From positions 3,480 through 67,479 of the forward strand of contig JBFHWF010000004.1 of the NCBI GenBank assembly GCA_041589175.1: a stretch of 64,000 nucleotides of DNA. The letters run 5' to 3'. The notes below the pieces were generated by a model. That model did no database searches and was not told where the DNA came from. It was given only the letters and a program-made list of their open reading frames with translations. The stretch's first letter is position 1; each line of letters begins with the position of its first letter. Origin of the DNA: Gammaproteobacteria bacterium (GTDB lineage: Bacteria; Pseudomonadota; Gammaproteobacteria; SZUA-229). Shown one piece after another: positions 1-64,000 of this stretch. A program made the position numbers and the translations under genes.

Positions 1-1
1 C

Positions 2-568
2 ACATCACCCTGGTATCTGCTATCTCTCGAATACACATACGCTGATTATGACAGCGCGCTGAGAAATGGTAACGGGTTTTCCATTGAAATTGCAGCAGGC
101 AAACGTATTACAGACCTGCTAAGCATTCGCGCGGGACTGGTATTCGACAGTTTTAGCGCCGACGCACGGGAATTCGATACTGATGACACACGCATCTATC
201 TGAGCACTGATTATAAAACCTCAAATGAAAATATTGTTTACCTTACCCTTGCCTACACCGACGGTAATACCACTACCTCTACCACGGACTCCAGTGCCGC
301 TAGCAAAAAAATCGATTATGTTCCCCGCTATGGGCACCATCTGCCTGGCGAAGTCAACTTTACCCCCTTGCGATCGGATGATGCCTTTCGGGATGGCTTC
401 GTATATCAACTCGAAACCGAGTCCATTAGTCTGCAACTTGGTGACAACTATGCACTAAGTAGTCACCAGTCAATTGACGCTTCGGTTTTCTATTTTCGCT
501 CAGATAGCTTCGGCAGCGAGACATACGATGGTATGATTCTGCAACTTTCCTACTTACATCAGTTTTAA
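2..568 (+). CDS. outer-membrane beta-barrel protein, C-terminal fragment (5' end outside window)
   Basis: Frame 2 is open from the window edge to TAA at 566-568. It shows alternating hydrophobic/polar strand-like segments (VYLTLAYTD, FVYQLETESISLQLG, ASVFYFRSD). It ends ...LQLSYLHQF with a C-terminal Phe, the usual OMP beta-signal. The family cannot be identified by eye. Confidence 0.5.
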   Translation, partial: TSPWYLLSLEYTYADYDSALRNGNGFSIEIAAGKRITDLLSIRAGLVFDSFSADAREFDTDDTRIYLSTDYKTSNENIVYLTLAYTDGNTTTSTTDSSAASKKIDYVPRYGHHLPGEVNFTPLRSDDAFRDGFVYQLETESISLQLGDNYALSSHQSIDASVFYFRSDSFGSETYDGMILQLSYLHQF

Positions 569-918
569 TGAAGACACATACAAAACCTTTTACCGTTAAT
601 CTTGAAGATTTCCAGACTCATGTCATCGAGGCCTCCCATGAACGCCCAGTACTACTTGATCTGTGGGCTGAGTGGTGCTCACCTTGCCGGGTCATTGCTC
701 CCATGCTGGAAAAACTGGCAGATGAAATGGCGGATGAAATCAGCATTGCCAAAATTGAAGTCGATGAGGGTGACAACATGAAAATTGCTGGCAAATACCA
801 GGTCAGGGGCTTTCCAACTCTTATTCTGTTTCAACACGGTGTCGAAAAGGGGCGCTTCAGTGGTGCCAAACCACTGCTGTTTATACGTGAGTTCATCGAG
901 CAGCATGCCGAGTTTTAG
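568..918 (+). CDS. thioredoxin family protein (atypical WCSPC active site)
   Basis: 116 aa with LLDLWAEWCSPCRVIAPMLEKLA, the thioredoxin CxxC active-site context, and a later GFPTLILF motif with the cis-Pro. The start ATG overlaps the upstream stop (TAATG). Confidence 0.85.
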   Translation: MKTHTKPFTVNLEDFQTHVIEASHERPVLLDLWAEWCSPCRVIAPMLEKLADEMADEISIAKIEVDEGDNMKIAGKYQVRGFPTLILFQHGVEKGRFSGAKPLLFIREFIEQHAEF

Positions 919-1013
919 GCTGACATTAAAGTGATTCATTCTATACTAGGTACAACAGACTTGAAGCGAACAGCTCGAAACGAACTTTATCCTACGATCA
1001 TCATCGAAACCTT

Positions 1014-2180
1014 ATGAAATACGTACCTTTACTCAGAACCCTGCTAATCATCACACTCTGCTATACACAGGCTGGAACTACATTTGCCGCCAAACAGAAG
1101 CAGGATGATTTTTCTCGAGCTCTGCAGGCCTATAATGACGACGATTTCGCAACGGCATTAATGCTCTGGTTCCCGCTTGCCCAGAATGGAGATGCAAAAG
1201 CGCAGTACCGCCTGGGTAAAATGTATCTGGAACAGAAAGCCCAGCATAAGGACCCGGAAGAAGCCGCGAAATGGATTAGCCGTGCGGCGCGTAAAAATCA
1301 TATCGAAGCTCAGACTCTGCTTGGGCAGATGCACCTGCAGGGTCTTGGTGTTTCACAGAACTACAAGAAAGCTGCTAACTGGCTGCTGAAATCGGCACGC
1401 CAGAAAGATCAGACTGCACAGTATATTCTCGCCCGTCTTTACTATTTTGGTGACGGTATACCACTGGATAAAAGCAAGGCCGCCTACTGGTATAAGCAGG
1501 CAAGTGACCAGGGGCATGGAAAAGCCCGTGCCCAGCTTGCACTGATGTATCTGAAGGGTGACGGCATCAGCCAGAAAGTAGAACAGGGTAAGCAGCTACT
1601 GGAATCCGCAGCGGCTGAAGGCATAACCTATGCTCAGCTTACTCTCGCCGACCTGTATTTCGAAGGCGGCAAGCACTACGAAAAAAACCTGCAAAAGGCC
1701 ACTCGGCTATATTTAAAAGCCGCTGAGAGCGGCAACCCACGCGCTCAGAACCTGCTGGGTGAACTGTACGAGAAAGGTGAAGGTATTGATAAAGACCCTG
1801 CCAGTGCATTCCAGTGGTATCTGAAAGCCTCTAACAACAACGAGCTTGATGGACACTACAATCTTGGACGCGCCTATGTAAATGGCTATGGGACGGAAAA
1901 GGATTTTAAAAAAGGCGTCGAGGCATTTCTCAAGGCTGCTGAGGCTGGTCATGGAAAAGCGCAGATGGATCTTGGTGTGGCCTATTACACGGGCAAAGGC
2001 GTTGCTCCAGACTCAACCATTGCCTATGCCTGGTTCTCGGTTGCCGAAGCATCCAGCGTTGAAAACGCCCGGGAAACTCGCAAAGCACTCTATGACAAGC
2101 TATCCACTGAAGATAAGAAGCAGGCGGTGCGCCTGGCCAGCGAATACCGACGCAAATACTATGTACGCCCCATCAAATAG
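1014..2180 (+). CDS. Sel1-repeat (SLR/TPR-like) protein with signal peptide
   Basis: N-terminal hydrophobic signal ending TTFA-AK. It is followed by about 8-9 repeats of the Sel1 pattern (A..W(Y/F).KAA.QG...AQ..LG.(M/L)Y..G.G(V/I)..D...A..W). Confidence 0.85.
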   Translation: MKYVPLLRTLLIITLCYTQAGTTFAAKQKQDDFSRALQAYNDDDFATALMLWFPLAQNGDAKAQYRLGKMYLEQKAQHKDPEEAAKWISRAARKNHIEAQTLLGQMHLQGLGVSQNYKKAANWLLKSARQKDQTAQYILARLYYFGDGIPLDKSKAAYWYKQASDQGHGKARAQLALMYLKGDGISQKVEQGKQLLESAAAEGITYAQLTLADLYFEGGKHYEKNLQKATRLYLKAAESGNPRAQNLLGELYEKGEGIDKDPASAFQWYLKASNNNELDGHYNLGRAYVNGYGTEKDFKKGVEAFLKAAEAGHGKAQMDLGVAYYTGKGVAPDSTIAYAWFSVAEASSVENARETRKALYDKLSTEDKKQAVRLASEYRRKYYVRPIK

Positions 2181-2333
2181 TTAAGCCACATCTTGCAGGA
2201 ATAAACACGAGCATTCTGTGCCACACCTTTTATCGGCTGGTGAAAAATTCATCTAGCAATTCACCCAATGTTGACATTTATTAACTAAACTGTTGATATT
2301 CATCTAATTAATGCCCGAGTCAAGCATGTATTA

Positions 2334-4430
2334 ATGCCGATAGAAAAAAACATAATCATACCTGCCCGGCCCCATGCACTCAAAACCGGCGACCTGCTCT
2401 GTCGCCTGTTACTACTGGCGCTCGTCAGCCTGACACTCACGCCAGGAGCCACAGATGCCAGTAGCAACCCCTATGCCACACCCCTCGCCCATAGCGAGTC
2501 TCCCTTTGAATCACAACGCCAGCTATATCTGCAGGCCATCGAGGCATACGACAAGGGCCACTATCGTCAGTTTGAACGGATATCTACCGGATTACACGAC
2601 TACCCCCTGTATCCCTACCTGGTGTACAAATCCTATCGCCGCCAGCTGAATCAGCTTGATAATTCACAGATTGGCCGTTTTTTACAGGATTACGACGGTA
2701 CCGTTGTATCGGAATGGCTTCGTAAAAAACTGATACAGCACTATGCAAAACAGAAGCAATGGCATGATCTGATCGATATTTATCGCCCCAATAGCGGGGT
2801 TAGTGCCGAGTGCCGTTATCTGGGTGCACTGATTCACACCGGGCAGACACACCTCGCCCTGCCACGCATCAAAAACCTGTGGCTGTCGCCAATCTCCAGA
2901 CCAAAAGAATGTGATCCTGTCTTTAAACTCTGGGAAGACGCAGGTCAAAAATCGACTGCACTGGTATGGAAACGTTTCAAACTTGCTATCCATGATGGCA
3001 ATCGCAAACTGGCTCGCTACCTGGTGCGTTCACTGAGCCCGTCTGATGCAACGATTGCCCAGAAATGGCTGAAACTTCATCACAAGCCCGACAGCTACGA
3101 ACCTGATTCGATTAAAGCCCTTAAGCACGCAGAACAGAGCAGTATTATGCTCAATTGGCTCAGCCGCCTTGCCAGCCGTGATATCGACAAGGCGATCAGT
3201 TACTATCATTCACTGCAAAACTACCCTTTTAGTAATGATCAACGAGCCCAGCTGGTCAGGCGTATCGGCCTGAGTCTTGCGCGCAAGCACCTGCCAGATG
3301 CCGGCATCTGGCTGGATCGTGTGCCCCGTGAATACTATGACCGCCAGGTAAGAGAATGGCGCATTCGAACGGCCATTCGTCAGGGCGACTGGAGCCACGT
3401 CATTTCCAGTATCGATCGACTTAGCCCAGCCGAGCAATCCCAGCATCGCTGGCAATTCTGGTGGGCTTATGCCAATGAAGAGGTTGGCAACACTCCCGAT
3501 GCCCTGGGAATCTATCAGTACCTGGCAACACAACGCAGCTACTACGGCTTTCTGGCCGCTGACCGCATTGGCAGTAATTATAATTTCGAAGACCGGCCAA
3601 TTAACCCAAGCCAGCAACAACTACAATTTATCCGCCAGCAACCCGAGACAATCCGCGCCCGGGAGTTTTACCTGATGGACCAGCAGCTACCCGCACGCCG
3701 TGAATGGCAGCGCCTGCTCAGCCGTCTCGATGCCGAGCAAAAACTGGCCGCCTCCAAACTGGCTCAACTATGGGGATGGCATGACCGTGCCATCATCTCG
3801 ATGGGTCAGACCCGTTACCGGGATGACATCGAATTGCGCTTCCCACTGCACCATGCTAACAAGGTGCACAACTGGTCATCCCAGCATAATATTGACCCGG
3901 CCTGGACATATGCCATTATTCGGCGCGAAAGCGCATTCATTCCCGATGCCCGCTCCTCGGTTGGCGCCATGGGTCTCATGCAGCTTATGCCCGCAACCGC
4001 GCGAAGCATGGCCCGCCATATGAAAATTCGTTATGCTGGCCAGAAAACCCTGCTGAAAAGCAATACCAATATTCGCCTGGGAACCGGCTATCTCGAACGT
4101 ATGCTGGAACGCCTCAACCTTCAGGTACTTGCTACCGCGGCCTATAATGCAGGGCCACACCGGGTAGAAGACTGGCTCCCCGAAAGCCGTACAATGGAAG
4201 CACTACGCTGGATTGAAACGATTCCCTTTACTGAAACCCGTGAATATGTCAGCAATGTACTGGCCTATATCGCCATTTACGAACATCGCATGAAGCGAAA
4301 AGTCACCCGCCTCAGTTCACGCATGCTACCGATCCCGGCCCGTGAACCTGAGCTTGCCACCGATGAAACACCACCAGAAACCCGCCATTCAGTCGAAATT
4401 ATTCAGACCGCAAAAGACAAAAGCAGCTAA
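2334..4430 (+). CDS. slt: soluble lytic murein transglycosylase (Slt70-like)
   Basis: 698 aa with an N-terminal signal, a long alpha-superhelical region, and a C-terminal SLT catalytic domain. The catalytic motifs are RRESAFIPDARSSVGAMGLMQLMPATA and AAYNAGPHRV. Confidence 0.85.
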   Translation: MPIEKNIIIPARPHALKTGDLLCRLLLLALVSLTLTPGATDASSNPYATPLAHSESPFESQRQLYLQAIEAYDKGHYRQFERISTGLHDYPLYPYLVYKSYRRQLNQLDNSQIGRFLQDYDGTVVSEWLRKKLIQHYAKQKQWHDLIDIYRPNSGVSAECRYLGALIHTGQTHLALPRIKNLWLSPISRPKECDPVFKLWEDAGQKSTALVWKRFKLAIHDGNRKLARYLVRSLSPSDATIAQKWLKLHHKPDSYEPDSIKALKHAEQSSIMLNWLSRLASRDIDKAISYYHSLQNYPFSNDQRAQLVRRIGLSLARKHLPDAGIWLDRVPREYYDRQVREWRIRTAIRQGDWSHVISSIDRLSPAEQSQHRWQFWWAYANEEVGNTPDALGIYQYLATQRSYYGFLAADRIGSNYNFEDRPINPSQQQLQFIRQQPETIRAREFYLMDQQLPARREWQRLLSRLDAEQKLAASKLAQLWGWHDRAIISMGQTRYRDDIELRFPLHHANKVHNWSSQHNIDPAWTYAIIRRESAFIPDARSSVGAMGLMQLMPATARSMARHMKIRYAGQKTLLKSNTNIRLGTGYLERMLERLNLQVLATAAYNAGPHRVEDWLPESRTMEALRWIETIPFTETREYVSNVLAYIAIYEHRMKRKVTRLSSRMLPIPAREPELATDETPPETRHSVEIIQTAKDKSS

Positions 4431-4504
4431 ATTTCTATAAAAAACATAAAGATACTTGCACTTGCTAATAATTTGGTCTAAGTATATTATGTAATTCAAT
4501 ACTT

Positions 4505-4729
4505 TTGATGACCCAAGCAGCAATTCAGGAGCTAAAACAAATGAAAAAAGATACCAAGCTGAATGTTGGTGACCGTGTACGAATCAAACGCACAGGCCAG
4601 GAAGTGACCGTCGACCAGGTGAGCGCTCATGGCTTTAGTGTGATTCGCTTCAATTCCGGAGGATCCTATCGCTTCCTGAATAACCAGCTGGAAAAAGAGG
4701 ATGGTAAAGCGATCCGCTATAACGCTTAA
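4505..4729 (+). CDS. hypothetical small protein
   Basis: 74-aa ORF with no recognisable motif. A TTGCTA-N17-TATTAT promoter-like element lies at 4462-4490, directly upstream. Confidence 0.4.
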   Translation: MMTQAAIQELKQMKKDTKLNVGDRVRIKRTGQEVTVDQVSAHGFSVIRFNSGGSYRFLNNQLEKEDGKAIRYNA

Positions 4730-4838
4730 GCCTCAAAAAATAATAGCCCAGGCCAGGGAAGGCCACCTTATCCATTCAAGTTCTCTGGGTTCAGGCCGAT
4801 AGTTATATAAGGAATTACTTAATTTCAGGATATGACAC

Positions 4839-5120
4839 ATGGCAAATATTCCAGCTACCCACAACCGGCCCGTTACCGGACAGCGTAGTATTCGCCGTGG
4901 CAGGCAAATCCCTGCGAGCGAAGGTGCCGTAGAGCGCTCTGAACAACCCACTAACCGACGCGACCGCCGACACCGGGGTGACAGACGCAAGCAACAACTC
5001 AAGGTTCGCTTTGAACGAAGAAACAAAATACGAAACCGGCGTGGACAGGCAAACACACAGAACCCAGACGATCCCCAGTACAGTGCCAAGATTGGTCGAA
5101 ATATCAATACCATCGCCTGA
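4839..5120 (+). CDS. hypothetical Arg-rich basic mini-protein (coding status uncertain)
   Basis: 93-aa ORF with AGGA 9 nt upstream of the ATG. I count 20 Arg, mostly as RR doublets (NRRDRRHRGDRRK, ERRNKIRNRR). Two long ORFs on the opposite strand cover the same interval, so the region is stop-poor in several frames. Confidence 0.3.
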   Translation: MANIPATHNRPVTGQRSIRRGRQIPASEGAVERSEQPTNRRDRRHRGDRRKQQLKVRFERRNKIRNRRGQANTQNPDDPQYSAKIGRNINTIA

Positions 5121-5193
5121 CAGCATTTTGATATGCCATTAAAACAGCACTACAATAATATAGAGTATGTCAATTCACTTTAGATAACCGACT

Positions 5194-5466
5194 ATGAAGA
5201 AGTCACTCATAATTACTATCCAGCTGATTATTTTTGCCGCCCTGGCCACAATCGCCATTCTCTATATTATGGAGCGCTCACCCGTGGAAGATCTCGGCCA
5301 CTATGAGAAGCAGGAAATGGCCCGCCCCAATAAAGACAGCTCCGTAATCGATCAGTTCTTTTCCCCCAAGAGCAAGGATGAAGGCTATGGTGATGATGTA
5401 TCACTCACCGGCGGCTCTGGCCGATATGATGAAGTGCGAATAGGCAAGGCCCCGGAAGACCAATAG
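5194..5466 (+). CDS. hypothetical membrane-anchored small protein
   Basis: 90 aa with one N-terminal TM helix (LIITIQLIIFAALATIAILYI) and an acidic/polar tail. No family recognised. Confidence 0.4.
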   Translation: MKKSLIITIQLIIFAALATIAILYIMERSPVEDLGHYEKQEMARPNKDSSVIDQFFSPKSKDEGYGDDVSLTGGSGRYDEVRIGKAPEDQ

Positions 5467-5474
5467 CAGGCGAC

Positions 5475-6392
5475 CTAGCCCTGTACCAGTTGCTCGATCA
5501 GTGGCGCACAGATAATATCCAGTGCAACTGGCATGGCACCACCTGGAATGATCATACTCCCCCGACGAGAATAGGCCGCCCCATCAATACGTGACACATA
5601 ACTGTCTATGTCATGTTTATGAGGTTCACGAAAGCTTACCACTACCAGGCTTTCATCTTCCAGTGGCACTGGCTGTACTTCAAACGGGTTTGAGGTATCA
5701 ACAACGGGCATACGCTGAAAGTTAATATCTGCCAGTGAAAACTGCGGCACAATAAAGTGTATGTAATCCTGTAGCTGCTGCAGAATATGCTCCGTAACTT
5801 CTTCAACCGAGTGACTCAGCTTCAGACCATCTCCCTTGATTCTCTGCATCCACTCGAGATTAATAGCTGGCGCCACGCCAATCAACAGATCGACATATTG
5901 CGCAGCATTTACTCCATCCCGACCCTGACGCCGATCAATGCCATTATGCTCCTGGTCTGACTTTCGTCGCGTCCAGCTATTGGCCTTTACACCCCCATGC
6001 ATACCTTCATAAAACAGGCAATCGGTGTTAGGTGGAATGGGATGCCAGTCGGTAAAGTCGCCCGGCTGACCACCAAAGAGATGCTGATTACCGTTATGAA
6101 TCCTGCTTCGACAGGTACAGGAGCCCTGCTCACCGTAGTCACGAAAACAAGCCTCGAGTCGTGTAAAGTCATTCAATTCAGGGCCATAGCAACTGATGGC
6201 TTTACCTTGCTGAGCCGCCTGCTGAATCCTTTGACGACTCTCATCTTCGCTATAACGCAGGAAGCCATTACCCTCAACGAAGGCGGCATGGATATTCTGA
6301 CGGAAAAAAATTTCCTTAAAGGTTTGCTGTACTGAAGTCGTACCGGCACCACAGGCACCTGTCACAGCAATAACTGGATGTTTATCTGACAT
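5475..6392 (-). CDS. prk: phosphoribulokinase (bacterial class II type)
   Basis: MSDKHPVIAVTGACGAGTTSV...FKEIF N-terminus, then FYEGMHGG, APAINLEWMQRIKGD, VPQFSLADINFQRMPVVDTSNPF. These match bacterial CbbP/PrkB as I remember it. I chose the ATG at 6392, preceded by GAGGAA, over the longer ORF start at 6443. Confidence 0.9.
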   Translation of the reverse strand: MSDKHPVIAVTGACGAGTTSVQQTFKEIFFRQNIHAAFVEGNGFLRYSEDESRQRIQQAAQQGKAISCYGPELNDFTRLEACFRDYGEQGSCTCRSRIHNGNQHLFGGQPGDFTDWHPIPPNTDCLFYEGMHGGVKANSWTRRKSDQEHNGIDRRQGRDGVNAAQYVDLLIGVAPAINLEWMQRIKGDGLKLSHSVEEVTEHILQQLQDYIHFIVPQFSLADINFQRMPVVDTSNPFEVQPVPLEDESLVVVSFREPHKHDIDSYVSRIDGAAYSRRGSMIIPGGAMPVALDIICAPLIEQLVQG

Positions 6393-6559
6393 ATTATTCC
6401 TCGGCCAAACCCCCTCGGCTGAACCGAAAGGACAGGACTGCATAGCATGCCAAGATCAACCACTTATCGCAAGAAGTTTGACCCTTGAAGATAACCAACT
6501 ATTAATATACTGAACCCCTCAGGTTTTATGTTGTTCACATAGGCAGATGGAGAAGTCGT

Positions 6560-6790
6560 ATGAACACCGATCAACATTATTATTTAGGCCCTGAGAGACG
6601 TACTGCCAGGTCACCAAGACGTAGCAACCCTTGCCGTAGACACCGCATCCGACGCGAGTCACTGGTTTCAGACTGTCGTACTCTGGCATGTCGCCGCGAA
6701 GAAGACAGGGATGGATTCGTTGAAGTGTCGAGCCTCTATGAGGACAGGTCACAGGATCAATCGAGTAAACCACCCCAGAAAAGAAAATAA
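6560..6790 (+). CDS. hypothetical Arg-rich basic mini-protein (coding status uncertain)
   Basis: 76-aa ORF with GGAGAAG 5 nt upstream of the ATG. It has 16 Arg (GPERRTARSPRRSNPCRRHRIRRE) and an acidic/Ser-rich tail. An overlapping antisense 95-aa ORF also exists. Confidence 0.3.
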   Translation: MNTDQHYYLGPERRTARSPRRSNPCRRHRIRRESLVSDCRTLACRREEDRDGFVEVSSLYEDRSQDQSSKPPQKRK

Positions 6791-6875
6791 AGCACAGCAA
6801 CGACAATAGCTGCTAGAAAAAATCGGGTGCTGGATACAGCCTGACAGAAGGTACACTTCCGCGACATAACGTGGA

Positions 6876-7235
6876 CTACTTAAAGGCAGCCTGCCAGCTG
6901 TCGAGGTCTGTTACCGTATCGGAACGCTCCCTGAGAATAACACCTATCTGGTAATACCCCCCCACTTCCATTTCCGTACACCAGCGAACATTACCTGTCA
7001 GAAAATAGCGTTTGCTGTTATTTTTTAGTGTCACCCAGACATCAAGCACACTATCGACCTTGATCTGCTTATCCAGCTCGATACGTAAGCCTGTTGCAGA
7101 GACGTCTATCGTGGATCCACACAGTGTCTTACCCAGCAGGTTCGGATTCTCAGAAGAGAACACAATCTTCATATCCAGTGCCTCATGCAGGGCATAACGC
7201 TCGGCGCCACGGCGCTCTTGCAGTTTACTTTCCAT
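6876..7235 (-). CDS. PilZ domain protein (c-di-GMP receptor type)
   Basis: Both PilZ motifs are present: RRxxxR (QERRGAERY) and D.S..G (IDVSATGLRIEL). I preferred the ATG at 7235, preceded by a G-rich SD, over the TTG at 7277. Confidence 0.75.
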   Translation of the reverse strand: MESKLQERRGAERYALHEALDMKIVFSSENPNLLGKTLCGSTIDVSATGLRIELDKQIKVDSVLDVWVTLKNNSKRYFLTGNVRWCTEMEVGGYYQIGVILRERSDTVTDLDSWQAAFK

Positions 7236-7368
7236 CAAACCCCCCCAGGGTGAACAGGTTGTGGGAACTTTACCCAAAGGAAAAAGTTATCCACAACGCC
7301 GACATTAATTTTTTACAAACATGGATAACCAGTATAGAAGGCAAAAACGCGCTTTGCAGATGATTCAA

Positions 7369-10300
7369 CTAATGCCTGGCTAAAAATTTATGCCGAATAT
7401 CTTCGAGAATAAAGTAGCTGGCTGGTACCAGTAAGAGAGTCACGACTGTTGCAAACAAAACGCCAAAAGCCAGCGAAACTGCCATGGGAATCAGAAACTG
7501 CGCCTGCACACTCCGCTCCAGCATCAGTGGCGTGAGACCGGCGAAGGTTGTAATCGACGTCAGTATAATGGGGCGAAACCGAACAGCACCTGCCTCATGA
7601 ATAGCCTGTATGAGTTCGACCCCCTGCTTACGCTTACGGTTAATATAATCCACGAGAACCAGATTATCATTTACTACAACGCCCGCTACTGCAATCATGC
7701 CACTTAAGGAAAGCAGGCTAATATCCAGCCCCAACAGGACATGCCCGAGGATCGCGCCAATCAATCCAAAAGGAATTGCACTCATCACCATCAGAGGCTG
7801 GGTATAGGAACGGAAGGGTATAGCCATTAAGGCATAGATTCCAATCAAAGCCAGCACGAACCCATTTATCATCGCTTCAATTAATTCGTCCTGATTTTTC
7901 TGACTACCCGATTTACTCCAGCTTACGGATGGATAGTTCTGTGACAACGTATTCAGAAAGTCCTCTCTCAGGCTTGTATTAATCTGCGAAGGTACAGCCA
8001 GTGACTCATCCACTCGAGCACTTACCGTAACAACTCGCTTACGATCAATACGCAGAATTTCCGTAGGACTGGAGGTAAAGTGCAAGTTTGCAACCTCGGA
8101 CAGCGGTATTTCCGTGCCATCTGCCAGCCTGATAAACATACTCTCAAGAAAGTATAACGAAGCACGCTGATCCCTGGGATAACGCACGAAGACCCTCACA
8201 TCATCTCGGCCACGTTGTATGCGCTGAACCTCTTCACCAAAAAATGCCTGACGCACCTGACGTGCCAGTATCTGGGTATTAACACCAAGGTGATGCGCCA
8301 GAGGTTTAAGCACCAGGCGAATTTCTTTTTTACCCGCCTCATGCGTATCCTGGATGTCATAGACACCCGTATAACTTTGTAGCTGTCTTTTAAGCGCAGT
8401 TGATGCCTGTATCAAAGACTCCGTGCCTGCACCCGTCAATTCAATACTGATATCAGGGCCTGAGTCTCGAAGTGTCGACTGAAAGCTTAACTGTGTGGCA
8501 CCCGGAATCTCACCCACTGCCTCGCGCCATAACCGAATAATTTCAGCTGCCTCTATCTTCCTTTGCTCTGCAACCTTGAGCGACAATGAAACTTCGCCGA
8601 CATGATCACCCTGACGACCACTTCTACTAATCACCTGCAAGCCAATAGTTGCAACTATATTTTCAATCTGTTTTTCGCCTTTCTGCACCCTCAGTGCTTC
8701 ATTGATCTGTTGCGCCGCAGCTTCAATACGTTCAACAGCCTGTTCCGTTTTTTCGATACTGGTTCCCTGAGCAAACGAAACACTCGCTATAGCAATATCA
8801 CCTTCGACTTTCGGAAAAAACAGGAGGTGTATCCAGCCGGCGTAAACGACAGTCACAAACACCAGAAAAGCGGCAACGAAAAAAGATAGCGTCAGGTAAC
8901 GCCATCGTAATACTTTAAGCAAAAAAGGCTGATACACTGATTCAATAAAATTCTCAAGCCAGTCTGAAAAACGCTTTTGCACACGCGTGTAAAAATACTT
9001 ACCACTCGACGGCTTCTGTATAGTGGATAAATGAGCAGGAAGCACAAACAGGCATTCTGCAAGAGAGAACAGAAGTGTAATTATCACAACCTGCGGTATA
9101 ACCATCCACAGCCTGCCATCCGCTCCTGGCAAAAACAGTATCGGCATAAAGGCAACGACACTGGTTAATACTGCAAACACGACAGGTACTGCCACATCCT
9201 GCGCCCCTGCAATTGCACCCGGCACACCCATCTGACCTTTACGATGAAATTTATGTATGTTCTCTCCCACTACAATCGCATCGTCTACCACAATCCCAAG
9301 CACCAGAATAAAACCAAACATGGAAATCATATTAATAGAGCCGTCTACATGAGGCAGGAGCCAGAATGCGCCCATGAAGGATATAGGAATTCCCATACTG
9401 ACCCAGAAAGCAAGGCGTAAGCGCAGAAACAGAACCAGGATCAGAAATACCAGTGTGAGACCAGTTAAGGCATTACGGATTAAAAGATTCATGCGACTCT
9501 TGAAATAATCCGATTTATCCTGCCAGATATCTAGCGACACTTCCTCTGGCAATCGTGCACGCTTTTCCTCCAGATAGTTTTTAACCTGATCAGAAATTTC
9601 GAGAATATTCTGATTACCCAGTCGATAAACTGTAATCAGCACGCCCGGATGACTATTAAAGCGCCCCTGAAAAGACAGCTCCTCGAAGCCATCAACAACA
9701 TTAGCGACATCTGACAGACGAATCTGTTGCCCATCTTGCTGAGCACGCAAAACAACATCCTGATATTCACTGGCCCAGTATGCCTGGCCTTCTGTACGCA
9801 ACAGCACGTCGCCTGAATGCGTATCGATTTTCCCTGCCGGCAAATCCAGAGATGCGTTTCGTATGGCACTTGCAACCTCATCAAAACTCATCTGGTATTC
9901 ATGCATGCGGTGTTCCGAGAGCTCAATGTTAAGCTCAAATTTACGTGCATTCACTATTTCAACCTGGGTTATCTCAGGCAACTCTGTGAGTTCATCACGT
10001 ACCGACTCAGCAATTTCCTTTAACGTAAACTCATCGGTATTACCCGACACAATCACATGAGCAACACTGCTTTTTATACTGATATCCCGAATTACCGGTC
10101 GCTCTACGTTTTCTGGAAAAGTTGTGATAGCGTCAATTCGAGAACGAACTTCATCCATCACGTTTCGTGTTGCATATGCCGCTTCAATATCCGCAACGAT
10201 ATTACACGCCCCGTCAGACGCGCGTGTTGTTAACTTACGAATCCCTTCTATATCGAATATAGCTTCTTCTATACGAACACAAACGGATTTTTCTATTTCT

Positions 10301-10473
10301 TCTGGCGATGCACCTGGATAGGCTACAGAAATAGAAATCATATCAAGAGAAATATTAGGGATCAGCTCTTTGCGTGTATCCTGCAACGACAGATAACCTG
10401 CAACCACAATCAACAGCATCAATAGATTTGCGGCCACCTGATTCTCAGCAAACCAGGCTATCATTTTATTCAT
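7369..10473 (-). CDS. RND efflux transporter permease (AcrB/AcrD/AcrF family)
   Basis: About 1035 aa with the N-terminus MIAWFAENQVAANLLMLLIVVAG. It has the 12-TM / two large periplasmic loop architecture and internal duplication, with VVDDAIVVGENI and GVVVNDNLVLVDYIN motifs. The start is ambiguous (10482 TTG, 10473 or 10464 ATG). Confidence 0.9.
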   Translation of the reverse strand: MNKMIAWFAENQVAANLLMLLIVVAGYLSLQDTRKELIPNISLDMISISVAYPGASPEEIEKSVCVRIEEAIFDIEGIRKLTTRASDGACNIVADIEAAYATRNVMDEVRSRIDAITTFPENVERPVIRDISIKSSVAHVIVSGNTDEFTLKEIAESVRDELTELPEITQVEIVNARKFELNIELSEHRMHEYQMSFDEVASAIRNASLDLPAGKIDTHSGDVLLRTEGQAYWASEYQDVVLRAQQDGQQIRLSDVANVVDGFEELSFQGRFNSHPGVLITVYRLGNQNILEISDQVKNYLEEKRARLPEEVSLDIWQDKSDYFKSRMNLLIRNALTGLTLVFLILVLFLRLRLAFWVSMGIPISFMGAFWLLPHVDGSINMISMFGFILVLGIVVDDAIVVGENIHKFHRKGQMGVPGAIAGAQDVAVPVVFAVLTSVVAFMPILFLPGADGRLWMVIPQVVIITLLFSLAECLFVLPAHLSTIQKPSSGKYFYTRVQKRFSDWLENFIESVYQPFLLKVLRWRYLTLSFFVAAFLVFVTVVYAGWIHLLFFPKVEGDIAIASVSFAQGTSIEKTEQAVERIEAAAQQINEALRVQKGEKQIENIVATIGLQVISRSGRQGDHVGEVSLSLKVAEQRKIEAAEIIRLWREAVGEIPGATQLSFQSTLRDSGPDISIELTGAGTESLIQASTALKRQLQSYTGVYDIQDTHEAGKKEIRLVLKPLAHHLGVNTQILARQVRQAFFGEEVQRIQRGRDDVRVFVRYPRDQRASLYFLESMFIRLADGTEIPLSEVANLHFTSSPTEILRIDRKRVVTVSARVDESLAVPSQINTSLREDFLNTLSQNYPSVSWSKSGSQKNQDELIEAMINGFVLALIGIYALMAIPFRSYTQPLMVMSAIPFGLIGAILGHVLLGLDISLLSLSGMIAVAGVVVNDNLVLVDYINRKRKQGVELIQAIHEAGAVRFRPIILTSITTFAGLTPLMLERSVQAQFLIPMAVSLAFGVLFATVVTLLLVPASYFILEDIRHKFLARH

Positions 10474-11800
10474 ATCGATCAATCGCCGCTGTTTGTTTCA
10501 CCTGCTTGGGAGTCAGACGCATTCCTTTAACAGGAAAATCGACAACATTCAGAATGACTCGCTCACCCAGCGCAATACCCTGCTGAAAGTAAACTGTATC
10601 TTTGTCACGCGTGAGCAACTTGACCTTACGTTTAATCAACTGATCATTTTCATCGATCAGCCAGACTTCCTGATTAGATCTCAACACCTGCTCTGGCAAA
10701 CGAACAATATTCCTTTTCTTACGCGACCTGAGTTCTGCTTTAACAAACATACCCGGCGTCAGAGATACAGAAAGCGCATCTTTTACACTGTGATTCACCT
10801 TGATTTCTGCAACCGCATTGAGCAGTCTATTTCTTGGATCGACCTGGCTTTCCACATAACTAAGCTGTGTGTTCCATTGCGCTTTTGTACCCGCAATTTC
10901 AGCCGTTAGTTCAACATCAACCGGCGACAACTCTGCCTCCATTAATCCAATATCCAGATGCTTTAACTGCTCCAATGATAACGGAAGTTTCACCTCCATC
11001 GAATCCGTGGCATAGATTTCAGCAAGTGTGAATCCTGTTGTTACATACTGACCCTCATCCACCTGTCGACTGATGACGCGCCCATTAAACGGTGCATATA
11101 TCCGGGTACGCTGTAACTGAAGTTCCGCTAGCTCAAGTTCCGCTCTTGCTGCTCGTAGATTAGCCCGCGCTTCTGCCAGCTGTGGCTTTCGTAAAGCATA
11201 ATCTGATGCCTGCTGAGGCGACCGCCCCATCTGCTGCAAATCAAACCTCGCCTGCCTGGCTTCACTTTCAACTCGAGACAATTGCTGTTCTGCTGCGGCA
11301 ACCTGTGCCTGCGACCGGGCAAGTGAAAGCTGGTAATCTGTATTATCTATTTCAACCAGCAACTCCCCTTCACGGAACCGCTCACCTCTAAACTTGTGTT
11401 CCGCAACACGCTTAACACGACCATTCACCTCAGCCACCAGCTTTATCTGCTGACGTGCACTGACACTACCCTGTGAATAAACTGGAATTGATAGTTGCTC
11501 TGGACGCGCAATAACGTATTCTGCAACAGGTGGCTTTTCTCTCACCGGCTTCTTGTCTGCAACGGGTTTGAAGACAAATAGTAACGATGAAATAGCTGCC
11601 GCGATAATCAGTACAATGACAACATAGATACGTTGACGGGGTGTTTCATCCTGCTTAACGATGACCAGCCTCCCAATATTAATTAACGCTTCATTCCTGC
11701 TTATGCGAAAGCACTGGATCGGCTTCCTCGTCAACCATTTCAACTTTCTCGATTTTCTCGAAGCGTGATGTAATCTTGCGAGCAGATGTATGCACATCAC
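10466..11800 (-). CDS. RND efflux periplasmic adaptor (membrane fusion protein, HlyD family); start uncertain
   Basis: It has a TM anchor (IYVVIVLIIAAAISSLLFVF), a coiled-coil hairpin (LSLARSQAQVAAAEQQL...LELAELQLQRTRIYAPFNG) and beta-barrel domains. The stop overlaps the RND permease start. The maximal ORF overlaps the rmuC 3' end by 110 nt, so the true start is probably an internal TTG near 11734-11743. Confidence 0.8.
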   Translation of the reverse strand: MMCIHLLARLHHASRKSRKLKWLTRKPIQCFRISRNEALINIGRLVIVKQDETPRQRIYVVIVLIIAAAISSLLFVFKPVADKKPVREKPPVAEYVIARPEQLSIPVYSQGSVSARQQIKLVAEVNGRVKRVAEHKFRGERFREGELLVEIDNTDYQLSLARSQAQVAAAEQQLSRVESEARQARFDLQQMGRSPQQASDYALRKPQLAEARANLRAARAELELAELQLQRTRIYAPFNGRVISRQVDEGQYVTTGFTLAEIYATDSMEVKLPLSLEQLKHLDIGLMEAELSPVDVELTAEIAGTKAQWNTQLSYVESQVDPRNRLLNAVAEIKVNHSVKDALSVSLTPGMFVKAELRSRKKRNIVRLPEQVLRSNQEVWLIDENDQLIKRKVKLLTRDKDTVYFQQGIALGERVILNVVDFPVKGMRLTPKQVKQTAAIDRYE

Positions 11801-13043
11801 TCACATCCTTGCTTGCCTGTGCGATATGTTTCGACAGGTTATCCATACGCACCTGAAAGCGTGCAAAATCCTTTGACAAGGCGACAAGATGATCCTGAAT
11901 CAGGTGCACCTGTTTACGAGTTGCCGAATCTTTTAAAACTGCTCGTGCTGTTGTTAAAACAGCCATTAACGTAGTCGGCGAAACCAGCCAGACACGGGCA
12001 CGTTGAGCTTCCTCAACCAGATCATAGTAATGGGCATGTATTTCTGCAAATATGGCCTCTGCAGGAATAAACATAACGGCGCCATCGGATGTTTCACCAG
12101 GCAATATATATTTCCCTGCAATATCTGTGATATGTTTTCTGATATCTTTTTTAAACTGTCGCTCGGCCGCAGCGCGCTCAATTTCTGAAATATCCACATC
12201 CATCATGCGCTGATAACTTTCCAGTGGAAACTTCGAGTCAATCGCGATATTACCACTAGGTTCTGGTAGAAATAGCATACAATCGGCGCGCGTGCTGTTC
12301 GGCAAGGTATATTGAAAGGCAAAACTGTTTTCCGGCATTACATTACGCACCAGCGATGCCAGCTGTATTTCTCCAAAGGCGCCTCGTGATCGTTTATCGG
12401 CAAGGACTTCCTGGAGGCTCACCACATTACCCGAAAGCTCCGTGATTTTTTTCTGCGCCTCGTCGATCAATGCCAGGCGCTTCAACACATCGGCAAATGT
12501 TGCCGTGGTTTTTTCAAAACCTTCATTTAACCGTTTATCGACCTGACCTGATATTTCCTTCAGACGCTCATCTGTCGAGCGGGTAAGCACATCAACTCGC
12601 TGGCCAAGTTCCTGACCATTCTTAGCAAGCGCCTCTGTCAGCTGCGCCCGTACTTCTGTCATACCAAGCGTCAGGCTTTCCTGCTGCGTTTTCAGGGCCT
12701 CCAGTTGCCGCTTATCAAAAGATTCACGATGCTGATTCAACCCCTGCTGGATAATATCTGCCTGCCGATTAAGCCGATCCTGCAACTGTTCATTCAAATG
12801 CACAATTCGACTTTCCTGGGCAGACTGTAGCTCATGTATTCGCTCACCTAGCAGATTACGCAGCTCTGCCAGCTGCATTAACTGCTGTTGAGCAATCTGC
12901 CCCAGCTCCATTTCAATGCGCTGCTGCATCTGTTCTCGATATTGTCTGAACTGTAACAGCAGACCCACCAGTACCAGTAAAACCAGAGCAGACAGGCCGA
13001 TTACAATCATCAGCTGCGGGTTATTAAAAATTTCATTCATCAA
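11691..13043 (-). CDS. rmuC: DNA recombination protein RmuC
   Basis: 450 aa with an N-terminal TM helix, a long Q/E/L-rich coiled coil, and the C-terminal RmuC nuclease-like region (ADCMLFLPEPSGNIAIDSKFPLESY, VMFIPAEAIFAE). Confidence 0.85.
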   Translation of the reverse strand: MMNEIFNNPQLMIVIGLSALVLLVLVGLLLQFRQYREQMQQRIEMELGQIAQQQLMQLAELRNLLGERIHELQSAQESRIVHLNEQLQDRLNRQADIIQQGLNQHRESFDKRQLEALKTQQESLTLGMTEVRAQLTEALAKNGQELGQRVDVLTRSTDERLKEISGQVDKRLNEGFEKTTATFADVLKRLALIDEAQKKITELSGNVVSLQEVLADKRSRGAFGEIQLASLVRNVMPENSFAFQYTLPNSTRADCMLFLPEPSGNIAIDSKFPLESYQRMMDVDISEIERAAAERQFKKDIRKHITDIAGKYILPGETSDGAVMFIPAEAIFAEIHAHYYDLVEEAQRARVWLVSPTTLMAVLTTARAVLKDSATRKQVHLIQDHLVALSKDFARFQVRMDNLSKHIAQASKDVSDVHTSARKITSRFEKIEKVEMVDEEADPVLSHKQE

Positions 13044-13202
13044 GCTATCCGATATCTGCCATTATGTTCTGTTAAGTGGCGCAGGCATAGTTGCCAGCGA
13101 TTCAGTTCGTGATGCACCTTGCTATGCCCACACTTTCTGCCCTTTTTAAGCACCCCCATGTAAGGGTATGATTAGCCTACTGACTGACCATAACATACCA
13201 CA

Positions 13203-14063
13203 ATGCCGAACATCCTTGTTACTGGTGTCGCCACGCTGGACATCATCAACCTCGTTACCGAATACCCTTCAGAAGACAGTGAAGTCCGTGCCACTCGCCA
13301 GCGTCGCCAGACAGGCGGCAATGCCACTAATATGGCTATCGTCCTGTCTCAACTCGGCAATCATTGCGCTCTACTGGCGCAACTGGCAGACGATGAACAG
13401 GGTGAATATATACGCCATCAACTGGATTCGCGGAATATTTCTCTTCATCTCTGCCCTGTACAGGAAGGTGGCGCCACCCCGACCTCCTATATTGCACTCA
13501 GTGAACACAATGGCAGCCGTACCATTATCCATCACCGCCAGCTTGATGAACTCGATCCGCATTATGTCTGCAAACTCGATTTTTCACCCTATGACTGGCT
13601 GCACTTTGAAGCCCGCGACTGCACCCGTCAGGTGGACATCCTGCAATATGCACGACGCTTTAATAAACCTGTCTCACTGGAGCTGGAAAAGCCCCGTGAA
13701 GGCATTGAGGCACTGCCTGCTTTTGCGGATTTGCTGCTATTATCACGCCCCTATGCAGAGTCGCAGGGCTTTTCTTCGGCAGAGCTATGCGTAACGGAAT
13801 ATGCCCAACGCTATCCCGATAAAGTCATCAGCTGCACCTGGGGAGCCAGTGGTGCCTGGCTTTATCACAATGGCACGATAAGGCACCAGGCCGCAACGCC
13901 TCTTGCTAGCACGCTAGAAACCATCGGCGCTGGCGATACATATAATGCGGCACTGATCTCTGCGCTCGCTCAGGGCCAGCCACCGGAGACTGCACTCTCG
14001 CATGCCTGTGAGCTAGCTGCACGCAAGTGCTCGCAACACGGCTTTGATAAACTTACGTTATAA
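13203..14063 (+). CDS. ketohexokinase-like PfkB-family sugar kinase
   Basis: Motifs LDIINLVTEYPSEDSEVRA..QR.QTGGNATN, LELEKPREGI, ETIGAGDTYNAALISAL and KCSQHGFD. These closely parallel the vertebrate ketohexokinase motifs as I recall them, and GAGD is the PfkB signature. Confidence 0.8.
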   Translation: MPNILVTGVATLDIINLVTEYPSEDSEVRATRQRRQTGGNATNMAIVLSQLGNHCALLAQLADDEQGEYIRHQLDSRNISLHLCPVQEGGATPTSYIALSEHNGSRTIIHHRQLDELDPHYVCKLDFSPYDWLHFEARDCTRQVDILQYARRFNKPVSLELEKPREGIEALPAFADLLLLSRPYAESQGFSSAELCVTEYAQRYPDKVISCTWGASGAWLYHNGTIRHQAATPLASTLETIGAGDTYNAALISALAQGQPPETALSHACELAARKCSQHGFDKLTL

Positions 14064-14088
14064 ACCAATGCTTAATCTGGAGATTTGA

Positions 14089-14424
14089 ATGACTGAAACG
14101 CTCTGTCATATCGACGAAATTAGTGATCCCGGCGCCAAGGGATTCAAACTGAAAAATGGCCGCACCGAGCGCCTGGTTTTTCTGGTAAAAAAAGATGGCC
14201 AGATTTATGGCTATGAAAATGCCTGCCCTCATGCGGGCATTAACCTTGAGTGGCAGGAAGACGACTTTCTCGACATTAACAATGAACATATCCAGTGCTC
14301 GGTTCACGGTGCACTGTTCAAGATTGAAAACGGTGACTGCATGGGTGGCCCGTGCAATGGCGAAGGTCTGACGTCAGTAAAGGTCCAGCTGGACGGTGAC
14401 GGAAATATCCAGCTGCTGGATTAA
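14089..14424 (+). CDS. Rieske [2Fe-2S] domain protein
   Basis: 111 aa with CPHAG...(19 residues)...CSVHGALF, i.e. the CxH...CxxH Rieske ligands. It starts 25 nt after the kinase stop. Confidence 0.8.
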   Translation: MTETLCHIDEISDPGAKGFKLKNGRTERLVFLVKKDGQIYGYENACPHAGINLEWQEDDFLDINNEHIQCSVHGALFKIENGDCMGGPCNGEGLTSVKVQLDGDGNIQLLD

Positions 14425-14427
14425 CCC

Positions 14428-15354
14428 ATGACATCAGCCGGCATGACCCGCCTGTTTCCTCTCTGGGCCGTACTAGCCAGCCTGCTGGCATGGCGGTTCC
14501 CAGAGCTGTTTACCCCACTAAAACCCGCAATCCTGCCGCTGCTGGCCAGCATCATGTTCTGCATGGGACTGAGCCTGCGGTTACAGGATTTTACCCGGGT
14601 ACTACGTATGCCTCGCCTGATTCTTAGCGGGCTGCTGCTGCAGTATTCTATTATGCCACTCACCGCATTTCTGGTTATCCAGCTATTCCAGCTGGATCCC
14701 ATGCTGGCCGTTGGCATGATACTGGTGGGAGCCAGCCCGGGCGGCACTGCCTCCAATGTGATCTGCTATCTGGCAAGGGCTAATGTTGCCCTGTCAATCA
14801 GCCTTACCAGCCTGTCTACGCTGTTATCGATTTTCCTCACACCCTGGCTCAGCTGGTTCTATATCGACGCCAGCATCGATGTCCCGACACTGGACATGCT
14901 AAAGAGCATTCTCATACTGGTAATTGCCCCGGTCAGCCTGGGGGTTCTGCTGAATCAGTATTTCCATTCGCAGGTGCAACGCATCAGCGCCGATCGCCTG
15001 TCGCTACTGGCGGTGATGGCTATCGTGCTGATTATTGCTATTGTTATCGCACTCAATGCGGAACGACTATACAGTCTATCTGCCATGCTGTTACTCGCCG
15101 TGGTCATACACAACCTGACCGGGCTGGCGACGGGGTTTGGCATTGCTCGCCTGCTGGGCGCATCGAGAGCAGATGCACGCACCCTGGCCATCGAGACAGG
15201 CATGCAGAACTCCGGGCTGGCCGTGGCACTGGCTATCAAATATTTTTCACCCGCAGCCGCACTACCGGGTGCAGTCTTTAGCGTATGGCATAACCTGAGC
15301 GGTTCACTACTGGCCAGTTACTGGCGAAGCCCACATCGCAAGCCTTCAGCCTGA
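14428..15354 (+). CDS. bile acid:sodium symporter (BASS) family transporter
   Basis: 308 aa and polytopic, with [16 protein letters not shown] and [14 protein letters not shown] motifs typical of BASS/SBF. It starts 3 nt after the Rieske stop. Confidence 0.8.
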
Positions 15355-15837
15355 CGAGCGGCTGCAGCACTTCTTATATTTACGACCACTACCACAGGGG
15401 CAGGGCTCATTTCTGCCAACTTTATTTTTCTTCAGCGGGTCACAGGCAAACTGCTCACCATCAATGTAATACCAGCGCCCCTGCTGACGGATAAATCGAC
15501 TCCTTTCATGCAGACAGCCCGCCTCGCCACGGTAAAGATAACTCGCAATAAACTCCACTTCAGCGTTATCGCCATTGCTGACATGATCAATAATCTTCAG
15601 CGTCGTCCAGCTCAACTCAGAATCCAGGGCGATAGATGCCGGTCGAGTATCTTCAAACCAGCTCGCCAGCAGATAATCGACTTCATTCTGTGCATAGGCC
15701 ACAAAGCGCGAGCGCATCAGGGCTTCGGCGGTCTGCGGCAGCGTTTCACCGCGAATACAGGGTGCGCAACATTGCGCCTGTGTCAGGCCGCTGCCACAGG
15801 CGCATAAGCCCTTGTTCTGCTTCATATTAGTACTCAT
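15346..15837 (-). CDS. ychJ: YchJ family protein (UPF0225, SEC-C motifs)
   Basis: N-terminal CACGSG...CC and C-terminal [17 protein letters not shown] metal-binding motifs flank an NTF2-like core. The size of 163 aa fits YchJ. Confidence 0.8.
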
Positions 15838-15911
15838 ATGCCACTGATTTTAGTGGGTTTTTACCTTTAGTCCAGTAAATCACTAATTACTTAATTTACA
15901 GTATCGGGATA

Positions 15912-15940
15912 TTGACATCCGGGAAAACAGGTACTATTGT
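15912..15940 (+). promoter_or_regulatory. putative sigma70 promoter of tusA
   Basis: TTGACA (15912-15917), a 17-nt spacer, then TATTGT (15935-15940). AAGGAGA SD sits 6 nt before the tusA ATG. Confidence 0.4.
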
Positions 15941-16005
15941 AAGTAAACGATCACTAACATTGATCGATACTTATAAATGTTCCTGAATTACTTAAGGAGA
16001 AACCC

Positions 16006-16233
16006 ATGAGTTTCGACGCTGAATTAGACGCTAAAGGTCTAAACTGCCCCCTGCCAATCCTGCGCGCCAAGAAAGCAATTGCTGAACTGTCTGCAGGCCA
16101 GGTACTGAAGATTGTTGCAACTGACCCAGGTTCAGTTAAAGACTTCGAAGCATTCTGCAAGCAGACTGGTAACGAGTTACTGTCTAGCTCTGAAGCAGGT
16201 GGTGCTTTCGAGTTCATGATCAAGAAGTCTTAA
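16006..16233 (+). CDS. tusA: TusA-family sulfurtransferase
   Basis: 75 aa with LDAKGLNCPLPILRAKKAI, the conserved CPxP active-site motif of TusA/SirA. Confidence 0.8.
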   Translation: MSFDAELDAKGLNCPLPILRAKKAIAELSAGQVLKIVATDPGSVKDFEAFCKQTGNELLSSSEAGGAFEFMIKKS

Positions 16234-16251
16234 TCGACATCCTGATTACAG

Positions 16252-16280
16252 AAAGGCACCAGCTACTGGTGCCTTTTTTT
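16252..16280 (+). terminator. rho-independent terminator after tusA
   Basis: AAAGGCACCAG / CTGGTGCCTTT forms an 11-bp stem with a 3-nt loop, followed by a T-run (TTTTTTT). Confidence 0.75.
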
Positions 16281-16326
16281 ATGCGACAGACTTAAGTCCT
16301 TATCCTGCACTCCAGGAGCCGCACCA

Positions 16327-16935
16327 TTGGCGAAACGACTCTCAGCTGAAGAACGACGAGCCTCGATCATCACGGTCGCCAAGCGACTATTCGCAAAAAC
16401 CGGTTTTCACGGTGTTTCCATCGACGAAATTGTTAAGGAAGTTGGCGTCAGCCCGGCGATTCTTTACCGCCATTTCGAATCCAAAGAAGAACTCTACCAG
16501 GCCGTGTTACAGGAATTTTCAGCGACACGCGAATCCTACGTCGAAACGGTAGTCGCCGACGATATAGGCTTTGAACAGGTATTACGGGGCATGACCACCG
16601 TATTCGTCGCCAGCATTATGAACCATCCCGATATGTTAAAGATGGAAATGCACTCCCAGCTGGAAGGCTCTACAGCCAGCCAGGAGTTTTTCCTCAATCG
16701 CTGGAAGAGCTTCACCGACTATATTGAATTTAACCTGACTGAACTTCAGACACAGGGTAAAATCAAACCCATCAACGCACAGGCTGCGGCCCTGATGTAT
16801 CAGGGCATCATACGCGAAGTACTGCTGCTGAAATGCATGCAGCCAACTGATCGGCTGAAGGATACACCCGTCGCCTTGCTAGTTGATGAGGTCATTACCC
16901 TGTTCATGAAAATAATTGAACCTAAACGAAAATAG
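16327..16935 (+). CDS. TetR/AcrR family transcriptional regulator
   Basis: N-terminal HTH AKRLFAKTGFHGVSIDEIVKEVGVSPAILYRHFESKEELY is the classic TetR_N domain. The start codon is TTG. Confidence 0.8.
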   Translation: MAKRLSAEERRASIITVAKRLFAKTGFHGVSIDEIVKEVGVSPAILYRHFESKEELYQAVLQEFSATRESYVETVVADDIGFEQVLRGMTTVFVASIMNHPDMLKMEMHSQLEGSTASQEFFLNRWKSFTDYIEFNLTELQTQGKIKPINAQAAALMYQGIIREVLLLKCMQPTDRLKDTPVALLVDEVITLFMKIIEPKRK

Positions 16936-16950
16936 ATTTCAGGTGCATCG

Positions 16951-17520
16951 ATGATTATAAAAACTTTTTCCTTACTCATTCTACTGAGCTTTTCAATGAG
17001 CAGCCTGGCAGCCGAGCTTGTTCAGGTTCGCATGCAGACCAACAAGGGCAGTATTGAAATCGAGCTAGACAAAAAAAGCGCACCGGCCACCGTTGATAAC
17101 TTTCTGCGTTACGTTAAAGATGGCTTCTATGAAGGCACCGTTTTCCATCGCGTCATTAAGGGCTTCATGATTCAGGGTGGCGGCTTCAGCGCTGACTTAA
17201 CGCGTAAAGAAACTCATCCACCCATAGAAAACGAGGCCGATAATGGCCTGCAGAACAAGCGCGGCACCATCGCCATGGCAAGAACCAATATGCCGCATTC
17301 CGCCAGCTCCCAATTTTTCATCAATACTGTCAATAATGATTTTCTCAACTTCCGCAATAAAACCATGCGCGGCTGGGGATACACTGTATTTGGAAAAGTC
17401 ACTAAAGGAATGGACGTTGTCGACAGTATTGAAAACACACCAACAGGTGCCCGAGGCATATTTCCTCAGGACGTACCTACCCAGGACATAGTAATTCAGA
17501 AAATAGAAATTATTGAATAA
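16951..17520 (+). CDS. ppiA: periplasmic peptidyl-prolyl cis-trans isomerase (cyclophilin type)
   Basis: Signal peptide followed by cyclophilin motifs: [36 protein letters not shown]. Confidence 0.9.
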
Positions 17521-17524
17521 AGAC

Positions 17525-20068
17525 TTACAGCTCACCCTGCTTCAGGGTGGGCTTCGGAATCGACACGTAGTTACCCTGCACATGGTCAACCCCACATATT
17601 TTTAACAGGCGTATTACTTCCGGCGTTTCAACATATTCCGCAACGGTATACCTGCCCAGCGAATGCGCAACATCATTCATCGCCGTTACAATTGCCCTGT
17701 CGATCGAACCTCGCGCCATACCCTTGACGAACTGGCCATCGATTTTCACATAATCTGCTGGCAAACATTTTAACTGGGAAAATGAACAGAAACCTGAACC
17801 AAAATCATCGAGAGAGAAGCGCACACCAAGCTGTTTCATTTCATCAATAAACTGACTTGCAGCTTCGAAATTTGCGATGGCACAAGTTTCGGTAACCTCA
17901 AAAATAAGTGACTCAGATTTAACACCTGAATTCTGCAGCAGGTTCTTTATTCTCGACAACGAGTCGTCGCTATTTAAAGTCTGTCCCGAAAGATTAATAG
18001 AAAAGGTAATATTCTCCCTGAACTGCTGAAGTGCTAGCAGCGTACTTAATGCATTCTCGATAACCCAAAGATCGACCTCAAGCATGAGATTAAAACGCTC
18101 AGCGGTTGGGATAAAGGCATCAGGATAGAACATCTTAAGATCCTCTCCGTGCATCCGCAGTAAAATCTCATAATGTAATTCGTTATCCGGATTTTCTACA
18201 TAACGCTCCCACAGCGCCCCATCTTCGGCGGGTAACTGATTTACATCAATTTCCTTCAGATCAATTATTGGCTGATAGTGCAACTCGAATCGATTTTCAG
18301 ACATTGCATCACGCAGGCGCTGGAACCATCCAAGCTCACTACCCATTACATTCTTTTCATCATTCGTCTGCTCATAAAGATGCGACTGATTACGCCCACT
18401 CCGTTTTGCGATATGACAGGCAATATCCGCATTTGCAAGCACGTCTCCTGATGTCATACCTGGCTGGTCAATTAATGCCACACCAAAACTGGCATGCACA
18501 TTGTAAACCTCACCCGAATAGGAAAACTGAAACTTTTCCAGAACCTGGCGGAATGCTTCGGTTACAATCATTGCAGACTCACGGTCTACATCTTTTAGAA
18601 TAACCGCAAACTCATCCCCTCCAAGACGCGCGAGAATATCTTTGGTACGCAATTTGGTGGATAGCAGCCTTGCGATCTCTACCAGTAATTTATCGCCTGC
18701 ATCATGGCCGGCTGTATCGTTTATATATTTAAATCGATCGAGGTCAAGATATACCAGAGCACTCACACTCTCACTGGCATAAACTCGGCTAACCTCAGAG
18801 TCTAGCTGGTCTTCAAAATAGCGGCGATTACACAGGCCTGTTAGATGATCATGAGTAGCCTGCCAGTGTAATTTTTCTTCCAGCATTTTACGCTCAGATA
18901 TATCCCTGAATGCGATCACTGAACCACGCTGGCTACCATGAATATTCAGGGGGTACACAGTGCATTCAACTGGCACCGGCTTGCCAAGCTCATGTTTAAA
19001 AACCGTTTCCCAGCATCTAAGCTCAACACTCCTTCCATAGGCGCGATAAAGACGATCATGTTTCAATACATCATCTTCAATATAATAATGAAATGCCTCA
19101 GACGCATTCTTACCTATCACATCAAGATTATTTGTTTTTCCGATAATTTCCAGTGCAGCCGGGTTCACAAATGTCACTCTTCCATCATTATCAACACCGT
19201 ACACACCTTCACCAACAGATTCCAGAATACCTGCCAGCCTTTCATTCTCCGACTCAATATGCTTCTGAAACTCTATAAAACGTCCCATCGATGCAATTCT
19301 TGCCAGAAACAGTTCTTCAGCTTCATTTTTAAACATACATTCAACTGCACCAGCCTGCAGGCAGTCCTTGATTACCTCATCCAGATAGGTGCCTGTAATA
19401 ACGGCGGTACGAATTTTTGCTGTTCGCTTATCATCTCTCAATTTCTGACACAAAACATAACCATCTTCTTCAGGCATAAAATAATCAACGATAGCCAGAT
19501 CAAAGTTACCTTCGACAGCAATATCAAACGCCTGCTGAACAGATGTAGCTGTTTCGGTAATATAACCATTGCGATTTAACATGCGCTGGTAGTAATGACG
19601 AATACTTGCTGAGTCATCAACGAATAAAATTCTTAAAGGGTTTTTCGCCTGCTCAACCGGGTACTTCTCCTTAACAGATTCAACAGGCCCAAGTAATTTC
19701 TGTAAGGTACCTATGTATTCCTGATAATTTTCCCAGGGCACCAGTGCCGCAAAATGACGACGACTCATCCAGTTAAGCACATCAATATTGGCTTCGTGGG
19801 AGATAATAAGCACGGGCATCTGGTAATGCTCTTCACCCTCAAGCAGAGTAAGTAAACGTTCGGCAGATGCGGTCTGCTTATAGTTGGGCCAACCTATGAC
19901 GATAGCATCACAGGGTTGTTCCAGTGTTTTCAGGTGATCAAATGCGGACTCGAAGGTGTCCAGTGCATCAAGGCTATAGCCTTCCTTGCCCAGCCCCTTC
20001 AGCAGGATATAACGTAAGGTTGCGGATTCCTCTACTAGAAGGATTCGCTGCTTCTGACTTTCTGACAT
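17525..20068 (-). CDS. response regulator with two REC domains, PAS, GGDEF and EAL domains
   Basis: REC1 (ILLVEESATLRYIL...DAIVIGWP); REC2 (ILFVDDSASIR...DLAIVDYFMPEEDG); PAS (GVYGVDNDGRVTFVNPAALE). GGDEF is intact (RLGGDEFAV with an RTKD I-site 5 residues upstream). The EAL domain has EILLR, DDFGSGFCSF, KIDGQF, AEYVET, QGNY. Confidence 0.9.
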   Translation of the reverse strand: MSESQKQRILLVEESATLRYILLKGLGKEGYSLDALDTFESAFDHLKTLEQPCDAIVIGWPNYKQTASAERLLTLLEGEEHYQMPVLIISHEANIDVLNWMSRRHFAALVPWENYQEYIGTLQKLLGPVESVKEKYPVEQAKNPLRILFVDDSASIRHYYQRMLNRNGYITETATSVQQAFDIAVEGNFDLAIVDYFMPEEDGYVLCQKLRDDKRTAKIRTAVITGTYLDEVIKDCLQAGAVECMFKNEAEELFLARIASMGRFIEFQKHIESENERLAGILESVGEGVYGVDNDGRVTFVNPAALEIIGKTNNLDVIGKNASEAFHYYIEDDVLKHDRLYRAYGRSVELRCWETVFKHELGKPVPVECTVYPLNIHGSQRGSVIAFRDISERKMLEEKLHWQATHDHLTGLCNRRYFEDQLDSEVSRVYASESVSALVYLDLDRFKYINDTAGHDAGDKLLVEIARLLSTKLRTKDILARLGGDEFAVILKDVDRESAMIVTEAFRQVLEKFQFSYSGEVYNVHASFGVALIDQPGMTSGDVLANADIACHIAKRSGRNQSHLYEQTNDEKNVMGSELGWFQRLRDAMSENRFELHYQPIIDLKEIDVNQLPAEDGALWERYVENPDNELHYEILLRMHGEDLKMFYPDAFIPTAERFNLMLEVDLWVIENALSTLLALQQFRENITFSINLSGQTLNSDDSLSRIKNLLQNSGVKSESLIFEVTETCAIANFEAASQFIDEMKQLGVRFSLDDFGSGFCSFSQLKCLPADYVKIDGQFVKGMARGSIDRAIVTAMNDVAHSLGRYTVAEYVETPEVIRLLKICGVDHVQGNYVSIPKPTLKQGEL

Positions 20069-20164
20069 ACAACATAACCTTGTCTGTTACGCTTTCCCAA
20101 TTCCCTGTCAGGCACAGCAACAGTTTCTATTTTTTTCCAAGCCCAGGCACAACTATAGTCCGAG

Positions 20165-21121
20165 TCAGGCCGTTTCTCCAGCCAGCTCAAGTTTCCGCAT
20201 TCTGTACCTCAACCACTGACTGGCAATGGCTGCGGTGAGTATGCACCAGACTGCAAACAGTGCACCGGGCAATGCAGACTCCGCTGGAAAGTGCTTAAGC
20301 GCGAGTGCGACTCCCATACCAGCATTCTGCATTCCAAGTTCAATCATAAGCGTAATTCGGTATAAGCGTTCAAATCCATATACACCTGATAATAGCCAGC
20401 CAGCAATATACCCTGCGATATTGACTGTTATCACACCAATCATAACACTCGCAACCATATCCTCAATGCGAGACTGATTCGCAGCTACTGCGTAACTGCA
20501 GATGACAATAATTGCCAGTGCCGCAACACCAGGTGCAAAACTCCGTGCTGTCTGCAAGTATCTGCCCAGCCAGCGTTGCACGATCAACCCCAGAATCAGT
20601 GGCGCTAACACGGTTTTAATAATCGTTACCATTAACGGCCAGAATTCAACCGGAAGAATTGCCCCACCCAGCCATTTCACCAGCAGTGGCGTCAACAGCG
20701 GAGACATCAGGGTTGCAACCGTTGTTAGTGTTACCGAGAAGGCGACCGCACCCCCCGCCAGAAAGACAATCACGTTACTCGCCATAGCACCTGGTGCACA
20801 TCCAACAATGATAAAGCCAATTGCAATTTCCGGTGTGAAACCTGGATATTTCGCGATTAGATAGGCCATTAGTGGCATTACGCTGAACTGACTCAATACC
20901 CCAAGCGCAACACGTTTTGGCTGTATCAGTTCTTCTTTAAGATCCTCCGCATGCAGCACCAGGCCCAGCGCAAACATGGTGGCCATAAAGAACCAGAGAA
21001 AGTAGTCTCTAAATATGAGAAAGACAGGTGGATGAATAAACGCAACGATAGCTCCCAGCAGAGTGAGTAACGCAAGCTGGTTCGCAATAACTGAAAAAGA
21101 TTTCTGTAATATCGACAGCAA
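20165..21121 (-). CDS. bile acid:sodium symporter (BASS) family transporter, second paralog
   Basis: 318 aa and polytopic, with GFIIVGCAPGAMASNV and ELGMQNAGMGVALA motifs paralleling the 14428-15354 protein. Confidence 0.8.
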   Translation of the reverse strand: MLSILQKSFSVIANQLALLTLLGAIVAFIHPPVFLIFRDYFLWFFMATMFALGLVLHAEDLKEELIQPKRVALGVLSQFSVMPLMAYLIAKYPGFTPEIAIGFIIVGCAPGAMASNVIVFLAGGAVAFSVTLTTVATLMSPLLTPLLVKWLGGAILPVEFWPLMVTIIKTVLAPLILGLIVQRWLGRYLQTARSFAPGVAALAIIVICSYAVAANQSRIEDMVASVMIGVITVNIAGYIAGWLLSGVYGFERLYRITLMIELGMQNAGMGVALALKHFPAESALPGALFAVWCILTAAIASQWLRYRMRKLELAGETA

Positions 21122-21123
21122 AC

Positions 21124-21603
21124 TTACATCCCGGACAGGCCTTTACGAATGGCCTCGATCACCTCAGTTTCTGCCTCAACCAATACAGGCTTTGCTGGAC
21201 TGCCTTCAGCCATCACACTGGGTCGCGCAAACAGCACATATGTCTTACCCTGTTTCTCATACAGACCAATCCGCAGTGGGCACAGCCCCAGCATATCTGG
21301 ATCCTTATTGCTTACTTCGTTGGCATACCAGGCATTGCAGAACACCATGCTACGAATACTATCCAGTTGATTACGATTATAATTATCGCCCCAGCGCCCA
21401 GAGAAACGCTGCAGGTTCTTACTGATATAAGGCTCAAACACGACATAAAAACGCGCGTTTTCCAGTGCCTGAAACACCGCAGGGTATACTTTCTCCATTG
21501 ACGCATCCGCACTCATGCGCACAACCGGTGGCTGTTCAGCCTGCAACGGCATACTCACAAGCACCAGCAACAACAACAGGACATGACGTATTGGCTCAGG
21601 CAT
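21124..21603 (-). CDS. DUF302 domain protein with signal peptide
   Basis: Signal peptide (HVLLLLLVLVSMPLQA). The core FCNAWYANEVSNKDPDMLGLCPLRIGLYEKQGKTYV resembles the DUF302 pattern (CNP..a......p..g..LPCr..vye..g). I chose the ATG at 21603 (AGGGG SD) over the GTG at 21633. Its stop lies 2 nt before the BASS start. Confidence 0.65.
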   Translation of the reverse strand: MPEPIRHVLLLLLVLVSMPLQAEQPPVVRMSADASMEKVYPAVFQALENARFYVVFEPYISKNLQRFSGRWGDNYNRNQLDSIRSMVFCNAWYANEVSNKDPDMLGLCPLRIGLYEKQGKTYVLFARPSVMAEGSPAKPVLVEAETEVIEAIRKGLSGM

Positions 21604-21645
21604 CGAATTACCCCTGTATAGATTCTCTTTCACTGGGTAGAATAA

Positions 21646-22710
<1,065 letters not shown>

Positions 22711-22713
22711 ATC

Positions 22714-23550
22714 GTGAAAACAGATTCGATCGATCGTTATGCGGTTATTGGTAACCCGATCGCCCATAGCAAATCCCCGCAGATTCATGCCGCCTTCGCC
22801 GAACAGACCGGGGAAAGCTTAAGCTATACCGCAGAACGGGTTGAGATAGGTGCAGTTGCTGATTTTGTTACTCAGTTTGCCGCGCACAATGGCAAGGGAC
22901 TAAATGTCACCGTACCCTTCAAACAGGATGCCTTCGAGCTGGCCGACCAGCTAAGCCCAAGGGCACAACGCGCCGGCGCGGTAAATACCCTGGTACTGGA
23001 AGACGGGCATATCTATGGCGACACCACCGATGGTGTAGGGCTCCTGAATGATCTGACGGTCAATCACAATCAGCTCATCCAGCAGCGACGCATACTGGTT
23101 GTCGGTGCTGGCGGCGCTGTCAGGGGCGTACTCGAACCCCTGCTCGATGCCCAGCCATGCGAACTGCTTATCGTGAATCGCACTCAGTCCCGTGCCGAGG
23201 CACTGGCCCAGGATTTTTCCAGCTTTGGGAACATTAATGCCTGTAATTTCGAAGCACTCGCAGGGGAACAGTTCGATATGGTCATTAACGGCACCTCGGC
23301 CAGCCTGTCTGGTGAGCTTCCCCCATTACCCGATAATCTCTTCAGGGCTGATGCCTGCGCCTACGATATGATGTATGGCGCAGAACCAACCGCCTTCATG
23401 GCTTGGGCGGATTCCCAGGGAGCCCAATATATCCATGATGGACTGGGTATGCTGGTAGAGCAGGCGGCTGAATCCTTTTATATCTGGCGAAAAAAACGCC
23501 CCGAGACCCGGGGCGTTATCGAGATGCTCCGCTCAGCCATGACAGGCTGA
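22714..23550 (+). CDS. aroE: shikimate dehydrogenase
   Basis: YAVIGNPIAHSKSPQIHAAFA, NVTVPFKQ, NTL..EDG...GDTTDG and VVGAGGAVRG motifs. GTG start 3 nt after the hemB stop. Confidence 0.9.
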   Translation: MKTDSIDRYAVIGNPIAHSKSPQIHAAFAEQTGESLSYTAERVEIGAVADFVTQFAAHNGKGLNVTVPFKQDAFELADQLSPRAQRAGAVNTLVLEDGHIYGDTTDGVGLLNDLTVNHNQLIQQRRILVVGAGGAVRGVLEPLLDAQPCELLIVNRTQSRAEALAQDFSSFGNINACNFEALAGEQFDMVINGTSASLSGELPPLPDNLFRADACAYDMMYGAEPTAFMAWADSQGAQYIHDGLGMLVEQAAESFYIWRKKRPETRGVIEMLRSAMTG

Positions 23551-23563
23551 GTGCACAGAGTGC

Positions 23564-23968
23564 TTACACCTGGTGTTCTGGTGGAATCACCACCTGCATT
23601 TCGGCAGATTTCCATGCCGCCATGCCGCCATTGATATTCACAATGTTCTTAAAGCCCATCTGCTGTAGCGTACTTGCTGCCATCGCCGAACGACCCGACG
23701 TTGCACAGAAGGTCAGCCATTTCTTGTCACGATCCTGCATATGGGTGTTTCGCCCTGCATACTGTTTATCACAGGCCGCTTCTACCAAACCGCGAGGCAG
23801 ATTAAATGCACCGTCGATCGTGCCCGCATGGTATTCCGCAGGTTCGCGCACATCCAGCACCTGATAACCTTGATCCAGCAGGGCAACAACTTCACTCACA
23901 TCCACTTCCTTGATCTGGGACTTGGCTTCCTTAACAAAGTCCATCAGGGTTTTTTCACTCATAAACAC
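23564..23968 (-). CDS. single-domain rhodanese sulfurtransferase
   Basis: 134 aa with VLDVREPAEYHAGTIDGAFNLP and the active-site loop FCATSGRSAMAA. Confidence 0.8.
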   Translation of the reverse strand: MFMSEKTLMDFVKEAKSQIKEVDVSEVVALLDQGYQVLDVREPAEYHAGTIDGAFNLPRGLVEAACDKQYAGRNTHMQDRDKKWLTFCATSGRSAMAASTLQQMGFKNIVNINGGMAAWKSAEMQVVIPPEHQV

Positions 23969-23973
23969 TTCTC

Positions 23974-24396
23974 TCAGCTTTGATTAGGCGATGCACCAGC
24001 CGATAACTCGGGCATCGCATGAACATATTCGAACTGTTGTTGCTCCAGGATATTTCCACCTTCATCCAGCACGGAAACTGTCCAGATACCCGTCCACCTC
24101 GACATCATATTTTTACTGGACCAGGTACGCCAGCGATCGGCATCCACCTGAAACGAAACTTCAGCCATGAGCTGGCCGTTATACTCCCAACGATGGGTAA
24201 TAGCATGCCCGGCCAGGCCAATCAGTTCGGTGAAGTAGTATACCCGACTGGTATCGTTTTCGATCTGTTGCTGATCGGAAACCGGCTCTTTATTTTCTAT
24301 TGCCGTAGTAAAAACGCTGCGTCCGACACCGATCTCTGCCTGTACCATCTGGCTCGCCAGTGTCATCGTCAACATGACAACTAAGTGTGCTTTCAT
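23974..24396 (-). CDS. periplasmic protein resembling DUF2914
   Basis: Signal peptide (LVVMLTMTLASQMVQA). The motifs RVYYFTEL...H.W..NG, RWRTWSSK and GIWTVSVLDEGGNIL match my memory of the DUF2914 domain. ATG at 24396 is preceded by GGGAGAGAGGAAG. Confidence 0.45.
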   Translation of the reverse strand: MKAHLVVMLTMTLASQMVQAEIGVGRSVFTTAIENKEPVSDQQQIENDTSRVYYFTELIGLAGHAITHRWEYNGQLMAEVSFQVDADRWRTWSSKNMMSRWTGIWTVSVLDEGGNILEQQQFEYVHAMPELSAGASPNQS

Positions 24397-24459
24397 CTTC
24401 CTCTCTCCCTTACCCATTAGCCCGGCTTAGGCCGGGTTCTTTTATATTTTTGCGACGCT

Positions 24460-24996
24460 TTATGCTTCCGCAAGATACTCGTCTTTGAGCTTCACATAAT
24501 GCTGTGCCGAGTACTGCAGAAAATCTTTTTCCTTCTGGCTTAATTCCCTCACCTGCCGTGCAGGAGAGCCCAGATACAGGTATCCACCTTCAAGCACCTT
24601 ACCCGGTGATACCACGCTACCCGCACCGACCATGGCACCTTTCTGTATAACCGCACCGTCGAGAACCACACTGCCCATGCCGATTAACACTTCATCTTCA
24701 ATCGTGCAGGCATGAATCACGGCACCATGTCCGATGGTGACATCGGCACCGATGCTCAGAGGGAAGCCCTCAGGACTCAATGGACCGCTATGAGTGACAT
24801 GAAGCACGGAACCATCCTGCACATTGGTACGTGCTCCGATGCGAATAAAATTCACATCACCTCGGATCGCCACCATAGGCCAGACGGAAACATCATCACC
24901 CAGCACCACGTCACCAATGACGGTCGCCATTGGATCTATATAACAACGCTGCCCCAGTGTAGGCGTGATGTTTTTGAATGAACGAATTGAAGGCAT
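24460..24996 (-). CDS. gamma-class carbonic anhydrase family / hexapeptide-repeat protein (YrdA/PaaY-like)
   Basis: 178 aa of left-handed beta-helix repeats with the characteristic VWPMVAIRGDVNFIRIGARTNVQDGSVLH...IGHGAVIH His ligand pattern. Confidence 0.85.
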   Translation of the reverse strand: MPSIRSFKNITPTLGQRCYIDPMATVIGDVVLGDDVSVWPMVAIRGDVNFIRIGARTNVQDGSVLHVTHSGPLSPEGFPLSIGADVTIGHGAVIHACTIEDEVLIGMGSVVLDGAVIQKGAMVGAGSVVSPGKVLEGGYLYLGSPARQVRELSQKEKDFLQYSAQHYVKLKDEYLAEA

Positions 24997-25049
24997 CGAG
25001 TCTGATTTCCTGTTAACCTGAAAAACGGTGTCTATTTATTAGATTCAGG

Positions 25050-25430
25050 CTACACCGATTTTAAGGCACTATCAATCACCCGCATGAGTGCCTCGGGCGT
25101 ATCCAGTGAGGCAATCTGCTCGGCATCGATAAGACACTCGAACTCACCTTCTCGCTCAATAAAAACCGCCGGAAAACGATCTGTACTACGCCCGGTTTGC
25201 TGTATAAATTCATCGCGATGCAGGAAGCGCATATCGATAGACTGATGTGATAGATAATCCAGCCATGACTGGCGCACTTTGAACAGCCCATGGGTTAATT
25301 TACATAGCTGGCACTGATAGGTGTCCGGCGACAACGCCTTATGGGCAATATCTGCGAGAAGGTTAAATACACCACTATCGGCGTTGTAAACAAAGACCAG
25401 CCGCTGTGTATTGGCAACCGACCCATTCAT
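25050..25430 (-). CDS. hypothetical CxxC protein (thioredoxin-fold-like?), co-transcribed with ArsR-rhodanese
   Basis: 126 aa with LVFVYNADSGVFNLLADIAHKALSPDTYQCQLCKLTHG. Its ATG overlaps the upstream stop as ATGA (25427-25430). The family is not identified. Confidence 0.5.
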   Translation of the reverse strand: MNGSVANTQRLVFVYNADSGVFNLLADIAHKALSPDTYQCQLCKLTHGLFKVRQSWLDYLSHQSIDMRFLHRDEFIQQTGRSTDRFPAVFIEREGEFECLIDAEQIASLDTPEALMRVIDSALKSV

Positions 25431-26083
25431 GTTTCATCATCCACCGGATACCCCGCACTCTTCCATTCGGGGAAACCGTCTTCGAGGCGACTGGCTTCAA
25501 CACCACGCTCGCGCAGTAGCTGTACCGCATCATAGGAAAAAACACAGTGTGGTCCACGACAATACGCTACCACCTGCTGATCGGGATCGAGGGCATCGAG
25601 ACGCTGCTCCAGCTCATCTGGCGGTATATTGATAGCACCCGGCAAGTGGCCTGCCTCAAATTCTTCTTCCGGTCGCACATCAATCACGGTGACCAGACCC
25701 TCTCGCACCCGTTGCAACAGCTCTTCCCGCTGTACTGGCTCCATGGTGTCCTTGGCAGTCAGGTTAAGATTAACCAGATGATTGACCTCTGCCAGCTGCT
25801 GCTCCGAGACCTTCCTCAGCACCCGCATCAGCTCGACGACTTCGTCGCTGGCGATCTGATAATACACCTTAAGGCCCCGCTTATGACTCTGAACCAGCCC
25901 GGCCTGCCGCAGTTGTTGCAGGTGCTGAGACGTGTTGGCAACACTCAGGCCGGAAATTTTCGCAAGGTCATCCACACTTCGCTCGGCCTGCGCCAGATAT
26001 TCCAGCATCTGCAAACGATTACCATGACTAAGCGCCTTACCGACACGGGCAAACTGGCTGAACAGGTCCTGTTTAAAACTCAT
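25427..26083 (-). CDS. ArsR/SmtB-family transcriptional regulator fused to a rhodanese domain
   Basis: N-terminal winged HTH (LSHGNRLQMLEYL...SVDDLAKISGLSVANTSQHLQQLRQAGLV). C-terminal rhodanese (VIDVRPEEEFEAGHLPGAINIP ... VVAYCRGPHCVFS). Confidence 0.85.
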   Translation of the reverse strand: MSFKQDLFSQFARVGKALSHGNRLQMLEYLAQAERSVDDLAKISGLSVANTSQHLQQLRQAGLVQSHKRGLKVYYQIASDEVVELMRVLRKVSEQQLAEVNHLVNLNLTAKDTMEPVQREELLQRVREGLVTVIDVRPEEEFEAGHLPGAINIPPDELEQRLDALDPDQQVVAYCRGPHCVFSYDAVQLLRERGVEASRLEDGFPEWKSAGYPVDDET

Positions 26084-26121
26084 CTTTATATCGATCCCCT
26101 CTGGTACCTCAATTTTAAGCC

Positions 26122-26150
26122 TTGACTCGGGCTTTGCCTATGACTATTCT
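26122..26150 (+). promoter_or_regulatory. putative sigma70 promoter of the six-gene organoarsenical operon
   Basis: TTGACT (26122-26127), a 17-nt spacer, then TATTCT (26145-26150). It lies immediately upstream of the palindrome at 26152-26175. Confidence 0.4.
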
Positions 26151-26151
26151 A

Positions 26152-26175
26152 CTATTCAATTATTCAATTGAATAG
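26152..26175. promoter_or_regulatory. inverted repeat, candidate ArsR-family operator
   Basis: CTATTCAATT-ATTC-AATTGAATAG has perfect 10-bp arms and a 4-bp spacer. It lies between the divergent arsR-like gene and the operon. A TATAAT on the minus strand (26179-26184) flanks the other side. Confidence 0.5.
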
Positions 26176-26274
26176 TGTATTATATTTGAATGCGTCGGTT
26201 GAATTTTCAGGGTTGATACTGTCTCACCAGAAACATTCATCCGAGCAACAATTGAATTCAAGCGGAACCACTCT

Positions 26275-27156
26275 ATGCTGGAACAGTTTATTATCGAAAA
26301 CGAGAGCAACCTCAGAATGGGGGTATTCCTCGGCATGCTGGTGCTTATGGGCCTGTGGGAGGTGCTGGCACCTCGCCGTGAACGCCGCTTATCTCGTCTG
26401 CTGCGCTGGAGCAATAATCTGGGTCTGGTAGTCCTCAACAGCACCCTGCTTCGCCTCCTGTTTCCTGCAGCCGCCGTCGGGATGGCGATGTTTGCCCAGC
26501 AGCACGGCTGGGGGCTATTCAACTGGCTGAACTGGCCTCACCTGCTGGAAGTCGTACTGGCGATTGTTATCCTTGACCTGGTGATTTACCTGCAACATGT
26601 ACTGGTACATGCGGTACCGCTACTCTGGCGACTTCACCGAGTTCACCACGCCGACCCGGACTACGATGTCACCACTGGCATACGCTTTCACCCGATTGAG
26701 ATCATTGTATCCATGCTCATCAAGTTCGCAGCCATTGCAGCGCTTGGCCCTGCCGTGCTGGCGGTGATTATTTTCGAAGTACTGCTAAATGGTATGGCCA
26801 TGTTCAACCATGGCAATGTGCGCTTACCTCGGCGCCTTGACCAGGTGCTGCGCCTGTTTGTGGTAACACCAGACATGCACCGTGTACATCACTCAATTGA
26901 AGACGATGAAACCAATAGCAATTTTGGTTTTAACCTGAGCCTGTGGGACCGACTGTTCGGTACCTATCGTGCCCAGCCCCGTAAGGGCCATGTCGATATG
27001 CAGATTGGCATCCGTCAGTTTGACCAGCCTCGACAGGTGAGCTGGCTATCCGGCCTGTTGATACTCCCCTTCCTTGGACGCAGCGACGGGTACGCCATCA
27101 ATCGCAGAAACTGGGCTGGTAAAGATGCGGAAACAGGAGAGACACACCATGAATAA
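26275..27156 (+). CDS. fatty acid hydroxylase / sterol desaturase family membrane protein
   Basis: Polytopic, with the three His boxes of the di-iron FA hydroxylase superfamily: HVLVH, HRVHHAD, HRVHHS. Confidence 0.8.
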   Translation: MLEQFIIENESNLRMGVFLGMLVLMGLWEVLAPRRERRLSRLLRWSNNLGLVVLNSTLLRLLFPAAAVGMAMFAQQHGWGLFNWLNWPHLLEVVLAIVILDLVIYLQHVLVHAVPLLWRLHRVHHADPDYDVTTGIRFHPIEIIVSMLIKFAAIAALGPAVLAVIIFEVLLNGMAMFNHGNVRLPRRLDQVLRLFVVTPDMHRVHHSIEDDETNSNFGFNLSLWDRLFGTYRAQPRKGHVDMQIGIRQFDQPRQVSWLSGLLILPFLGRSDGYAINRRNWAGKDAETGETHHE

Positions 27157-28114
27157 GCTAGCACTCCGGCTCCTGCTGCTCAGTGCATTACTACTGTTGA
27201 TTGCACTAGGTTTTATCTATCGAGAACATATCGAACTTTCCGACATAACGTCGCAGGTCGAACAGGCCGGTGCAATAGCACCCGCTATCTTTATACTGAT
27301 TTATATTGGCAGTACCGTACTTTTTCTTCCCGGTTCAATTTTAACGCTGCTTGGCGGTGCAATGTTTGGGCCGGTACTGGGCACCCTTTACAGTCTCTGT
27401 GGTGCAACACTGGGCGCCATACTGGCTTTTATCATTGCTCGCTATCTGGCCTCTGACTGGGTAAGCCGTAAATCACAAGGACGCCTTAAGCAGCTTATCA
27501 GTGGCGTCGAGAATGAGGGCTGGCGCTTTGTGGCATTTACTCGCCTGGTTCCATTATTTCCTTTTAACCTGCTGAATTATGCACTGGGCTTAACTCGAAT
27601 TCGCCTGCTGGACTACAGTATCGCCACATTTATTTTTATGCTGCCCGGTGCAGCTGCCTATACCTATCTGGGTTATATGGGCAGAGAACTGGCCACTGGA
27701 GGTGAGGACATGATCCAGAAAATACTACTCGGCCTTGCACTGCTCGCCTGTGTTGCATTTTTGCCACGTTTTATCAGCCAGCTGAGGCGGGTTGATATGC
27801 TAGATGTACAATCCCTTAGACAGCAACTGAAAGACTCGCCCGATATGCTGTTACTGGATGTACGCACGGAAGCCGATTACCATGGCGAACAGGGGCATAT
27901 TGAACAGTCGGTTCTGATTCCCCTTGAAGAACTCGCCACCAGCACTGACTCGATAGAACACTATCGAGACAAACCGGTCGTCACGATTTGCCGAACAGAT
28001 CGGCGCTCTTCAGAAGCAGCCCGGTTATTAAAAAACCTTGGTTTTAGACAGGTGCAGGTTACACGTAGGGGCATGACAGACTGGATTGCAAACGGCTACC
28101 CTGTCACTCGATAA
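27149..28114 (+). CDS. TVP38/TMEM64 (DedA/SNARE-associated) family membrane protein fused to a C-terminal rhodanese domain
   Basis: Membrane part with STVLFLPGSILTLLGGAMFG and RLVPLFPFNLLNYALG. C-terminal rhodanese LLLDVRTEADYHGEQGHI...VVTICRTDRRSSEAA. ATG at 27149 (AGGAGA SD) overlaps the upstream stop by 8 nt. Confidence 0.8.
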   Translation: MNKLALRLLLLSALLLLIALGFIYREHIELSDITSQVEQAGAIAPAIFILIYIGSTVLFLPGSILTLLGGAMFGPVLGTLYSLCGATLGAILAFIIARYLASDWVSRKSQGRLKQLISGVENEGWRFVAFTRLVPLFPFNLLNYALGLTRIRLLDYSIATFIFMLPGAAAYTYLGYMGRELATGGEDMIQKILLGLALLACVAFLPRFISQLRRVDMLDVQSLRQQLKDSPDMLLLDVRTEADYHGEQGHIEQSVLIPLEELATSTDSIEHYRDKPVVTICRTDRRSSEAARLLKNLGFRQVQVTRRGMTDWIANGYPVTR

Positions 28115-28154
28115 TTTCCAGATCAGCAGACGCTCAGAAAAAAGTAAAAACATT

Positions 28155-29117
28155 ATGCGCGATACCAAACCACTGCTACTAAAAAGCAACTTCCCCACGT
28201 TACATCGTGGGCGGATCGATACACTTCAGCTTAACCTGGGTTACACCTGTAACCAGCGATGCCTGCATTGCCATGTTAATGCAGGGCCCACACGACACGA
28301 ACAGATGTCGCGAAAAACAATGCAGGACATACTGGAATATGCAGAACAGAATGCCATAAAGCAGTTTGATCTAACCGGAGGAGCCCCCGAACTTAACAGT
28401 GAATTTCGCTGGCTGGTACAGCAGGCCTGGGAACGCAATATTCATATCATCGATCGCTGCAACCTGACCATACTCTCAGAGCCTGGCCAGCATACGCTAG
28501 CTAACTTTCTTGCACTGCATCAGGTGGAAATCGTGGCTTCACTGCCCTGTTACAGCGAAGACAATGTAGACAAACAACGGGGCAAGGGTGTTTTTAATCG
28601 CAGTATCGAAGGTATTAAAGCACTCAACGCACTGGGCTATGGCAGAGCAGGTTCGGGCCTGGTCATTAATCTCATGTATAACCCGGCGGGACCGTTTCTA
28701 CCTCCGGCCCAGCAACAACTGGAAGCTGACTATAGAGAGAAGCTCAAACAGGAGTATGGCCTTGTCTTCAATCATCTGTATACCCTGACAAATATGCCAA
28801 TTATGCGCTTTGGCAGCACCTTACTGAGCCATGGTGAGTTCGAGGACTATATAGCCCTACTGAAACAATCTCATAATCCTGAAAATCTCGATACCGTAAT
28901 GTGCAGAAACCTTATCAGTATTGACTGGCAAGGCTATGTCTATGATTGTGATTTTAATCAGATGCTCGACATGCCAAGCCAGTGTTCAACATCCGAGCGT
29001 ACACATATTTCACAGCTAAACCCTGATACACTGACTGATAGCCCCGTTCAGGTTGCTGATCACTGTTATGGATGCACAGCCGGCTGCGGCTCAAGCTGTG
29101 GTGGCGCACTGAGTTAA
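28155..29117 (+). CDS. arsS: radical SAM / Cys-rich domain protein, ArsS-type (arsenosugar biosynthesis)
   Basis: Radical SAM CxxxCxxC (GYTCNQRCLHCHV) with the C-terminal Cys-rich tail ...VADHCYGCTAGCGSSCGGALS. That tail is typical of the radical SAM/Cys-rich (seleno)protein family as I recall it. Confidence 0.8.
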   Translation: MRDTKPLLLKSNFPTLHRGRIDTLQLNLGYTCNQRCLHCHVNAGPTRHEQMSRKTMQDILEYAEQNAIKQFDLTGGAPELNSEFRWLVQQAWERNIHIIDRCNLTILSEPGQHTLANFLALHQVEIVASLPCYSEDNVDKQRGKGVFNRSIEGIKALNALGYGRAGSGLVINLMYNPAGPFLPPAQQQLEADYREKLKQEYGLVFNHLYTLTNMPIMRFGSTLLSHGEFEDYIALLKQSHNPENLDTVMCRNLISIDWQGYVYDCDFNQMLDMPSQCSTSERTHISQLNPDTLTDSPVQVADHCYGCTAGCGSSCGGALS

Positions 29118-29119
29118 GT

Positions 29120-29824
29120 ATGAAATCTGCTCGCATATCATTCATTATCCCCTGCCTAAATGAGGCTGGGCATATTGTAAGCACGCTAACGCCGCTTCAA
29201 CGACTGCGCAAATCAGGACATGAAATTATCCTGGTTGATGGTGGCAGCCATGACAAGACCACTGAACTCGCCAGCACGCTAGTCGATACACTTATTACCA
29301 GTCACACAGGCCGAGCAAAGCAGATGAATGCCGGTGCCGCTGAAGCCAGTGGTGATATCTTATGTTTTGTGCATGCGGATACGCTGTGCCCTGATAATAT
29401 CGATCAACTCCTGAGCCGAGATCTTTGCCAGTCCAGAAATGTCTGGGGGCGATTCGATATTCGTTTGAGTAGTAATCGCAAGGTGTTCCGGATCATCGAA
29501 TGGTTTATAAACAAACGTTCCTGCCTGACTGGGATTGCCACTGGCGATCAGGGCATATTCATATGTCGCAACATATTTAAACGTATTAATGGTTATGCCG
29601 ACATTCCACTCATGGAAGACATCGAGATCAGCAAACGACTCCGTAGAATTTCTGCTCCGCTCTGTATCAGACATCACAAGCTAGTCACCTCCAGCCGTCG
29701 CTGGGAATCCAGGGGCATTCTGAGAACCGTATTACTCATGTGGTCACTCCGTCTGCGATATTTTTTTGGCGAATCAGAGCATGCTCTGGCACAGGCTTAC
29801 CAGAATCATGGCACACAAAAATAA
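29120..29824 (+). CDS. GT2-type glycosyltransferase of the ArsS-associated family (TIGR04283-like, from memory)
   Basis: ISFIIPCLNEAGHI, ILVDGGSHDKT and FVHADT (DxD-like) are GT2 hallmarks. It starts 3 nt after the arsS stop. Confidence 0.75.
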   Translation: MKSARISFIIPCLNEAGHIVSTLTPLQRLRKSGHEIILVDGGSHDKTTELASTLVDTLITSHTGRAKQMNAGAAEASGDILCFVHADTLCPDNIDQLLSRDLCQSRNVWGRFDIRLSSNRKVFRIIEWFINKRSCLTGIATGDQGIFICRNIFKRINGYADIPLMEDIEISKRLRRISAPLCIRHHKLVTSSRRWESRGILRTVLLMWSLRLRYFFGESEHALAQAYQNHGTQK

Positions 29825-30542
29825 ACAACACCTCATACTGTTTGCTCGAGCACCAGAGCCTGGCAAGTGCAAGACTCGACTGATTCCCCTGCTCGGCAAA
29901 AATGGTGCTGCCGAATTACATCGCAAATTAATTACTCACTGCCTGCAGCAAATCGCGACCTTAGAAGACACCGACATAAGCCTGTATATTGATGAGCAGC
30001 CTGAGCACCCGTTTTTCCGTGAAATACAGCAACAACATCCTGTTACAGTTAAACAACAGCAGGGATTCGACCTGGGTGAACGCATGTATATTGCCATGCG
30101 CGATTCCCTGAAATCCTATGACAAATGTGTTTTAATCGGCAGTGACTGTCCGGAGATGAATGCCGACTACATCAACCAGGCATTTACAAAGCTCGACGAT
30201 CATGATCAGGTGCTTGGACCCGCGAGCGATGGTGGCTACGTCCTGATCGGCCTGCAGAAAATCAATCGCATGCTTTTCCAGAACGTTAACTGGAGCCATG
30301 AAACCGTGTTGCAGCAAAGTCTGTATAATAGCGAGCAAACAGGATACCGTCATACGCTGTTAACAACTCTGTGGGATATTGACGAACCACGAGATTATAT
30401 TCAGCATCACAAACGCATCTGGCAACTCCTGAACACGCACAGAACCAATGGAGATTACTATGGACCACCAACAGGCCGACAAGATACGCAACCAGGTAAG
30501 AGACAGTTACAGCAAGGTCGCAGAAGCCAGCAATCAGGGTGA
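29808..30542 (+). CDS. DUF2064 / CofC-like transferase of the ArsS-associated family (TIGR04282-like, from memory)
   Basis: LILFARAPEPGKCKTRL matches the DUF2064 N-terminal motif, and GSDCPE and DGGYVLIGL are also present. The start overlaps the upstream gene by 17 nt. The low-complexity C-terminal tail overlaps arsM by 83 nt. Confidence 0.7.
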   Translation: MAHKNKQHLILFARAPEPGKCKTRLIPLLGKNGAAELHRKLITHCLQQIATLEDTDISLYIDEQPEHPFFREIQQQHPVTVKQQQGFDLGERMYIAMRDSLKSYDKCVLIGSDCPEMNADYINQAFTKLDDHDQVLGPASDGGYVLIGLQKINRMLFQNVNWSHETVLQQSLYNSEQTGYRHTLLTTLWDIDEPRDYIQHHKRIWQLLNTHRTNGDYYGPPTGRQDTQPGKRQLQQGRRSQQSG

Positions 30543-31266
30543 CTGCTGCGGCGAAGTCAGTAGCTGTTGTGGTGTTTCCGATGACTCACAGATCAATCAG
30601 CTAATTTCAACACGCCTGGGTTACAGCAGTGACGACCTCGAAAAGGTTCCCGGCGGTGCCGACATGGGACTGGGCTGTGGCAACCCCAGAGCCATTGCAT
30701 CACTGCGAGAAGGTGAAGTCGTTATTGATCTTGGTTCTGGTGGCGGCTTTGATGCTTTTCTCGCTGCACATGAGGTTGGCTCTGAAGGGCATGTTATCGG
30801 GGTTGATATGACACCTCAAATGATTAGCAAGGCCCGTAACAATGCAACTCGTGGGAACTATACACAGGTAGAATTCCGACTCGGTGAAATTGAACATCTA
30901 CCTGTCGCGGACAATCATGCCGATGTCATTATCTCGAATTGCGTCATCAATTTATCCCCCGATAAGCGACAGGTTTTCAAAGAAGCTTACCGTGTATTAA
31001 AACAGGGTGGTCGACTCGCGATCTCCGATATCGTCACCAGCGCTCCCCTGCCGGATAATATTTTAAATGACAGCCAGATGTACTCTGCCTGCATTAGTGG
31101 TGCATCCAGTATCAACACACTGGAAGAAATAATAGCTGCAGCCGGCTTCACTGAAATCATGATCACACCAAAAGATGAAAGCCGTGATTTTATCCGAGAC
31201 TGGGCGCCGGGTTCTGACGTAGAAAACTATATTGTTTCAGCACATATACAGGCCATTAAAGCCTGA
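30460..31266 (+). CDS. arsM: arsenite S-adenosylmethionine methyltransferase (ArsM-like)
   Basis: N-terminal VRDSYSKVAEA...GDCCGEVSSCCG Cys pairs and the SAM motif VIDLGSGGGFD. ISNCVINLSP and YSACISGAS are Cys positions characteristic of ArsM. GGAG sits 6 nt before the ATG at 30460. Confidence 0.85.
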   Translation: MDHQQADKIRNQVRDSYSKVAEASNQGDCCGEVSSCCGVSDDSQINQLISTRLGYSSDDLEKVPGGADMGLGCGNPRAIASLREGEVVIDLGSGGGFDAFLAAHEVGSEGHVIGVDMTPQMISKARNNATRGNYTQVEFRLGEIEHLPVADNHADVIISNCVINLSPDKRQVFKEAYRVLKQGGRLAISDIVTSAPLPDNILNDSQMYSACISGASSINTLEEIIAAAGFTEIMITPKDESRDFIRDWAPGSDVENYIVSAHIQAIKA

Positions 31267-31322
31267 CAGGGGTTGCCATATAAGTTAGCTGGTTCGATGC
31301 AGCTTAGTGGGCTGCGGCCTTT

Positions 31323-33287
31323 TCATGAATTCTTTAGCGGCACTTTCAATGAAAAGCGCGCCCCCTGGCCTATGCCCTGACTACTCGCAGCAATCTCTCC
31401 TCCCAGCTCTTTTGCCATTAAGGCACTGTGGTGCAATCCATAACCATGACCACCTTCCCGCTTTTTAAAACCGAACTCAAACAGGCGCCCAAGATCAACT
31501 GAGTCTATACCTATCCCATTATCCTCAACGTAAAATTCCAGCATCTCCTCCTGCATACACATGCCAACTGTCATTTTTCTATTCTCGACTTCATTATTCA
31601 TCAGCGCATATTTTGCATTACTTATGAAATTCACCAGCACCTGTATTACTTTGTGCTTATCTAACGTCACTTGTGGATTCACCGCATAGCTTACCGTTAG
31701 ATCAATTCGATTATTATCCAGCCCAGATCGATTGATTTTTATAGCATCATCAAATAACTCACCGGCATTTATCGTTTCAATAACACCGGAGCTTCCCGCA
31801 TACGATTGCTGCATGGATATAATTGTTTTGATGTGTTCTATATTATTCCCAAGATAATCCAGCTCCTTCACCTGATTTTTTCTCTCTTCCTGTATCTGCT
31901 CAGATAGCTTTTCAATATAGGGAATTACGTATTGACCTCTTTCATCATTTTCGATGAAGTTACAGATATTGGCTTTATTTTCAGACAGTAATTGTGCGAT
32001 TTTCTCTATGTTTGCAGCCTTACAGTTTTTAATCTGCTCCTTCAATACAGAAGTCGACACATTAATACTGTTAAGCACATTACCCACATTATGCAGAACC
32101 CCACTGGCAACCTCCGCCATACCAGCACTGCGCGCAATATTCGCTATCTTGGTATTTAGATCTTTTAACTCTTCCGTTCTTTCATGCACCTTGTTCTCAA
32201 GGTTTTCATTCATTTCCTTAAGTGCATTCTGGAAAATTTCACGCTCGGTAACATCGCGCACCACCATCTGCACCAGCTTTTTACCATCAATATCTATCGC
32301 CGTTATTTCCACATCAACGGAAATTTCTTCATTATTAAAATCATTAAAGAACCAGTGATATCTATTTTTACGCCCTACTTCTGCTCGATCAATCGCTACA
32401 TTTACCGTAACCTGATTGTCTTCCACTTCATCCACGCGAAAGCGTAACAGGTATTTCTCACCTAGTTCTTTTAGTTTACTGAATGTTGCGACTGAAAACA
32501 TTTTCAACGCATTATCATTCGCATCAACAATCAGGCCATCTTCAATTACCAGAACCGCATCCATTGAACCTTCGATTAGCGCTTTAAATTTTTTACCTTC
32601 GCTTTCTATCTGTAAGGCCTGCTCAGAAATTCGCCGTATAATATATGCACTGCTGAGTATCATCAGAATGATCACAATAATACCCAGCATTACGACAGTG
32701 CGTGATGCAGCCTCCTGTGACATTCTGGCAGCTTTGACCATCTGCGCATTCTTATCTTTCTGTATATCCAGCATACGGTCGAGAATTTCGAACACACGGG
32801 TCTGAAATTCCAGAGCCTTTTCTATGGCTCCAAAAGCAGATTCTTGATCTCCCTCTTGCATGAAATCATACAAACGGTATTGCCATGTAACCGCTTCGAC
32901 CGATATATCACGCTGTTCCTCCAGTAACCTTATCTCCTCTTCATCCAGGTTCAGGGCTTTGTATTTTTCCCGGGCCTCAAGAAACACTCCACCCTGCTCG
33001 CGGAACTTCATCCACTGATCATCCTTAAGAAACTCATCTTCCAGCTGCAAGCTCATAATCAGGTGAAGATTTCGCTCACGAGCAGAGATACGCATATCAT
33101 AGAGGTAGCCCGTTTTTACATCTGAGGCCTGCACCAGATCCTCAATCTGCTCCCTGAGCGAGTCCAGCTCATTCAACGCAACCAGGCTTAATACCGCAAT
33201 TAACAGGCATGATAAAAAAAGCCCTGCCATCAAGGCAGTTCGTATTGTTTGTATTGCGGGGGCGCCGACAGACTGTACTAAACTCAT
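31323..33287 (-). CDS. sensor histidine kinase (periplasmic/4-helix sensor, PAS, HisKA-like, HATPase)
   Basis: Two TM segments, then PAS (GSMDAVLVIEDGLIVDANDNALKMF). H-box region AGMAEVASGVLHNVGNVLNS, followed by the ATPase N box (NFISNAKYAL) and G boxes (DNGIGI, GHGYGLH). No cognate response regulator is adjacent. Confidence 0.85.
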   Translation of the reverse strand: MSLVQSVGAPAIQTIRTALMAGLFLSCLLIAVLSLVALNELDSLREQIEDLVQASDVKTGYLYDMRISARERNLHLIMSLQLEDEFLKDDQWMKFREQGGVFLEAREKYKALNLDEEEIRLLEEQRDISVEAVTWQYRLYDFMQEGDQESAFGAIEKALEFQTRVFEILDRMLDIQKDKNAQMVKAARMSQEAASRTVVMLGIIVIILMILSSAYIIRRISEQALQIESEGKKFKALIEGSMDAVLVIEDGLIVDANDNALKMFSVATFSKLKELGEKYLLRFRVDEVEDNQVTVNVAIDRAEVGRKNRYHWFFNDFNNEEISVDVEITAIDIDGKKLVQMVVRDVTEREIFQNALKEMNENLENKVHERTEELKDLNTKIANIARSAGMAEVASGVLHNVGNVLNSINVSTSVLKEQIKNCKAANIEKIAQLLSENKANICNFIENDERGQYVIPYIEKLSEQIQEERKNQVKELDYLGNNIEHIKTIISMQQSYAGSSGVIETINAGELFDDAIKINRSGLDNNRIDLTVSYAVNPQVTLDKHKVIQVLVNFISNAKYALMNNEVENRKMTVGMCMQEEMLEFYVEDNGIGIDSVDLGRLFEFGFKKREGGHGYGLHHSALMAKELGGEIAASSQGIGQGARFSLKVPLKNS

Positions 33288-33365
33288 GCGATATACGTTT
33301 TATAGATTCATTGTAGTGATGAGTATAGTCAAAACACGCCAGCATATTGGGCTGCAGACAAAATT

Positions 33366-33394
33366 AAAACGGGCCTGCAGTGCAGGCCCGTTTT
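33366..33394 (-). terminator. rho-independent (bidirectional-type) terminator after gor
   Basis: AAAACGGGCCTGCA-G-TGCAGGCCCGTTTT is a GC-rich stem flanked by A-run and T-run. It lies between the gor stop (33421) and the kinase start (33287). Confidence 0.7.
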
Positions 33395-33420
33395 ATATAG
33401 TTCGTTGATTTTACTGACAA

Positions 33421-34776
33421 TTATCGCATTGTCACCAGTTCTTCCGAGCTGGTTGGGTGAATCGCTACCGTATCATCGAAATCCCTCTTGGTCGCCCCCA
33501 TACGGATGGCTACGGCAAATCCCTGTAACATTTCATCACAGCCCGGGCCAATAATATGACATCCAACCACTTTTTCCTGAGCACCAAGACATATCAGTTT
33601 CATTGCGGTGGGAACATCATGACGCGTCATCGAGTTATACATGGCAGTAAATCGGGTCTGGTACACCTTGACTGCATCACCGTGTTCTTTTCGTGCCTCT
33701 TCTTCAGTCATACCTACCGTACCGATTGGAGGGTGGCTAAACACCACGGTCGGTATTAGCTCGTAGCTCAGGTGACGATCTGCCTGGTTATTGTAGAGGC
33801 GATCAGCCAGTCGACGACCTGCGGCAATCGCAACTGGTGTGAGAGGTTCACGGCCAGTCACATCACCCAGCGCAAATATATTGTCGACATTGGTATTCTG
33901 ATAGGTGTCACAGAGTATAAACCCCTGTTCATCCACCTCTAGTCCTGCCGCTTCAAGGTTCATACCACGGGTATTGGGATGACGTCCGATCGCCCAGATC
34001 AGCGCATTAAAACCACAATTACGGTTACCCTTATCATCAATGAGTGTCAGTGTTCCATCATCTTCCTTGATAACTTCGGTAATCTGGGTTTGCGCAATAA
34101 TATCTACACCCTGGTCCATCATCTCTTCCAGCAGGGTTTCACGCAACATATGGTCAAAGGTTCTCAGCAGGTGTCGCTTACGCAGGTACATATACACATC
34201 GCTACCCAATGCATTTAACACACCCGCAACCTCTACGGCGATATAACCTGAGCCGACAATTGCAACCTTCGCCGGGCACTCCTCAAACTCAAAGAAACCA
34301 TCCGAACTCACACCATGCTCCGCGCCTGGAATATCCGGTATGGTGGGTGTTGTACCGGGTGATACGGCAATATGTTTCGCGGTAAATTGCTTGCCATCAA
34401 TATCGATGGTATGCGCATCGATAAAAGATGCAAATCCCTGCAGTTCGTCGATATTCGAATCTGCCAGGTAGTTGTGATACCAGCTGTTAATACCGTTGAT
34501 ATAGTTCTCACGTTTGGTTACCAGGTGCTTCCAGTCAAAGCCCCGGTTTTCGAGATCGAAACCATAATCCTTCGCATCTTCAATAGCATGTGCCAGATTT
34601 GCGCCAAACCACATCACTTTCTTGGGTACACAGCCAACATTTACACAGGTGCCTCCGATCTTACCCATTTCTACGACTGCACATTTGGCACCATAGGTCG
34701 CTGCCCGCTCAGCCACTGAGAGCCCACCACTCCCGCCGCCAATCGCAATCAAGTCATAATCGTATTTTTTTGCCAT
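33421..34776 (-). CDS. gor: glutathione-disulfide reductase
   Basis: [15 protein letters not shown] motif, redox-active [13 protein letters not shown], a second [11 protein letters not shown](P) motif, and the C-terminal [13 protein letters not shown] chose the ATG at 34776 (MAKKYDYD). Confidence 0.9.
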
Positions 34777-34848
34777 GATAAACCCTGTGTTGGAATCTTC
34801 AGGTCGGGTAATATACCAGCACACCGAACACGGGAACAGTCACCAAAC

Positions 34849-35757
34849 ATGTTGTTATTGAATGCATTGCGAAAACTCAATCCTTCTCCGCGCTATCAAC
34901 AGACCCTGGACCGTCTTGAACAGTATAGCCTGCTAATACGACTGGATAAGCCTATTGGTATCTTCCTGCTACTGTGGCCGACCCTGTGGGCACTCTGGAT
35001 CGCCGCTGAAGGCTGGCCCGACCCTCTGGTACTGTTCGTCTTTGTCAGCGGTGTCTTTCTGATGCGTTCTGCAGGTTGTGCGATCAATGATTATGCTGAT
35101 CGTGATATCGACCCACATGTCGAGCGCACCCAAAATCGCCCACTGGCAGCGGGACGCATTAGCAGCCGGGAAGCCCTGCTGGTATTTGCGACTTTATCTA
35201 TCACTGCTTTCCTGCTGGTACTCACAATGAACACGCTAACAATCTATATGAGTTTTGTTGGTGTTCTGCTTGCAGCCAGCTACCCGTTTATGAAACGCTT
35301 TCACTATATGCCACAGATACATCTGGGTGCCGCCTTTGGCTGGGCTGCCCCCATGGCATTCACCGCTCAGGCCAATGAGCTCACGCCGGTTACCTGGTTA
35401 ATATTTATTGCTACTGTCCTTTGGGCAACAGCTTATGACACGATGTATGCGATGGCAGACCGTGAGGATGATTTAAAAATTGGCGTAAAATCCACCGCCA
35501 TTCTATTTGGGGAAGCCGATAAATTAATCATTGGCTTATTGCAGGCTCTCCTCATACTCGATCTCATTCTGATTGGTCAACGCGCTGAACTTGGTCTGTA
35601 TTATTACCTGGGTGTTTTACTGGCCAGCGGCCTGGCAATCTATCAGCAGTACCTGATTCGCCATCGTGAACCCCATGCCTGCTTTAAGGCATTTCTCAAC
35701 AACAATCTTTTTGGCGCGGCAATATTCTTCGGCCTGTTGATCGACTACTGGGTTTAA
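34849..35757 (+). CDS. ubiA: 4-hydroxybenzoate polyprenyltransferase
   Basis: UbiA signature [28 protein letters not shown] and a second [13 protein letters not shown] motif, in a polytopic protein. Confidence 0.9.
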
Positions 35758-35906
35758 GCATACTTAAACCCCACCTAAACCAATGATTTAAAAATAAAAT
35801 TACCGTTCAGCGAGAAACTGAACCGAGCTATAGCCATATTCATATGGACTGCGTAAGATATTTTCTATAACTAGAAATAAAAGCTATACAGCAGGTAAGG
35901 TTTTTC

Positions 35907-36308
35907 GTGGATCATCATCGTCTCCCCTTTGCAAGCATAAATATTTTGCGCCCGGACATTGCAGAAGTCATTGTTGATGAAGGTGTCGAAATGACTCTTC
36001 AGATGGTTAACGAATACCATGACTTCCTGCTCTCGCATCTGGTATCGCCATTTTCCCTGCTGATCAACAAGATCAACTCTTATACCTATGACTTCGAAGC
36101 ACAGAAAAACCTGGCAACACTGAATGAAATTCATGCCATGGCTGTGGTGGTATATAACGAAATCACACGTATGAGTACGGATAATCTGGCATCATTTCCA
36201 CGGGACACTTCGTGGAACATGAAAACATTTTATGACCGTCACGATGCACTTAGCTGGCTTGAATTACAACAGGAAAGCCAGGCCACTAACCCTAAACCTG
36301 AAGCGTAA
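35907..36308 (+). CDS. hypothetical protein (possibly STAS/SpoIIAA-like fold)
   Basis: 133-aa ORF with a GTG start. There is only a weak resemblance to STAS-like stand-alone domains. Its 3' end overlaps the convergent rluE-like gene by 17 nt. Confidence 0.35.
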   Translation: MDHHRLPFASINILRPDIAEVIVDEGVEMTLQMVNEYHDFLLSHLVSPFSLLINKINSYTYDFEAQKNLATLNEIHAMAVVVYNEITRMSTDNLASFPRDTSWNMKTFYDRHDALSWLELQQESQATNPKPEA

Positions 36309-36834
36309 TAAACTCACCGGGTTTAATATTCCCTAGTCGCCAGTCGCCTATACGACTGCGCACCAGTCGCAAGGTTGGAAACCCGACAGCAGCCGTCATT
36401 CGCCTGACCTGCCGATTACGTCCTTCCCTGATCGACAACTCAATCCAGCTGGTCGGAATATTTTTACGAAATCTCACAGGTGGATCACGTGGCCATAAGT
36501 TTTGTGGCTCATCGATCATTCGAGCACGCGCAGGTTTTGTTATGCCATCTTTCAGTTGCACGCCCTTGCAGAGTTTCTCAATCGCTCCATCTTCAATCTG
36601 TCCATCAACCTGAACCCAGTACACTTTCTGCATTTTCTTTTTCGGGTTTGCAATCCTGTGTTGCAGCTTACCATCATCTGTTAACAACAACAGGCCTTCC
36701 GAATCCTGATCGAGGCGCCCCGCCGCGTATACATTTTTTTCAGAAATATAATCCGCCAGCGTCTTATGTTTTTCATGCGGAGAAAACTGACACACAACAC
36801 CATAGGGTTTGTTAAACAGAAGCAGCCGCGACAT
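36292..36834 (-). CDS. rluE: rRNA pseudouridine synthase, RsuA/RluE family (no S4 domain)
   Basis: 180 aa with the catalytic motif AAGRLDQDSEGLLLLTDDG and RNRQVRRM. Confidence 0.75.
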   Translation of the reverse strand: MSRLLLFNKPYGVVCQFSPHEKHKTLADYISEKNVYAAGRLDQDSEGLLLLTDDGKLQHRIANPKKKMQKVYWVQVDGQIEDGAIEKLCKGVQLKDGITKPARARMIDEPQNLWPRDPPVRFRKNIPTSWIELSIREGRNRQVRRMTAAVGFPTLRLVRSRIGDWRLGNIKPGEFITLQV

Positions 36835-36836
36835 AT

Positions 36837-37724
36837 TTAAAGCTCAAGCCATCGCTGCCGGCGACGATCACTGACATTCAGCGTATCGAGCAACTCGTGA
36901 AATAGATCTTCATCGGGAATACCCTGCCAGCGAATATGATTTTCATGATTATCGAAAACAGCATCAGTAACTATCTCCGTCAGTCTTTTATTTGTCGGTA
37001 AGATTTCCTGATGTTCTTCAACCAGATTCTGGATACGTGCAGAACCCCTGAATTTCATTTTTGAAATATTATTTATATTCTCAAGAATGTCATCAATGTT
37101 CTGATATTTTTTTAACAGGTTGGAAGCCATTTTATAACCGACACCAGGAATACCCGGTATGTTATCAACCTTATCACCGGATAGCGCCAGCATGTCTGCG
37201 ATCTGTTCAGGTTTTACACCAAACTGTTTTTCTACGCCTTTATAATTAAGCACCGTACCACGTGCAAAGTCCCACCATGCATCTCTTTTGCCAAGCACCA
37301 GCTGGGTTAGATCCTTGTCGGCACTCACAATGGTGATATCAAAGCCTTCCTGTCTTAGGCGATTCGAGAGAGTACCAATAATATCGTCCGCTTCAAATCG
37401 GTCGCTACCAAATTCCGGTATGCCGACAGCTCGGCAAAATTCCCTGCAGTATCGGAACTGCACGATCAGTTCTTCTGGTGCGGGTGGACGATTCGCCTTG
37501 TATTCGGGAAATATTTCACAGCGATAGGAGTTGGTCTGGTGTGCATCGAATGCACAGGCGATATATTCTGGCTGTTTCTGCTGAAATAACTGGTAGAGAA
37601 ATTCAGAGAAGCCATAAACGGCATTAGCCGGGTTGCCGTGGATATCTTCGATTGCATCATCGTAGACGTGCCAGGCGCGAAAAATGTAAATACTGGAATC
37701 TATCAGGTATGCGCGTTTACTCAT
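36837..37724 (-). CDS. 5'-3' exonuclease / flap endonuclease (Pol I N-terminal-like, Xni/ExoIX family)
   Basis: PIN-like N-terminus (YLIDSSIYIFRAWH, YKANRPP, EADDIIGTL, SADKDLTQL). H3TH region (DNIPGIPGVGYKMASNLL). Confidence 0.8.
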   Translation of the reverse strand: MSKRAYLIDSSIYIFRAWHVYDDAIEDIHGNPANAVYGFSEFLYQLFQQKQPEYIACAFDAHQTNSYRCEIFPEYKANRPPAPEELIVQFRYCREFCRAVGIPEFGSDRFEADDIIGTLSNRLRQEGFDITIVSADKDLTQLVLGKRDAWWDFARGTVLNYKGVEKQFGVKPEQIADMLALSGDKVDNIPGIPGVGYKMASNLLKKYQNIDDILENINNISKMKFRGSARIQNLVEEHQEILPTNKRLTEIVTDAVFDNHENHIRWQGIPDEDLFHELLDTLNVSDRRRQRWLEL

Positions 37725-37780
37725 CGCGCTAGTTTACCCCAGCACGAACATATCGTCCTGCTTTTTGCTGAAGCTTCAGA

Positions 37781-38710
37781 CTAAAGTGACGCCAGCGTCT
37801 CCAGATCTTTACGAACGGCACTAACCGACTGCTCAAAGTTTTCTTTCTCCTGCGCATTCAGTTCCAGGCAGATCACTTTTTCCATTCCACCTGCTCCGAG
37901 CACACAGGGTACTCCTATTGCAAGATCACTACATCCATACTCATTATCCAGCAGAGCAACCGTCGGCAAAATGCGTTTTCGGTCATTAACAATCGCATCA
38001 ACCATGACTGCAACTGCGGCTGCTGGTGCATCGAAGGCACTGCTATTCTGCCGCAGTGCAAGTATTTCTGCACCGCCATTACGTGTACGAGTCACAATAT
38101 CATCCAGGGTTTTCTGATCAAGAAAATTACTCACGGGAATACCGGATATGGTGGTGTAGCGCATCATGGGCACCATGGAGTCACCATGCCCACCCATCAC
38201 CATGGCATCGATATCCAGTGCTGAGTAACCGGTTTCCATTGATATAAAACTCGCCATACGTGTTGAGTCGAGCACACCCGCCTGCCCAATAATTCGGCTG
38301 CGATCCCAGCCAGTTTTTTGCCAGGCGCGATACGTGAGAATATCGACCGGATTGGAGACAAACAGCATCTTGCTGTCAGGCGCATATTTCAGGGTATTGG
38401 CGACGATTTCATCGGTCACACGAATATTGGTTTCGAGCACATCCGAACGCGACATACCCGGCTTTCTGGGAACACCTGCTGTCACGATAACCAGATCGGA
38501 ATCCGCCATTAGCTGGTAATCATTGCCGCCCTTTAGACAGGTATCGAAACCAAACAGCGGCCCGTCTTCCTGAATATCCAGTGCGGCACCTTCAGCGGCG
38601 CCCTCCCGTATATCAATGAGCACCAGCTCACGACAGAGGTCTCGGGATGCGATAAATTGCGCGGTGGACTCACCGACACGCCCTGCGCCAACTACGGTAA
38701 TTTTTTTCAT
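37781..38710 (-). CDS. mdh: malate dehydrogenase (LDH-like MDH type)
   Basis: MKKITVVGAGRVG Rossmann start, TAGVPRKPGMSRSDV (the MDH-type Arg loop) and GGHGDSMVP. Confidence 0.85.
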   Translation of the reverse strand: MKKITVVGAGRVGESTAQFIASRDLCRELVLIDIREGAAEGAALDIQEDGPLFGFDTCLKGGNDYQLMADSDLVIVTAGVPRKPGMSRSDVLETNIRVTDEIVANTLKYAPDSKMLFVSNPVDILTYRAWQKTGWDRSRIIGQAGVLDSTRMASFISMETGYSALDIDAMVMGGHGDSMVPMMRYTTISGIPVSNFLDQKTLDDIVTRTRNGGAEILALRQNSSAFDAPAAAVAVMVDAIVNDRKRILPTVALLDNEYGCSDLAIGVPCVLGAGGMEKVICLELNAQEKENFEQSVSAVRKDLETLASL

Positions 38711-38756
38711 GCTGCCTGTCTCGTTTCTGTTTATCCGTTACAGACGATTTTAGCAG

Positions 38757-39986
38757 TTACTCGTGATGATGCTTGGCAACACCACATTCAATAGCTGCAC
38801 GCGTGACTGCCGCAGGAACTTTATCAATGAGGCGAGGATCCACCGGCTTGGGAATGATATAGTCAGGACCAAATGATAATTCATCCAGGCCATAGGCATC
38901 GAGCACAGACTCAGGCACGGGTTCTCTGGCCAGGTCACGAATTTCCTTAACTGCCGCAATATGCATTTCCTGGGTGATTGTGGTTGCCCCTGCATCCAGT
39001 GCACCTCGAAAAATATAGGGAAAGCCCAGGACATTATTCACCTGGTTGGGATAGTCGCTGCGCCCAGTTGCCATAATCAGATCATCACGCACCTGCATTG
39101 CCAGCTCCGGTTGAATTTCCGGATTAGGATTAGACAAAGCAAACACGATCGGCTTGGGCGCCATGGCAGCGATCATTTCCTGGGTGAGAAGATCTGGCCC
39201 TGATACTCCAATAAACACATCCGCATCCGTTAGCGCATCCAGCGCCGTTCGTTTATCGGTATTAACCGCAAACTCGGCCTTGTAGATATTTAAATCATTC
39301 CGCGAGGTATGAATAACACCATTACGATCCAGTAACAGCATATTTTCCTTGGGCACACCCATACCCTGTAACAGACGCATCGATGCGATACCCGCAGCAC
39401 CTGCCCCCATACAAACGATTTTTGCACTTTCTAACGCCTTACCCTGCAACTCGAGGGCATTTGACAAAGCAGCTGCAATAATAATTGCCGTGCCGTGCTG
39501 GTCATCATGGAACACGGGAATATCCAGCATGCTATCGAGTGTACGCTCGATTTCAAAACACTCTGGTGCCTTGATATCTTCCAGATTAATACCACCAAAG
39601 GTTGGCGCGATTCGCCCCACGGTATCGATAAAGTCCTTGGGTACATCGGCATTGATTTCGATATCAAATACATCGACATTAGCGAAACGCTTGAAGAGTA
39701 CCGCCTTACCCTCCATAACAGGCTTACCCGCCAACGCCCCTACATTACCGAGACCCAGCACGGCACTACCATTAGTAATAACGGCGACCAGATTGCCTTT
39801 GGCGGTATAGGAATAGGCGGCTTCCGGGTTTTCGGCGATTGCCTTTACCGGTTCTGCCACGCCCGGTGTGTAGGCGAGAGAGAGATCATACTGGGTCTCA
39901 CAGGGCTTAGTAATTTCCGTGGCAATCTTGCCGGGGACAGGCGCACGATGGTATTCCAGTGCGCGTTTTTTATCTTCTTCTTTCAT
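38757..39986 (-). CDS. NAD(P)-dependent malic enzyme (short form, no PTA domain)
   Basis: ALEYHRAPVPGKI, LSLAYTPGVA, VITNGSAVLGLGNVG, FGGINLEDIKAPECF, HDDQHGTAII and GAGAAG are diagnostic malic enzyme motifs. Confidence 0.85.
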   Translation of the reverse strand: MKEEDKKRALEYHRAPVPGKIATEITKPCETQYDLSLAYTPGVAEPVKAIAENPEAAYSYTAKGNLVAVITNGSAVLGLGNVGALAGKPVMEGKAVLFKRFANVDVFDIEINADVPKDFIDTVGRIAPTFGGINLEDIKAPECFEIERTLDSMLDIPVFHDDQHGTAIIIAAALSNALELQGKALESAKIVCMGAGAAGIASMRLLQGMGVPKENMLLLDRNGVIHTSRNDLNIYKAEFAVNTDKRTALDALTDADVFIGVSGPDLLTQEMIAAMAPKPIVFALSNPNPEIQPELAMQVRDDLIMATGRSDYPNQVNNVLGFPYIFRGALDAGATTITQEMHIAAVKEIRDLAREPVPESVLDAYGLDELSFGPDYIIPKPVDPRLIDKVPAAVTRAAIECGVAKHHHE

Positions 39987-40041
39987 TTTTGCTCTTTACA
40001 TGGCCTGGCCGTGCTTCTCTACGACCTTTAGTACAAGTTTA

Positions 40042-40911
40042 TCATTTTTGCTCAGTTAATGAGCTGGAATGACGAAGTATCATACTATGTGCTGGTTGCT
40101 CACTATTCTTCTTGCGGTAACTTTTCAGCCAGCCCCTGGCTTCTATTTGTCGGCCCTTGAGCGCTTTCAGCTGTGGCAGACTAAAGCCAGACAGATCAGA
40201 CTTGTAAATATGCAGGTGCAGGCGGTGGTCGACCTGAAGCGTCAGGCGCTTCTTCGTCTGCCAGATATCAGTAACTCGGCCCTGTACTATATGAAACCCT
40301 CGACTGGCCTCATGCAGCTGAGACACACGCCACGACTGATACAGCCGCGATGCCCAGATGCCTCGCTGTTGCTCTCGCGCCGACTGCTCCTGCCTGCGGT
40401 AGCAGTCTCCAAGACGGTCATTGGGCGGGGTTGTATAAGCAATGGCATAGCCATTAGCGAGCAGCCAGCCCTGAATACTCTCGCCATCGACCAGGAAAAC
40501 ATGGGCGAGGACACGTCCATAACGGTCTTTCGTATCCATACCATATTGCAGCGATACCCGCTCACCCGCCGCCACCAGCTTTTCTCTCAGCGCACGCTTG
40601 GCCGCCTCTCCGAGACGCGCCTCCAGCGGATCCAGTTCGCGTTTGCGACTAAATACTTCGGGCGTATCGATACCGATAAACCGCACCTTCCGACCATCTT
40701 CCAGACGCAGGGTGTCGCCATCATAAACATGGGCAACCCGCGCCGTGGTATCGATTCGCAATGGTGCACAGCCCTGTTGATGCTTCGCAGCTGACGCAGG
40801 CCCAGCCTGTGTTGAAGCCCCCATAGCCCAGGCGTTACCTGCCAGAACACAGGCACAAAAAAAGGCGCCCGTTAACAGCGCCTTTTTTATAAAGCATTGA
40901 AGCTTCAGCAA
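40042..40911 (-). CDS. thermonuclease (SNase) family protein with extra C-terminal domain; start ambiguous
   Basis: SNase motifs VAHVYDGDTLRLEDGRKVRFIGIDTPE and RYGRVLAHVFL.DGESIQGWLLANGYA. A TTG at 40911 would give a signal peptide (..LLTGAFFCACVLAGNAWA). The alternative ATG at 40824 lies after an rpmE terminator-like hairpin. The maximal ORF (to 41076) runs through rpmE and is rejected. Confidence 0.7.
   Translation of the reverse strand: MLKLQCFIKKALLTGAFFCACVLAGNAWAMGASTQAGPASAAKHQQGCAPLRIDTTARVAHVYDGDTLRLEDGRKVRFIGIDTPEVFSRKRELDPLEARLGEAAKRALREKLVAAGERVSLQYGMDTKDRYGRVLAHVFLVDGESIQGWLLANGYAIAYTTPPNDRLGDCYRRQEQSAREQQRGIWASRLYQSWRVSQLHEASRGFHIVQGRVTDIWQTKKRLTLQVDHRLHLHIYKSDLSGFSLPQLKALKGRQIEARGWLKSYRKKNSEQPAHSMILRHSSSLTEQK
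40857..40888 (-). terminator. rho-independent terminator-like hairpin after rpmE
   Basis: On the minus strand: AAAAAAGGCGC-TGTTAACGG-GCGCCTTTTTTT. This is a GGCGC/GCGCC stem extended by A:T pairs, then a T-run, 28 nt downstream of the rpmE stop. Confidence 0.6.
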
Positions 40912-40915
40912 AATC

Positions 40916-41128
40916 TTACTTCTTGCTACCGCCAAAACGCTTACGGAATTTCTCAACCTGACCGGCAGAGTCAACGATCTTCTGCTTTCCGGTGAAGAAA
41001 GGATGACATTGTGAGCAAACTTCAACCTGAAGCGCTTCGTTGTTATACGTCGAACGCGTCTGGAAGCTGTTACCACAGCTACAGTTCACCGTAATGTCGT
41101 GATAATTTGGATGTATATCTGGCCTCAT
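40916..41128 (-). CDS. rpmE: 50S ribosomal protein L31 (Zn-binding type A)
   Basis: [27 protein letters not shown]...[16 protein letters not shown] has the L31 signature with the CxC and CxxC Zn ligands. Confidence 0.95.
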
Positions 41129-41169
41129 TTTCGAGTCCTCTAGAGCCTTGCTGCCGTAAAGAGCCGCGT

Positions 41170-41198
41170 ATAATACTCGCTTAACCTCGCCTCGGCAA
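41170..41198 (-). promoter_or_regulatory. putative sigma70 promoter of rpmE
   Basis: Minus strand TTGCCG (41198-41193), a 17-nt spacer, then TATTAT (41175-41170), about 40 nt upstream of the rpmE ATG. Confidence 0.4.
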
Positions 41199-41283
41199 GG
41201 GCAAATCCGCGGAATTTCCCACAGATTTTCGTGTTATAGTCCTTTGAGGATCAGGAAAAATATGACAACAGGAGCAACAGCAC

Positions 41284-41757
41284 ATGAAAATGCTAGTCAG
41301 CATGGTTCTCACCATGGGCATACTGCTTTTTGGCGCACATTATGCGATGAAAGGCGGCATCCCCGGAATTCCCGGCCTGCCGGGCGCTGGTAGCAACAAT
41401 GGCCCCAAAGGACTGAGCCAAATGGGCAACCCCACGGTGGATGAAGATGTCACCGTATACACCTGGACCGATGAACAGGGCGTCACCCACTTCGGCAGTA
41501 CACCACCAACCAACCAGGGTGCCTATGAAAAGAAAGAAATCCTCGCCAATACGAATGTCGTTCAGGCACTAAAACCTGGCGAAGAAGAGGAAGAAAAGCC
41601 TGCTCAGGGCGGTAAGGTCGCCCATATCAGCAAGGTTTACTCCCCCGAGGGTGTCAAGGACCTGATGCAGGAGACCAGCGACCTGCAGCAGCAACTCAAC
41701 GAACGCATGGCTGAGCAGGACAAGATGCTGCAGGACATTATGGGCGGCAAAAAATAG
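41284..41757 (+). CDS. DUF4124 domain protein
   Basis: N-terminal TM/signal segment, then VYTWTDEQGVTHFGSTPP, the DUF4124 core motif, and an acidic/coiled tail. Confidence 0.7.
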   Translation: MKMLVSMVLTMGILLFGAHYAMKGGIPGIPGLPGAGSNNGPKGLSQMGNPTVDEDVTVYTWTDEQGVTHFGSTPPTNQGAYEKKEILANTNVVQALKPGEEEEEKPAQGGKVAHISKVYSPEGVKDLMQETSDLQQQLNERMAEQDKMLQDIMGGKK

Positions 41758-41760
41758 CCC

Positions 41761-42918
41761 TCACTCATCAAACAGGTTAACCAGGTCATTCAGGAACAGG
41801 TAACCCTGCTGTGTGGCCTGGTAGCCTGCGGCCGATTCCCACTTTTCCAGCAGCCCCTTCTCAACCGCCTTCTCACAGGTATTCGCAACCCGACTAAACG
41901 ACAGGCCGGTGTGCGCTTCAAAATCCTGCAGGCTAAAACCCTCGCGTAGGCGCAGGGCGTTTAGCATAAATTCAAATGCGAGCTGTGAGTCTTCAATCAA
42001 CTCATGAGCGGATATTTTCTCCGTAGCCGAGGCCTGCATATAGGCTGCTGGCTGGCGCAGCTGCCAGTAGCGCTGCACCTGGCCATTATCGGATCGACTG
42101 ATCTTGCCGTGTGCACCCGCCCCCAGGGCGAGGTAATCACCGAACTGCCAGTAGTTGAGATTATGCTGGCAACGCCGCCCTTCCCGGGCATAGGCCGAAA
42201 TTTCATATTGCTGATAGCCCTGCTCCGCCAGCAGCGCCTGCCCCTGCTGCTGCAGCTCGAAGGCCATCTCGTCATCGGGTACGCTGGGTGGCCTTGCATG
42301 AAACAGGGTATTGGGCTCGATAGTGAGCTGGTACCAGGAAATATGCTCTGGCTGCAAGGCAATAGCCTGCCTGAGATCCGCCAGCCCGGCTTCCAGACTT
42401 TGACCCGGCAGGCCGTACATCAGGTCCAGGTTAATATTTTCAAAACCTGCTGTGCGAGCAACATCGAAGGCACGTAACGCTTCATCCGCAGAGTGTATTC
42501 GCCCCAGTGCCTGTAGCTTTACGTCATCGAAGCTCTGCACCCCTATCGACAGCCGATTCACCCCGGCCTGGTAAAAACCATTGAATTTATCCTGCTCGAC
42601 CGTGCCCGGATTTGCCTCCATGGTGACTTCCATATTTGGCAAACAGTTCAGGTGACTTCTCACCATCGACAGCAGTTGATCAATACCCGCAGCAGAAAAC
42701 AGGCTGGGTGTGCCACCACCAATAAACACGGACACGATGCGTCGCCCCCAGATGCTCGGTAACTGGGCCTGCAGATCTTCTTGCAGCGCGCGAAGGTATT
42801 CCTGCTCCGGTAGCTGTTCAAACGTGTGGGAGTTAAAGTCGCAGTAAGGACATTTTTTAACGCACCACGGGATATGGATATATAATGCCAGCGGCGGCAG
42901 CTGTTGAAATTCAGACAT
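41761..42918 (-). CDS. hemW: radical SAM heme chaperone HemW (HemN-like, YggW)
   Basis: LYIHIPWCVKKCPYCDFNS (CxxxCxxC preceded by HIPFC-like), GGGTPS, and the size of 385 aa fit HemW rather than HemN. Confidence 0.9.
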   Translation of the reverse strand: MSEFQQLPPLALYIHIPWCVKKCPYCDFNSHTFEQLPEQEYLRALQEDLQAQLPSIWGRRIVSVFIGGGTPSLFSAAGIDQLLSMVRSHLNCLPNMEVTMEANPGTVEQDKFNGFYQAGVNRLSIGVQSFDDVKLQALGRIHSADEALRAFDVARTAGFENINLDLMYGLPGQSLEAGLADLRQAIALQPEHISWYQLTIEPNTLFHARPPSVPDDEMAFELQQQGQALLAEQGYQQYEISAYAREGRRCQHNLNYWQFGDYLALGAGAHGKISRSDNGQVQRYWQLRQPAAYMQASATEKISAHELIEDSQLAFEFMLNALRLREGFSLQDFEAHTGLSFSRVANTCEKAVEKGLLEKWESAAGYQATQQGYLFLNDLVNLFDE

Positions 42919-42961
42919 GTCGCCATTTTATAACAGCCGAACCCTAGAAACATCTATTCCC

Positions 42962-43378
42962 ATGCCAGGCTCAGACGACACCAGACTTTTTCTTCGCGCC
43001 AGCCTTAAATTACTGACGGCCTTTGCCGCCGTATTTCTCGCGTATATTCTTTTGCAGGTCGTCATGGGGCCCGGTAAACAGGCACCACGCTATGATGAAG
43101 AAATTGATGTATCCAGCCTTAAGTTGAATCAGAGCCTGCACTATCCCGTTCAGGGGCGTGAGTTACTCGTTATCAGAAGTCCGCACGGTTACCATGCGTT
43201 CTGGGCACAACATCCAACCTATGGTTGTCGTCTTGAGTATCGAGAACCCTGGATTATTCCTGTCTGTATTGACCTGAAATATTCACTTGATGGGCGCAGT
43301 TTTAAACATGATGACAGCCTCGCCGCTCCACGCCATGAAATGGCCGGTGAAGGCAAGCTGATCATTTATTCTGACTGA
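42962..43378 (+). CDS. hypothetical membrane-anchored protein
   Basis: One TM helix (LLTAFAAVFLAYILLQVV) followed by a roughly 90-aa soluble domain. The ORF-track start at 42917 would overlap the divergent hemW start codon (CATG), so I prefer the internal ATG at 42962. Confidence 0.4.
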   Translation: MPGSDDTRLFLRASLKLLTAFAAVFLAYILLQVVMGPGKQAPRYDEEIDVSSLKLNQSLHYPVQGRELLVIRSPHGYHAFWAQHPTYGCRLEYREPWIIPVCIDLKYSLDGRSFKHDDSLAAPRHEMAGEGKLIIYSD

Positions 43379-44661
43379 GACATTTGAGCGGACTGACGAC
43401 GCGATAGAATACGTATCAGCAGTATCGCCGGCAAGCCAAGCGCCGCCGTGTAGATAAAGAAATTCACATAGCCATACGCCTCAACCACCGTGCCGGAAAA
43501 GCCACCGATAAATTTTGCCGGTAGCAACATCAGCGAACTAAACAGGGCATACTGGGTCGCCGTATAGGCCTTGTTGGTAAGACCAGAGAGATAGGCAATA
43601 AAGGCAGACCCCGCAATTCCGGCACTCAGGTTATCTGCAGCAATCACCATCGCCAATAAAGATGTTCCCGGAGGGCTCATCGCCACCAGCACAAATAACA
43701 GGTTGGTAATCACCACGATGATCGCGCCCGTCATCAGAATAGGAAACACACCATACCTGACTACCATAGCCCCACCCAACAATGCACCGATAATGGTAAC
43801 AACAGGGCCGATGGTTTTGGTCACCAGACCAATCTGCAAATCGGTATAACCCACATCCACATATAACGGGTTAGCCATAATCCCCATGGAAATATCGCTC
43901 ACCCTGAATAGCCCGATAAACAGCAATACCAGCAGGGCAAACTGCCCATTGCGTTTAAAGAAATCCGTAAAAGGACAAATAACCGCGCCAATGACCCAGG
44001 CATACAGCGCCTGAATTTTTGCGGGCAAATGCGTGGATCGCTCCAGGAACTGCACGACGCTCGCTTCCTGCTGCCAGGTATCACGACTGATACTACGATC
44101 CGGTTCGGGTATCAGCAATGTGGTTAGAATACCAACCAGCATGCAACCCGCCATTGCCATATATGCCTGTGGCCAGGATGCAAAGTGCGCAATGCTAAAC
44201 GCACCTCCCCCAGCTAGCAGCATACCCAGCCGGTAACCCATCTGGTAGGTACCCGACATGGCACCCTGTGATTCAACCGGCATGGCTTCGATGCGCCAGG
44301 CATCAATCGCGATATCCTGTGTCGCGGATGAAAATGCGACGAGTAAAGCCGCGTATACAAGCAGGATTAACTGACTTTGTGGATCGCTGGACGCCATTAA
44401 TAACAGGCCGATAATAATGCCGACCTGTGCCAGCAGTATCCAGCTGCGTCGCTGGCCTAACGCATTTCCAAGAAAAGGTAAATTGAGACGGTCGACAAGT
44501 GGCGACCAGGCAAACTTTAACCCATATAAAAGTGCCACCCAGCTAATAAAGCCGATGGTACTTTTATCGATCCCGCTGCGCGCCAGCCAGGCAGATAAAG
44601 TTCCGAACACCAGCAATAGCGGCAGGCCAGCTGAAAACCCCAGAAACAACATCGCAATCAC
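43366..44661 (-). CDS. ampG: AmpG-family muropeptide MFS permease
   Basis: LGFSAGLPLLLVFGTLSAWL, WSPLVDR and RRSWILLAQ motifs, with a 12+ TM MFS profile. Confidence 0.85.
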   Translation of the reverse strand: MIAMLFLGFSAGLPLLLVFGTLSAWLARSGIDKSTIGFISWVALLYGLKFAWSPLVDRLNLPFLGNALGQRRSWILLAQVGIIIGLLLMASSDPQSQLILLVYAALLVAFSSATQDIAIDAWRIEAMPVESQGAMSGTYQMGYRLGMLLAGGGAFSIAHFASWPQAYMAMAGCMLVGILTTLLIPEPDRSISRDTWQQEASVVQFLERSTHLPAKIQALYAWVIGAVICPFTDFFKRNGQFALLVLLFIGLFRVSDISMGIMANPLYVDVGYTDLQIGLVTKTIGPVVTIIGALLGGAMVVRYGVFPILMTGAIIVVITNLLFVLVAMSPPGTSLLAMVIAADNLSAGIAGSAFIAYLSGLTNKAYTATQYALFSSLMLLPAKFIGGFSGTVVEAYGYVNFFIYTAALGLPAILLIRILSRRQSAQMSQSE

Positions 44662-44733
44662 CCGGGGGTGACGATAGTTACTGAGCGCATTCGCCCAACT
44701 ATGTTGTCCAGTTGTCTGTTGACTAGTAATAAT

Positions 44734-45510
44734 TTATTCCAGGATATAGTCGTAATCGATTATCAGTGGCGCATGATCGGAAAAGCGCTCGTCTTTGTAA
44801 ATATGTGTCGACTTTACCGTATCTTTCAGCTTAGGGGTAATCACCTGATAATCGATACGCCAGCCGGTATTATTCGCCCAGGCCTGTCCTCGATTACTCC
44901 ACCAGGTATATTCGTGTTCTTTCTGATTGACCACGCGAAACGCATCCACATAACCCACCTCGTCGAACAGCTTTGTCATCCAGTCGCGTTCTTCTGGCAG
45001 GAAGCCCGAGTTTTTCTGGTTACTACGCCAGTTTTTGATATCGATTTTCTTGTGCGCAATATTCCAGTCACCGCAGATGACGAACTCCCTGCGCTTGCGT
45101 CGCAATTTCTGCAAGTGTGGCAAAAAGCGGTCCATAAAATCGAATTTCAAGGCCTGGCGTTCTTCCGACGATGAGCCAGAATGCATATACAGGGAAACTA
45201 CGCTGATTTTTTCGAACTCAACCTCAAGGTAACGCCCCTCCAGGTCGATATCATGCATGCCAATACCAAATTTCACCTTGCGTGGTTTCTGTTTGCAATA
45301 AACGGCGACACCGCTATAGCCTTTTTTCTCGGCATCATGGTAGTAACAGTGATAACCCTCGGGGCGAAACATGTCATCTTCCAGCTGATGCTCCTGGGCC
45401 TTGGTTTCCTGGATACAGACAACGTCAGCCTGTTGCTTTTTTAACCATTCGAAAAAACCCTTTCGTGCAGCAGCGCGGATTCCGTTGGTGTTAACTGATA
45501 TAATACGCAT
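44734..45510 (-). CDS. xthA: exodeoxyribonuclease III
   Basis: MRIISVNTNGIRAA, DVVCIQETK, GYSGVA, GDWNIAH and SDHAPL are AP-endonuclease family 1 motifs. I chose the ATG at 45510. Confidence 0.9.
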   Translation of the reverse strand: MRIISVNTNGIRAAARKGFFEWLKKQQADVVCIQETKAQEHQLEDDMFRPEGYHCYYHDAEKKGYSGVAVYCKQKPRKVKFGIGMHDIDLEGRYLEVEFEKISVVSLYMHSGSSSEERQALKFDFMDRFLPHLQKLRRKRREFVICGDWNIAHKKIDIKNWRSNQKNSGFLPEERDWMTKLFDEVGYVDAFRVVNQKEHEYTWWSNRGQAWANNTGWRIDYQVITPKLKDTVKSTHIYKDERFSDHAPLIIDYDYILE

Positions 45511-45589
45511 AAATGAATTCAATAAATCTGTTGTGTAATAACACTTCTGGCAGCGCATTTTACATGCTGGGGACGACACAAGGTAGCAT

Positions 45590-46234
45590 ATGAAAGATTA
45601 TCAAAAGAATTTTATAGAACTCGCACTACAGTACGACGTACTGAAATTTGGTGAATTCAAACTCAAATCTGGCCGCCAAAGCCCTTACTTTTTCAACGCT
45701 GGCCTGTTTAACACCGGCAAGGCACTGGCCGAAATGGGCCGTTGTTATGCACAGGCGATCGTAGACAGCGGCATTCAGTATGACGTGCTATTTGGTCCCG
45801 CCTACAAGGGTATTCCCCTGGTTGCGGTAACCGCCATGGCACTCTATCTGGATCATGGCCTTGACGTGCCCTATGCCTTTAACCGCAAGGAAGCCAAGGA
45901 CCATGGCGAAGGCGGCAATATCGTAGGCTCACCGCTGGAGGGACAGGTGCTGATTCTTGATGATGTAATTACCGCAGGCACCGCTATCCGTGAAGCCATT
46001 GATATCATCGATGCCAATAACGCAACGGCCATAGGCGTCATGATTGCACTGGATCGACAGGAAAAAGGCAAGGGATCACAATCAGCTGTGCAGGAAGTGA
46101 ATAGCGAATATGGTATCAACGTTCTGAACATTATCAGCCTGCAGCATCTGATCCAGTATCTCAAGGACAGTGGCAATGAAGAAATGCTGGACGCCATGAT
46201 GTTCTATCGTAACGAATACGGCATCGAAGCCTGA
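45590..46234 (+). CDS. pyrE: orotate phosphoribosyltransferase
   Basis: [26 protein letters not shown] and the PRPP motif [14 protein letters not shown]. Confidence 0.95.
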
Positions 46235-46239
46235 GTGAA

Positions 46240-46998
46240 CTACCCCAGTATCAACTTGATACCAACCAGCAGGGTCACCACTTCATAGGTGACCTTGATC
46301 AGTCGATTCCCCTTCACAATCGCCATATGCGCGCCGAGATAACCGCCCAGCAAAGAGCCCAGCAGTAATGCGGGCAGCCATGCCCAGTAGATTTCCCCGA
46401 GTATACCGAGGGTAACCGCACCACTGCCATTCCAGAAAATACCCACCAGAATCAGTGTGTAGGCGACTGCCATACGATAGTCGAGACCAAACCAGCGAAC
46501 CAGCCAGAGCGTCACAAACAGCCCTGTACCAGAGGTTAGTGAACCATTCAGGCCGCCGATGAGGAATATCACCACGCCGCCAATCAACATGCCTCGACGA
46601 TCCCGATTACTGACCTGAAGCGACTGACCCAGCTGGGGTGATAACCAGGAATACACGCCTAGCCCCATGGTCAGTACACCCAGCGCAATCTCCGCTGCTC
46701 GATCCGGCACTTCCAGAATAATGCTAGCACCCAGGATAACCCCCGGGATCCCGCATGCCAGAATATACAGGGCGAAATTTCTTTCCAGCTTACTGGAACT
46801 CAGGTGGCGAATTGTCGCTCCAATACCCAGGGCCACACTGGCGACCTTATGTGTTGCCAGCGCCACACCGAATGGCAGCCCCAGAAAGATGAGCGCAGGC
46901 AACTGAATCAGGCCAGCACCTCCACCGGCCAGCGCGGAAAAGAAGTTTGCCAGCAGAGAGACGATAAACAGGATAATTTGATCAGTAAACGCTTGCAT
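46240..46998 (-). CDS. TauE/SafE family sulfite/anion exporter
   Basis: 252 aa with about 8 TM helices, internal two-fold repeat and Gly-rich motifs (ALAGGGAGLIQLPALI; GGLNGSLTSGTG) typical of TauE/SafE. Confidence 0.8.
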   Translation of the reverse strand: MQAFTDQIILFIVSLLANFFSALAGGGAGLIQLPALIFLGLPFGVALATHKVASVALGIGATIRHLSSSKLERNFALYILACGIPGVILGASIILEVPDRAAEIALGVLTMGLGVYSWLSPQLGQSLQVSNRDRRGMLIGGVVIFLIGGLNGSLTSGTGLFVTLWLVRWFGLDYRMAVAYTLILVGIFWNGSGAVTLGILGEIYWAWLPALLLGSLLGGYLGAHMAIVKGNRLIKVTYEVVTLLVGIKLILG

Positions 46999-47187
46999 GT
47001 ATCATTAACAGTCCAGACAGGAAGTGTGTATTTTGCCACAACTTGAAACAACAGCTGCGGCAATATAGCATCGAGCCATATATACTCAGGAAATATAACT
47101 TAATAAGTAAAGGCCCAGCACGCTCTTCTTCAGAGCCATGACTGGGCACCGTATTCACCATACAGGATTAACAGAAAGTACCGAGCC

Positions 47188-47841
47188 ATGAAAACAAAAC
47201 AGATCATTACAGGTATTCAGTTTCTACTAATCAGCGCAAGCCTGACCCTGACATTCCCGGCACATGCCTTAAAAAAATGGGTGGATGAACATGGAAATGT
47301 CCATTACGGTGACCGTGTACCACCGCAGTACCTGAAAAAGGAACATGAAACACTAAATGAGGAAGGCATTGTTATTCGCAAAGCGAAGGCACGAAAATCT
47401 GACGAACAGATCGCAGAAGAAGAGCGCCAGCGCGAAGCAAAGAAAGAAGCTGACAAGCAACGCCTGATCGCACAGCGCAAACAGGCACTACGCGATCGCG
47501 TACTACTCGACACGTTCACCACCGAACGCGATCTGGAAATTGCACGTGACGCACGTATCGAAGCTATCGACTCGCAGATCTCTCTTGCAAAAACACTCAT
47601 CAATAAGGATGAGCAGAAACTCCAGGACGTTAAAGATCGTATCAAGAGCATTGAAGCAGGTGGCAGAGAAGCACCCGAAAACCTGCACAAAGAAGTTGTT
47701 GCTGTCAGTCGCCAGCTGGAAAACAACTATGCATTTATCGAAGACAAGAATAATGAGCGCCAATCCACACTGGACAAATTCAAGGAAGATGTAAAACGCT
47801 TTCGCGAGTTAAAATCTGGCACCAGGCCCGGCTCACTCTAA
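47188..47841 (+). CDS. DUF4124 domain protein with long coiled-coil
   Basis: Signal peptide, then KKWVDEHGNVHYGDRVPPQY (DUF4124 core), then a K/E/R-rich coiled coil. Confidence 0.7.
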   Translation: MKTKQIITGIQFLLISASLTLTFPAHALKKWVDEHGNVHYGDRVPPQYLKKEHETLNEEGIVIRKAKARKSDEQIAEEERQREAKKEADKQRLIAQRKQALRDRVLLDTFTTERDLEIARDARIEAIDSQISLAKTLINKDEQKLQDVKDRIKSIEAGGREAPENLHKEVVAVSRQLENNYAFIEDKNNERQSTLDKFKEDVKRFRELKSGTRPGSL

Positions 47842-47847
47842 GCCACA

Positions 47848-48561
47848 TTGAATCAGCAACGCCTCGACACCATTATACACAGTCTGCGTCAGCGCCAGCC
47901 TGACCTGACTGTGTTGATGGAAAACGTCACCAAACCCCATAATCTGGCAGCCGTCGCGCGCACTGCTGATGCAGTGGGTCTGCTGGATATTCACGCCATT
48001 ACTGAACGCAAATCGATTCGTCTCACCAGTATGTCGGCCTCGGGTGTAAAAAAATGGATAAAGGTACATACCCACACTGACATCAATCATGCCATTAAAA
48101 ATTTCAGACAACAGGACATGCAGATAATCGCAACCTGTCTGGATGATACAGCCGTTGATTTTCGCGAAGTTGACTACACAAAACCCAGCGCTATTTTAAT
48201 GGGCAGCGAACTACAGGGCATCAGTCAGTATGCTGTCGACGAATCAGATATTCATGTTTATATACCGATGGCCGGACTGGTGCAATCGCTTAATGTATCC
48301 GTAGCCAGTGCATTGATTTTATACGAAGCGTATCAACAACGTCAGGCTGCCGGCATGTATAATGATTGTCGTCTCGATAATGAACGGTATTACCAGTTAT
48401 TATTTGAGTGGACTCATCCAAAAGTCGCACGCTATTGCCAGCAGAAGCAATTAGCCTATCCCCGCATCAATGATCGAGCAGAAATCCTGGAGCCTGTCGC
48501 CGACAGTACAACCTATTCAGATCAGTCTTTCGCAGACTGGCTAAAACACAAGAAACTATGA
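47848..48561 (+). CDS. trmH: tRNA (guanosine(18)-2'-O)-methyltransferase
   Basis: SpoU/TrmH motifs: LMENVTKPHNLAAVARTADAVG, ILMGSELQGIS, IPMAGLVQSLNVSVA. The start codon is TTG. Confidence 0.85.
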   Translation: MNQQRLDTIIHSLRQRQPDLTVLMENVTKPHNLAAVARTADAVGLLDIHAITERKSIRLTSMSASGVKKWIKVHTHTDINHAIKNFRQQDMQIIATCLDDTAVDFREVDYTKPSAILMGSELQGISQYAVDESDIHVYIPMAGLVQSLNVSVASALILYEAYQQRQAAGMYNDCRLDNERYYQLLFEWTHPKVARYCQQKQLAYPRINDRAEILEPVADSTTYSDQSFADWLKHKKL

Positions 48562-49788
48562 CGTCTGTAGCGTTTGCTGTTTAACATCCAGCACTTCTGT
48601 CTCACCCACCTCAATACGATCACGACCTTTCGCCTTTGCTCTGTAAAGTGCTTTATCTGCAGCCTTAAACAGACCAAGCGCAGTAGCATGCTCACTCGGC
48701 ATGACCGTAGCAACACCTATACTCATCGTCACATAGCCTCCTAAAGGAGACGTCGCATGAATCAACTGGGCCTGTGACAGACGAGCCTGCATTTGCTGGG
48801 CCACATTAAGTGCACCTGTCTGCTCCACCCCAGGCAGCAGCACAACAAACTCTTCTCCACCAATACGCGCAAGCACATCACTTGAACGATGCACACAGGC
48901 ATTCAGCACATCAGCAACATTCTTCAGACAGACATCACCTTCCGCATGCCCATAGGTATCGTTGTAAAGTTTGAAATAATCAATATCGATCACGATGAGT
49001 GACAGTACCTGGTGATCACGTATTTCCCGTTTCCATTCCGCTTCCAGTTTCATTTCAAAAAAGCGGCGATTATGCAAGCCCGTTAACGCATCTTCCAGAC
49101 TTAATGTTTCCAGTTGTTCATTAGCGTGTATCAACTCCTGGTTCGACTGACTCAGGGTGTTAACTAGCTGTGATTTCTCGAACTGCATCCCCAGGCTTTC
49201 AGACAGATTCTGATCCATACGACGGATGGCATAGAACAGACCGATTAGATAGAGCCCAAACATAAACACCAGAATCGTGCCGCGCTCTTCAAGCATAATC
49301 GATACATAAACAAGATATGGAATTGTGGTCGGCACCTGAAAGCCGAGCATCACACTCTGACTTACACCCAGCAGGGGTATTGCTGCCGCACTCACGCCAA
49401 GCAAGACAATAAAAATATAAACCTGAGAAAGCGAATCCAGCTTCGAACCAATCAACAAGCCGCCCACACACCAGGTACAGGCAACAACAAAGGTGCAGGC
49501 ATGGAAGCGACGGTACCAGTAGGTATAATCAATTGCGTCAGGCTGCTGCTGATGCATTCTTACAAAACGTATTGTATTCCAGGTTCGAGTCAGGGTAAGC
49601 GCAACAAACGCCAGCCACCAGCCAGCACCCTGAATCAGCAGGCCTGCATCAATTGCCAGGTATGCGATAAGGCATGATGCCAGAATCGATAACAACCAGC
49701 TCTGTGTCTGGTTGCTGTATAACATTGTAACTTTTTTTTCAAAAACCCAGCGCTGGCTATCCGTACTGGCTAACACCTGTTTGTCCAT
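48556..49788 (-). CDS. membrane-bound diguanylate cyclase (multi-TM sensor + GGDEF)
   Basis: Six or so N-terminal TM helices, a coiled linker, and a GGDEF domain. The domain has LTGLHNRR, DIDYFKLYNDTYGH and RIGGEEF, with an RSSD I-site. Confidence 0.85.
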   Translation of the reverse strand: MDKQVLASTDSQRWVFEKKVTMLYSNQTQSWLLSILASCLIAYLAIDAGLLIQGAGWWLAFVALTLTRTWNTIRFVRMHQQQPDAIDYTYWYRRFHACTFVVACTWCVGGLLIGSKLDSLSQVYIFIVLLGVSAAAIPLLGVSQSVMLGFQVPTTIPYLVYVSIMLEERGTILVFMFGLYLIGLFYAIRRMDQNLSESLGMQFEKSQLVNTLSQSNQELIHANEQLETLSLEDALTGLHNRRFFEMKLEAEWKREIRDHQVLSLIVIDIDYFKLYNDTYGHAEGDVCLKNVADVLNACVHRSSDVLARIGGEEFVVLLPGVEQTGALNVAQQMQARLSQAQLIHATSPLGGYVTMSIGVATVMPSEHATALGLFKAADKALYRAKAKGRDRIEVGETEVLDVKQQTLQTS

Positions 49789-49817
49789 ATGTAATTAAAT
49801 TCCCGTAACCTTCATCT

Positions 49818-50534
49818 TCATTTCTCGGCTCGCGCAAGGCTCCACACATCCACTCGCTCAACACCCTCTGCCAGTAAACAACGGGATAACTCCATCACCG
49901 TTGAAGCCGTTGTCACAACATCATCAAACAACACAACATGTCGATAGGGCTTGCTGAGTCGAACCGCAAATGCGCCCTTTATATTTTTTCTGCGCTGTTG
50001 TGCATTTTTCCCTGTCTGGTGTTCGGTATTACGAACTCGTTTACAGCTATCCACATCCACTGATAATGACATCGATTGCGCAAGTGGTCGAACCAGCAAT
50101 TCACACTGGTTAAACCCTCGTTGTCGTAACCTGTTGTCGTGCAGCGGCATCGGCATAATCACCTCTGGCAGAGTGAGATGCCGCTGCAAACGCACAAACT
50201 CACGTAACATCAGACCGGACAGGAGTGGGGCAAATGCCAGCTTAGCATTAAACTTCAGCTGGTGAATCATCCATTCGAGCGGTTGCGCATACACAAAAGG
50301 ACTCCAGCTAAAGGCAAATGGCGGTGCCGATTGCAGGCATTCACCACAGCATATCGGCTCATTCGTTGAATTTGTCAGATGAGGCATGGGCAGGGCACAA
50401 CAATGACAACTGGGATGATTGGCAACCAGATCTGCTGCACAGGCCACACAAATATTGAGGTCGCCCAGCAGCTGCTGATGACCCTCACACAGCAGGCAGT
50501 ACCGCGGATAGAGAAAAGATAGTAGTGAGTGCAT
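49818..50534 (-). CDS. comF: ComF family protein (amidophosphoribosyltransferase-like)
   Basis: N-terminal Cys pairs (CLLC...CVAC; CHCC...CCGEC) and the C-terminal PRTase motif [17 protein letters not shown] at 50534. Confidence 0.75.
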
Positions 50535-50662
50535 CTTCCATATTTGCCCGGAAAAATCTGCAAGCAGCGATATGCTGGAGAAATATGCTCCGGGAAACTC
50601 CATTTTCAGAGAAAAGCGGGTATCATTACCCCTCTCAGATGCACTATATAGATCTCAGCCCC

Positions 50663-51676
50663 ATGACACAAGCAAAGCCACAGCCTGAAGCCCCGCAACT
50701 ACGCCACGACTGGTCACTACAGGAAATTAACGAGCTACTAGCCAGACCCTTTAACGACCTGCTATTCGAGGCCCATAGCCTGCATCGACAGTACCACCAG
50801 CCTAACGAAGTGCAGATCAGCACGCTGCTAAGCATCAAGACTGGTGCCTGCCCGGAAGACTGTGGCTATTGCTCACAAAGCGCACGCCACAGCACCGAGC
50901 TTGAGCCTGAGCGGCTGCTCCCCCTGGAAGAGGTCATTGAAAAAGCCAGTATTGCGAAAAATAATGGCTCAACCCGTTTCTGCATGGGTGCGGCCTGGCG
51001 CAACCCGACCGATAAAAACCTCGACCGGGTGATCGAGATGATTCGCGCGGTGAAAGAGCTGGGCATGGAATCCTGCGTTACCCTGGGAATGCTTACCGAA
51101 CAGCAGAGCCAGCGTCTGAAAGAAGCCGGGCTCGATTATTATAATCACAACCTGGATACCTCTCCTGAGTTCTACGGCAACGTCATCAGCACCCGCACCT
51201 TCCAGGATCGTCTGGATACCTTAAAACATGTTCGGGATTGCGGAATCAATGTTTGCAGCGGTGGCATTCTGGGCATGGGCGAGTCGAGTACTGACCGCGC
51301 CTCCATGCTGCAGCAGCTGGCGAATATGCCCCAGCACCCGGAGTCGGTCCCCATTAATATGCTGGTTCAGGTTGAAGGCACCCCACTGTTTGGTAGCGAT
51401 GGCATTGATAGTATCGAGTTCGTTCGCAGTATCGCTGTAGCACGCATTCTAATGCCTGCTTCTCAGGTCAGGCTGTCTGCAGGCCGCCATGAAATGAGCG
51501 ATGAAATGCAGGCCATGTGCTTCTTTGCTGGAGCTAACTCCATCTTTTATGGTGATCGCCTGCTGACGACGGATAACTGCGAGACCAACAGCGATCTGGC
51601 GCTCTTCGATCGCCTGGGTATCCAGCCCAGTGAAGCCCACAATGACATGATCAAGGCGGAAGCCTGCCACGGATAG
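50663..51676 (+). CDS. bioB: biotin synthase
   Basis: [16 protein letters not shown] radical SAM motif, [16 protein letters not shown] and [14 protein letters not shown] at 50663. Confidence 0.95.
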
Positions 51677-51679
51677 GCA

Positions 51680-52834
51680 ATGAAAGACCTACGAAAGGCC
51701 CTGGAACAACGGCAACAGCTGGGTCTGTATCGACAGCGTCGCCAGCTGCAGAGCCCGCAGGGACGCCTTATTCAGCTGAATGGTCAAAGCTGTCTGAATT
51801 TCTGCAGCAATGACTATCTAGGCTTTGCCAGCCACCCAAAACTTATCGAGGCATTTACCTCCGCCGCCAGAGCAACCGGGGTCGGCAGTGGTTCAGCCCA
51901 TCTGGTTAATGGCCATCACCAGTTACACCATCAGCTGGAAGAAGCCCTCGCCGAGTTTACCGGCTATCCCCGCGCACTGCTGTTTTCCACGGGTTATATG
52001 GCTAACCTTGGGCTAGCACAGAGCCTCTGCGGACGCCACGACACAGTCATCGAAGACAAACTCAATCATGCCTCCCTGCTGGATGCGGCACAGTTGAGTG
52101 GTGCTCGCCTGCGACGCTACCCTCACCTCGACTATGAAGCCCTGCAACAACAGCTGGAACGCTCGACAGAAGGTGAAATCCTGGTGAGTTCCGACGCTGT
52201 ATTTAGCATGGACGGCGATCAGCTGGATATCGCTCGATGGCAGGCCAGCTGTCAGCCATATAACGCCTGGCTGATGCTGGATGATGCCCATGGCTTCGGG
52301 GTACTCGGTGAGCAGGGACGGGGCAGCCTCAACCATCAAGGTACTGGCAACCCACAGATGATCTATATGGCAACCCTGGGCAAGGCCCTTGGCACCTCCG
52401 GTGCATTTGTTGCGGGGAGCGAAGATCTTATCGAATACCTGATTCAATTTGCCCGTAGCTACATCTACACCACGGCGATGCCACCCGCTGTCGCTGCCGC
52501 CACCCTGGCCAGCCTGCAACTGTTACAGCAGGAGCCTGAGCACCAGCAGGCATTAAAGCGGAATATCCACACCTTTAAATCAATGGCGACGCAAGCCAGC
52601 CTGCCCCTCATGCCGTCGGATACCGCTATCCAGCCCCTCCTCCTCGGCGATGCACAACTAACAGTAAATGTTAGTCAGCAGCTGTTTACACAGGGTATAC
52701 ACCTGGCAGCAATTCGCCCACCAACGGTGCCCGAGGGTAGCGCACGACTGCGAATCACGCTGCGCGCCGATCATCAGCTCAGCGACCTGGAACAACTCGT
52801 TGAGCGCCTGCAACTGGCCCTTGCTCACCTCTGA
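51680..52834 (+). CDS. bioF: 8-amino-7-oxononanoate synthase
   Basis: NFCSNDYLG, SGSAHLVNGH, DDAHGFGV and the PLP-Lys motif ATLGKALG. It starts 3 nt after the bioB stop. Confidence 0.9.
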   Translation: MKDLRKALEQRQQLGLYRQRRQLQSPQGRLIQLNGQSCLNFCSNDYLGFASHPKLIEAFTSAARATGVGSGSAHLVNGHHQLHHQLEEALAEFTGYPRALLFSTGYMANLGLAQSLCGRHDTVIEDKLNHASLLDAAQLSGARLRRYPHLDYEALQQQLERSTEGEILVSSDAVFSMDGDQLDIARWQASCQPYNAWLMLDDAHGFGVLGEQGRGSLNHQGTGNPQMIYMATLGKALGTSGAFVAGSEDLIEYLIQFARSYIYTTAMPPAVAAATLASLQLLQQEPEHQQALKRNIHTFKSMATQASLPLMPSDTAIQPLLLGDAQLTVNVSQQLFTQGIHLAAIRPPTVPEGSARLRITLRADHQLSDLEQLVERLQLALAHL

Positions 52835-52877
52835 GTTGCGTTATTGTCATCCCACTGTACCGACAGTCGGTCTATTT

Positions 52878-52891
52878 CTGCTCTAAATCAA
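52878..52891 (+). promoter_or_regulatory. weak FNR/Anr-like half-conserved box upstream of hemN
   Basis: CTGCT-CTAA-ATCAA compared with the consensus TTGAT-N4-ATCAA gives 8/10 matches. It is centred about 63 nt before the hemN ATG. Confidence 0.3.
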
Positions 52892-52947
52892 CAAAATCGC
52901 CCCTCATACCGTCTATGATGTCCCGACAGACACTATAGAGACCCCCC

Positions 52948-54330
52948 ATGTCAGATATCGAATTCGACACACAGCTTATCAAGAAGTACGACATTGCCGG
53001 CCCCCGGTATACGTCCTACCCGACTGCCGTGCAGTTCAGTGAAGATTTCAGCGAAGCGGACTACCGCCAGCAGGCAGAAAAATCCAACCGCTCTGGTCGC
53101 GAACTCTCCCTGTATTTTCACCTGCCATTCTGCGACACCATCTGTTACTACTGCGCCTGTAACAAGGTCATCACCAAAGATCGTAGCAAGGCAGATCCTT
53201 ACCTGAGCACCCTGCACCGGGAAATCGCTATGCAGGCAGAACTGTTCGATCGATCTCGCAAGGTCAATCAGCTTCACTGGGGTGGTGGAACCCCCACATT
53301 TATCAGCCATGGGCAGATGCGCGAACTGATGGATGTGACGCGCCAGCACTTTAACCTGCATGATGATGACAGTGGTGAGTACTCTATCGAAATCGACCCC
53401 CGCGAAGTCAGCCGTGAAAGCATCGAGCTGCTCCGCGATATCGGCTTTAATCGAATGAGTCTGGGGGTACAGGATTTTAATCCTGACGTACAGAAAGCGG
53501 TCAATCGAATTCAATCTGAACAGCAGACACTGGATGCTCTCAACAGCGCCCGCGAGTGTGGCTTTAAGTCCATTAGTACCGACCTGATATACGGCCTGCC
53601 TCTGCAGACGCCCGACAGCTTTAACAACACACTGTCGCGTATTATCGAATTAGGTCCGGACCGCATCTCCTTATTTAACTACGCGCACATGCCCGAGTTA
53701 TTTAAACCACAACGCCGCATCAATGAAGCAGACATGCCTGCGGCTGAAACAAAACTGAGCATTCTCAAACAAAGTATCGAGCAACTGATTGATGCAGGCT
53801 ATGTCTATATCGGCATGGATCACTTTGCGCGCCCCGATGATGAACTCAGCATCGCCCAGCAACAGGGAAAGCTTTATCGTAACTTTCAGGGTTACGCCAC
53901 ACATGCAGACTGCGACCTTATCGGCATGGGCATTACTTCAATCGGCACCATCGACAACAGCTTTGCACAGAATGTAAAAACCCTCGATGAATACACGGCA
54001 AAAATCGACGCAGGGCAACTCGCCGTTTTTCGTGGCATCCGCATCGACGAAGACGACCTGTTACGCCGCGACATTATCATGCAGCTCATCTGTCACTTTG
54101 ATTTGAATTTTGCTGCAATGGAAGCTAAACATAGTATTAACTTCCGTGAATATTTTTCTATCGAACTGAAACAGTTACAGACAATGTGTGACGACGGATT
54201 AATTGAATTAAACAATCAATCAATACGCGTCACCAGCAAAGGTCGCTTGCTGATTCGAAACATATGCATGGTATTCGACCGCTACCTGAATACCGGGCAA
54301 CAACAGCAGCGTTTTTCCAGGGCTATCTAA
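52948..54330 (+). CDS. hemN: oxygen-independent coproporphyrinogen III oxidase
   Basis: GPRYTSYPTA, YFHLPFCDTICYYCACN, WGGGTPTF and the full-length 460 aa with the C-terminal HemN domain. Confidence 0.95.
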   Translation: MSDIEFDTQLIKKYDIAGPRYTSYPTAVQFSEDFSEADYRQQAEKSNRSGRELSLYFHLPFCDTICYYCACNKVITKDRSKADPYLSTLHREIAMQAELFDRSRKVNQLHWGGGTPTFISHGQMRELMDVTRQHFNLHDDDSGEYSIEIDPREVSRESIELLRDIGFNRMSLGVQDFNPDVQKAVNRIQSEQQTLDALNSARECGFKSISTDLIYGLPLQTPDSFNNTLSRIIELGPDRISLFNYAHMPELFKPQRRINEADMPAAETKLSILKQSIEQLIDAGYVYIGMDHFARPDDELSIAQQQGKLYRNFQGYATHADCDLIGMGITSIGTIDNSFAQNVKTLDEYTAKIDAGQLAVFRGIRIDEDDLLRRDIIMQLICHFDLNFAAMEAKHSINFREYFSIELKQLQTMCDDGLIELNNQSIRVTSKGRLLIRNICMVFDRYLNTGQQQQRFSRAI

Positions 54331-54360
54331 TATCTGCGTTGCAGTATAAGGGAGTCAATC

Positions 54361-54822
54361 ATGCCATCGCCACTGTTAAAAGAGTATCTTGACGAGAACG
54401 ATATCAAGTATGTATCGATTATGCATTCTATGGCCTTTACCGCTGTGGATATTGCCAAGAGTGCCCATATCCCTTCACGCGAGCTTGCCAAGACAGTCAT
54501 TCTCGAAGTCGATAACCAGATGGCTATGGCCGTTGTACCTGCCAACTACAAGGTTAACCTGACTATTTTGAAAGACGCACTTGATACTGACAATATTCGA
54601 CTAGCTGATGAATCAAGATTTACACCACGCTTCAGGGATTGCGAAGTTGGTGCCATGCCTCCCTTTGGCTGCCTTTACGATATGGATGTCTATGTAGCCG
54701 AAAGCCTGTCGGAAGACGATACCATCGCCTTTAATGCCGGCTCTCATATGGAAATCATACAGATGGACTACAAAGACTATGAGAACCTGGTAAAACCAAG
54801 GTTTATCTTTCTGGACAACTAA
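54361..54822 (+). CDS. YbaK/EbsC-type aminoacyl-tRNA deacylase domain protein
   Basis: 153 aa. The pattern ...AKTVILEVDNQMAMAVVPANYKVNLTILKDAL... and GAMPPFG resembles the YbaK/ProRS-associated editing domain. Confidence 0.65.
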   Translation: MPSPLLKEYLDENDIKYVSIMHSMAFTAVDIAKSAHIPSRELAKTVILEVDNQMAMAVVPANYKVNLTILKDALDTDNIRLADESRFTPRFRDCEVGAMPPFGCLYDMDVYVAESLSEDDTIAFNAGSHMEIIQMDYKDYENLVKPRFIFLDN

Positions 54823-54836
54823 GGCCATAGACCGCC

Positions 54837-55034
54837 ATGAGCATGAGACGGGAAAGCGATGCAAGCTCTGAAGCACAACGCAACGCTCATCGCAGTAGCC
54901 GCAGTTTTGAAGTCAATGGCCAGTGGTATTTTGAATTACGCGGTGGCGGACAGAAGGGGCCGTATGAAAGCAAAGCCGAAATGCAACAGGCACTGAACGA
55001 ATTTATTCAGTTTTACGAAGAGCTTAATCAATAA
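54837..55034 (+). CDS. small conserved-motif protein (WYFELRGG.QKGPY), paralog 1
   Basis: 65 aa. It shares 24 of 44 hand-aligned residues with the ORF at 55237-55443. Confidence 0.55.
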   Translation: MSMRRESDASSEAQRNAHRSSRSFEVNGQWYFELRGGGQKGPYESKAEMQQALNEFIQFYEELNQ

Positions 55035-55236
55035 AACTTATAACTAGCTCGTATTAATACAAATATTTTATTATCTGGTTTTTAAAACCTTTTCAGTCAG
55101 TTACCACTCCTCCTCACATAAACGTGGCATACCACCGGTCAATTAACACTGTTTATGCCATTGCGTGATTAAAAAGTTATTTTAATCTCATAAAGATAAG
55201 CTCAGAGTTTTCTGGCCAAATGATGACGAGGTCACT

Positions 55237-55443
55237 ATGCAAAAACACCGCGCAGGGGAACATAACCCCATACCCTTCCGTAACGAACGCTATTTCTGTG
55301 CCAATGGCTCCTGGTATTTTGAAGTCCGCGGCGGCGTACAGAAAGGCCCCTATGCAAACCGTGAAGAAATGGAAGCTGAACTGTTACTGTTTATCCGTGA
55401 GCAGAATATGCTTAACCAGTCCCTCAGGGGATCATCATCCTGA
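55237..55443 (+). CDS. small conserved-motif protein (WYFEVRGG.QKGPY), paralog 2
   Basis: 68 aa and paralogous to 54837-55034. GAGG sits a few nt upstream of the ATG. Confidence 0.55.
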   Translation: MQKHRAGEHNPIPFRNERYFCANGSWYFEVRGGVQKGPYANREEMEAELLLFIREQNMLNQSLRGSSS

Positions 55444-55445
55444 TA

Positions 55446-55775
55446 CTAGTCACGAAATTCTGAAACGCGAATTCGTCCGTTAATCATTTTCGATTCGCGT
55501 TTCATGATTTTCGACATCTTATCCCAGAACGCCTGCTTCAGATCAAAATCCTGCGCGATCGCAGTACCCATAAGCAGGATCAGGAGATCAGCACATTCCT
55601 CGGCAAGCGCTTCAACTGGTTTCCCCTTACTGGCACAGGCCGAAATTTCTCCCAGCTCCTCGGTCATCAATGCAATGCGATACATGAGTTCCTCACCACC
55701 GGTGTTTCTGAAATCATGCTTGTCATGGAACGCCTGTACTTCTGCCAGCATTTCGTTGTATGAATCCTGATTCAT
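55446..55775 (-). CDS. MazG-like nucleotide pyrophosphohydrolase domain protein
   Basis: 109 aa, all-alpha, with the paired acidic motifs LMTEELGEI and LAEECADLLILLMG (E..E / E..D) typical of MazG/dimeric dUTPase-like NTP-PPases. Confidence 0.65.
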   Translation of the reverse strand: MNQDSYNEMLAEVQAFHDKHDFRNTGGEELMYRIALMTEELGEISACASKGKPVEALAEECADLLILLMGTAIAQDFDLKQAFWDKMSKIMKRESKMINGRIRVSEFRD

Positions 55776-55919
55776 CTAAAGCCTCTCTCATTTGACTCCG
55801 CCAGTTTCAGACAAAGGGCACTGGCAGGCAAGCCCCGTTGAACCATACTTATTTATGAGCCGAGTTATTATGGCGGCTCTTGCGATCCCGATCGACCATT
55901 TTGCAGTGAGGTAACAGAC

Positions 55920-56249
55920 ATGAATACTGCACAACACCTGAACGACATTGAACTCGATGAGTATGGTCTTCTCAGGCATCCCGAGATGTGGAATCGTGAA
56001 GTTGCACAAATGATTGCCACTGAACTGGAAATTGGTGTACTCACGCCTGATCACTGGAATGTTATTGACGCACTTCGTAAACACTATGAGCGTTTCGGTG
56101 TTGCACCCGCAATGCACAACATCTGTCGTTCAAGCCACCACAGTGAAGACTGGGTGCACAACCTGTTTCACAGCTGCCTGAATGCATGGCGTGTATCCGG
56201 TTTACCCGACCCTGGTGAAGAAGCCAAAGCTTACCTGAATGACATGTAA
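55920..56249 (+). CDS. DsrC/TusE-family protein lacking the C-terminal catalytic cysteines
   Basis: 109 aa with IELDEYGLL.....W..EVA..IA..E.I.LT.DHW.VI..LR..Y, which aligns with TusE/DsrC. The C-terminus reads RVSGLPDPGEEAKAYLNDM instead of ..AGLPKP.(G/K)C(V/I). Confidence 0.75.
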   Translation: MNTAQHLNDIELDEYGLLRHPEMWNREVAQMIATELEIGVLTPDHWNVIDALRKHYERFGVAPAMHNICRSSHHSEDWVHNLFHSCLNAWRVSGLPDPGEEAKAYLNDM

Positions 56250-56250
56250 G

Positions 56251-57057
56251 TTAGTGCTGTTCCGTTGTCTTCAGCAGGCGACGGAAGCTCAGTCTCTCAC
56301 GCTCATCGAATAATCGCCGCGATATCAACCACAGGGTTGATACCACACCAAAGCCTGTACCCGCAGTAATCATAAACATAATCAGGATCTGATATTTTAC
56401 CGCTTCAACCGGTGGCGCACCTGCAAGAATCTGACCTGTCATCATACCCGGCAAACTCACCAGCCCAGCTGCGGCCATGGAGTTAATAATCGGTATCATA
56501 CCGGCACGCATGGCCTCTTTACGAATATCAGAAATTGCATCACAGGGTGCCTGACCCAGCATCAGTCGCTGCTCGATAACGGGCCGTTGTTGCCATGCAG
56601 ATTGCAATAAACGATCCATACCCAGAGCTATTCCAGTCATCGTATTTCCCAGCAACATACCCAGCAGTGGAATTGCATACTGAGGATGATACCAGGGATC
56701 TGCCTGTATAATCACCAGCAAACAAAGCAGGGTAATAATAAAGGAAGAAACAAACAATGAACCCGTGCTGATGACAAAGCCACCGAGTGGATGTAATTTG
56801 CGTTTCTGTCGCGAAAGAATTTCAAAGCCCGCAACCGATATCATGAGCATCGCGATCAGCAGAATAAATAAAGGCTGAGTTGATGCAAACAGCGCTTTAA
56901 GCACAAGCCCTATCAGTAACAGTTGCACCGTTGTACGTAAGGCGGCGATATATAGTTGACGTGAAATATCAAGTTGCATTCGCCAGCTAAGCAAGCCCAG
57001 CAATAGCACCAGTATGGCAGCCATCGACAAATCAAGAGAACTTAACTCAATCAACAT
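56251..57057 (-). CDS. fetB: ABC transporter permease, FetB/YbbM (UPF0014) family
   Basis: 268 aa with about 7 TM helices. Its start overlaps the stop of the FetA-like ATPase by 11 nt. The size and pairing match FetAB. Confidence 0.75.
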   Translation of the reverse strand: MLIELSSLDLSMAAILVLLLGLLSWRMQLDISRQLYIAALRTTVQLLLIGLVLKALFASTQPLFILLIAMLMISVAGFEILSRQKRKLHPLGGFVISTGSLFVSSFIITLLCLLVIIQADPWYHPQYAIPLLGMLLGNTMTGIALGMDRLLQSAWQQRPVIEQRLMLGQAPCDAISDIRKEAMRAGMIPIINSMAAAGLVSLPGMMTGQILAGAPPVEAVKYQILIMFMITAGTGFGVVSTLWLISRRLFDERERLSFRRLLKTTEQH

Positions 57058-57643
57058 GATTCAACTCCCCGGACTGAAAAACAAAGTGATGCTGTGCTAT
57101 CCGTTTTAGCTGATCCGCATCATGACTCACCCAGATACAGGTCGCCTGATGAAGCTGCAGATACTCCATGACAAACTCTTCAAACAGACGGGTATTATCC
57201 TGATCCAGATTCGCCGTGGGCTCATCAAGCAACAAAACCTGCGGCTGATTCTGTAACAGTCGCAGCAGTCCCAGACGTTGCTTCTCACCACTGGACATAC
57301 GCATAATTGACCAGTGACCGACTTCAGACTGAAACCCAAGCCGTTCTAATGCATTCTGTTCAAGCGTTTCAAAATGCTCCGCCACACTGTCATACCACCA
57401 CTGGGATTCTGCAGGTAACAGGGCAACTTTCTTGCGCCACTCATGCGCAGGCACAGACTGTTGCTCTACAGCATCCAGATTTATTTTCCCCTGATGCGGT
57501 TCCAGATCAGCAAGACAGCGCAACAGCTGACTTTTTCCACAACCAGACGGGCCACTCAGACCTGTACACTGGCCGGCATGCAACTGAAAATCATAGGGAC
57601 CCAGTTCAAGAAAGCGAAGCTGTTCGACGTTGAGTGTTTTCAA
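57047..57643 (-). CDS. fetA: ABC transporter ATP-binding protein, FetA/YbbL family
   Basis: Walker A GPSGCGKSQL, signature MSSGEKQRL, Walker B LLLDEPTANLD and H-loop VSHD. It is a short (198 aa) single-NBD protein. Confidence 0.8.
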   Translation of the reverse strand: MKTLNVEQLRFLELGPYDFQLHAGQCTGLSGPSGCGKSQLLRCLADLEPHQGKINLDAVEQQSVPAHEWRKKVALLPAESQWWYDSVAEHFETLEQNALERLGFQSEVGHWSIMRMSSGEKQRLGLLRLLQNQPQVLLLDEPTANLDQDNTRLFEEFVMEYLQLHQATCIWVSHDADQLKRIAQHHFVFQSGELNHVD

Positions 57644-57728
57644 GCAGCAAATTAACTCTTATTCAATTCGACCTGCAACACAGGCCTGGTTATACACAGT
57701 ACAGGTAGATTTATTTATATCGCCGATA

Positions 57729-58214
57729 TCAGTTATTATTCTGCACAGGGCGCACAAGAAACTTACCCACTTCAACACTACTCACCTTAACGCGTTGCCC
57801 CGCATCAATCTGCTCAACACCGGCACCTGTATCGATTTCAACTTTCCAGTCAATGCCAGAATAACGGGTTTTACCCGGCTGCATCAGGCTAATGTTTTCC
57901 TGTAGTACGAAGGTATATCCAACCAGGTCACTACTGTTATCCTTCTCGGGTATATCACTGTTCTGAAGATTCCTCAAAGGCTTCCACAATAGCAGCATTG
58001 CAACACCTGAACAGATTGCCGTACTGGAAATACCTGCCGTCCAGGTCTCTGGCAATAACCCCAGCAACATAAATAAGCCAGTCACCAGCGCACCCACACT
58101 ACTAAACAACAGAATACCCGTTACCATACCGGTAATAACTTCAATCGACAGAAGCGCAAAGCCCAGTACAATCCAGAACTCTGCCTGGTGGTTATGTATG
58201 TATTCAATCAGCAT
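57729..58214 (-). CDS. NfeD family membrane protein (YbbJ-like)
   Basis: Three to four N-terminal TM helices and a C-terminal OB-like soluble domain (GKTRYSGIDWKVEID...GQRVKVSSVEVGKFLV). Its ATG overlaps the SPFH gene stop (TAATG). Confidence 0.75.
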   Translation of the reverse strand: MLIEYIHNHQAEFWIVLGFALLSIEVITGMVTGILLFSSVGALVTGLFMLLGLLPETWTAGISSTAICSGVAMLLLWKPLRNLQNSDIPEKDNSSDLVGYTFVLQENISLMQPGKTRYSGIDWKVEIDTGAGVEQIDAGQRVKVSSVEVGKFLVRPVQNNN

Positions 58215-59170
58215 TATTGTGTATCTGCCTGTTTCTTTTTCAAGCTATTGATAATCGTCATCGCTTCCGCAACCAGTGTAGATGCACTCGTCTGGCTATC
58301 GGGCAACAGCACCACTGATGATTCTTTTGCAATGGCTTCTTTTGCCATAATTGCTTTTTCTGCCAGCTCCAGCTGAATTGCACTCTGCCCTTCATCGGTA
58401 TGCGCCACCTTGCCGATCATATGCAGGGCTTTTGTTTTCGCTTCGGCAACTGAGAGAATAGCCTGCGCTTCACCCTGAGCCTGCAATATCTGCTCCGATT
58501 TATCTGCCTCCGCGCGCAACACAATCGCCTGCTTCTGACCTTCTGCAACATTAATAGAGGCCTGTCGTTCACCTTCTGATTCCAGAATCTGCGCGCGCTT
58601 GTCACGCTCCGCCTTCATCTGTCGTTCCATAGCCTCCAGCACGGAACGCGGTGGTTCGATATCCTTGATTTCATAGCGCAGCACCTGCACACCCCAGGGC
58701 TCCGCGGCCTCATTAATAATATTTACAATATTGGTATTCAGGCTTTCCCGTTCTTCAAATGTTTTATCCAGATCAATCTTACCGATTTCAGAACGCATGG
58801 TTGTCTGCGCCAGCTGAGTCACCGCGTAAACATAGTTATCAACACCATAAGATGCTTTATACGGATCGAGAACCTTGAGATAGAGCACCCCATCAACAAC
58901 CAGTGAGATATTATCCTTTGTGATTGCACTCTGACTGGGCACATCGACCGCCTGTTCTTTAAGTGATCGATCGTAGGAAACCTTATCGATAAACGGAAGC
59001 ATGAAATTCAACCCCGCTTCCATCGACTTATTGTATTTACCAAAGCGTTCAATAATAAGCGCTCGATTTTGTGGCACGAATTTAACCGACGTTTTAATAA
59101 AGACAAAGATCAGTATTGCAAGACCGACCCAGAAATTAAATATAAATCCAAGAATTTCTTCGACCATCAT
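58214..59170 (-). CDS. qmcA: SPFH/band-7 (stomatin-like) protein, QmcA/YbbK family
   Basis: N-terminal TM helix, SPFH core (VPQNRALIIERFGKY, AITKDNISLVVDGVLYLKVLDP, LRYEIKDIEPP), and an Ala/Glu-rich coiled tail. Confidence 0.9.
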   Translation of the reverse strand: MMVEEILGFIFNFWVGLAILIFVFIKTSVKFVPQNRALIIERFGKYNKSMEAGLNFMLPFIDKVSYDRSLKEQAVDVPSQSAITKDNISLVVDGVLYLKVLDPYKASYGVDNYVYAVTQLAQTTMRSEIGKIDLDKTFEERESLNTNIVNIINEAAEPWGVQVLRYEIKDIEPPRSVLEAMERQMKAERDKRAQILESEGERQASINVAEGQKQAIVLRAEADKSEQILQAQGEAQAILSVAEAKTKALHMIGKVAHTDEGQSAIQLELAEKAIMAKEAIAKESSVVLLPDSQTSASTLVAEAMTIINSLKKKQADTQ

Positions 59171-59177
59171 TTTTCCT

Positions 59178-59960
59178 TTACTTGTCGCCAGGTTTCTGAC
59201 CCAGCATATATTTCCTGTTAGTTTTTATCATCGACTGAATTTCCCTGACATACTCATCACCTCGACTCGAATATTTTTCAAGGCCTTCAGCCAGCCTGAG
59301 CGCATCGACATTCTGCCCTTTTTTACGCATACCAGAACGCATTTTCCTGAGTGTGCGATAGGCGTTACCACGATTCAAATTGTGCATATAACTACTGACA
59401 GATTCATTGATACTGTCGAATGCGGCAACCTCATGACGCTTACCCGCATCACGTTGCTCGGGAACAATTCCACATCCTTTATCAAAACACCACTGGCCAA
59501 ACAGGTTATTCGCCTGTTGTGCGAAACGTGACTGCCCCCATGCTGACTCATTGGCGGCCTGACTCAACACCAGCTCTACAGGCAAAGTATCAACACGACG
59601 CAGCAGGGTATCCCATTGCGGTTTATCGTGATCCCATTCAATGTCATACTGATCGGCCACACCAGCAATCCAGCCGGCCTGCTCATCGGATTGCATGGCT
59701 GACTCAAGTCGAGTCCGAGTATCCCGTATTTTCTGATTTTCATTTATCACAACTGGACGTAGTGCATCAAAGAACCGTTGTTTCTTTTCTTTCACATCCT
59801 TAACATCGTCATAATTAAAAACGTCTTCTGCCTGCAGGATGTCCATCGTTTTAGCATGGGTTTTCCTGAATAGTGATTTGCCACCCGGCTGCCAGTAATC
59901 CACCCCGACAAAAACCAGCAGTGCGATAGCCAGCATCGACAACAGTACCGTTTTTCTCAT
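59178..59960 (-). CDS. glucosaminidase-domain protein (Bax/FlgJ-like N-acetylglucosaminidase)
   Basis: Signal/anchor segment, then LVLSQAANESAWGQSRFAQQANNLFGQWCF, the mannosyl-glycoprotein endo-beta-N-acetylglucosaminidase motif. Its ATG overlaps the bioA stop (TAATG). Confidence 0.75.
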   Translation of the reverse strand: MRKTVLLSMLAIALLVFVGVDYWQPGGKSLFRKTHAKTMDILQAEDVFNYDDVKDVKEKKQRFFDALRPVVINENQKIRDTRTRLESAMQSDEQAGWIAGVADQYDIEWDHDKPQWDTLLRRVDTLPVELVLSQAANESAWGQSRFAQQANNLFGQWCFDKGCGIVPEQRDAGKRHEVAAFDSINESVSSYMHNLNRGNAYRTLRKMRSGMRKKGQNVDALRLAEGLEKYSSRGDEYVREIQSMIKTNRKYMLGQKPGDK

Positions 59961-61237
59961 TATTTTAGTACCTCGAATATTGCATTTCCCAGCTTATCAA
60001 TTTCATCCGCTGTAATAATATAGGGAGGCATGACATACACCAGTTTGCCGAATGGCCGGATCCACACGCCCTGATCAACCAGTGCCGGTTGCAACTGTTG
60101 CATGTTTACAGCCTGCCTGCACTCTACAACACCAATTGCGCCCAGCACTCTAACTTCGGCAACAGCTTCCAGTGAAGCACACCTGCCCAGCGCCTGTTTC
60201 AGATTTTTTTCGATGCCTTGTATCGTCTTCTGCCAGTCGGACGCCAGCAACAACCGAACACTGGCCAGTGATACTGCACAGGCCAGCGGGTTTGCCATAA
60301 AGGTTGGACCATGCATAAACACACCTGGATTACCATTCGATATGGTCTCTGCAATATGCCCTGTTGTCAGCGTCGCCGCAAGACTCATATAGCCGCCGGT
60401 TAATGCCTTGCCAACACACATAATATCAGGCGTTATACCTGCATGTTCACAGGCAAATAACTTCCCGGTTCGAGCAAAGCCTGTTGCAATTTCATCCAGT
60501 ATCAGCAATACATCATATTCATCACAAAGACGCCGCGCATGGCGTAAAAAATCCGCGGAGTAGAAACGCATTCCGCCGGCACCCTGCACCACGGGCTCAA
60601 GAATAAACGCCGCAATTTTCTGATGGCCGTTTTCAAGCGCCTGTTGCAATGCCGCTATAGCCGAAGGCTCGCAGTCTTCATCGACCTTTGCCGTTGGCGC
60701 ATCTATAAATACCTGCTGCATAAGCGAGGAACTAAACAGGTTATGCATACCCGTAACCGGGTCACAGACTGACATGGCGCCAAAGGTGTCACCATGATAT
60801 CCCTGACGTAAGGTCAGGAACTGTTGCTTCTCCGGTAACTGTCGATCATGCCAGTACTGGATCGCCATTTTCATGGCTACCTCGACGGACACCGAGCCAG
60901 AGTCAGAAAAAAATACGGATGTCAGCGGAGCCGGACTTATCGACACCAGCAGCTCAGCCAGTTCGATAGCTGGCTCATGGGTCAGACCACCAAACATCAC
61001 ATGACTCATTTTGTGAATCTGCGCTTCTAGTGCTTCATTCAATACGGGATGATTGTATCCATGAATCGCACACCACCAGGAGGCCATGCCATCAATCAGC
61101 TCTCTGCCATCGGCAAGCCTGAGCCTGCATCCCTGAGCAGACACCACCGGAAAGAGTGGCTGCTCGGTGGCAAAGGACGCATAGGGATGCCAGAGCACCT
61201 GGCGATCCCGTTGCAACAAGTGCTGGAACGTGTGCAT
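59960..61237 (-). CDS. bioA: adenosylmethionine-8-amino-7-oxononanoate aminotransferase
   Basis: WHPY, SWWCAIHGYNHP, GSVSVEVAMK, DEIATGFARTGKLFA and the PLP-Lys in CVGKALTGG. Confidence 0.95.
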   Translation of the reverse strand: MHTFQHLLQRDRQVLWHPYASFATEQPLFPVVSAQGCRLRLADGRELIDGMASWWCAIHGYNHPVLNEALEAQIHKMSHVMFGGLTHEPAIELAELLVSISPAPLTSVFFSDSGSVSVEVAMKMAIQYWHDRQLPEKQQFLTLRQGYHGDTFGAMSVCDPVTGMHNLFSSSLMQQVFIDAPTAKVDEDCEPSAIAALQQALENGHQKIAAFILEPVVQGAGGMRFYSADFLRHARRLCDEYDVLLILDEIATGFARTGKLFACEHAGITPDIMCVGKALTGGYMSLAATLTTGHIAETISNGNPGVFMHGPTFMANPLACAVSLASVRLLLASDWQKTIQGIEKNLKQALGRCASLEAVAEVRVLGAIGVVECRQAVNMQQLQPALVDQGVWIRPFGKLVYVMPPYIITADEIDKLGNAIFEVLK

Positions 61238-61469
61238 ATATTATGATGCCTCGAAGAAAAACCGCACCTTAACCCATCACAGATACAAGGTACAGCTGAC
61301 CCTGCACACAGGCTAACCCAAACAGGTTATATTATTGATTCTATTGAAAAATATCAGATACTGTATCTATTGTCACATATCTGCAAGGCGCTTCCTGATA
61401 TAACAGCTCACATAATTATTAGATCATTAGCCAGAAGCTGCTGGTCAGCACCGGGCGACACGCTTTTTT

Positions 61470-61949
61470 ATGCAGTATTTTTCAGGGGGATGTTCTCGGA
61501 TGCCAGTCAGTTTTCCACAACGGCATAGCTCTTCTCACCAGAAGACGGATGCCAGCCAATGCTCGGCCACGATGGATAGTATTATTCAGGGCAGTTTTGA
61601 ACAAAGCGAAAGCGCCGTGTTTGGTGTAGACAACCGTGGTCGAATTGGTTACTGGAACGCGCGTATCTCAGAGCTGTTTGACCTGCCCCAGGGTAGCACG
61701 CTTAATGGCCTGCACTGTTCAGACCTGCTTTGTGGCGGACAGCAGCAGTGTAGCGATCGCTGTTGCCAGAGCTGCGCGATCAAACAGACTATGCTCGACG
61801 AACGCCAGATTAATCACTACACACTGTCAATACGCGCCGCCACGGGTAAAACGCGCCATGTGAAAGTATCGACCTGTTATGTTTACCCCACGTCCAGTGA
61901 CAGTGTCAGCACCTATTTCAGCCTGCGTATCGAAAAAGACAGCAAATAA
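61470..61949 (+). CDS. stand-alone PAS-like protein with Cys-rich insert; start uncertain
   Basis: PAS-like core (AVFGVDNRGRIGYWNARISELFDLPQGSTLNG) followed by HCSDLLCGGQQQCSDRCCQSCAI. Possible starts are at 61470, 61500 and 61572. Confidence 0.5.
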   Translation: MQYFSGGCSRMPVSFPQRHSSSHQKTDASQCSATMDSIIQGSFEQSESAVFGVDNRGRIGYWNARISELFDLPQGSTLNGLHCSDLLCGGQQQCSDRCCQSCAIKQTMLDERQINHYTLSIRAATGKTRHVKVSTCYVYPTSSDSVSTYFSLRIEKDSK

Positions 61950-61950
61950 T

Positions 61951-62622
61951 TTAAAGCAGCCCCTGCTCGGCAAAAGACACCACCTCATCCCCTACCACGA
62001 AATGATCCAGCACACGAATATCCACAAGCGCCAGAGCATCCCTGAGGCGCGACGTTATATTTTTATCTGACTGGCTTGGCTCTGCCACACCCGATGGGTG
62101 ATTGTGGGCAAAAATCAATGCTGCCGCATTATGCTGTAATGCCTTCTTGACGACTTCCCTGGGGTACACACTGGCTCCATCAATCGTTCCACGGAACAAC
62201 TCCTCATAGGCAATCACCCGGTGACGTTGATCAAGGAACAGGGCCGCAAAGACTTCGTGAGGTAAATCACGCAACCGATAACTGAGGTACTGCCGGGTAT
62301 CCTGTGGGCTGCACAGGCTATCGCCACGGCTCATAGACTCATACAGATAACGCCGAGCCATTTCCAGCACAGCCTGCAACTGGGCATACTTGGCCTGCCC
62401 CAGCCCCGGGTGCTGACAGAAGCTTGCCTGATCAGCCGCCAGCAACGGTCTAAGCCCATCAAAACGCTGTAATAATTCGTACGACAGATCCACTGCGGTT
62501 TTACCCCGCACGCCCGTGCGTAGAAAAATGGCCAGCAGCTCAGCATCACTCAGTGCCTGGCTACCCAGCTTTAGCAGTTTCTCACGTGGCCGCTGTTCTT
62601 CCGGCCATTCGGTTATTGGCAT
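61951..62622 (-). CDS. radC: RadC family protein (JAB/MPN domain, UPF0758)
   Basis: [18 protein letters not shown]...[15 protein letters not shown]-terminal HhH region and the JAMM motif HNHPSG...PS..D. ATG at 62622. Confidence 0.85.
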
Positions 62623-62732
62623 GTCGCATCCCTGCATGTCCGTGTCGGGCCGAGTCTACACCCACGCTTTACTATTTGACAATCCTCTATAAGCGTAACG
62701 TGACATCCCTGCTTTCTGGTAGAATCTCAGCC

Positions 62733-63980
62733 ATGGCAGGCACTAACTCTTCCCCCTCATTACAGAACAAAAACATACTGCTCGGCGTATGTGGCGGCAT
62801 CGCGGCCTATAAAAGTGCCGACCTGGTACGCCGCCTGCAGGACGCTGGCGCAACCGTACGCGTAGTGATGACCGCATCAGCAACCGAGTTTGTCACACCA
62901 TTAACCTTTCAGGCGCTATCCGGTTTTCCCGTACACACAGATTTACTTGATAGCGAGGCTGAAGCCGCCATGGGCCATATCGAACTCGCTCGCTGGGCCG
63001 ATTTAATTCTGATTGCACCCGCAACTGCCAACACCCTGGCACGCCTGTGTGAGGGCCGCGCAGATGACCTGCTTTCAGCCATTTGCCTTGCCTGCAACTG
63101 CCCTGTGGCCGTTGCCCCGGCTATGAATCACGTCATGTGGTCTGCCGACAGCACGCAATCAAATATGATACAGCTCGGTAAACGGGGCTTTCATATCATG
63201 GGCCCAGCCAGTGGCAGCCAGGCCTGTGGAGAAGTCGGCGAAGGACGCATGCTGGAGCCTGCTCAACTCGTACAACTGGCCAGCAATCTGTTCCAGCAGG
63301 GGCTACTTAGTGGCATTCGTATTCTCATTACCGCAGGGCCAACTCACGAGGCCATTGATCCGGTTCGTTTTATTGGCAATCGTAGCTCAGGAAGAATGGG
63401 TTTTGCCATTGCACAGGCCTGCATTGAACAGGGGGCCATCGTCACCCTGGTAAGTGGCCCGGTAAGTTTACCGACACCGGAACATGTTACTCGTATTAAT
63501 GTGGAAAGCGCACAGCAAATGCATACAGCGGTGATGAAGAATATTGATGAGCAGGGCATTTTTATTGCCTGCGCCGCGGTGGCAGACTATCGCCCCGAAT
63601 TGAGTGCCGAGCAGAAAATAAAAAAATCGTCATCTGACCTGCAAATCAAACTGGTGCCAAACCCGGACATACTCGCCGATGTTGCAGCACTTGAAAGCGC
63701 ACCCTTTACTTTGGGGTTTGCAGCGGAAACCGACAAGTTGTCTGAATACGCCGTCGACAAACTTAAGCGAAAAAAACTGAATATGATTGCTGCCAACCGC
63801 GTGGCCCACTGCGATGACACCTCTCAACAGGATACTGGCTTTAATAGCGATTACAACGCTCTACAGGTATTCACACAAAACATAAACGGCAATATCGACG
63901 AACACACATTTCCCGAGGCCCGCAAAACCCAGCTGGCTCGGCAATTGATTCACTTACTGGCAGAAAAATATCGGGCTTAA
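62733..63980 (+). CDS. coaBC: bifunctional phosphopantothenoylcysteine decarboxylase / phosphopantothenate-cysteine ligase
   Basis: [13 protein letters not shown] flavoprotein start, PAMN..MW, ITAGPT.E.IDPVR.I.N.SSG.MG and [12 protein letters not shown] at 62733. It is divergent from radC, as in many proteobacteria. Confidence 0.95.
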
Positions 63981-64000
63981 TGAAATGAATACATTACAGA

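Follow-up and report, generated by a model that had tools for sequence, protein, structure and literature searches.

Gene content of the locus

The locus described here lies within a 64-kb stretch of DNA from a marine gammaproteobacterium (hereafter, the window) and comprises eight genes, of which arsR-rhodanese and FAH diverge from a 191-bp spacer (Table 1). The six plus-strand genes are closely packed: their junctions, in order from FAH to arsM, are an 8-nt overlap, a 40-nt gap between VTT-Rhd and arsS (confirmed by direct reading of the sequence), a 2-nt gap, a 17-nt overlap and an 83-nt overlap, and a sequence scan found no terminator-like site at any of them. The same eight open reading frames, spacer, overlaps and gaps, and the ATGA junction on the minus strand, had been given in a preliminary description of this DNA. 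The motifs listed there (HVLVH, HRVHH twice, CNQRCLHC and CYGCTAGCGSSCGGALS) are all present in the translations, and each of its family assignments held in NCBIfam and Pfam profile searches. The scan also picked up a promoter-like site at 28086-28115, immediately 5' of arsS, so separate transcription of the arsS part is possible.

Table 1. Features of the locus, in window coordinates
Feature	Position	Strand	Basis
CxxC protein, 126 aa	25050..25430	-	ORF; start overlaps arsR-rhodanese stop (ATGA, read in sequence)
ArsR-Rhd: ArsR/SmtB winged helix with C-terminal rhodanese	25427..26083	-	NF033788; Pfam HTH_5 and Rhodanese
Promoter-like hexamers flanking operator	26112..26150	both	Consensus scan
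Candidate operator ATTCAA-N8-TTGAAT	26154..26173		Inverted repeat in divergent promoter region
FAH: membrane di-iron hydroxylase/desaturase, fatty-acid-hydroxylase superfamily	26275..27156	+	Pfam FA_hydroxylase; His boxes
VTT-Rhd: TVP38/DedA-type VTT membrane protein with C-terminal rhodanese (catalytic Cys)	27149..28114	+	Pfam VTT_dom and Rhodanese
ArsS: radical-SAM enzyme with Cys-rich DUF3641 tail	28155..29117	+	TIGR04167; Pfam Radical_SAM and DUF3641
GT2 glycosyltransferase	29120..29824	+	TIGR04283
DUF2064/CofC-like transferase	29808..30542	+	TIGR04282
ArsM: As(III) S-adenosylmethionine methyltransferase	30460..31266 (alternative ATG 30448)	+	NF008823
Terminator-like hairpin 3' of arsM	31298..31316	+	Sequence scan

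All eight genes recur, together with their flanking genes, in other assemblies (L168) and in an endosymbiont of Galathealinum brachiosum (L170), where the 1.4-kb stretch holding the two transferases carries no called gene. The closest relatives found (L170) suggest that the host is a non-photosynthetic gammaproteobacterium of the sulfur-oxidiser type.

ArsM produces dimethylarsenite, which ArsS couples to the 5'-deoxyadenosyl group of SAM. The counterpart of this part of the locus is the ArsM/ArsS pathway of Synechocystis sp. PCC 6803, together with the TIGR04167-TIGR04282-TIGR04283 neighbourhood that NCBI annotation calls 'arsenosugar biosynthesis'. All three neighbourhood proteins score above their NCBIfam trusted cut-offs: ArsS, with its motifs CNQRCLHC and CYGCTAGCGSSCGG, at 462.7 bits (cut-off 300), GT2 at 259.9 bits (182) and the DUF2064 protein, which also matches the 'putative nucleotide-diphospho-sugar transferase' of PDB 3cgx, at 218.1 bits (134). 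An arsenite methyltransferase lies in one operon with ArsS here. Its assignment as a methyltransferase stands (356.4 bits against NF008823, cut-off 263), and its cysteines in GCGNP, SNCVINL and CISGA align with the solved ArsM structures 5evj and 4fr0; membership of the 'arsenosugar ArsM' model (AsSugarArsM) does not, at 105 bits against a cut-off of 400, and the protein is of the short NF008823 type. GT2 adjoins arsS in 35 of 47 informative genomes and the DUF2064 gene in 33. Some 70-75% of the informative proteobacterial loci contain the ArsS-GT2-DUF2064 core seen in the window; this neighbourhood suggests that both transferases act in the arsenosugar pathway. The window departs from the Synechocystis system in its host, which appears non-photosynthetic, and in the four further genes joined to the core (FAH, VTT-rhodanese, CxxC and ArsR-rhodanese).

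Accessory proteins and regulator

The preliminary description held that no role is known for these four genes, and none of the papers searched assigns any. FAH matches Pfam FA_hydroxylase at 103 bits and shares with the fatty-acid hydroxylase/sterol desaturase superfamily (e.g. the ornithine-lipid hydroxylase OlsE) three or four transmembrane segments and the HX3H and HX2HH boxes. The OlsE equivalog model does not cover it (97 bits, cut-off 475). FAH belongs to a separate subfamily with high conservation (the 120 best hits show 65-77% identity), whose members are paired with VTT-rhodanese or lie near arsS. Sequence comparison with the structure database detected no solved relative of FAH.

VTT-Rhd has more than 7,800 homologues, and its loop ICRTD[RK][RK]S is invariant in 26 of them. 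A VTT gene is present in 30 of the 47 informative arsS loci (distinct species, proteobacterial), fused in 24 of the 30 to a MerA-like pyridine-nucleotide disulfide oxidoreductase; a stand-alone flavoprotein of that class lies near VTT-rhodanese in eight loci. Such TVP38/DedA (COG0398) fusions resemble the window protein in VTT subfamily (43-46% identity), in carrying a cytoplasmic thiol/sulfur-redox partner on the membrane domain, and in having arsS, arsM and transferases as neighbours. The lower value is for the arsS-linked VTT::flavoprotein of Neptunomonas, the higher for a TVP38 lying between arsM and arsS in the cyanobacterium Pseudanabaena. The window's partner, however, is a single-Cys rhodanese, a sulfane-sulfur carrier, rather than an NAD(P)H flavoprotein. 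A survey of DedA proteins notes VTT fusions, including that to a flavoprotein, without explanation, function or link to arsenic, and regards COG0398 proteins as putative flippases of phospholipids rather than as ion transporters (PMC10127716).

The CxxC protein has no Pfam or NCBIfam match, and every one of its 663 homologues is unnamed or 'hypothetical'; the family shares the invariant motifs FVYNADSG, AHK, SPxTYxCxLCxLTH and FLHRDE. Its AlphaFold2 model (pLDDT 75.6) returned weak Foldseek matches (E about 1e-3, TM 0.4-0.5), the top ones all thioredoxins, which weakly supports a predicted thioredoxin-like fold. In two locus surveys the gene occurred only in loci also carrying arsS, following the arsS module rather than the regulator. 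A further check of homologues found the gene not to be exclusive to arsS.

ArsR-Rhd scores 83.3 bits against NF033788 (cut-off 55). Its HTH domain matches the structures of YgaV, SqrR and BigR, and its rhodanese those of YgaP and of the CoA-disulfide/persulfide reductases (PDB 3icr, 8a56, 3nta). With BigR, SqrR and E. coli YgaV (accompanied by the membrane rhodanese YgaP) it shares the ArsR-type winged helix, a divergent gene, a palindromic operator and targets encoding membrane proteins with sulfur-handling domains. BigR and SqrR sense by two cysteines within the ArsR fold, whereas that fold is free of cysteine in ArsR-Rhd, which has no cysteines but the rhodanese pair C175 and C180 (YCRGPHC), both 100% conserved in 40 homologues. 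The absence of cysteine from the HTH domain, and with it of an ArsR-type arsenite site, rules out a canonical arsenite-sensing ArsR; ArsR-Rhd is not a BigR equivalog either (42.7 bits, cut-off 155). Judging from its residues, ArsR-Rhd may sense via the rhodanese pair and, by analogy, would be a fused-sensor-domain variant of the thiol/persulfide-sensing ArsR repressors. In the reductases, oxidoreductase and rhodanese act jointly on sulfane sulfur, whereas here a membrane VTT domain is joined by either a flavoprotein or a rhodanese, the two not being fused to each other.

The perfect inverted repeat in the spacer has a single match in the whole window. Among 38 orthologous intergenic regions, 22 carry an exact copy and 33 a copy with at most two mismatches, with ATTCTA-N8-TAGAAT as a symmetric variant. 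The 2.04 Mb of retrieved loci contain 48 such boxes, 47 of which are at the 5' end of an arsR-rhd, FAH, VTT or TauE gene. This conserved palindrome is a candidate operator of ArsR-Rhd, which is probably autoregulated. Promoter-like hexamers on the plus strand (TTGACT-17-TATTCT, 26122-26150) have a -10 element ending 3 nt before the operator, and others lie on the minus strand (TAGGCA-17-TAAAAT, 26140-26112); these are weak evidence, as the consensus scan of the region found 11 sites against 8.7 expected.

Linkage of the unit to arsS

In 38 of 49 testable loci arsR-rhd and FAH are divergently oriented, and in 58 of 61 FAH precedes VTT-rhodanese; ArsR-rhodanese with the divergent FAH - VTT-rhodanese pair is an autonomous, self-contained, very common and operator-controlled unit. 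Of 43 VTT-rhodanese loci whose downstream flank reaches at least 2 kb, 10 have arsS nearby, as do 5 of the 19 flanked by at least 3 kb on either side. It thus adjoins about a quarter of units and is absent within the available flanks from about three quarters, although the comparison loci are mostly metagenome fragments, so that gene absence often reflects contig ends. The tight coupling proposed in the preliminary description therefore stands in part: linkage of FAH and VTT to arsS recurs in other genomes and gene orders, but the window does not hold one dedicated eight-gene system, because the unit mostly lacks a neighbouring arsS.

The adjacency itself is real, with at least four gene orders. 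Unit and arsS are collinear in the window, L085, L088, L163, L168 and L170 and divergent in L003/L087; arsS lies upstream in L097, and in L118 a flavoprotein gene and a methyltransferase gene intervene before arsS, which lies 6 kb downstream. The arsS-positive loci are dispersed through the VTT-rhodanese tree. Some of this recurrence simply reflects common descent, as the flanking genes of the window are also found in L168 and L170. A chance juxtaposition passed down within a single lineage, the genes sharing neither function nor regulation, is nevertheless already disfavoured and hardly credible given these several orders, their scatter over the tree and the recurrence of the families across phyla.

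Gene order in other arsS clusters is varied: ArsS - VTT::flavoprotein - FAH - GT2 - DUF2064 in Neptunomonas; GT2 - sterol desaturase - ArsS - TIGR04282 in Thiodictyon; ArsS - TVP38/FAD oxidoreductase - DUF547 - TIGR04283 - TIGR04282, with MTAP and FAH nearby, in Acinetobacter; and TVP38 - 'mercuric reductase' - ArsM - TVP38 - ArsS on a Pseudanabaena plasmid. Only 4 of the 47 informative arsS-anchored genomes have FAH near arsS; members of the window FAH's subfamily so placed show 57% identity to it in Acinetobacter, 46% in Neptunomonas and 34% for the more distant Thiodictyon protein. In L023, which is without FAH or VTT, CxxC and ArsR-rhodanese diverge across a perfect operator from orf - ArsS - ArsM, and in L098 and L112 a window-type ArsM adjoins the ArsR-Rhd regulator.

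A proposed pathway and its alternatives

The most likely explanation, to which as a whole we give a probability of about one half, is that this is a composite chromosomal locus which serves the synthesis of an arsenosugar-type organoarsenical. The pathway would be a regulated one, leading to an arsenoriboside that is membrane-associated and/or thiolated, and its chemistry we infer; a lipid-linked or thiolated product is a reasonable inference. Adenine would be removed from the ArsS product by phosphorolysis, giving arsenoribose-1-phosphate, as the presence of MTAP genes in a number of other arsS clusters suggests. Arsenoribose would then be passed to an acceptor by the DUF2064 and GT2 enzymes; acceptor or product would be a membrane lipid, hydroxylated or tailored by FAH. 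The VTT protein may move the amphipathic arsenical, or a trivalent precursor, within the membrane, while its attached cytoplasmic domain (rhodanese here, a MerA-like flavoprotein elsewhere) and the CxxC protein would keep arsenic thiol-bound, reduced or thiolated. ArsR-rhodanese would repress from the operator and be released on modification of its Cys pair by sulfane sulfur or a trivalent arsenical.

Alternatively, two functionally separate modules may lie side by side, the FAH-VTT unit being the means by which the membrane of sulfur oxidisers responds to sulfane sulfur or reactive sulfur species, with nothing specific to arsenic, analogous to the YgaV/YgaP or BigR operons. The arsenosugar genes would have landed downstream, perhaps sharing a promoter as sulfide and arsenic co-occur in the habitat. 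The persulfide-sensor-like HTH and YgaP- and reductase-like rhodanese of the regulator fit such a reading, as does the majority of units without a neighbouring arsS, which sit with DsrE, TauE, SQR-like, MerA-like and methyltransferase genes; further neighbours are multihaem or Fe-S redox genes, and in L108 and L113 a second operator box precedes TauE. We nevertheless consider it rather unlikely: arsS adjacency arose repeatedly and in differing orders, same-subfamily VTT and FAH are embedded in regulator-free arsS clusters with other orders and in another phylum, and regulator and operator sit directly on arsS-arsM in L023 and beside arsM in L098 and L112.

ArsM alone accompanies the unit in those last two loci, which would suit a device for arsenic detoxification or export rather than longer biosynthesis. 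In that case VTT, with its thiol/sulfur domain, would export trivalent arsenic in methylated or thiol-bound form (or import inorganic or thio-arsenic). FAH would contribute to tolerance by adjusting membrane lipids, and as soluble product one would expect an ordinary arsenosugar or methylarsenical. Papers on selenite resistance and indium extrusion link DedA/VTT proteins to metal and metalloid handling, and the MerA-like partner suggests handling of thiol-bound soft metal(loid)s. Such a device is improbable, however, as COG0398 is treated as a putative flippase, FAH superfamily enzymes act on lipids, and in several genomes VTT and FAH lie between arsS and the transferases, a placement more in keeping with a pathway step than with generic efflux. 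Selenium or tellurium might instead be the substrate, reduced and carried by rhodanese or flavoprotein domains and alkylated by the methyltransferase and radical-SAM enzymes. Related NCBIfam models include selenoprotein variants of ArsS, ArsM-like methyltransferases and rhodanese, TehB-like and other methyltransferases recur beside the unit, and a paper cited in the DedA survey (PMC10127716) links DedA to selenite resistance. Against this very improbable reading, the window ArsM keeps the arsenite-binding cysteines of solved structures and passes the arsenite methyltransferase cut-off, and ArsS exceeds its equivalog cut-off by a wide margin.

The regulated arsenoriboside pathway remains the preferred explanation. 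The locus joins known arsenosugar-type genes to two membrane proteins, a putatively thioredoxin-like protein and an unusual sulfur-domain regulator and, because the FAH and VTT families recur beside arsenic genes elsewhere, FAH, VTT-Rhd, CxxC and ArsR-Rhd are testable candidates for later steps of the pathway.

The arsenosugar core and its flanks

ORF analysis of the window reproduced all eight open reading frames of the preliminary description, together with their positions, spacer, overlaps and gaps, and both the ATGA stop/start overlap and the 40-nt gap before arsS can be read directly in the sequence. Two leftward genes, for a CxxC protein and an ArsR-rhodanese fusion, diverge from six rightward genes for a fatty-acid-hydroxylase/sterol-desaturase-type di-iron membrane protein (FAH), a TVP38/DedA-type membrane domain fused to rhodanese (VTT-rhodanese), ArsS, a GT2 glycosyltransferase, a DUF2064 protein and ArsM. 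The families proposed from motifs are borne out by profile searches. Pfam recovers FA_hydroxylase, VTT_dom with Rhodanese, and HTH_5 with Rhodanese, while four NCBIfam models are exceeded: TIGR04167 (arsenosugar radical SAM protein) by ArsS with 462.7 bits against an equivalog cut-off of 300, TIGR04283 by the GT2 (259.9 against 182), TIGR04282 by the DUF2064 protein (218.1 against 134), and NF008823 (arsenite methyltransferase) by ArsM (356.4 against 263).

ArsM forms dimethylarsenite, from which ArsS produces 5'-deoxy-5'-dimethylarsinoyl-adenosine by 5'-deoxyadenosyl transfer. The window ArsS has the CX3CX2C radical-SAM motif as CNQRCLHC and a Cys-rich C-terminal stretch, CYGCTAGCGSSCGG; Pfam recovers Radical_SAM together with the Cys-rich DUF3641 domain (192 bits). 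Its cysteines are conserved in a 37-sequence alignment, and the best match listed from species-representative genomes is 64% identical. The GT2 and DUF2064 genes lie directly 3' of arsS. ArsM keeps the arsenite-binding cysteines, its GCGNP, SNCVINL and CISGA motifs aligning with structures 5evj and 4fr0, but falls far short of the 'Arsenosugar biosynthesis ArsM' model NF038099 (104.9 bits against a cut-off of 400). This core is already recognised by automatic annotation, and public assemblies already contain the complete cluster, between the same neighbours, under generic names (comparison loci L168 and L170, the latter from the endosymbiont of Galathealinum brachiosum). Past its family model the DUF2064 ORF continues for about 48 aa of low-complexity sequence, and this C-terminal tail overlaps the arsM start by 83-95 nt. 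GT2 and DUF2064 are fused into one 452-aa protein in L168, and the equivalent 1.4-kb stretch of L170 has no called gene.

The 191-bp divergent spacer contains a perfect palindrome flanked by promoter-like sites, one per strand. A consensus scan found a terminator-like hairpin 3' of arsM, no terminator-like sites at the gene junctions, and a weak promoter-like match just 5' of arsS; as such matches are no commoner than in shuffled sequence, they are weak evidence. The data are compatible with a single six-gene transcript, and an internal start is also possible. No Rfam riboswitch or other RNA element was found in 24500-31800, base composition is unremarkable with no sign of a foreign island, and the genes around the cluster in the window are housekeeping genes that show synteny to the genome of the Galathealinum endosymbiont. 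Immediately past the CxxC gene come three genes, for hexapeptide-repeat, DUF2914 and single-domain rhodanese proteins, in the same order as in L168 and L170, where aroE and hemB follow. Directly past arsM, L168 has a phage-type integrase and the window a PAS histidine kinase, so the downstream boundary of the cluster is variable. A glutathione-reductase-like gene 2 kb past arsM is probably housekeeping, since it is not conserved beside the cluster in L168 or L170; it belongs to the enzyme class found as a VTT fusion partner in other arsS clusters.

Positions of features in the window and in the comparison loci (L-numbers)
Sequence	Position	Strand	Feature
Window	23564-24996	-	Hexapeptide-repeat protein, DUF2914 protein, single-domain rhodanese
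Window	26154-26173		Palindrome ATTCAA-N8-TTGAAT (candidate operator)
Window	30448-30542		Overlap of DUF2064 ORF and arsM start
Window	31323-33287		PAS histidine kinase
Window	33421-34824	-	Glutathione-reductase-like pyridine-nucleotide disulfide oxidoreductase
L168	472-1872		Phage-type integrase
L168	2752-4110		GT2-DUF2064 fusion
L108	11196-11215		Second perfect palindrome
L113	3916-3935		Second perfect palindrome
L097	320-988		Stand-alone VTT protein
L003	12841-19034		GltD-like block
L097	1107-6164		GltD-like block
L112	12173-14542		GltD-like block
L171	2541-4910		GltD-like block
L006	10863-11954		Family-less protein 3' of arsS
L173	9996-11015		Family-less protein 3' of arsS
L006	about 14340-14960		DUF547 protein
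L173; L175	2162-3043; 15429-16292		MTAP (Burkholderia glumae, Acinetobacter portensis plasmids)
L174	4455-9972		TVP38/arsM/arsS cluster, Pseudanabaena galeata plasmid pPg_02

The regulator, its candidate operator and the accessory proteins

ArsR-rhodanese matches the general ArsR/SmtB winged-helix model NF033788 (83.3 bits against 55). Its only cysteines, C175 and C180, lie in the rhodanese motif YCRGPHC and are invariant in 40 homologues; residues 1-170 contain none, and hence no As(III) cysteine cluster (e.g. CVC, helix 3). The cysteine-free DNA-binding domain rules out an ordinary arsenite-sensing ArsR, and a persulfide sensor of the BigR/SqrR type is ruled out by the BigR model (42.7 bits against 155) and by an HTH lacking the Cys pair. 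In sequence, the HTH is similar to those of YgaV, SqrR and BigR, and the rhodanese to that of YgaP and to persulfide-reductase rhodanese domains.

The palindrome in the spacer behaves like an operator and is our candidate for one. The 64-kb window contains no other such site. Of 38 orthologous intergenic regions, 22 carry it exactly and 33 with at most two mismatches; three loci carry the symmetric variant ATTCTA-N8-TAGAAT, which fits the expectation for a dimer-binding site. The fetched loci, 2.04 Mb in all, contain 48 boxes, of which 47 occur at the 5' ends of arsR-rhd, FAH, VTT or TauE genes. One locus (L023) has the regulator and a perfect box directly 5' of an orf-arsS-arsM operon, with no FAH and no VTT, and in two others (L098, L112) a window-type arsM adjoins the regulator; these arrangements tie the putative regulator not only to the membrane pair but also to arsenic genes. 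In L108 and L113 a second perfect copy lies 3' of VTT-rhodanese and before TauE, which suggests that the TauE-DUF1499-DsrE genes of these loci may share a regulon with the VTT-rhodanese unit. In L097 the first gene after the operator encodes a stand-alone VTT protein of 222 aa, and VTT-rhodanese closes this run of co-directional genes, giving two VTT paralogues in one putative regulon.

VTT-rhodanese (VTT domain 92.8 bits against a Pfam threshold of 33.9) has thousands of homologues at about 60-70% identity, and its COG0398-type assignment rests on the JGI name 'YdjX (TVP38/TMEM64)' of these homologues. Its active-site loop, ICRTD[RK][RK]S (ICRTDRRS in the window), is invariant in 26 homologues and of a length that we take to be of the sulfurtransferase type, not the arsenate-reductase/Cdc25 type. 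Both fused rhodanese domains of the cluster keep a catalytic cysteine in their active-site loop, and sulfur transfer is predicted for them; the NCBIfam family 'rhoda_near_glyco' (NF045521) was rejected for either, the score being far below cut-off. By a rough reading of hydropathy and the positive-inside rule, the rhodanese of VTT-rhodanese and the FAH His boxes are predicted to lie in the cytoplasm. Lipid scramblase or flippase activity has been proposed for the TVP38-like VTT subfamily (PMC10127716).

FAH (103.2 bits against a Pfam threshold of 31; His boxes HVLVH, HRVHH and HRVHH) belongs to a strongly conserved subfamily: more than 8,000 hits were found, and the best 120 show 65-77% identity. 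Its members, from a siboglinid endosymbiont, Thiolapillus and Sulfuricellaceae, are annotated just as 'sterol desaturase family', and sequence search detected no related solved structure. Identity as the ornithine-lipid hydroxylase OlsE was rejected (equivalog 96.9 bits against 475). The 126-aa CxxC protein has no Pfam or NCBIfam match and 663 homologues, none with a name, in which its motifs are strikingly invariant. Its AlphaFold2 model is of moderate confidence (pLDDT 75.6) and its Foldseek matches are all thioredoxins, albeit weak ones (TM 0.4-0.5); the CxxC motif falls in a low-confidence loop past helix 1 (residues 37-48, pLDDT <50) and not at the canonical helix-1 N-terminus.

Recurrence of the accessory genes beside arsS

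Gene neighbourhoods were surveyed from two anchors, each survey keeping the best 80 of at least 576-599 confirmed relatives; the fractions describe relatives of the window's proteins and not all diversity. Neighbours were assigned by family-specific phmmer searches, ORF clustering being confounded by long antisense ORFs in high-GC genomes. Because most comparison loci are metagenome or MAG fragments, gene absences are soft. The survey anchored on ArsS in species-representative genomes covered L005-L084; in 47 of these best 80 loci, the sequence around arsS extends for 5 kb or more upstream and 6 kb or more downstream. GT2 is near arsS in 35 of the 47, DUF2064 in 33, a VTT-domain gene in 30 and FAH in 4; window-type ArsM, ArsR-rhodanese and the CxxC gene are found in none. 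In 24 of the 47, VTT and a pyridine-nucleotide disulfide oxidoreductase share one ORF (VTT::flavoprotein), the latter placed by NCBIfam near MerA, lipoamide dehydrogenase and glutathione reductase.

Three further genes seen in arsS clusters are absent from that of the window. S-methyl-5'-thioadenosine phosphorylase (MTAP) is encoded in or beside the plasmid-borne clusters of Burkholderia glumae and Acinetobacter portensis and in 4 of the 47 loci from the best 80 (L031, L037, L052, L065). A protein of about 340-360 aa without Pfam or NCBIfam match lies directly 3' of arsS in 13 of the 47 proteobacterial loci, and a DUF547 protein occurs in 9, mostly between VTT::flavoprotein and GT2.

The second survey was anchored on VTT-rhodanese in metagenomes (L085-L164). 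Among its best 80 loci, FAH is 5' of VTT-rhodanese in 58 of 61 testable cases and ArsR-rhodanese is divergent from FAH in 38 of 49; the tightly conserved unit is therefore ArsR-rhodanese, FAH and VTT-rhodanese. Of the 43 loci that extend 2 kb or more downstream, 10 have arsS; of the 19 that extend 3 kb or more in each direction, 5 do. The coupling of the membrane genes to arsS put forward in the preliminary description thus holds insofar as FAH and VTT genes adjoin arsS in several gene orders, but most VTT-rhodanese loci show no arsS in the flanks available, and a single dedicated system of eight genes is ruled out by this survey. Where arsS is missing, neighbours of the unit include DsrE-like proteins, class-I methyltransferases, stand-alone MerA-like and SQR-like flavoproteins, TauE, DUF1499 and a GltD-like Fe-S flavoprotein with multihaem cytochromes. 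The main rival explanation, that FAH and VTT-rhodanese form a sulfane-sulfur stress module only sometimes parked beside arsS, accounts for this majority of loci. It does not account for the regulator sitting directly on arsS-arsM, nor for VTT and FAH genes inside the arsS clusters of other taxa.

Adjacency to arsS takes several forms. Within the VTT-rhodanese loci it is collinear, as in the window, in L085, L088, L163, L168 and L170, and divergent in L003/L087; arsS-GT2-DUF2064-CxxC precedes FAH and VTT-rhodanese in L097, and in L118 arsS is 6 kb downstream of the unit, with a flavoprotein and a methyltransferase in between. In a neighbour-joining tree of VTT-rhodanese proteins, loci with and without arsS are intermingled, indicating repeated gain or loss of adjacency. 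Neptunomonas marina has the order ArsS, VTT::flavoprotein, FAH, GT2, DUF2064 (FAH 46% and VTT domain 43% identical to the window's), and Thiodictyon syntrophicum plasmid pTs417 has GT2, sterol desaturase (34% identical to the window FAH), ArsS and TIGR04282. An Acinetobacter portensis plasmid encodes ArsS, a 'bifunctional TVP38/TMEM64 family protein/FAD-dependent oxidoreductase', DUF547, TIGR04283, TIGR04282 and a methyltransferase, with MTAP and a sterol desaturase 57% identical to the window FAH alongside. In cyanobacteria, reportedly the phylum in which ArsS and ArsM were characterised, Pseudanabaena galeata plasmid pPg_02 carries TVP38, 'mercuric reductase', arsenosugar ArsM, a second TVP38 (46% identical to the window VTT domain) and ArsS, which places the partnership of VTT and thiol redox beside arsM/arsS in this phylum. 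In Synechocystis, arsM is slr0303 (PMC4010505) and a TVP38 homologue is slr0305 (PMC3836016), locus tags that hint at the two being neighbours. Judged by gene order, the link of FAH and VTT-rhodanese to arsS is most probably not accidental.

The CxxC gene occurs only with arsS in both surveys, but exclusivity to arsS loci is contradicted by look-ups anchored on CxxC itself: one locus (L166) has the gene 5 kb from an FAH-VTT unit with no arsS, and one from Calditrichia (L165) has neither. The GltD-like Fe-S/NAD(P)H flavoprotein, of about 780-800 aa, is beside FAH and VTT-rhodanese in four loci, with multihaem cytochromes after it in L003 and L097; L089 has a multihaem cytochrome alone, and in L097 the block lies between the operator and arsS.

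A possible late route in organoarsenical biosynthesis

To our knowledge, enzymes have been assigned only to the first two steps of arsenosugar and arsenolipid formation (ArsM and ArsS), which precede the conversion of the adenosyl intermediate into arsenosugars and arsenic lipids. The recurring genes raise the possibility of a continuation. Adenine would be removed from the ArsS product by phosphorolysis to give arsenoribose-1-phosphate, as suggested by the MTAP genes in Burkholderia, Acinetobacter and four survey loci, MTAP being a natural candidate for this step; the CofC-like DUF2064 enzyme and the GT2 would then activate and transfer the arsenoribose sugar. Since a lipid-type hydroxylase and a scramblase-type membrane protein keep recurring, the acceptor or product may be membrane-associated. 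The thiol-bound, reduced or thiolated state of arsenic may also be under control, since the same neighbourhoods repeatedly contain several thiol/sulfur proteins, namely rhodanese, the MerA-like flavoprotein, the putatively thioredoxin-like CxxC protein and, in Burkholderia and Acinetobacter, thioredoxin/CcdA.

We put at about one in four the probability of the full reading, namely that VTT with its thiol/sulfur partner, FAH and the CxxC protein are the missing late organoarsenical machinery, taking the ArsS product to membrane-bound/arsenolipid-like and/or thiolated arsenoribosides and common to cyanobacteria through sulfur-oxidising symbiont-type bacteria, and that ArsR-rhodanese is a new class of ArsR sensing via its fused rhodanese and not via cysteines of the ArsR fold. 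A full-text search of the literature on arsenosugar genes and related family accessions found no roles assigned to the accessory genes. A DedA survey (PMC10127716) described fusions to flavoproteins in the TVP38-like COG0398 subfamily and to rhodanese in a different DedA subfamily, leaving both unexplained. Relative to the literature searched, three things appear to be new: that the VTT-plus-thiol-domain partnership and a specific FAH subfamily are systematically linked with arsS/arsM, the ArsR-rhodanese regulator with its candidate operator, and the CxxC family.

The locus and the surveys supply specific, widely conserved candidate genes: a TVP38-type membrane protein with a thiol/sulfur domain, a dedicated lipid-hydroxylase subfamily, a putatively thioredoxin-like protein and, from other clusters, MTAP. 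Cultured Neptunomonas marina, Thiodictyon syntrophicum, Acinetobacter portensis, Burkholderia glumae and Pseudanabaena galeata carry such candidates, making knockouts feasible, and the late arsenosugar/arsenolipid steps become directly testable in these strains. The association also suggests a first physiological context for the DedA-flavoprotein and DedA-rhodanese fusions, and it defines a common, uncharacterised pair of putative regulator and operator in sulfur-oxidising bacteria, an animal endosymbiont included.
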